Shown here: positions 1 through 25,583 of the stretch, piece after piece
Layout: every line of letters begins with the position of its first letter
Position numbering within the stretch: the stretch's first letter is position 1
Assembly (NCBI RefSeq): GCF_006345805.1
Contig: NW_021836039.1
Span: 1-25,583 of the forward strand
Source: Octopus sinensis
Lineage: Eukaryota
Direction: 5' to 3'
DNA length: 25,583 bases
The notes under the pieces: model-generated
What the model was told of the DNA's origin: nothing
Database searches by the model: none
Seen by the model: the letters and a program-made list of their open reading frames with translations, nothing else
Position numbers and translations under genes: made by a program

Positions 1-30
1 GAAAGCGGACGCAAAACGATGATGATGATT
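1..30 (+). mobile_element. 3' tail of RTEX-type LINE running in from outside the window
   Basis: gaaagcggacgcaaaacgatgatgatg matches the 3' end of the element at 8140-8180 (ggaaaacggacgttaaacgatgat) and the inverted copy at 7047-7075. Confidence 0.7.
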
Positions 31-169
31 ATGAATTTTAAATGAGTTAAAATTAACAAAAGACACTGGAACGCCATCCTTCCCCACCGCCATTAATACA
101 AAGATAATGAAGAACATAATCCAACCAACATCTATTTCACAAAGACACAAATATTAAAGTAACATATTC

Positions 170-1280
170 TTGAAAAAAACTTTCTTTTTTGTTTTTCTTT
201 TTTGGTTTTTCAGAATTTCATTCTCGTTGCTTTCTTTGAAATGTACAGTCCAGTTTTCCTTATTCTTGTTCCAAACAATTCCGTCAATTTCTCGACTCTC
301 TCTCTCTCCAACAGTACTGCTGCTCTTTCCTCGCTACCAAACACCTCTTCATCCAGTCTTACTCTTATTAAATTCTTCACCTTTGCACTCTTTTCCTCAA
401 TTCACACAATCTTATCGCAAATTATCATCATTCAGTCGGCTGCTTTCTTTGCCTCACATATTCCATTCTCCTCCTTACTTCCCCTTTCCACTCCTCATAT
501 TTCTCCTCTTTATCTATTTCTTCTCTCCTTCTTGTTGTTGGCTCTGGGGTTCGATTTTCACTCGTCTCTTTTCTCTACTAATTTTTTCTCTTGTACTTTT
601 ACCGCTTTTTTCTTCTTTTTCAGTTTTGGGCGGTGACTCCGCACTTGTTCTTTTTCTGCCCCCTATTTCCTCCTCCTTTTCCTCCACCACTGTTACTTCC
701 TCCACCTCTGCTTAGTTCTCCGTTCTTTCCTCGTCTCTGGGGACACCTTGCCTTCATGTGTCCTCTTGTACCGCAATTATAACATATTGGAGGCTTCCCC
801 TCCACCACAATTCTCAGCCGGGTGTCATCGGGGAGCACCAACTCCTCGGCTATCTTGTGCAAGTCAAGCAGGGTTATATGGACCAAGATTTCCAGTCTAA
901 ATCCCCATCAGTTTATCTCAGCCAATTTTGCCACCTTGATAATCTTGGTCTCCCTCACAGTTTGTACAGGATAGCTTCCAACAGCCATTCCTCCTCTATT
1001 TTGGGTGGCACTCTCCCTATCTGTACTCTTGCCACTCTTTTACTACATTAGGTTAGCAAACGTGCCCACCTGGCTGATCTCAACAGCATCGTGGAGTACT
1101 TTTTCGTTTCCTCCTCCTCATTCACGAAGTGAACCTCCACCGTGCCGTACTTCCTTCCACGAGTAAAAACGTCGTTACTCACTCACTTCACTCTCTCAGG
1201 CATTCCTCTGCTACTTCCACTCTTTTTGTTTCTACATCCAGCATTCTGTATATTATTATTTTCCTCTCTGCTCTTTCCAT
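170..1280 (-). mobile_element. Decayed gag/ORF1-like coding region with CCHC zinc knuckle (Tx1/L1-like ORF1 or gag)
   Basis: Minus-strand frames join across frameshifts/stops: MERAERKIIIYRMLDVETKRVEV...FTRGRKYGTVEVHF...RVARVQIGRVPPKIEEEWL...LRIVVEGKPPICYNCGTRGHMKARC (CX2CX4HX4C), then a K/E-rich tail to about 170. Confidence 0.7.
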
Positions 1281-2194
1281 CGCTTTCTTCCTCCCGGGGG
1301 TATCAGCCTAAGGCAGTCTCCCTCTTTTTTAAATAATCCTTGTACTTTCCGAAATCCTTCTGCTCCAACACCAATTCTTTTCAATCGCAGAATGTCAGCT
1401 GGCAGGCTTTGCCCGCCACTGCGGTGTAACTGCCTATTTGTTGTTCCTCCATTTCACCCAAAAATGGGAAGAGAAAGAAACAACATTAACAACAATTTAA
1501 CAAATCTCAAAAATATAACAGTATCCAAAGTACAACAATGCACAACTCGCATCGACAATGCTATTCAAATTTTCTAACACCCACAAAAGAAAAACAACAT
1601 TATTTCATTACTTAAACATGCAATTGGTTGTCGTTAATAGAAATTCAAACGCGCCGGTTTCAAATTCCCGTAAGCCTATACAATTTTATTACAACCATTT
1701 TTATTTCTATACACCTTTCAAAGAGTAGATGAAACCTATGGTTGCAGAAAGGGATCACCTCAGCAAATTTAAAGTTTGGGGCCAAAAACTTAAGGATGGA
1801 AGGGATTCCTTAACACATAGCTTATACTATTTATATTTACTCTGAAGTGGGTCCCTCAAAATAACAGACCATTCCAAAGAATATCTTTTCTCATTACTCT
1901 TTAAACCATGTATATAAGAGGCAATTCATGTGGGCCCTATGCCTACTGTACTGCCTTTATAAAATCTATCTAAATTACCCTCCTCTTTAGCAGCGCATGA
2001 CTAATCTAAAAGTTAAACCAGCAGACTAGTTCAAATTTTCTGACACCCAGCCACCAAAAAACGAATATTTTATTGCTAATCATGCAGGTGGTCGTTGTTA
2101 ATAGAAATCCAAACCGTATTAACATACACATATACACATATATTTGTATATACATATATATATACACATACACACACACCTATATTTGTATATA

Positions 2195-2237
2195 GCCGAG
2201 CCGAGCCGAGGCGAGCCGAGCCGAGTCGAGCCGAGCC
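2195..2237 (+). repeat. (GCCGA)n pentanucleotide microsatellite
   Basis: About 8 near-perfect gccga units. Confidence 0.9.
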
Positions 2238-2289
2238 CTGGCCGCCATAGCGCTCATTGTGGCGTCGTAGCCTTGGACAGTGAGTCCAA

Positions 2290-2415
2290 TGGCTCCCAGA
2301 GCGAGGTCTTTGCAAGCAGAGTTTAGTGTCCAATGAAGGAAAGGTACGCATAAGTAGGCTGGTTACACCCGCTGGCATAGGCCATGAGGTTATGGTCTCA
2401 CTTGGCTTGTAACCA
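2290..2415 (-). mobile_element. Probable LINE (RTEX-like) 3' UTR fragment
   Basis: Minus strand caagccaagtgagaccataacctcatggcctatgccagc...cattggacactaaactctgcttgcaaagacct resembles an interspersed post-ORF segment recalled from octopus RTEX copies; not verified by alignment. Confidence 0.35.
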
Positions 2416-2963
2416 TATAAAGCCCTCAATGACTCAACAGAGCTCAGAACACGTCCTCCTCCGCCACGTCACCTTCAACACCATGGAGTTATCTAAACTA
2501 ATACAGAACTCTGAATAATTAGTCATGGTTCTAACAACGGAATGCTCACACCGAACCTGATCATGTCAAGACTACATCACTCACTTCTGACATTCCTTTT
2601 ATTTTTTAACTGGTTCCAATCAGACTGTGGCCACACTGGAGCACTGATTTCAGAGTTTTATTTGATTTTATTCAGACTTGTACTTCTGTACTTTTCACTG
2701 GTGGTGTTGGTGATGGCAGTGGCGGAAGTTTGACCAAAACCCCTCAGATACCAAAAGATAAGTCATTAAAAGACAAACAAATAAAAAAAAACAGTAAAGA
2801 ACAATAAAAGTTGAAAAGCTTTCTTCTTTCTTTCGAAATGGTTTCTCATTCGATGGTTGATGCGATGAAAGGAGACTGAATGAATTTTGTTAACTTTTAG
2901 TCATGGTTTGGGCCAAAGTTTATTAATTTGCATCACTTAATGCTAATTAATTATTAGAAGCCA

Positions 2964-3123
2964 TGAGTGCAGGTGTGGCTTTGTGGTTGGGAAGTTGGCT
3001 TCCCACTCATATGATCCTGGGTTCAGTCCCACTGTGTGGCACCTTGGGCAAGTGTCTTCTACTACATCCCCAGACCAAGCACAGCCTTGGGAGTGGATTT
3101 GGTAGACAGAAACTGAAAGAAGG
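2964..3123 (+). mobile_element. tRNA-derived SINE family A, 5' half
   Basis: A/B-box-like head (gtggctttgtggttgg...gggttcagtccc), then ggcaccttgggcaagtgtcttctacta...gtggatttggtagacagaaactgaaagaag; homologous to heads at 18610-18768 and 25210-25377. Confidence 0.85.
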
Positions 3124-3226
3124 TGGCGTGCTGGCAGAAACGTTAGCACGCCGGGCGAAATGCTTAGCGGTATTTCATCTGCCGCTACGTTCTGTGTTCA
3201 AATTCCACCGTGGTCGCCATTGCCTG
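3121..3226 (+). mobile_element. tRNA-derived SINE family B, truncated 5' part
   Basis: gctggcagaaacgttagcacgccgggcgaaatgcttagcggtatttc...gttcaaattcc, homologous to 8843-8940. Confidence 0.85.
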
Positions 3227-3279
3227 AAGGCAAAACTGCACCAGGAATGGGTTTCAATTCCTATATATATACCTTTTAT

Positions 3280-3470
3280 CTTTTACTTTAGTCATTTCAC
3301 TGCGGCTATGCTGGGGCATATGGAATATGAGAGAGAGAGAGAGATAAGAAGGGTTTTAGTCGAACAATTGTTTTTAAGGTCTGGGACTTATTCTATTGGT
3401 CTCCTTTGCACCAAACCTCAAAGTTATGGGGAATGAAAACACACCAACACTGGTTGTCAACTGGCGGTAA
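3280..3470 (-). mobile_element. SINE family A, diverged 3' half
   Basis: tagtcatttcactgcggctatgctgg...acttattctattggtctc...acaccaacactggttgtcaa matches 18370-18530 and 24990-25150. Confidence 0.75.
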
Positions 3471-3798
3471 GAGACTTGCTTTACCAAAAGGTGAGGGCGC
3501 CTCACTCCCAGTTGTCTTTCAGCACGCCGGACACCATCCGGAATTTCTGCGTACCCGTGCTAACATTTATTGATGGCCGTTGACTCTCAAGAGGTCCTCC
3601 GCCCTTTGACGGGTTTTGTTTTTCATCCCGCAGGGTGTCCAATAAACACCCTCCTCACAAAGCAAGCTTGTATTGGGTTACATGTTACCAATAGCACTCG
3701 AAAGGGACCTGACTGCTACGGACATATGAACTAACTGTTCATGATATATATCGAAAAATCACTAGTCATACGAAAAAATCAAAAATGAATTCACTTAC

Positions 3799-3871
3799 CT
3801 TCGAGTCCAAAAATAACTTTCAAAGAGATTTCTTCCAGAAACTGAAGATTTAAAACAACTGAAAAAGTCAT
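3799..3871 (-). CDS. Candidate coding exon of a neighbouring minus-strand gene (MTFSVVLNLQFLEEISLKVIFGLE)
   Basis: Open frame from ATG (3871) to a consensus donor GAAG|GTAAGT in non-repetitive, CpG-retaining sequence; no domain recognised; an internal acceptor at about 3860 is an alternative. Confidence 0.3.
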
Positions 3872-4050
3872 CGTTTTTTCCACTGTTTTTCATTTAAAGA
3901 TGGCTTTCGTTAATCATCCTAAAGACAATGCCTAAGCCCATTCTACGGCAAAAAAAACAAACTTAACTAAATATTCTTAACTTTTGTACTTTTTGGTCAG
4001 AAACATTTTGGAGGTAAAGTAAACAATCATCAAGATATCGACCTCTATTG

Positions 4051-4153
4051 ATGTTTGGGAACTGGTCTGCCATTTCCGAAAGTATATATATTCAGACCAA
4101 ATCAGCTACTTGTGCTGAAGCAGATCTTCCCATCGTGACATCAAAACCATTAG
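4051..4153 (+). CDS. Candidate first coding exon of a plus-strand gene (MFGNWSAISESIYIQTKSATCAEADLPIVTSKPL)
   Basis: ATG at 4051, 34 open codons, donor TAG|GTGAGT (phase 1); no domain recognised. Confidence 0.3.
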
Positions 4154-4168
4154 GTGAGTCTTTATAGG

Positions 4169-4170
<2 letters not shown>

Positions 4171-4213
<43 letters not shown>

Positions 4214-4810
4214 TATATATAAAAGTTGAGTTGTGGGGTATCGCACGAGTGGGATTATATAAGAAAAAAAGGTTTGAAAATGTGTGTGTATATATATATT
4301 ATATGTATCCGTACGTGTATGTGTATGCATTGTATGTATGTGTATTGTGTGTATATGTGGTACATCTATGTATGTGTATGTAAACACTATTTATATGTAT
4401 ATATGTATATATGTATATGCATTGTCTTATTATATGTATGTATTGCGTATGTATATTGCATGCATATATTGTGTATGTATATTACTTACATGCTGTATGT
4501 GTGTATTGTAGTGTGTATATATATGCTAGGTGTATTTGTGTGATATTTATATTATGTATGTATGGGTGCGTGTGTTGTGTGTGTGTGTGTGTGGGTGGTG
4601 TGTGTGTTGTGTGTGTGTGTGTTATATATGTGTATGTTATATATAGATACATGTTATATTTGTGTGCTGTGTGTTTATGTAATATATGTGAGTGCGTTGG
4701 TGTGGGTTGTGTGTGTTCTGTGGTGTGTGTGTTGTGTGTATTTTGTATGTGGTGTGGTTGTATACTATGTGTGTGTGTGTGTGTGTGTATGTGTATATAT
4801 ATGTGTGTGA
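4171..4810. repeat. Compound (CA)/(TA)/(TG)/(TATG) low-complexity tract
   Basis: Direct inspection; source of many spurious C/V/Y/M-rich ORFs. Confidence 0.95.
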
Positions 4811-4944
4811 CAAACAGACGCTATCTGACCAGCAGGCACGGACACATCTATTCACACCCGCATACTAACCTCCTGATAACCCCAAATCATTCATGCATAA
4901 AGGGGAAGTATACACCACATTGGCTACTTCTCCTTTTCTCTCAG

Positions 4945-4970
4945 TTCAGCCTTTCTGCTAATACCGACAG
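4945..4970 (+). other. Candidate micro-exon (26 nt, or 21 nt from acceptor at 4949)
   Basis: Strong acceptor ttctccttttctctcag, donor CAG|GTCAGT, TACTAAC at 4863-4869. Confidence 0.35.
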
Positions 4971-5235
4971 GTCAGTAAAAAATATTCTCCGCCTTGAACT
5001 TAAAATATTCTGAGATGTATAAAAAATCAATTTAATTTTTGCTGTCAAAAGGCTGTATATATATATACCAAAGTTTGTATATATATACATGTAATGTGAC
5101 AATTTGCGACAACCAATAATTAACGCAACCAATTCCCAATAATATATTTGTTTTATCCTTTTCTGCCAAATTTTCCCAAATATTCTCATCACACTATTGA
5201 ACTTCTCTGTTACCAAACACTATATTTATACATGT

Positions 5236-5377
5236 AATGTGACAATTATGTATAAAAAAACATTTTTGAATTCATAATATCCAATGTGACAATTATGTAA
5301 AAAACTTTTTTGAATGCATAATATTCAATGTGACAATTATGTAAAAAACTTTTTTTGAACCCATATTATTCAATGTT
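5236..5377. repeat. 44-47 bp minisatellite, 3 units plus partial
   Basis: aatgtgacaattatg starts at 5236, 5283, 5327; partial at 5372; lone catgtaatgtgacaatt near 5088. Confidence 0.9.
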
Positions 5378-5492
5378 TCCTTAAACGTAACTTTTGACAA
5401 TCTTTTACCAAAGAGTGAAACTGGTTAAGTAAATAAACATCGTTTAAATTGCATTTTCAAACCATTTTTTCTTATATATAAATGTATATATA

Positions 5493-5540
<48 letters not shown>

Positions 5541-5908
5541 AGGGGGCGATTCCAGGTCATCAGCGTCACACGGGCTCATCACAGTCTTCGTATAAGACAC
5601 ATTTCTACTCGAAGAATTTCACGTTTTCGCGCTTTATTTCTAGCCCCAAATGGCTTATTTTTTTTACATCTAACACTATGTCTTTCTCCGTTTCTAAGTT
5701 AAAGATTAAAATAAAGCAACCCTGCAAAACACAACTGATCTTTGCGCACAGATGCACAGAGTAAGAGCAATGAAATTACGACAGGGGAGTGCACAAGCAA
5801 ACATCATCGATCTGACTGTCGCTTGTAATCTTGACAAGAGATGCCAGTTTGTCTTTTACACCTACCAGGCTCGTTCCTATAGCCCGAGTTGCTGGATAAT
5901 ATTTTCGT

Positions 5909-6290
5909 TCCGGATCTTTTCTGTTTGAACGGCAGTTTTTTAAAGTAATTTCCACGTAACTAAACACTTTTAAACTTCGTATACTGGTAGAATGTGTTTA
6001 TAAAACATCTTTTTCTCTTGGCTTTATTGAGAAAATTCTATAGTATGTAAGATATTTGTTGTTTTTTTCTACAATTTCTGCAATTTCAACCAATCAATGA
6101 CGTCTATTGAGGTAAAAAAAAACATTCTGTGCCGTATGAATATGTCCCTCGTTTAAGATTGGGTTTATTTACATTTCTGAAGAAAAAAAGATACCCTTCC
6201 CTAACCCTAACTAACCCTAAAACAGATTGAAATGCAATATATCGATACTAGGGTCATAACTATGGGTGACAATTTCATATAACGTTCCTT
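5909..6290. mobile_element. Probable non-autonomous DNA element, one end truncated
   Basis: Begins ggatcttttctgtttgaacggcagtttttt and has an internal ccctaaccctaa motif; resembles an abundant octopus repeat from memory; no second TIR seen. Confidence 0.4.
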
Positions 6291-6373
6291 TAAGAATATT
6301 ACAGAACGGAAAGTTTCATGGATTTGAATTTAAATATTAATCTCTCAAAAAATTTATAGTTTCAAGAAAATAT

Positions 6374-6673
6374 TGTATTTGAATTAATTTTAATTTTTAC
6401 GATTATTGATAACAACTCGGGCTGTAACTTCTGAGCCCGAGTCAGGCGCGTGTGAACGATGTCGAGAGAACGTCTACTACGATGATATTTTCTGACACAG
6501 ACGGTGAACGAAAATAAACCAACAGCGACCAGGCTCAATAAAAGGAGCCCAGTTATTGGCTGCAATTACATACTTGAAGTCAGTGTTGGCAGAAATCAGC
6601 TTATAAATACACGTCTACCTTATTAAATTTATATTCGGGCTAAGCTCGAATGGGCCGAGTGCCGGAGTCGCCA
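6374..6673 (-). mobile_element. Possible solo LTR (300 bp)
   Basis: TG...CA termini; on minus strand TATA-like tatttataag, ATTAAA near the end; internal 9-bp hairpin 6415-6442; flanks aatat/tatat as imperfect TSD. Confidence 0.35.
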
Positions 6674-6681
6674 TATATATT

Positions 6682-6738
<57 letters not shown>

Positions 6739-6925
6739 ATCAATACAAGCAACAAGGATATCCAAAGGTAGTGTAGTACAATCGTTTCATGCTACTTCAT
6801 TTAATTAATCAATGTAAGTATTACATCAGTTTCAAAATGTAGAGCACTCTTCAGCCACATATGGACCTTTTTAATTAAATTGACAATATTCATTTTTATA
6901 CTTATTCCATTTAGACAGAGAGATA

Positions 6926-6956
<31 letters not shown>

Positions 6957-7046
6957 ATATATATATAATGGCGGTGCCCCAGCAGAATGGTGGTGCCCCA
7001 CCATGGTCACAGCTCGTGAGATGAAACTAGATAAAATAAAAATAAA

Positions 7047-7396
7047 ATCATCATCATTGTTTAATGTCCATTCTCCATGCTAGCATGGGTTGGACGGTTC
7101 GACCGGGGATCTGGGAAGCCAGAAGGCTGCACCAGGCTCCAGTCTTATCTGGCAATGTTTCTACAGCTGGATGCCCTTCCTAACGCCAACCACTCCGAGA
7201 GTGTAGTGGGTGCTTTTTACGTGCCACCTGCACAGGTGCCAGGCGAGGCTTGCAACGGCCACGGTCGGATTGGTGCATTTTACGTGCCACCGGCACGGAA
7301 GCCAGTCGAGGCGGCGCTGGCATCGGCCACGAGTCGGATAGTGCTTTTTACGTACCACCAGACCAGGGGTCCTGGCTGGTTCAATTCGATTTCGAT
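7047..7396 (-). mobile_element. RTEX-type LINE 3' UTR with (ATG)n tail
   Basis: Reverse complement of 7850-8180, including ggttggcgttaggaagggcatccagctgtaga. Confidence 0.85.
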
Positions 7397-7413
7397 TAAA
7401 ATAATATATATAT

Positions 7414-8176
7414 ATGAGAGAAATGCTGGACATAACAAGCATCGGATGGGGCATGCAAGAAAGAAGTTTGCGCTGGTATAGTCATGTACTCCGGATGGAT
7501 GAGGAGAGATGTGCGAAGAAGTGCCACTCCCAAACAGTTGAAGGTATCCGGGGTAGAGGTAGACCCAGGAAGACATGGAATAAGGTGATCAAGCTTGATC
7601 TTCGAGCGTTGGGCCTCACAGAGGCAATGACGAAAGACCGAGACCTCTGGAGATATGCTGTGACAGCGAAGACCCGACAAATAACGTGAGGCTGTTTCCT
7701 GCACCAGCTTCACATAACAGCCCCAACCCATCGAAAATACCTTGGATCTCAGGACGGCCTACTGTGCTTACCTTGGATCGTAGGGTGACCTGCTTTGCTT
7801 GAGGAGACCTACTGAGTCAAGTACATCAACATCGAAATAAAAATCAAATGGAAATTGTAGTTGTGATACCCGTGCCAGTGGCACATACAAAACACCATCT
7901 CAACGAGGCTGATGCCACCGCCGTCTTGACTGGCTTCCGTGCTGGGGGCACATAAAAAGCAACAACCGATTGTGGCCGTTGCCAGCCTCCTGGGGTACCT
8001 GTGCTGGTGGCACGTATGAAGCGCCCTCTAAACTCACAGAGTGGTTGGCGTTAGGAAGGGCATCCAGCTGTAGAGACACTGCAAGATCAGACTGGAGCCT
8101 GGTGCTGCCTCCTGGCTTCCCAGACCACGGTCGAACCGTCCAACCCATGCTAGCTTGGAAAACGGACGTTAAACGA

Positions 8177-8180
<4 letters not shown>
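7414..8180 (+). mobile_element. 5'-truncated RTE/RTEX LINE: ORF C-terminus plus 3' UTR
   Basis: ORF 7414-7689 LRWYSHVLRMDEERCAKKC...RGRGRPRKTW...DRDLWR is the conserved RTE C-terminus; UTR ends aaacgatgat. Confidence 0.9.
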
Positions 8181-8229
<49 letters not shown>

Positions 8230-8410
8230 CACACATTTCTGTATGTATGTATGTACGCATGTATGTATGTATGTATGTATGTATGTATGTATGTATGTAT
8301 GTATGTGTGTATATTTGTATGTATGTATATATGTATTATGTAAGTATTATGTATGTATGTATGTATGTATGTACGTATGTATGTATGTGTGTGTGTGTGT
8401 GTGCGTGCGT
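8180..8410. repeat. (TA)n/(TATG)n/(TG)n microsatellites
   Basis: Direct inspection. Confidence 0.95.
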
Positions 8411-8429
8411 GTATTGTGGCTTTGTGTGT

Positions 8430-8600
8430 GTGTCCGTCGTTTACGTTTATCTCCATGTGACTTAGCGGTTCGCTATAAAAGGCCAATAAAATCTACCAGA
8501 CAAAAATGAGAAATAACTGGTGTCAATTTCTTAGATTAAAATTCTTCAATGCGGTGCCCCAGCGTGGCCGCAGTCTAATAACTGAAAAAAGTGAAAATAT
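8430..8600 (+). mobile_element. SINE family A, diverged 3' half
   Basis: gtttacgt...gacttagcggttcg...gcggtgccccagcgtggccgcagtctaataactgaaa. Confidence 0.7.
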
Positions 8601-8842
8601 CTACAAAAGTCCTCGGTAATACTTTAAACTAAGGGACATAACTCTTGTACCTCCCACTGTGGCTTTATCTGCTAGAAATAGCAGCCAAAATGATTTTAAA
8701 CCAGATAACATTGCTGTGTCTTCAACACCCAAATGAAGAGCAGAGTTTCAATCCTGGGATCATCCTGATTCCAAAAGGGTAGAATATGTCTATGCAGACT
8801 GAGGGACAGGGGTCACAGGCACAAGGGAATTTCGCTTTTATT

Positions 8843-10065
8843 AAGGTGGCGAGCTGGCAGAAACGTTAGCATGCCGGGCGAAATGCTTAGCAGTATTTCG
8901 TCTGCCCTTACGTTCTGTGTTCAAATTCCGCCGAGGTCGACTTAGCCTTTCATTCTTTCGGGGTCCATTAAATAAGTACCAGTTACGCACTGGGGTCGAT
9001 ATAATCGATTTAATCCGTTTGTCTGTCCTTGTTTGTCCTCTCTGTGTTTAGCCCCTTGTGGGTAGTAAAGAAATGGGTATTTCCTCTGCCGTTACGTTCT
9101 GAGTTCAAATTCCGCCGAGGTCGACTTTGCTTTTCATTCTTTCGGGGTCCATTAAATAAGTACCAGTTACGCACTGGGGTCGATATAGACGACTTAATCC
9201 GTTTGTCTGTCCTTGTTTGTCCTCTCTGTGTTTAGCCCCTTGTGGGTAGTAAAGAAATAGGTATTTCATCTGCCGTTACGTTCTGAGTTCAAATTCCGCC
9301 GAGGTCGACTTTGCCTTTCATTCTTTCGGGGTCCATTAAATAAGTACCAGTTACGCACTGGGGTCGATACAGACGACTTAATCCGTTTGTCTGTCCTTGT
9401 TTGTCCTCCCTGTGTTTAGCCCCTTGTGGGTAGTAAAGAAATAGGTATTTCGTCTGCCGTTACGTTCTGAGTTCAAATTCCGCCGAGGTCGACTTTGCCT
9501 TTCATCCTTTCGGGGTCCATTAAATAAGTACCAGTTACGCACTGGGGTCGATATAGTCGACTTAATCCGTTTGTCTGTCCTTGTTTGTCCCGTCTGTGTT
9601 TATCCCCTTATGGGTAGTAAAGAAATAGGTATTTCGTCTGCCGTTACGTTCTGAGTTCAAATTCCGCCGAGGTCGACTTTGCCTTTCATTCTTTCGGGGT
9701 CCATTAAATAAGTACCAGTTACGCACTGGGGTCGATACAGACGACTTAATCCGTTTGTCTGTCCTTGTTTGTCCTCTCTGTGTTTAGCCCCTTGTGGGTA
9801 GTAAAGAAATAGGTATTTCGTCTGCCGTTACGTTCTGAGTTCAAATTCCGCCGAGGTCGACTTTGCCTTTCATCCTTTCGGGGTCCATTAAATAAGTACC
9901 AGTTACGCACTGGGGTCGATATAGTCGACTTAATCCGTTTGTCTGTCCTTGTTTGTCCCGTCTGTGTTTATCCCCTTATGGGTAGTAAAGAAATAGGTAT
10001 TTCGTCTGCCGTTACGTTCTGAGTTCAACAATTCCGCCGAGGTCGACTTTGCCTTTCATCTCTTC
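8843..10065 (+). repeat. SINE family B whose body is expanded into a 184-bp tandem array (6 full units plus partial)
   Basis: Single SINE head 8843-8892; tcaaattccg (last copy tcaacaattccg) recurs at 8921, 9105, 9289, 9473, 9657, 9841, 10025. Confidence 0.95.
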
Positions 10066-10139
10066 GGATGTTATAATATAACACACTAACCGGTAAAATT
10101 CCCACTTTTTTGTTATTTTTATTGTACTTGCAACCTATA

Positions 10140-10140
<1 letters not shown>
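10066..10140 (+). mobile_element. Helitron-associated 3' terminal segment (partial)
   Basis: aacacactaaccggtaaaattcccactttttt...ttgcaacctat matches the reverse complement of 11484-11570, which lies downstream of the Helitron helicase. Confidence 0.65.
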
Positions 10141-10195
<55 letters not shown>

Positions 10196-10196
10196 T

Positions 10197-10236
<40 letters not shown>

Positions 10237-10327
10237 ATTTATGTATATATATATTATTTATGTATATATATATATATACATACTTATGTATACATATATA
10301 TATATAGATACTTATGTATACATATAT

Positions 10328-10364
<37 letters not shown>

Positions 10365-10378
10365 TGTATATATATCAT

Positions 10379-10557
10379 CATCAACAGAATCTCCAAGGCA
10401 AGCAGCGCGTTTGGGAGACTGCGAAAGAAAGTCTGGGAGCGGAGAGGAATCAGCCTCAACACCAAGTTGAAAGTCTACCGGGCAGTCGTGCTTACCACCC
10501 TACTATACGTCTGCGAGACGTGGACTGCTTACCGAAGGCACGAGCGCCAGATAAACC

Positions 10558-10560
<3 letters not shown>
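10379..10560 (+). mobile_element. RTE (BovB-like) LINE ORF fragment between (TA)n tracts
   Basis: [49 protein letters not shown], conserved post-RT region of RTE elements. Confidence 0.9.
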
Positions 10561-10589
<29 letters not shown>

Positions 10590-10745
10590 TGGCAGGGCTG
10601 GCCTGCTAGGTAGCCGGCCAGAATGCTAGAAGAAGGTCATCAACGATCAAACTACAAGGGAAATTCTCTAGAGGAAGAATTCAGCGAGCACTAGAACCAA
10701 CTTTGGCGGGCAGGACATATGAAAAATTAAATAAATAACAGACTT

Positions 10746-10823
10746 AAATGCATACCTCGGTTTCGGTCTTAACAAAAGAATTACTTGCATAATTCAAGTG
10801 TCCGTGACTTCATCAGTACATTC
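10746..10823 (-). ncRNA. Type I hammerhead ribozyme motif (left arm)
   Basis: Exact reverse complement of 11104-11181. Confidence 0.65.
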
Positions 10824-11103
10824 GGTCCTTGAGATGCAAACCGCAAGACTAACCCCAGCTCTCTGTGTCAAGACAGACACGTGCTTAGTCTTACTGATTA
10901 CATCGGGAATAAAATTTCAAATGTCTTGGTTCTGGCGCGCTGAGAGACTCCTGAAGCGAAGGGCTGCAGTGAATAATTCACTGCGGGTAGTGCTTACAAC
11001 TAGGGAAGGTATTTATTTAAATATTTAAAAATTGAGGGAGATAAATTAATATTAATTTTAATATCAATTTAAAACCAGTAGTCCAGCATTCAAAAAATGG
11101 ACC

Positions 11104-11181
11104 GAATGTACTGATGAAGTCACGGACACTTGAATTATGCAAGTAATTCTTTTGTTAAGACCGAAACCGAGGTATGCATTT
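11104..11181 (+). ncRNA. Type I hammerhead ribozyme motif (right arm)
   Basis: Stem I gaatgta/tgcattt; CTGATGA 11111-11117; extended stem II closed by gtc/gac; GAAA 11163-11166; short stem III ACC-GA-GGT; GUA triplet 11172-11174. Confidence 0.65.
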
Positions 11182-11483
11182 AAGTCTGTTATTTATTTAA
11201 TTTTTCATATGTCCTGCCCGCCAAAGTTGGTTCTGGTGCTCGCTGAATTCTTCCTCTAGAGAATTTCCCTTGTAGTTTGATCGTTGATGATCTTCTTCTA
11301 GCATTCTGGCCGGCTACCTAGCAGGCCAGCCCTGCCAAATACACATATATTTGAATTTTCTCTGACTCTCAGATTTTTTGAATGCTGGACTACTGGTTTT
11401 AATTGATATTAAATTAATTAATTTTATTATATCCCCTCATTTTTAATATTTTATATATATATATATATACACATACATATGTA

Positions 11484-11995
11484 TATAGGTTGCAAGACGC
11501 AACGAAAATTTTAGGACAATAAAAATAAGAAAAAAGTGGGAATTTTACCGGTGAGTGTTTTACATAATAAGGCACAAAAAGAAAATGATTCTCTCCAGAC
11601 ACAACAGAATTATTGAACTTTAGTATTACAACAACCAAAAAATAGAAACACATTTTCTTATGCGAATATAGTGTTGCGTTGACAATTTCAATTTAAAGTT
11701 TTTATTCATTCTGCAAATCTTGTCCGTTGATCCCATGCTAAAAACGTCCTTATAGACATTGGTTTGAGTTTTACCTGTAGGGGTGAACATGAAAAAATTG
11801 TCTTTGCTCCCCACACTGGAACCCCAGGATATGTCTGTGTGAAAAACAAGCCTTCTCTAATTGCAAAGAAGTAACTTTGAATGTCTGATCTTGGTACTTA
11901 TCAATGGACATCGCAAGAGACTGACGTATTGGAAATCGAAGTCGTTTGAGTTCGAAGGGAATATTTGAAGGTATTAAACTTAAGTGAGGCATAAA
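11484..11995 (-). mobile_element. Helitron 3' fragment (PIF1-type helicase C-terminus plus 3' end)
   Basis: SLIPSNIPFELKRLRFPIRQSLAMSIDKYQDQTFKVTSLQLEKACFSH, then frameshifted GSKDNFFMFTPTGKTQTNVYKDVF, matching Helitron RepHel C-terminus (FP(V/I)RLAFAMTINKSQGQT...CFSHGQLYV...KTKNVVY); terminal hairpin gttgc-gtctt-gcaac. Confidence 0.85.
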
Positions 11996-12145
11996 TATAT
12001 CTTCACCTTTTCCAAGACAAAAATATTCTGGCTTCTATGATATTTCTCGTTAATTTTTTGGATTTTCTTTTCTTTTGTTATTGTCTGCTATTCATACAGG
12101 CGCACAAGAAGTGTATGAACATACACCTACTTGTGTTTATACTTC

Positions 12146-12216
<71 letters not shown>

Positions 12217-12299
12217 GTATATATACATTATGTGTGTGCGAGGAGAGAGAGAGAGAGAGAGGGGAGAGGAGAGAAAAGAGAGAATATACTATATATATA

Positions 12300-12380
12300 C
12301 AGGTACATAAAATACCTTAGGAATGTGAACTCAGGTTTCAAATTTCCCCAAGACACCTGATGAAGGCTGGAGGGTATAAA
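12300..12380 (+). mobile_element. Truncated Penelope-like remnant with half hammerhead core
   Basis: aaatttccccaagacacCTGATGAaggctggagggtata; GAAA half missing. Confidence 0.45.
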
Positions 12381-12409
12381 AATAACATCTAGAATTTCTT
12401 CCCTTGCAG

Positions 12410-12459
12410 TAATTTTAGTCGAACCAATTGACTTCATTAAAGTACATTTTTTCAGCCTG
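12410..12459 (+). CDS. Candidate plus-strand internal exon (ILVEPIDFIKVHFFSL)
   Basis: Acceptor tttcttcccttgcag, donor CTG|GTAAGT, one open frame (phase 1 in, 0 out). Confidence 0.4.
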
Positions 12460-12539
12460 GTAAGTATCCGCTCAGTTTATATATATATAATATATATATA
12501 TATTATATATATGTATATGTATATATATATACTTTGATA

Positions 12540-12800
12540 CTTTGATAGGTTTCGGCCATTATTGGCCCAGGCCATGTCTAACTTAATAGCACTTAATTCC
12601 TTAAATCGTAGTCTTCGTTTCTGCTGGGGGCTCTTTCCATAAAGAAGTTTAGCATATAGCATCTGTTTAGGGATCCTCTGATCATTAATCTAAAGAAAAT
12701 GTCCAGTCCATCATTATACTCTGTGCTTTTATAATTTGACAAATTCAACCTCTCTTCTCTGGGCAACATATTTTCCTTTTGATGCTTTTAAAATATGAAA
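12540..12800 (-). mobile_element. Degenerate RTE LINE C-terminal fragment
   Basis: WTGHFL*INDQRIPKQMLYAKLLYGKSPQQKRRLRFKE, resembling RWTGHV.RM.D.RIPKQ.LYGEL..G.R..GRP..RFKD. Confidence 0.75.
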
Positions 12801-13171
12801 ATTACTTTGACAGTCATTGACCAGAACAAGATGAAGATCTCAGTCAGTAAAGGAATTTGTCTGGGGTCTTCAAAGTTTGAAGTTATTCTTTTTAGTTTTA
12901 TAAAGTCACTAAAAGTCTTACGTTTTCTCAATTTATAGAAAACTAACACTTTTATAAATGAGTTTATTGCTACGCATTAAATGTTAAACTAAATTTGCTC
13001 CAGCTGGTCTATATAAACAGTAACCTATAGCTTTGAACAGCCTTATTATTTTGTTGTGTATTTACATGGCATATAATGTGTGAATAGAATTTCTCCCCCA
13101 GTTATCCAAGCAAAAAATCAGAAACTTATGTTATCAATTTATTTAGAAGAATTTTGTACAAAGTTTGATAC

Positions 13172-13250
13172 AAAATAATTTTGTTGTGTCTGGGGAGAGT
13201 CATTCTCTTTTAGTGCCTTATTATTTAACACACTCACCGGTAAAATTTCG
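13172..13250 (+). mobile_element. Helitron-associated subterminal segment, third copy
   Basis: aattttgttgtgtctggggagagtcattctcttttagtgccttattatttaacacactcaccggtaaaatt matches reverse complement of 11540-11620. Confidence 0.7.
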
Positions 13251-14138
13251 TTTTGCTTTAATAGTAATTATCAATTTCTGAATAAAGTTCCTTTTTATCT
13301 AATTTAAATATCTTGATTATTTAATTTGAAAACAATCAGGTTTGTTCACTTCTATCACAAAAGAATCCAATAAAAAGTGGAGAATACTTATGAGTCTTCC
13401 TTTCCAATCCCACAAAAGTCTGCTCGGTAGAGCTTCCTGTCACATCTTATAATGTACATAAGGGTCTCATGTGTTTTACTTATTTAATCTTGGTCTCTGC
13501 TGTAAGAACTTGAAATCTAATTTCAAATTAAAATAACAGTGGAGTAATATGAAGGTAAATATTGTAAGGAAGAATTGTACTCTTCCTTTATCTGAAGTTA
13601 TTCAAAAAGAGGGAGACACTGTGGCTTTTCCACAATCACATGCAATTAAAACACACAATGTTTTGCCAGATTTTTCAGCACAGCTATTGTTTAATTATAA
13701 TTTTTTTTTATTATTTTCATATGTATAATAGTGAAGTTTTATTTTTACTGACGAAATTTCAGTAATTAGTAAATAACGAAGGTCATAAAGTAAGAATATA
13801 AAATTAGAATATTGTATATTGCACTCAAACCCCCTGAATTTTTATTCAACCACCACCACTTTGGAGAGGCCTGTCTTAAACCACAACAGGACAAAGTGAG
13901 ATATATCCTTAGATACATCATGTATTATATAGAAATACTATCTCTATAGGATATATAAAGGGAAAAGACATCAATATATATATATACCAGGCATTCTACT
14001 CTCAGCTAAAAATGAAGGTAGATAGCTATCAATATAGCAGAAGATATTAAAGCTGTCTATATAACAATGGGGTTGTTTAGGGAGGGGATTAGATATACAA
14101 CAACAGCAACAACAATAATGAACATTTCAAAGTTTGTC

Positions 14139-14144
14139 TTTATT
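14139..14144 (-). terminator. Candidate polyadenylation signal of the RING-death domain gene
   Basis: AATAAA on minus strand about 240 nt after the stop at 14386. Confidence 0.35.
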
Positions 14145-14385
14145 TTAAATGTGAATTTTAACAAAGGAGCCAAACCAGTGAATGGATCACTATGTGGCTG
14201 ATATACCTGCTAGAATTAGTAGCTAAATTCACACGATATCACTGTACAGAAGGGCATATTGGACAATGTGGTTGTGGGTTCTCTTTGGAAATAGGCATGA
14301 TGGTCCTGGCTGGAATGCGTTTGATCATAAGTCTCTGTTTGGTCAAGGTTAATCTGAGGCTAAACAACAACAGTTACACAGAAAT

Positions 14386-14582
14386 TCACTTTGCGTCTAA
14401 TGACAGACATTCCATCGCAGCGAAACATTCAGCTTCTTCAAGAGCTGCACTTAATGTTGCGTGTGTCCGTGTTTCTGGGTCGCAATTTTTGACCATTCGT
14501 AAAGCATCAGGTAGCCTTGTTTTAACGTCACATAGACTCATCATCATTTTCAGTTTAGTTGTATCAACTCCTAAAACAATCG
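14386..14582 (-). CDS. RING-death domain gene, terminal exon (death domain remainder)
   Basis: Acceptor gtgtcttttgcag; phase 1 in; (A)IVLGVDTTKLKMMMSLCDVKTRLPDALRMVKNCDPETRTHATLSAALEEAECFAAMECLSLDAK*; LGV...T...L..AL pattern of death domains. Confidence 0.8.
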
Positions 14583-14829
14583 CTGCAAAAGACACAACAA
14601 TAAGAAATAAATGCAACAACATCAACAATATTAACAATAATATAAAAGATGTGTGTTGTTATAAACATAACAAAGAAACTATTTCAAGAGAGAAATATAA
14701 AAAAATAGCTAAGAAACAAGAAAAATATAAGACATTGTTTTCTATTTCTAGGGATGATGAGAAAAATAACAAAGTGGTTAAATTAATGGAGATTTTTAAA
14801 AAAAATTAATTAAAGTTTACACTTGAGAA

Positions 14830-15390
14830 TCTTTTAAGGTAAACCGATGGCAGATGTGTTTGTGAAGGCAAAAGTGTATGAGAACCTAAAGAATCAACAT
14901 AGGGTACCAACAGGCAAACCATTTGATCCATTCATTTCCTCTGCTCAATATTTCTGGGAGAGTTGTGGGGATAGAGTCCCCAGGCATTTCTTCCATAGGG
15001 GCCTATCAGATGTAACCATCATTACATATTTTGGTTGGATTCCCAAGCATCAACAACTAAGTCTATGGATATCATCCAACTATTTAGTGCTTGGTCTACC
15101 CCTGGGTCTCCTACTCCATTGGTTTGACTTTGAGAACCTGTCTTGTAATTCATTCCTGCGACATTCTGATCACATGTCCTAGGTACCAGAGATGTGAAGA
15201 AGTGGCTCAACCTGGAGAGACTCCCAGATCTCTGAACTATACATCCTATTGGGTAACATTACTCCAGAGACCCTTCAGAGAAATCCCATATATCTGTCTT
15301 AATCTGGCAGATTTCAGATCTGATATTCAAAGGGTCATGAAAGTAATGTCTCTCTGTGAAATCAATCACCTTGCAAAGTTCCCAAAATGA
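14830..15390 (-). mobile_element. Degenerate RTE LINE 3' part
   Basis: LWYLGHVIRMSQE*ITRQVL...RRPRGRPSTK*LDDI across a frameshift. Confidence 0.7.
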
Positions 15391-16085
15391 CACTGAAAAT
15401 CAAATGAATAATGATAGACCAACAGTCGATTATTCTCAGTCAAATTCAATCCTTTTTGAATCTACTCCAGATTCAATCAATTCTCCTGAACCCATTCAGT
15501 TATTCTTATGTCTCAGTGAGAGAGAGACCAGCCATGGTCTGGCTTCACTTGTGAATATTCATTTTCTGTCAAATTTCCTTAAATTCATTCTCTCTTTTTG
15601 GATGTGGGGAATATGATATGATTTGGCTGTGTCACCCCTATACTAAGTCTGTTTTTACTGAAGCATTTACAAACATATGTCATATGGTAAAGTCATTCAA
15701 ATATGGCAATATAAATTGCAATTATCACTTTCAAACACAATAACCCAATCCCTAATGGCTTCAAGAAGACCCTAACTCATGGTCTTTTGATGGAATAAAG
15801 ACGAACCAAAAACGTTGACATTAACTCAGCTGTTACCCTTAACATATTTTTCTTCTTTCTTCCAATATTAAATGCTACTTGTATTTTCTTGTGTATCCAT
15901 AATTACCAACCTCAGAGGATACTTTATGAAATACCAGTAATATCATTAATAGAATTTATTTTGCAGCTAACCATTCCACTGGAAATTAGGAATGTAACCT
16001 GTTCTCTTTCATCCTGACAAATGAAATAGCTCAGGTGAATGTAAAATTTATAGAAATCAATTAGGTAGTGTAATTTTATACTCAC

Positions 16086-16157
16086 CGACTTGCCACCAAT
16101 CTCTTCCTAACCTCTTAGCCACTCTCAGAAGATCCTTCTCCTTCAGCTCTGGACTCC
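16086..16157 (-). CDS. RING-death domain gene, death domain N-terminal exon (72 nt, phase 1-1)
   Basis: atttatttcag acceptor, G|GTGAGT donor; (G)SPELKEKDLLRVAKRLGRDWWQV(A), typical death-domain helix 1-2 (L..VA..LG.DW..). Confidence 0.85.
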
Positions 16158-16390
16158 CTGAAATAAATATTTCCAAATTTTATAATTTATACTAAATTTC
16201 TTAATCTTTATTCTTGAGCCATGCTTATCATCAATGGTTAACTGGTGACCACTATGATTTTGGTCAACCTTTTTAATCTATGTAATAGCTCAATATTTTG
16301 GTCCACAACAAAATAGATTAAACTTCTTAAACTTCGTCTCTCTATCAAGACATCCTACATAATCTAACAATGTTGTATTTATCACATTTA

Positions 16391-17334
16391 ATTAGTTAGT
16401 TAGTTAGTTAGTTAGTTAATTTGGTTCAAAAGCAAATAGCAAGGTCATGTAGGGGGACATGGAGTTAAGTACAGGGTGGTGTTCATGTAAAGAGTTCAGG
16501 ACACTAGAGGTCAAGGGAGGCTTTGAACAAAGCGGTCGTCGGCATCTTCACCATCTCGTCTGGCAGCTTGTTCCACGGATCCGCAACCCGGACGGAGAAA
16601 GCTCCTCTCCTTCGATTGAGATGAAATCGTCGCAGGTAGAGCTTTTCGGAATGACCCCGCAGCCGACACTCTGGAGCAGGAGTGAAGAACAGCTCTTTCG
16701 AGAGGTTACACTTTCCGCTTATGATGTTGTGGGCGAGAATGAGATCACCACGGCGGCGGCGTTTTTCAAGAGAATAAAGGTCGAGCGTCCTCAGCCTTTC
16801 TTCATAGGACAAATTTTTGAGACCATGAACCATGCGGGTAGCCAGCTTCTGGACTCTTTCGAGATGCTGTATGTCTTTGAGGAGATAGGGAGAAGAGGCT
16901 TGAATCCCGTACTCCAATATGGGTCTCACCAGCGTGACATAGAGTGGTAGGAATATGGCTGCTGTGAGCATTCCGAATGACCGTCGAATCAAGAACAGAA
17001 TTCCGCGTGCTTTGTTGGCAGCATGGACGCACTGGGCCGAAGGCGAAAAGGAGGAATCCACCAAGATACCCAGGTCCTTTACCTGATCAGTCCTTTCCAG
17101 CAGCAGATGACCCGGCTCGAAATCAAGTTGAGTTGCAGGAGGAGAGCCAACAGGCAGATGACAGCACTTTGACACGTTCAGACACAGGTCCCATTCGTTA
17201 GACCACTTCCAAATTTGGTGGAGGCATCGACGAAGATCCTCTATATCACCGCGAGGAGCGACCAGTTTGATATCGTCGGCAAATAGAAGGGTGTGTTGCG
17301 TGAGGTCGTCGGGCAAGTCATTTATGAAGACCAG
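16391..17334 (-). mobile_element. 5'-truncated CR1-clade LINE, apparently young
   Basis: 270 uninterrupted codons FINDLPDD...LFADDIKL...VKDLGILVD...LVRPILEY...LERVQKLATR...RRRRGDLI...FSVRVADPWNKLP; short 3' UTR; (AACT)n tail 16391-16419. Confidence 0.95.
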
Positions 17335-17459
17335 TTGATAAGACTATTTTTCTCACAGTTCTCTATTTCCCTTCTTATATCTGTACCAAACCTGTGACAT
17401 GACTTCACTCACCAACATTTTTCTCATCTTCTGCTTAATTCTAATGTCAACAAGGTGTT

Positions 17460-18340
17460 TTCCAAAGACCTAATCCACAAATACACGGCAGACAAATTCA
17501 TGTAGGATAAACATACACCTGACATCTTTGTTAAGGGTTGATGTTGGTAATCTTGAATCGTAACTCCGCACATCCCAGTTCACAAGAACATCATCTGATT
17601 CAGGAAATATTTTAAGACTCCTTAATAAAGAAGTTCTTTAAAACCCTTTATTCCCCAAAAGTTTTGGCTTATCTATTGCTTATAAGATGTCTTCTTTTTG
17701 TGCTATTATCTCGATGCCTCTACTCTTGTGGGACAATGAGGTAGTGTACCATCACCCTAAACAGTTTCTCTTTAACCTTTGACATGCTTTCTTCTGCTAC
17801 TTTGAATTTCACTTATTTCTGCTGAGCTTTGGCCAATGACGGCAACATTTATTTGCCTTCAACCCTATTCTTGACCAACTAATTAATTAATACAGTCTAT
17901 TCAGAACTATTTGCATATCCTTTTGCTCTGTTGTTTGTGTTGTTATGTCATCCATTAATGTCGTCTTAGGGGACTTCACTCGAGTTATTTCTACTGATCA
18001 ATCTGCTGATCTAATAAACATTTCCATAACAAGTACAAACAAAATGACTGATATTGTGCAACCCACGGCAATTCCAGTCTCAAGACGATGCGAGTCTGTT
18101 GTGAAATATTCTGTCCTGAAGCGCATTTTGAAATTATTACAGCAACTCTTCATTAGATTCTTAATCTTTTCTCGTATATAAAAGACGTCCGTTGTTTTCA
18201 GCAACAATTCGTGTAGTACAGAACGATAAGCATTAACCTGATCAAGCCATACAACATTCAAATCGCTTTTGTTCTTCTTTGTATCTTGTATCGCATCCCA
18301 GATTCAAAATGCAAGTTCCACACATTCAGGGATTCCTGTC
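17460..18340 (-). mobile_element. Degenerate non-LTR retrotransposon RT, Hero/R2-superfamily-like
   Basis: GIPECVELAF*IWDAIQDTKKNKSDLNVVWLDQVNAYRSV...GIAVGCTISVILFVLVME...LMDDITT...LISWSRIGLKANK...AIDKPKLLGNK. Confidence 0.75.
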
Positions 18341-18565
18341 TTCTCTCTTTTACTCTTTACTCTTTTATTTGTTTCAGTCAGTTGACTGTGGCCATGCTGG
18401 AGCACCGACTTTAGTCGGGCATATCGATCCCAGGACTTATTCTTTGTAAGCCTGGTACTTATTCTATTGGTCTCTTTTCTCGAACAAATAAGTTACGGGG
18501 ACGTAAACAAACCAGCATCGGTTGTCAAGTGATGTTGGGGGAACAAGCACAGACACACAACATAT

Positions 18566-18614
<49 letters not shown>

Positions 18615-18768
18615 ACGAGTTTATTTCTGTTTCCGTCTACCAAATCCACTCACAAGGCCTTGGTCGGCCCGAGGCTATAGTAGAAGACATTTGTCCAAGG
18701 TGCCACGCAGTGGGACTGAACCCGGAACCATGTGGTCGGTAAGCAAGCTACTTACCACACAGACACTC
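18341..18768 (-). mobile_element. Near full-length SINE family A with internal (TA)n
   Basis: tRNA-like head, body, internal microsatellite and (AAGAGTA)-like tail; closely similar to 24963-25377. Confidence 0.9.
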
Positions 18769-19209
18769 TTTAATAGAATTACTTTACAGTTAAACTTTCA
18801 AAAAACGCAATTTGTTACATTATTGAGAGACATTCCTTCCTTGCAATGGTCAATTGGTAACCATTATGATTTTGGTCCACATTTTTCTAGTTTCTGTTCA
18901 CCTGTTTACCCCTAAACAACAACATATCTTAGTTCTTGGTTCCAAAAGACAATATTAACTCTATTGTGTTTTCTAATTTATCCCTTTTTCCATCCAAGGC
19001 AACAAAGATTTTATGAAATTTCAGCGATATATTTCATCGACTCCTTTTGCAGCTAACATTTCAAATGGAAATTAGAGATGGGCCCTGTTCTCAGTCCTTC
19101 TGACAAACAAAACAGCTCAGGGAGTGGAGAATTTATAGGAATCAGTTAGGTACATTGATTTCTATAAATTTTTCCATCGCCTGTGTTTTATGGAAACGAA
19201 TTGGTCATA

Positions 19210-19430
19210 GCAAGTGGAGGCGCCGGGCTTAATGGTTAGGGTATTTGACTCATGATTGTAAGATTGGGGTTTCGATTCCTTCACCAGGCAATACGTTGCG
19301 TTCTTGAGCAAAACACTTCCGTCCACTCAGCTGGCAAAAATAAGTAATCTTACAGCGAACTAGTGTCCTGTTCAGGGAGGAATGTATACGCTAGAGAAAC
19401 CGGGAAACCAACCCTATGCCTCTTATGGGA
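19210..19430 (+). mobile_element. tRNA-derived SINE, third family
   Basis: Head ggcttaatggttaggg...ggtttcgattcc, then gttcttgagcaaaacactt...cagctggcaaaaataagta; absent from the paralogous segment near 16070. Confidence 0.7.
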
Positions 19431-19463
19431 TAACATAATTAGGTACAGTTATTTCATACTCAC

Positions 19464-19514
19464 CAACTGGTCCTGCCACCATCTGGACTTCCATCTTTGA
19501 CGAATTTGGACCAA
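19464..19514 (-). CDS. RING-death domain gene, 51-nt linker exon (phase 1-1)
   Basis: gtatttttcag acceptor, TTG|GTGAGT donor; (V)GPNSSKMEVQMVAGPV(G); paralogous to exon 16086-16157. Confidence 0.55.
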
Positions 19515-20008
19515 CTGAAAAATACATTTCAAAGTGGTTTTAGTAAAATTTCTTTATCCTTTCTAATAATCGATATTTTATTATTGTGAGACATTCGTGT
19601 CATCACTGATGACAACATGCTTTTGGAGAACATTTGTATGCTTTCTACAGTGGGGCCAAGAAATGGTTCACTATTTGAGTCCACAACAGAATAGACTACA
19701 CTTAACAACCCTTCTCTGTCTCTTAAGTCATCCAACAATTCTAACAATTCTGAAATTATCTCATTTAATTATCCCCTAATAACCGATTGTCTCTTAGCTT
19801 CTTTTGGGTTTTCTTATGTTTGTGCTAGATCTATGACAAGACATCTCTAATCAACATTCGTCTCATCTTCTGCTTAAATCCAGTGTCAACCAAGTTGAGC
19901 ATCGAAGTCCTAGCCTCAAACGCGACACACCACTTCCAGACGGATATATATCTATATCTATCTATTTGTTTTGCAAGATTTTTGATGTGAAATGGTGTGT
20001 TGAAACAG

Positions 20009-20510
20009 ATATTGTTGTATTTAGGAATGGTCATTTTGCCAGTTTTGCGAATAAAAACACACGCACTATATATTTAGTGTTACTTTGCTTCAGCGTTATC
20101 TATTTTTTACTTTAATCTTAATCTTATTTCGGCAAGAGTTCTTCCGTCACACTTCTGTGACCTCATCAGTGGTCCTTTGCTTTCTTCTTTCTTATTTGTG
20201 TGTCTCTCCTTACTAACCATCAACCATTTTGTATTTTGTATTCCTATTGTACGTGTCCTCATTTGTGCATGCGTATACCTCTATGTGTGTCTATGTTTAG
20301 TTAGTGTGCGTGGGGGGGGGGTGAAGTGCCTGTAATATTTGTATCTTCTGTTTATATACGTACGTGTAATTTGTTTTTGCTTTTGGCCGAAATAAGATTA
20401 AGATTAATGTAAAAAATAAATAAGACTGAAGCAAAGTAACACCAAATATATAGTGCGTGTGTTTTTATTGGCTAAACTGGCAAAATGACCATTCCCAAAA
20501 ACAACAATAT
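20009..20510. mobile_element. Inverted-repeat element with ~125-bp arms (20009-20133, 20386-20510), Penelope-like
   Basis: Arms are diverged reverse complements; minus strand has CTGATGA (20163-20169) and GAAA (20127-20130) flanking two hairpins, but no stem I partner found. Confidence 0.6.
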
Positions 20511-21272
20511 ATCTATCTATCTATCTCTCTCTCTCTATATATATATATATATAGATAGATATATATGTATATATATATATACACTTGCTCTCTTTGTTAT
20601 TGGTTACTACTAGTAATCTTTAATTTTAATTACCCGCATCACAGTTCTCCAGAATGTAATCAGATGTGGGGAATATCTGAAGATATTTCAATGTCATTCA
20701 TCCTCCTGAATAAAGCAGGTCGAACAGAAAGTGACATCAGGTCTAACAGGAAGTGATATCTTGTGTCCTAAATTAACACACTACATTCACACAAAACCTC
20801 ATTAACGACATAAAACTTGTCATCCACACATTATTGCTGTGAAAATATTTGAAACGGTTCAGAAGAACTGATACTCGGGAATACTAATCTATACATCAAT
20901 CAAAGTTTCCCCACCCTTTTGATGTCCCCTCTCTAATGTTGGCCCCTAAACCCTCAGTTGAGATTTTTCTTATTGACTCTCTTATTTTATAAAAGCTCAC
21001 TTTGATATTCATATAAATGCAGTTGTTTTTAATTATCAGCTTCCGAAGATATTGATAAATCATTAATCACTCTAATCACACACAAGATGTCGGTATTTAC
21101 TGATAGAACCTTGGTGATTTATTGGCATTTAGTCACCATTTATAATTCAGTATTCTTTATTATTTTTATGTTGCAGAAAGTAGCCATCTTGAAGTGTGAC
21201 AAGTCTTCTAATTGGACAAGAACAATGTTTAGTGGGAGTAGTGAGAGACATAATATGACAGAGAAAAGACAC

Positions 21273-21320
21273 CTGGAACATCTTTTATCAAAAGTGTGCT
21301 TGAATATCGCAAAACTGGAT
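21273..21320 (-). CDS. Candidate 48-nt linker exon of the RING-death domain gene (phase 1-1)
   Basis: ttgttgtgtag acceptor after a 78-nt intron; (D)PVLRYSSTLLIKDVP; donor CAG|GTGTCT is weak. Confidence 0.35.
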
Positions 21321-21398
21321 CTACACAACAACATGAGATACAATATTCCACACCATAAAGCCTATGAGACAAACAGACAGATCATACAGTATTCTTAC

Positions 21399-21541
21399 CC
21401 AAACTATTTTTGCTCGTTATATTCTGTCTACACATAGGGCATCGTTTAGGTATCTTTGGGAGACAGCATTTCTTACACAGCGAAAGATGTCTACATGGAA
21501 AGAACGTCTCTGTGGCCACTTCGTCTTCACAAAACACACAT
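21399..21541 (-). CDS. RING-death domain gene, RING finger exon (C3HC4, IAP/MIB/MUL1-like subtype)
   Basis: tttttgttcctcag acceptor, TGG|GTAAGA donor; CVFCEDEVATETFFPCRHLSLCKKCCLPKIPKRCPMCRQNI = C-x2-C-x11-C-x-H-x3-C-x2-C-x8-C-x2-C. Confidence 0.9.
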
Positions 21542-21612
21542 CTGAGGAACAAAAACATGAACACATCCCATTAATAACATTCATTTATAACAAATATTAC
21601 ATTGTGTGCATA

Positions 21613-21745
21613 TTTACAGTAGAGAATATTATGCGACACCACAATTAAACAATTACATATGGGCGAATTTGTGAGTATATAAATGCAGACACAGACACAC
21701 ACACAAACACACGCACACACACACACACACACATAGACACACACA

Positions 21746-21783
<38 letters not shown>

Positions 21784-21919
21784 ACACACACACATATATA
21801 TATATATATATAAATGGACACAAATATTAATAAATATATGTCATAACATTGATACATCACAAAAAGTGATTTACGCAAAGTGAACAACATATATTCCAGA
21901 AATATAATTCACTTATATA
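21613..21919. repeat. Local duplication, copy 1 (copy 2 at 22819-23080)
   Basis: Near-identical unique sequence around a length-variable (CA)n tract. Confidence 0.9.
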
Positions 21920-21943
21920 CATACACATACACACACACATACA

Positions 21944-21974
<31 letters not shown>

Positions 21975-22215
21975 GTTTAGATGGGCTGGACACATCGCCC
22001 AGCTCACCGAAAATCTGTGGACACGCGCAGTTGTCGAGTGGTACCCGCGCGAGTGGAAACGACCACCCGGAAGGCCTCCACGTCGGTGGAGTAACGATTT
22101 CAGGAGGACGATTGGGATCACGTGGATGAGGAAGGCGCGATCCAGAGAGGAGTGGACAGCGTGCTGTGACCAGCGGTGTCAATTGGACGCCCGACGGACT
22201 AGTCGGTCAAGGTGA
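21975..22215 (+). mobile_element. RTE LINE C-terminal fragment
   Basis: RWAGHIAQLTENLWTRAVVEWYPREWKRPPGRPPRRWSNDF...ARSREEW. Confidence 0.9.
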
Positions 22216-22271
22216 TATATATGTATGTATGAATATATGTATGAACGTATGTATATATATGTATATATATG

Positions 22272-22320
<49 letters not shown>

Positions 22321-22722
22321 TACATACATACATACGTACGTACGTACGTACATACATGCATACATACATGCATACATATAACACTTGATTGTATCTAATC
22401 TGTTTTAGAAGTCGGCTATACTTAGACATTTGACTTTGAATTTTATGGATGGACAGATAGGACACAATTCCTACAGCTTCATGTATGGCTGATCCATGCC
22501 ACAAAACAGGTCATTGTTCTAAATTAGAGTAATAACTTTAGATTTATATACGATATGTGTGTACATAACCAGGGAATTATTTTCAAAAGTGATGAGTTGA
22601 ATGCAGTAAATGACATGTTTCCATCTGCCATCACTGCACCACAAACTTCAGATTGATCTCAGGTCATTACAAGGTACATTGTTATTCAATGACTGAAAGA
22701 CTGTGAGAAATAGTTCAACTAC

Positions 22723-22770
22723 CTGATTGGTCCCTTCAGTGCCTGGTCCATGCGTCTTCCTCCACCATGG
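22723..22770 (-). CDS. RING-death domain gene, 48-nt exon upstream of RING (phase 2-2)
   Basis: tttattccacag acceptor, CAG|GTAGTT donor; HGGGRRMDQALKGPI(R) joins in frame to CVFC; ATG at 22751 could be the start. Confidence 0.55.
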
Positions 22771-22818
22771 CTGTGGAATAAATAGCAAGTTACATTTCGT
22801 TACACAGAGACACTTTAA

Positions 22819-23080
22819 TTTACAGTAGAGAATATTATGCGACGCCACAATTAAACAATTACATATGGGCGAATTTGTGAGTATATAAATGCAGACACAG
22901 ACACACAGACACAGACACAGACACACAGACACAGACACAGATACACACACACATACACACATATATATATATAAATGGACACAAATATTAATAAGTATAT
23001 GTCATGACATTGATACATCACAAAAACTGATTTACACAAAGTGAACAACATATATTCCAGAAATATAATTCACTTATATA
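22819..23080. repeat. Local duplication, copy 2
   Basis: Homologous to 21613-21919. Confidence 0.9.
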
Positions 23081-23099
23081 TATATATATATGTGTGTGT

Positions 23100-23285
23100 G
23101 TGTCCGAGTCAGTCGCCATGATAGATTGTTAGCCGCTACACACATTTTTTTCTCTCCTTGTTTCTATCCTTGTTTTTTTTTCCGTGTCCCTTTCTGTAGA
23201 AGAGCGAAGGCTCGAAACGTAAAAGGCTTTTTCTATTCCTTCAACACCACCTGTCATCGTCTTTTGTTTTTTTCGTAAACTCTCC

Positions 23286-23290
<5 letters not shown>
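23100..23290 (+). mobile_element. Penelope-like remnant with minimal hammerhead-like fold
   Basis: 23189-23226: ccttt-ctgtagaa-gagc/gaag/gctc-GAAA-cg-t-a-aaagg; stems I and II pair, palindromic ACGT stem III, non-canonical core. Confidence 0.5.
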
Positions 23291-23368
<78 letters not shown>

Positions 23369-23370
23369 CG

Positions 23371-23406
<36 letters not shown>

Positions 23407-23409
<3 letters not shown>

Positions 23410-24876
23410 GGGGGAAATAAATATTCGTAAATGTCAAAATTCTTTCTTTATTTAAGTTCTAATGAACATAAATGGGATATACCACTATTATATATTTGCA
23501 TACAGATGCATAAACTAAGAATATGCGAAAGAAACTAATAAATTATGGTAACTAAGGAATTTATATACAATTATAAATATTTAGGGGTGAAAAACGTATT
23601 CGTACAGAATATAAATAACTGATAATTTTGATTTGATACTTCGTAGCATAACCATTATTCAGTTCCACTTCAACCAATCTCTTCTTGTAGTTCTTCACCA
23701 ATGACTCGCATGTTTCTTTAGGAATATTTTCCTATTCTTCTTGACAAATTTTCTTCAAATCTGTAATGCATGTTGGGGCTCTTCAATGGGGTTCAAGTCA
23801 GGTGACAGGCTTGGCCATTACAATAATTTTATATTGTGATTGACAATCCATATATGGTAGACTTCACCGTGTGCTTAGGGCCATTACCCTGTTGTAAAAC
23901 CCACCCTTCACAAAGCTGGAGCTTTTCAATAGAGCCCCATAAATTATTGTTCAAAATATTTTGGTACATCTCTGCATTCATTCTACCATCTATCACATGT
24001 AAATTGCCAGTACCATTTGCAGAGAAACACCCCCACACCTCCAATCTTTACGGTAGGAATTGTGTTTTTACTCCAGACATGGGTAAGCGAATTTCGTCCA
24101 AACAATTCAATTTTCGTCTCGTCTGTCCATAGAACATTTTACCAGAATGTATCAGATTTATCTTTATGTTCATAACAAATTTTAAACGGGCATCTCTATG
24201 CCTTTTAGTCAACAGAGGAGTTTTTCTAGGAGAGCGTGACTTCAGTTCATTCCTATGAAAACTCCTTTCTGGTGATTATTGCGTTTTTTTATATTCTTCT
24301 CTTCATTTTTCTTAAAGATCTTGGGGAAATCTTGCGTGGTGCTCCGGATCTTATTCTGTTTTCAACAGTTCCCGATTCCTTATATCTTTGAATAAATGAA
24401 GATATGGTAGTAAGCGGAATACAAAGTGTCTCTGATATTTTCCTGTAACTTTTACCTACTTTCTACAGTTCAATAATTAAGTTTTTCACTGAATTTGTGA
24501 GTTCTTTACTTTTCGCCATTATTGCGATATCACTTTATGTTGTCTCAGTGCTGAATGAAGAAGCTAGTGTTTTGACACTCAAAAATGAAAACTGATAAGA
24601 TTATTGGAATAAACAAGAAATTTTTAGTAAAAAAATATTTTAACAGTATTTTGTGGCATAGAAAATCATACATTTATTCTGTACGAATACTTTTTTCACC
24701 CCTAAATATTTATGATTGTATATAAATTCATTAGTTACTATAATTTATTAGTTTCTTTTGCTTATTCTTAGTTTATGCATCTGTATGCAAATATATAATA
24801 GTGGTATATCCCATTTATGTTCATTAGAAATTAAATAAAGAATTTTGACAGACGAATATTTATTTCCTCCCCACAG
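23407..24876 (-). mobile_element. Decayed full-span Tc1 transposon with ~205-bp TIRs
   Basis: TIRs 23407-~23612 and ~24672-24876, TA flanks; transposase pseudogene from ATG 24519 (MAKSKELTNSVK...RSGAPRKIS...VLWTDETKIELFG...VWGCFSANGTGNL...VLQQGNGPKH) to about 23630 with stops and deletions. Confidence 0.95.
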
Positions 24877-24881
24877 TATAT

Positions 24882-24962
<81 letters not shown>

Positions 24963-24964
<2 letters not shown>

Positions 24965-25377
24965 TTCTCTTTTTTCTCTTTTTACTTGTTTCAGTCATTT
25001 TGACTGCGGCCATGCTGGTGCACCGCCTTTAATCGAGTAACTCGACCCCGGGACTTATTCTTTGTAAGCCCAGTACTTATTCTATCGGTCTCTTTTGCCG
25101 AACCGCTAAGTGACGGGGACATAAACACACCAGCATTGGTTGTCAAGCAATGCTAGGGGGACAAACACAGACACACAAACGTACACACACATACATATAT
25201 ATACATATATACGACGGACTTCTTTCAGTTTCCGTCTACCAAATCCACTCACAAGGCTTTGGTCGGCCCAAGGCTATAGTAGAAGACACTTGCCCAAGGT
25301 GCCACACAGTGGGACTGAACCCGGAACCATGTGGTTGGTAAACAAGCTTCTTACCACACAGCCACTCCTGCGCCTAT
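24963..25377 (-). mobile_element. Full-length SINE family A
   Basis: Head ataggcgcaggagtggctgtgtggtaag...gggttcagtccc, body, internal microsatellite, tail gactgaaacaagtaaaaag. Confidence 0.9.
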
Positions 25378-25505
25378 ATATGTATATATATATATATATA
25401 CATGTATGTATCTATGTATGCATGTATAAATACATATGTATGTATGTATTCATGTATGTACACTAATTGTATGTGTTTGTAGGCGATTTTCTCAGGATAG
25501 CTCAC

Positions 25506-25546
25506 ATGGACATGACTGGCTGGGACAGAGAAGACAGAGGAATAAT
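25506..25546 (-). CDS. Candidate upstream exon of the RING-death domain gene
   Basis: tctctctaccaacag acceptor, AT|GTGAGC donor; IIPLSSLSQPVMS(I), phase 2 out fits exon 22770; ATG at 25513 gives MSIHGGGRRMDQALKGPIRC. Confidence 0.35.
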
Positions 25547-25583
25547 CTGTTGGTAGAGAGATAAATTCCATCACTTCACTATT

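Follow-up and report, generated by a model that had tools for sequence, protein, structure and literature searches.

A probable member of an Octopus ankyrin-RING-death-domain family, in a likely decaying copy, in Octopus sinensis

This study analyzed a 25,583-nucleotide stretch of Octopus sinensis DNA (contig NW_021836039.1; hereafter the window) to ask what protein is encoded by a set of small exons on its minus strand. A first-pass annotation, made from the sequence alone, had read these exons as a hidden gene for a compact protein whose RING is N-terminal and whose death domain (DD) is C-terminal. The comparisons show that positions 14386-22770 comprise the last five exons of a member of an Octopus ankyrin-RING-DD family; the full reading, which we consider probable (approximately 0.72), adds that the family would function as DD-docked E3 ubiquitin ligases and that this copy is likely decaying.

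Exon set and upstream extension of the gene

The minus strand of the window carries five exons running from 22770 to 14386, all with an AG acceptor and with GT donors on the four internal exons. Splice-site reading of the window revealed that the exon phases agree at every junction and yield a single open frame, and a chance origin of this set is far out of reach. The predicted multi-exon gene was therefore real, with its boundaries refined as follows.

22723..22770, minus strand: cassette exon, 48 nt, phase 2-2, encoding (H)HGGGRRMDQALKGPI(R); acceptor CCACAG, donor GTAGTT
21399..21541, minus strand: RING exon, 143 nt, with AG/GT ends, encoding CVFC...CRH...CKKC...CPMC
19464..19514, minus strand: linker exon, 51 nt, phase 1-1, encoding (V)GPNSSKMEVQMVAGPV(G); AG/GT ends; tblastn matches
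16086..16157, minus strand: DD1 exon (helix 1 plus the beginning of helix 2), 72 nt, encoding (G)SPELKEKDLLRVAKRLGRDWWQV; AG/GT ends
14386..14582, minus strand: DD2 exon, 197 nt including the TGA stop at 14388-14386; acceptor TTGCAG

The spliced product was 87% identical over 170 columns to an O. sinensis RefSeq protein annotated as "MIB2 isoform X1" (P0071), and the window was collinear with the P0071 locus (L003) at a DNA identity of 97.6-99.1%. The first approximately 83 residues, comprising the cassette, RING, and linker, were 100% identical to P0071; the cassette product alone corresponded to P0071 residues 105-120 with 100% identity. The DD1 product was identical to residues 334-357 of the relative P0072 and kept the family-invariant L10, L17, and W21. 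In DD2, the last 33 residues were identical to P0001, and the DNA was 95-96% identical to an O. vulgaris copy (L001) and a paralogue (L002).

Two of the exons are optional among relatives. At the near-identical O. sinensis locus, RefSeq isoforms X1 and X3 both include the cassette exon, as does P0031. It is skipped or missing in most paralogues, which read ...PPQ directly before CVFC; L002 lacks the interval containing it. The linker exon is kept in isoform X1 but spliced out of isoform X3 (P0074), and paralogues have between one and several similar units in its place. The RING-G-SPELKEK join that the first-pass annotation had proposed between the RING and the DD is exactly the one seen in isoform X3, so this splice was borne out in a relative.

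We also considered whether the locus holds separate units, namely an ankyrin-RING ligase ending by read-through (…NSLGKNTV and a stop) and a small DD-only protein downstream. A stop lies five codons past the RING exon donor site, and DD-only models exist (P0014, P0029, and P0034). The O. vulgaris annotation leaves the RING and DD unjoined at two near-identical loci: its models P0031 and P0010 terminate within this region or close to it, and in L001 the linker and DD exons are annotated as a 100-aa gene of their own. However, the odd end of P0031 results from frameshifts in the RING exon of L001, which contains single-base gaps similar to those described below, and P0010 ends in intron sequence read through from its linker exon. 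In NCBI models for the near-identical O. sinensis locus, and for many paralogues in three species, the RING is joined to the DD in one frame, and the phases in the window fit at all junctions. Two separate units are consequently unlikely, and the single five-exon transcript end is preferred.

We then considered where the gene begins. The first-pass annotation had placed a bracketed start, "MSI", within the window (ATGTCCAT followed by GT, 25513-25506) and had also warned that further 5' exons may lie beyond it. The warning proved apt. At the near-identical RefSeq locus, the cassette exon is spliced to an ankyrin exon that lies 314-500 bp past the position corresponding to the window end, and ankyrin exons are likewise found upstream in L001 and L002. 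Within the window, no ankyrin exon was found by tblastn with all relatives (E < 1e-3) or by a word-size-2 search with P0071 (E < 1). The equivalent of the "MSI" position is intronic in the near-identical RefSeq model because the true upstream exon lies beyond the window end, and this start is not supported. A compact protein that starts within the window, at "MSI" or at the Met of MDQALK, and thus carries an N-terminal RING is consistent with the in-frame ATG within the cassette exon and with the short RING-DD-only O. bimaculoides models P0013 (152 aa) and P0016 (130 aa), which may be fragments. Nevertheless, the cassette has a good acceptor and is joined to an ankyrin exon at the near-identical locus, and ankyrin repeats precede the RING in that model and in all long relatives. 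We regard the compact protein as very unlikely and continue with an ankyrin-RING-DD gene truncated by the window end.

Two further features were mapped in the introns.

21612..21929, no strand assigned: intronic direct repeat of approximately 300 nt with a GT/CA microsatellite inside it, paired with a second copy at 22818-23090 on the other side of the cassette exon
16394..17335, minus strand: retrotransposon reverse-transcriptase fragment in the linker-DD1 intron, a 270-aa ORF with a weak RVT_1 match

The interval between the two direct-repeat copies is missing from L002. A local duplication of exons was rejected; the repeat lying upstream of both exons is intronic and ends short of them. The retrotransposon fragment varies among copies of the locus, being present in L002 and L003 and absent from L001.

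Identity of the RING, the death domain, and the family

The RING exon alone scored 40.2 bits against Pfam PF13920 (zf-C3HC4_3) and the joined peptide scored 37.1 bits, with a cut-off of 27. All eight zinc ligands are kept (CVFC-x11-CRH-x3-CKKC-x8-CPMC, 21541-21399), and the best PDB matches were the RINGs of cIAP2, CGRRF1, cIAP1, XIAP, and MUL1. These results agree with the IAP/MIB/MUL1 subtype assigned in the first-pass annotation and indicate a C3HC4 RING that is predicted to be a ligase RING.

The death domain required other evidence. The DD of the window scored 19.1 bits against Pfam Death (PF00531), below the curated cut-off of 22.6 bits. Intact close relatives also scored below it (P0071, 17.2; P0072, 17.6), so the frameshift described below explains the low score of the window only partly, and the Pfam score does not tell a scrambled DD from an intact one (19.1 versus 17.2 bits). 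The cut-off was passed by more distant members (P0006, 43.9; P0076, 35.1; P0007, 23.8). Because the window and its close relatives are all below the cut-off, the DD call is based on the family profile and the fold. At the family level, a DD profile built from 20 sequences matched the RIPK1 DD with E = 5.5e-11 over positions 3-87 of 92; further matches were the DDs of PIDD, ankyrin, FADD, CRADD, Fas, TRADD, and TNFR1. An AlphaFold model of the DD of an intact relative had a pLDDT of 87.7, and its top 20 Foldseek matches were all death domains (TM 0.61-0.79), with RIPK1 first at 0.79. Profile and modelled fold together identify the C-terminal domain of the family as a genuine death domain, with that of RIPK1 as its nearest predicted match. 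The earlier DD assignment thus stood through the family profile and fold, whereas for the window copy itself the Pfam score fell short and DD2 is scrambled.

Exhaustive phmmer searching across 1.84 billion representative sequences returned 67 matches. In the family proteins, which measure 270-560 aa, ankyrin repeats precede a single IAP/MIB-type RING; small in-frame exons then supply a linker of variable make-up, and the DD is C-terminal. Pfam recovered all three domain types (Ank, zf-C3HC4_3, and Death) from P0006, P0007, and P0076. Among the relatives looked up, all those with both a RING and a DD were from Octopus, and the non-octopus matches were RING-only or DD-only. A single 12-Mb O. vulgaris contig carries at least 14 family models. 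These comparisons show a large, tandemly expanded family, restricted to Octopus among the sequences covered. It was not hidden, as had been supposed; dozens of its models are already in RefSeq/GenBank as "MIB2-like", "PSMD10-like", or "ankyrin-3-like". We found no description of an octopus ankyrin-RING-DD family in the literature searched.

Six relatives, two of them 545 and 505 aa long, showed no BIR, MIB_HERC2, or ZZ domain in their Pfam tables, and BIR was also absent from the precomputed Pfam lists of 44 matches. The first-pass annotation had seen no BIR either. A rearranged IAP with upstream BIR exons would accord with the cIAP and XIAP RINGs being the best solved relatives and with the description of oyster IAPs that have both a DD and a RING (PMC8917759). 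However, no relative carries a BIR, all carry ankyrin repeats, and the order is RING and then DD; an IAP origin is hardly credible. True Mind bomb membership was rejected on the same tables, with MIB_HERC2 and ZZ sought in the six relatives and not found.

Frameshifts in the death domain of the window copy

Alignment of the window DNA with L001, L002, and L003 revealed a segment of DD2 that the earlier reading of the DD peptide had included, overlooking that it is out of frame.

14491..14547, minus strand: out-of-frame stretch MMMSLCDVKTRLPDALRMV, 19 codons off the ancestral frame

Single-base gaps relative to the other copies were found near 14546, at 14524-14531, and at 14491; they sum to -3 nt, so the frame is restored downstream of 14491. 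By tblastn, DDES and KQGYLMLYEW of the ancestral sequence can still be recognized in the two alternative frames of this stretch. The frameshift has removed the near-invariant helix-3 Met-Leu-x-x-Trp motif, in place of which the window copy reads ALRMV; the remaining 19 rows of the 20-row alignment all retain M, L, and W. The AlphaFold model of the window DD had a pLDDT of 76.6 and a pTM of 0.63, and residues 41-50 averaged 63 versus 87 in the intact relative.

Assembly errors offer a different explanation of these gaps, in which the gene is fully functional and its true DD is intact like those of P0071 and P0072. Every event is a single-base change at a short T or A run, the like gaps in the L001 RING exon hint at error-prone assemblies, and the remaining exon set is perfectly conserved. 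The distribution of the gaps argues against assembly error: in the 12.9 kb aligned to L003, these are the only exon indels and they are confined to 57 bp, forming the only cluster of at least three indels within 60 bp outside a microsatellite besides one spot near 13654. Moreover, a net change of -3 without a stop in either shifted frame would be rare under random error, and the middle event is accompanied by substitutions. We therefore treat an intact gene behind assembly errors as a possible but less favored reading. Assembly errors aside, the window copy, with its RING intact, 19 DD codons out of frame, and the helix-3 motif lost, is most likely a decaying paralogue with a DD that can no longer assemble. 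Among database proteins of 213-679 aa, the closest match was 85% identical over the region searched, and none was an annotated product carrying the frameshifted peptide. Its open frame survives the gaps, and an altered protein could still be made and used.

Relation to known systems and proposed role

The Mind bomb proteins MIB1 and MIB2 resemble the octopus family in having ankyrin repeats followed by one or more RINGs of the zf-C3HC4_3 subtype. They differ in their MZM (MIB/HERC2, ZZ) and REP regions, which were undetected in the octopus relatives, and in ending with two or three C-terminal RINGs, in contrast to a single internal RING followed by a linker and a DD. MIB proteins are also longer, at approximately 1000 aa against 270-560 aa. 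A PDB search with P0072 returned only generic ankyrin-repeat matches, which are uninformative on MIB ancestry. Kinship to Mind bomb is suggested only by the domain order and the database names, and the name "MIB2-like" is misleading for this family.

Several other proteins share parts of the layout. Ankyrins 1-3, ANKDD1A/B, DAPK1, and NF-kB p100/p105 also place ankyrin repeats N-terminal to a C-terminal DD, and the DDs of ankyrin-G, -B, and -1 were among the best profile and fold matches; unlike these proteins, the octopus members lack ZU5/UPA, kinase, and Rel domains. None of these proteins is known to carry a RING between its ankyrin repeats and its DD. The RIPK1 DD was the best match in both profile (85 of 92 positions) and fold, but it is approximately 20% identical to the octopus DD, the octopus proteins lack a kinase or RHIM, and the helix-3 region of the window copy is out of frame. 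Molluscan BIR-DD-RING IAPs combine the same RING subtype with a DD in one chain, whereas the octopus proteins have no BIR, have ankyrin repeats, and place the RING before the DD. The oyster IAPs form an expanded molluscan family, with DD and RING in one polypeptide, that is tied to cell death and immunity (PMC8917759).

On this basis, we propose that family members may act as RING E3 ubiquitin ligases, which the DD would dock by homotypic contacts onto assemblies of the RIPK1, FADD, TNFR, or MyD88 type. The ankyrin repeats would bind a substrate or partner, and the optional cassette and linker exons might adjust the distance between the RING and the parts that flank it on both sides. The result would be a Mind-bomb-like ligase with a death domain in place of the N-terminal substrate-binding region. 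In mammals, MIB2 uses its N-terminal MZM to bind RIPK1, which it ubiquitylates at sites that include DD lysines (PMC5912950), and this case lends the proposed DD-docked ligase support by mechanistic analogy. More tentatively, the family may represent a ligase class, unseen elsewhere in our searches, that evolved and was tandemly amplified in octopuses, combining ankyrin-RING with a RIPK1-like DD in dozens of fast-turnover copies that tune death-domain signaling in innate immunity or cell death; copies that have lost the RING or DD, such as the present one, might be decoys.

The DD is concealed by the current database names and, in one subfamily, goes undetected by Pfam; some models also split the RING from the DD, so the value of the finding lies mainly in annotation correction. 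The window copy on its own is probably a damaged paralogue of minor interest. Cephalopod innate immunity and cell-death signaling are poorly charted, and a large octopus-only RING-DD family would offer candidates for the regulation of death-domain complexes. Death-fold domains have been shuffled in lineage-specific ways in marine invertebrates, oysters among them (PMC8195603, PMC8917759), and the octopus family would add a further case.

Exon structure and upstream ankyrin repeats

The window is AT-rich animal DNA containing many microsatellites and transposon debris. All of the peptides quoted in the first-pass annotation were found on its minus strand, where they are encoded by the following exons of a gene carrying a RING and a death domain (DD).

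22770-22723, minus strand: cassette exon, 48 nt, phase 2-2, AG acceptor, GT donor
21541-21399, minus strand: RING exon, 143 nt, AG acceptor, GT donor
19514-19464, minus strand: linker exon, 51 nt, phase 1-1, AG acceptor, GT donor
16157-16086, minus strand: DD1 exon, 72 nt, AG acceptor, GT donor
14582-14386, minus strand: DD2 exon, 197 nt, AG acceptor, TGA at the end

The five exons have compatible phases and form a single open frame. Because the lengths of the cassette and linker exons are multiples of three, the frame is kept if either is skipped.

The joined RING and DD peptide was used as the query in an exhaustive phmmer search against 1.84 billion representative proteins. This search yielded 67 matches, and several proteins (e.g., P0001, P0007, P0013, and P0017) carried the RING and DD in one continuous match. 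Two RefSeq models from O. sinensis emerged from a search at 90% clustering: P0071, a 274-aa protein named "E3 ubiquitin-protein ligase MIB2 isoform X1", and P0074, which is isoform X3. The spliced window product was 87% identical to P0071 and 100% identical in the cassette, RING, and linker, and the join previously read as NSL-G-SPELKEK was exactly reproduced by P0074, in which the linker exon is skipped. P0071 maps to the genomic locus L003 (O. sinensis contig VCDQ01009215.1), which was collinear with window positions 7047-25583 at an identity of 97.6-99.1%. The matching database models and this collinear locus confirmed the multi-exon gene model. The loci L001 and L002 of O. vulgaris were 96-98% identical to the window. 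Judged by its high sequence identity to these three loci, the window copy is a very recent paralogue, allele, or orthologue of them.

The first-pass annotation had described a compact protein with an N-terminal RING. This description was refuted by P0071, in which two ankyrin-repeat exons precede the cassette exon. The nearer of the two lies at L003 13373-13555 and the window ends at L003 13869, which places that exon approximately 314-500 bp past window position 25583; no ankyrin exon was found within the window. In both L001 and L002, the RING exon is preceded by a complete ankyrin array that lies 5-20 kb upstream. The start beginning with MSI, which had been proposed in brackets (ATGTCCAT followed by GT, 25513-25506), was unsupported, and its equivalent is intronic in the RefSeq model. 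The domains that Pfam scans revealed in the long relatives were ankyrin repeats, numbering four to six, a single zf-C3HC4_3 RING, and one Death domain, with no BIR, MIB_HERC2, or ZZ domain and no further domain types.

The linker between the RING and DD varied in length among the relatives: P0007 has none, and those of P0012, P0003, and P0020 exceed 100 residues. The linkers of the latter three proteins contain 2-8 tandem copies of short peptide units, such as CPKSE(E/D)KAVQAVVESVV, and P0020 alternates EPSTSQH and KPSTSQP. The sequences suggest that these repeat-built linkers arose through repeated duplication of small symmetric exons similar to the 51-nt linker exon of the window, and the linker variation fits duplication and skipping of such exons.

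Identity and distribution of the RING and death domains

The RING exon scored 40.2 bits on Pfam zf-C3HC4_3 (cut-off 27) with all eight zinc ligands present, and its best solved relatives were the RINGs of cIAP2, CGRRF1, cIAP1, XIAP, and MUL1. The window DD scored 19.1 bits on Pfam Death, below the cut-off of 22.6. The DDs of the intact close relatives also fell under this cut-off, at approximately 17 bits; more distant family members cleared it, with scores of up to 43.9 bits. A profile built from 20 family DD sequences matched the RIPK1 DD with an E value of 5.5e-11, covering 85 of 92 positions, and next the DDs of PIDD, ankyrin-G/-B/-1, FADD, CRADD, Fas, TRADD, and TNFR1. For the intact P0071 DD, AlphaFold gave a model with a pLDDT of 87.7, and the top matches in a PDB fold search with this model were only death domains, with the RIPK1 DD ranked first (TM 0.79). 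On the basis of the family profile and the predicted fold, the C-terminal module of the family is a death domain.

All looked-up matches carrying both the RING and the DD belonged to O. sinensis, O. vulgaris, or O. bimaculoides. Matches outside the octopuses covered only one of the two domains: the RING in a double-RING protein of a beetle and in some metagenome fragments, and the DD in a crinoid. A single 12-Mb contig carries at least 14 O. vulgaris models, and L001 and L002 are 5 Mb apart on it. These matches provisionally indicate an Octopus-only family, given the uncertain cephalopod coverage of the libraries searched.

Sequence damage and possible turnover among the copies

Alignment with L001, L002, and L003 revealed single-base gaps in the DD2 exon of the window, located near 14546, 14524-14531, and 14491 and with a summed effect of -3 nt. 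Between the gaps, 19 codons at 14547-14491 (MMMSLCDVKTRLPDALRMV) have left the ancestral frame, and the ancestral DDES and KQGYLMLYEW are still readable in the two alternative frames. Among the 20 rows of the family alignment, the window DD alone lacked the near-invariant helix-3 Met-Leu-x-x-Trp. The gaps were the only exonic indels over the 12.9 kb aligned to L003 and, except for one spot near 13654, the only place outside a microsatellite where at least three indels cluster within 60 bp. AlphaFold modelled the window DD with clearly lower confidence than the intact DD (pLDDT, 76.6 vs. 87.7; pTM, 0.63 vs. 0.80); residues 41-50 had a pLDDT of 63 vs. 87, and 1 vs. 61 residues reached a pLDDT of 90.

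The defect in L001 (O. vulgaris CATOCA020000001.1, approximately 11.07-11.11 Mb) is the opposite of that in the window. Relative to the window and L002, its RING exon (L001 31067-31266) has two single-base gaps that disrupt the last zinc-ligand pair, resulting in an aberrant C-terminus of the O. vulgaris protein P0031 and a separate 100-aa "gene" annotated over the DD exons. In L002, both the RING and DD are intact and the cassette exon is missing. Two intronic direct repeats of approximately 300 nt each flank this exon in the window:

21612-21929: direct repeat
22818-23090: direct repeat

At L002 (approximately 29989-30124), everything between the two repeats, including the cassette exon, is missing, as if the interval had been deleted by recombination between them.

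The damage across the copies reflects either fast turnover of the family with frequent decay or indel errors in the assemblies. For the DD2 gaps of the window, we lean slightly toward a real, compensated change because the frame is preserved and the shifted stretch contains no stops. With its RING intact and its DD core scrambled, the window copy would at best encode an ankyrin-RING ligase that is untethered, and it is more probably heading toward a pseudogene.

Mobile and repeated sequences were also observed. The intron between the linker and DD1 exons holds a 270-aa ORF with a weak RVT_1 match, a reverse-transcriptase fragment (16394-17335), that is present in L002 and L003 and missing in L001; this patchy occurrence indicates an insertion or deletion difference among the copies. 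A second such fragment lies at 18001-18261. Two copies of an approximately 380-nt repeat (18382-18768 and 25000-25367) are 84-87% identical, and because many more copies occur across L001-L003, the repeat is presumably a SINE-like interspersed element. At 8893-10064, a 184-bp unit is repeated 6.4 times in tandem at an identity of 95%, and this array is also found in L003. An 88-aa minus-strand ORF at 623-886 includes a zinc knuckle of the CCHC type (26 bits on Pfam zf-CCHC) and is probably a retroelement gag remnant. ARAGORN called no tRNA in the window.

Comparison with Mind bomb and possible function

In the proposed mechanism, the RING would recruit E2~ubiquitin, the RIPK1-like DD would dock the ligase on death-domain assemblies through homotypic contacts, the ankyrin repeats would hold a substrate or partner, and alternative exons would alter the spacing. 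In function, the closest parallel is mammalian MIB2, whose N-terminal MZM region binds oligomeric RIPK1; MIB2 ubiquitylates RIPK1, including lysines at DD-DD interfaces, and cell death is thereby restrained (PMC5912950). The octopus proteins lack the MZM region and carry a DD in its stead, and their membership in the Mind bomb family was rejected. They may reach targets similar to those of MIB2 through another handle.

Gene models of the family are already public under misleading names, and a full-text literature search found no description of an ankyrin-RING-DD family. The family combines well-known modules in a new arrangement, which agrees with the lineage-specific shuffling of death-fold domains known in marine invertebrates (PMC8195603; PMC8917759).
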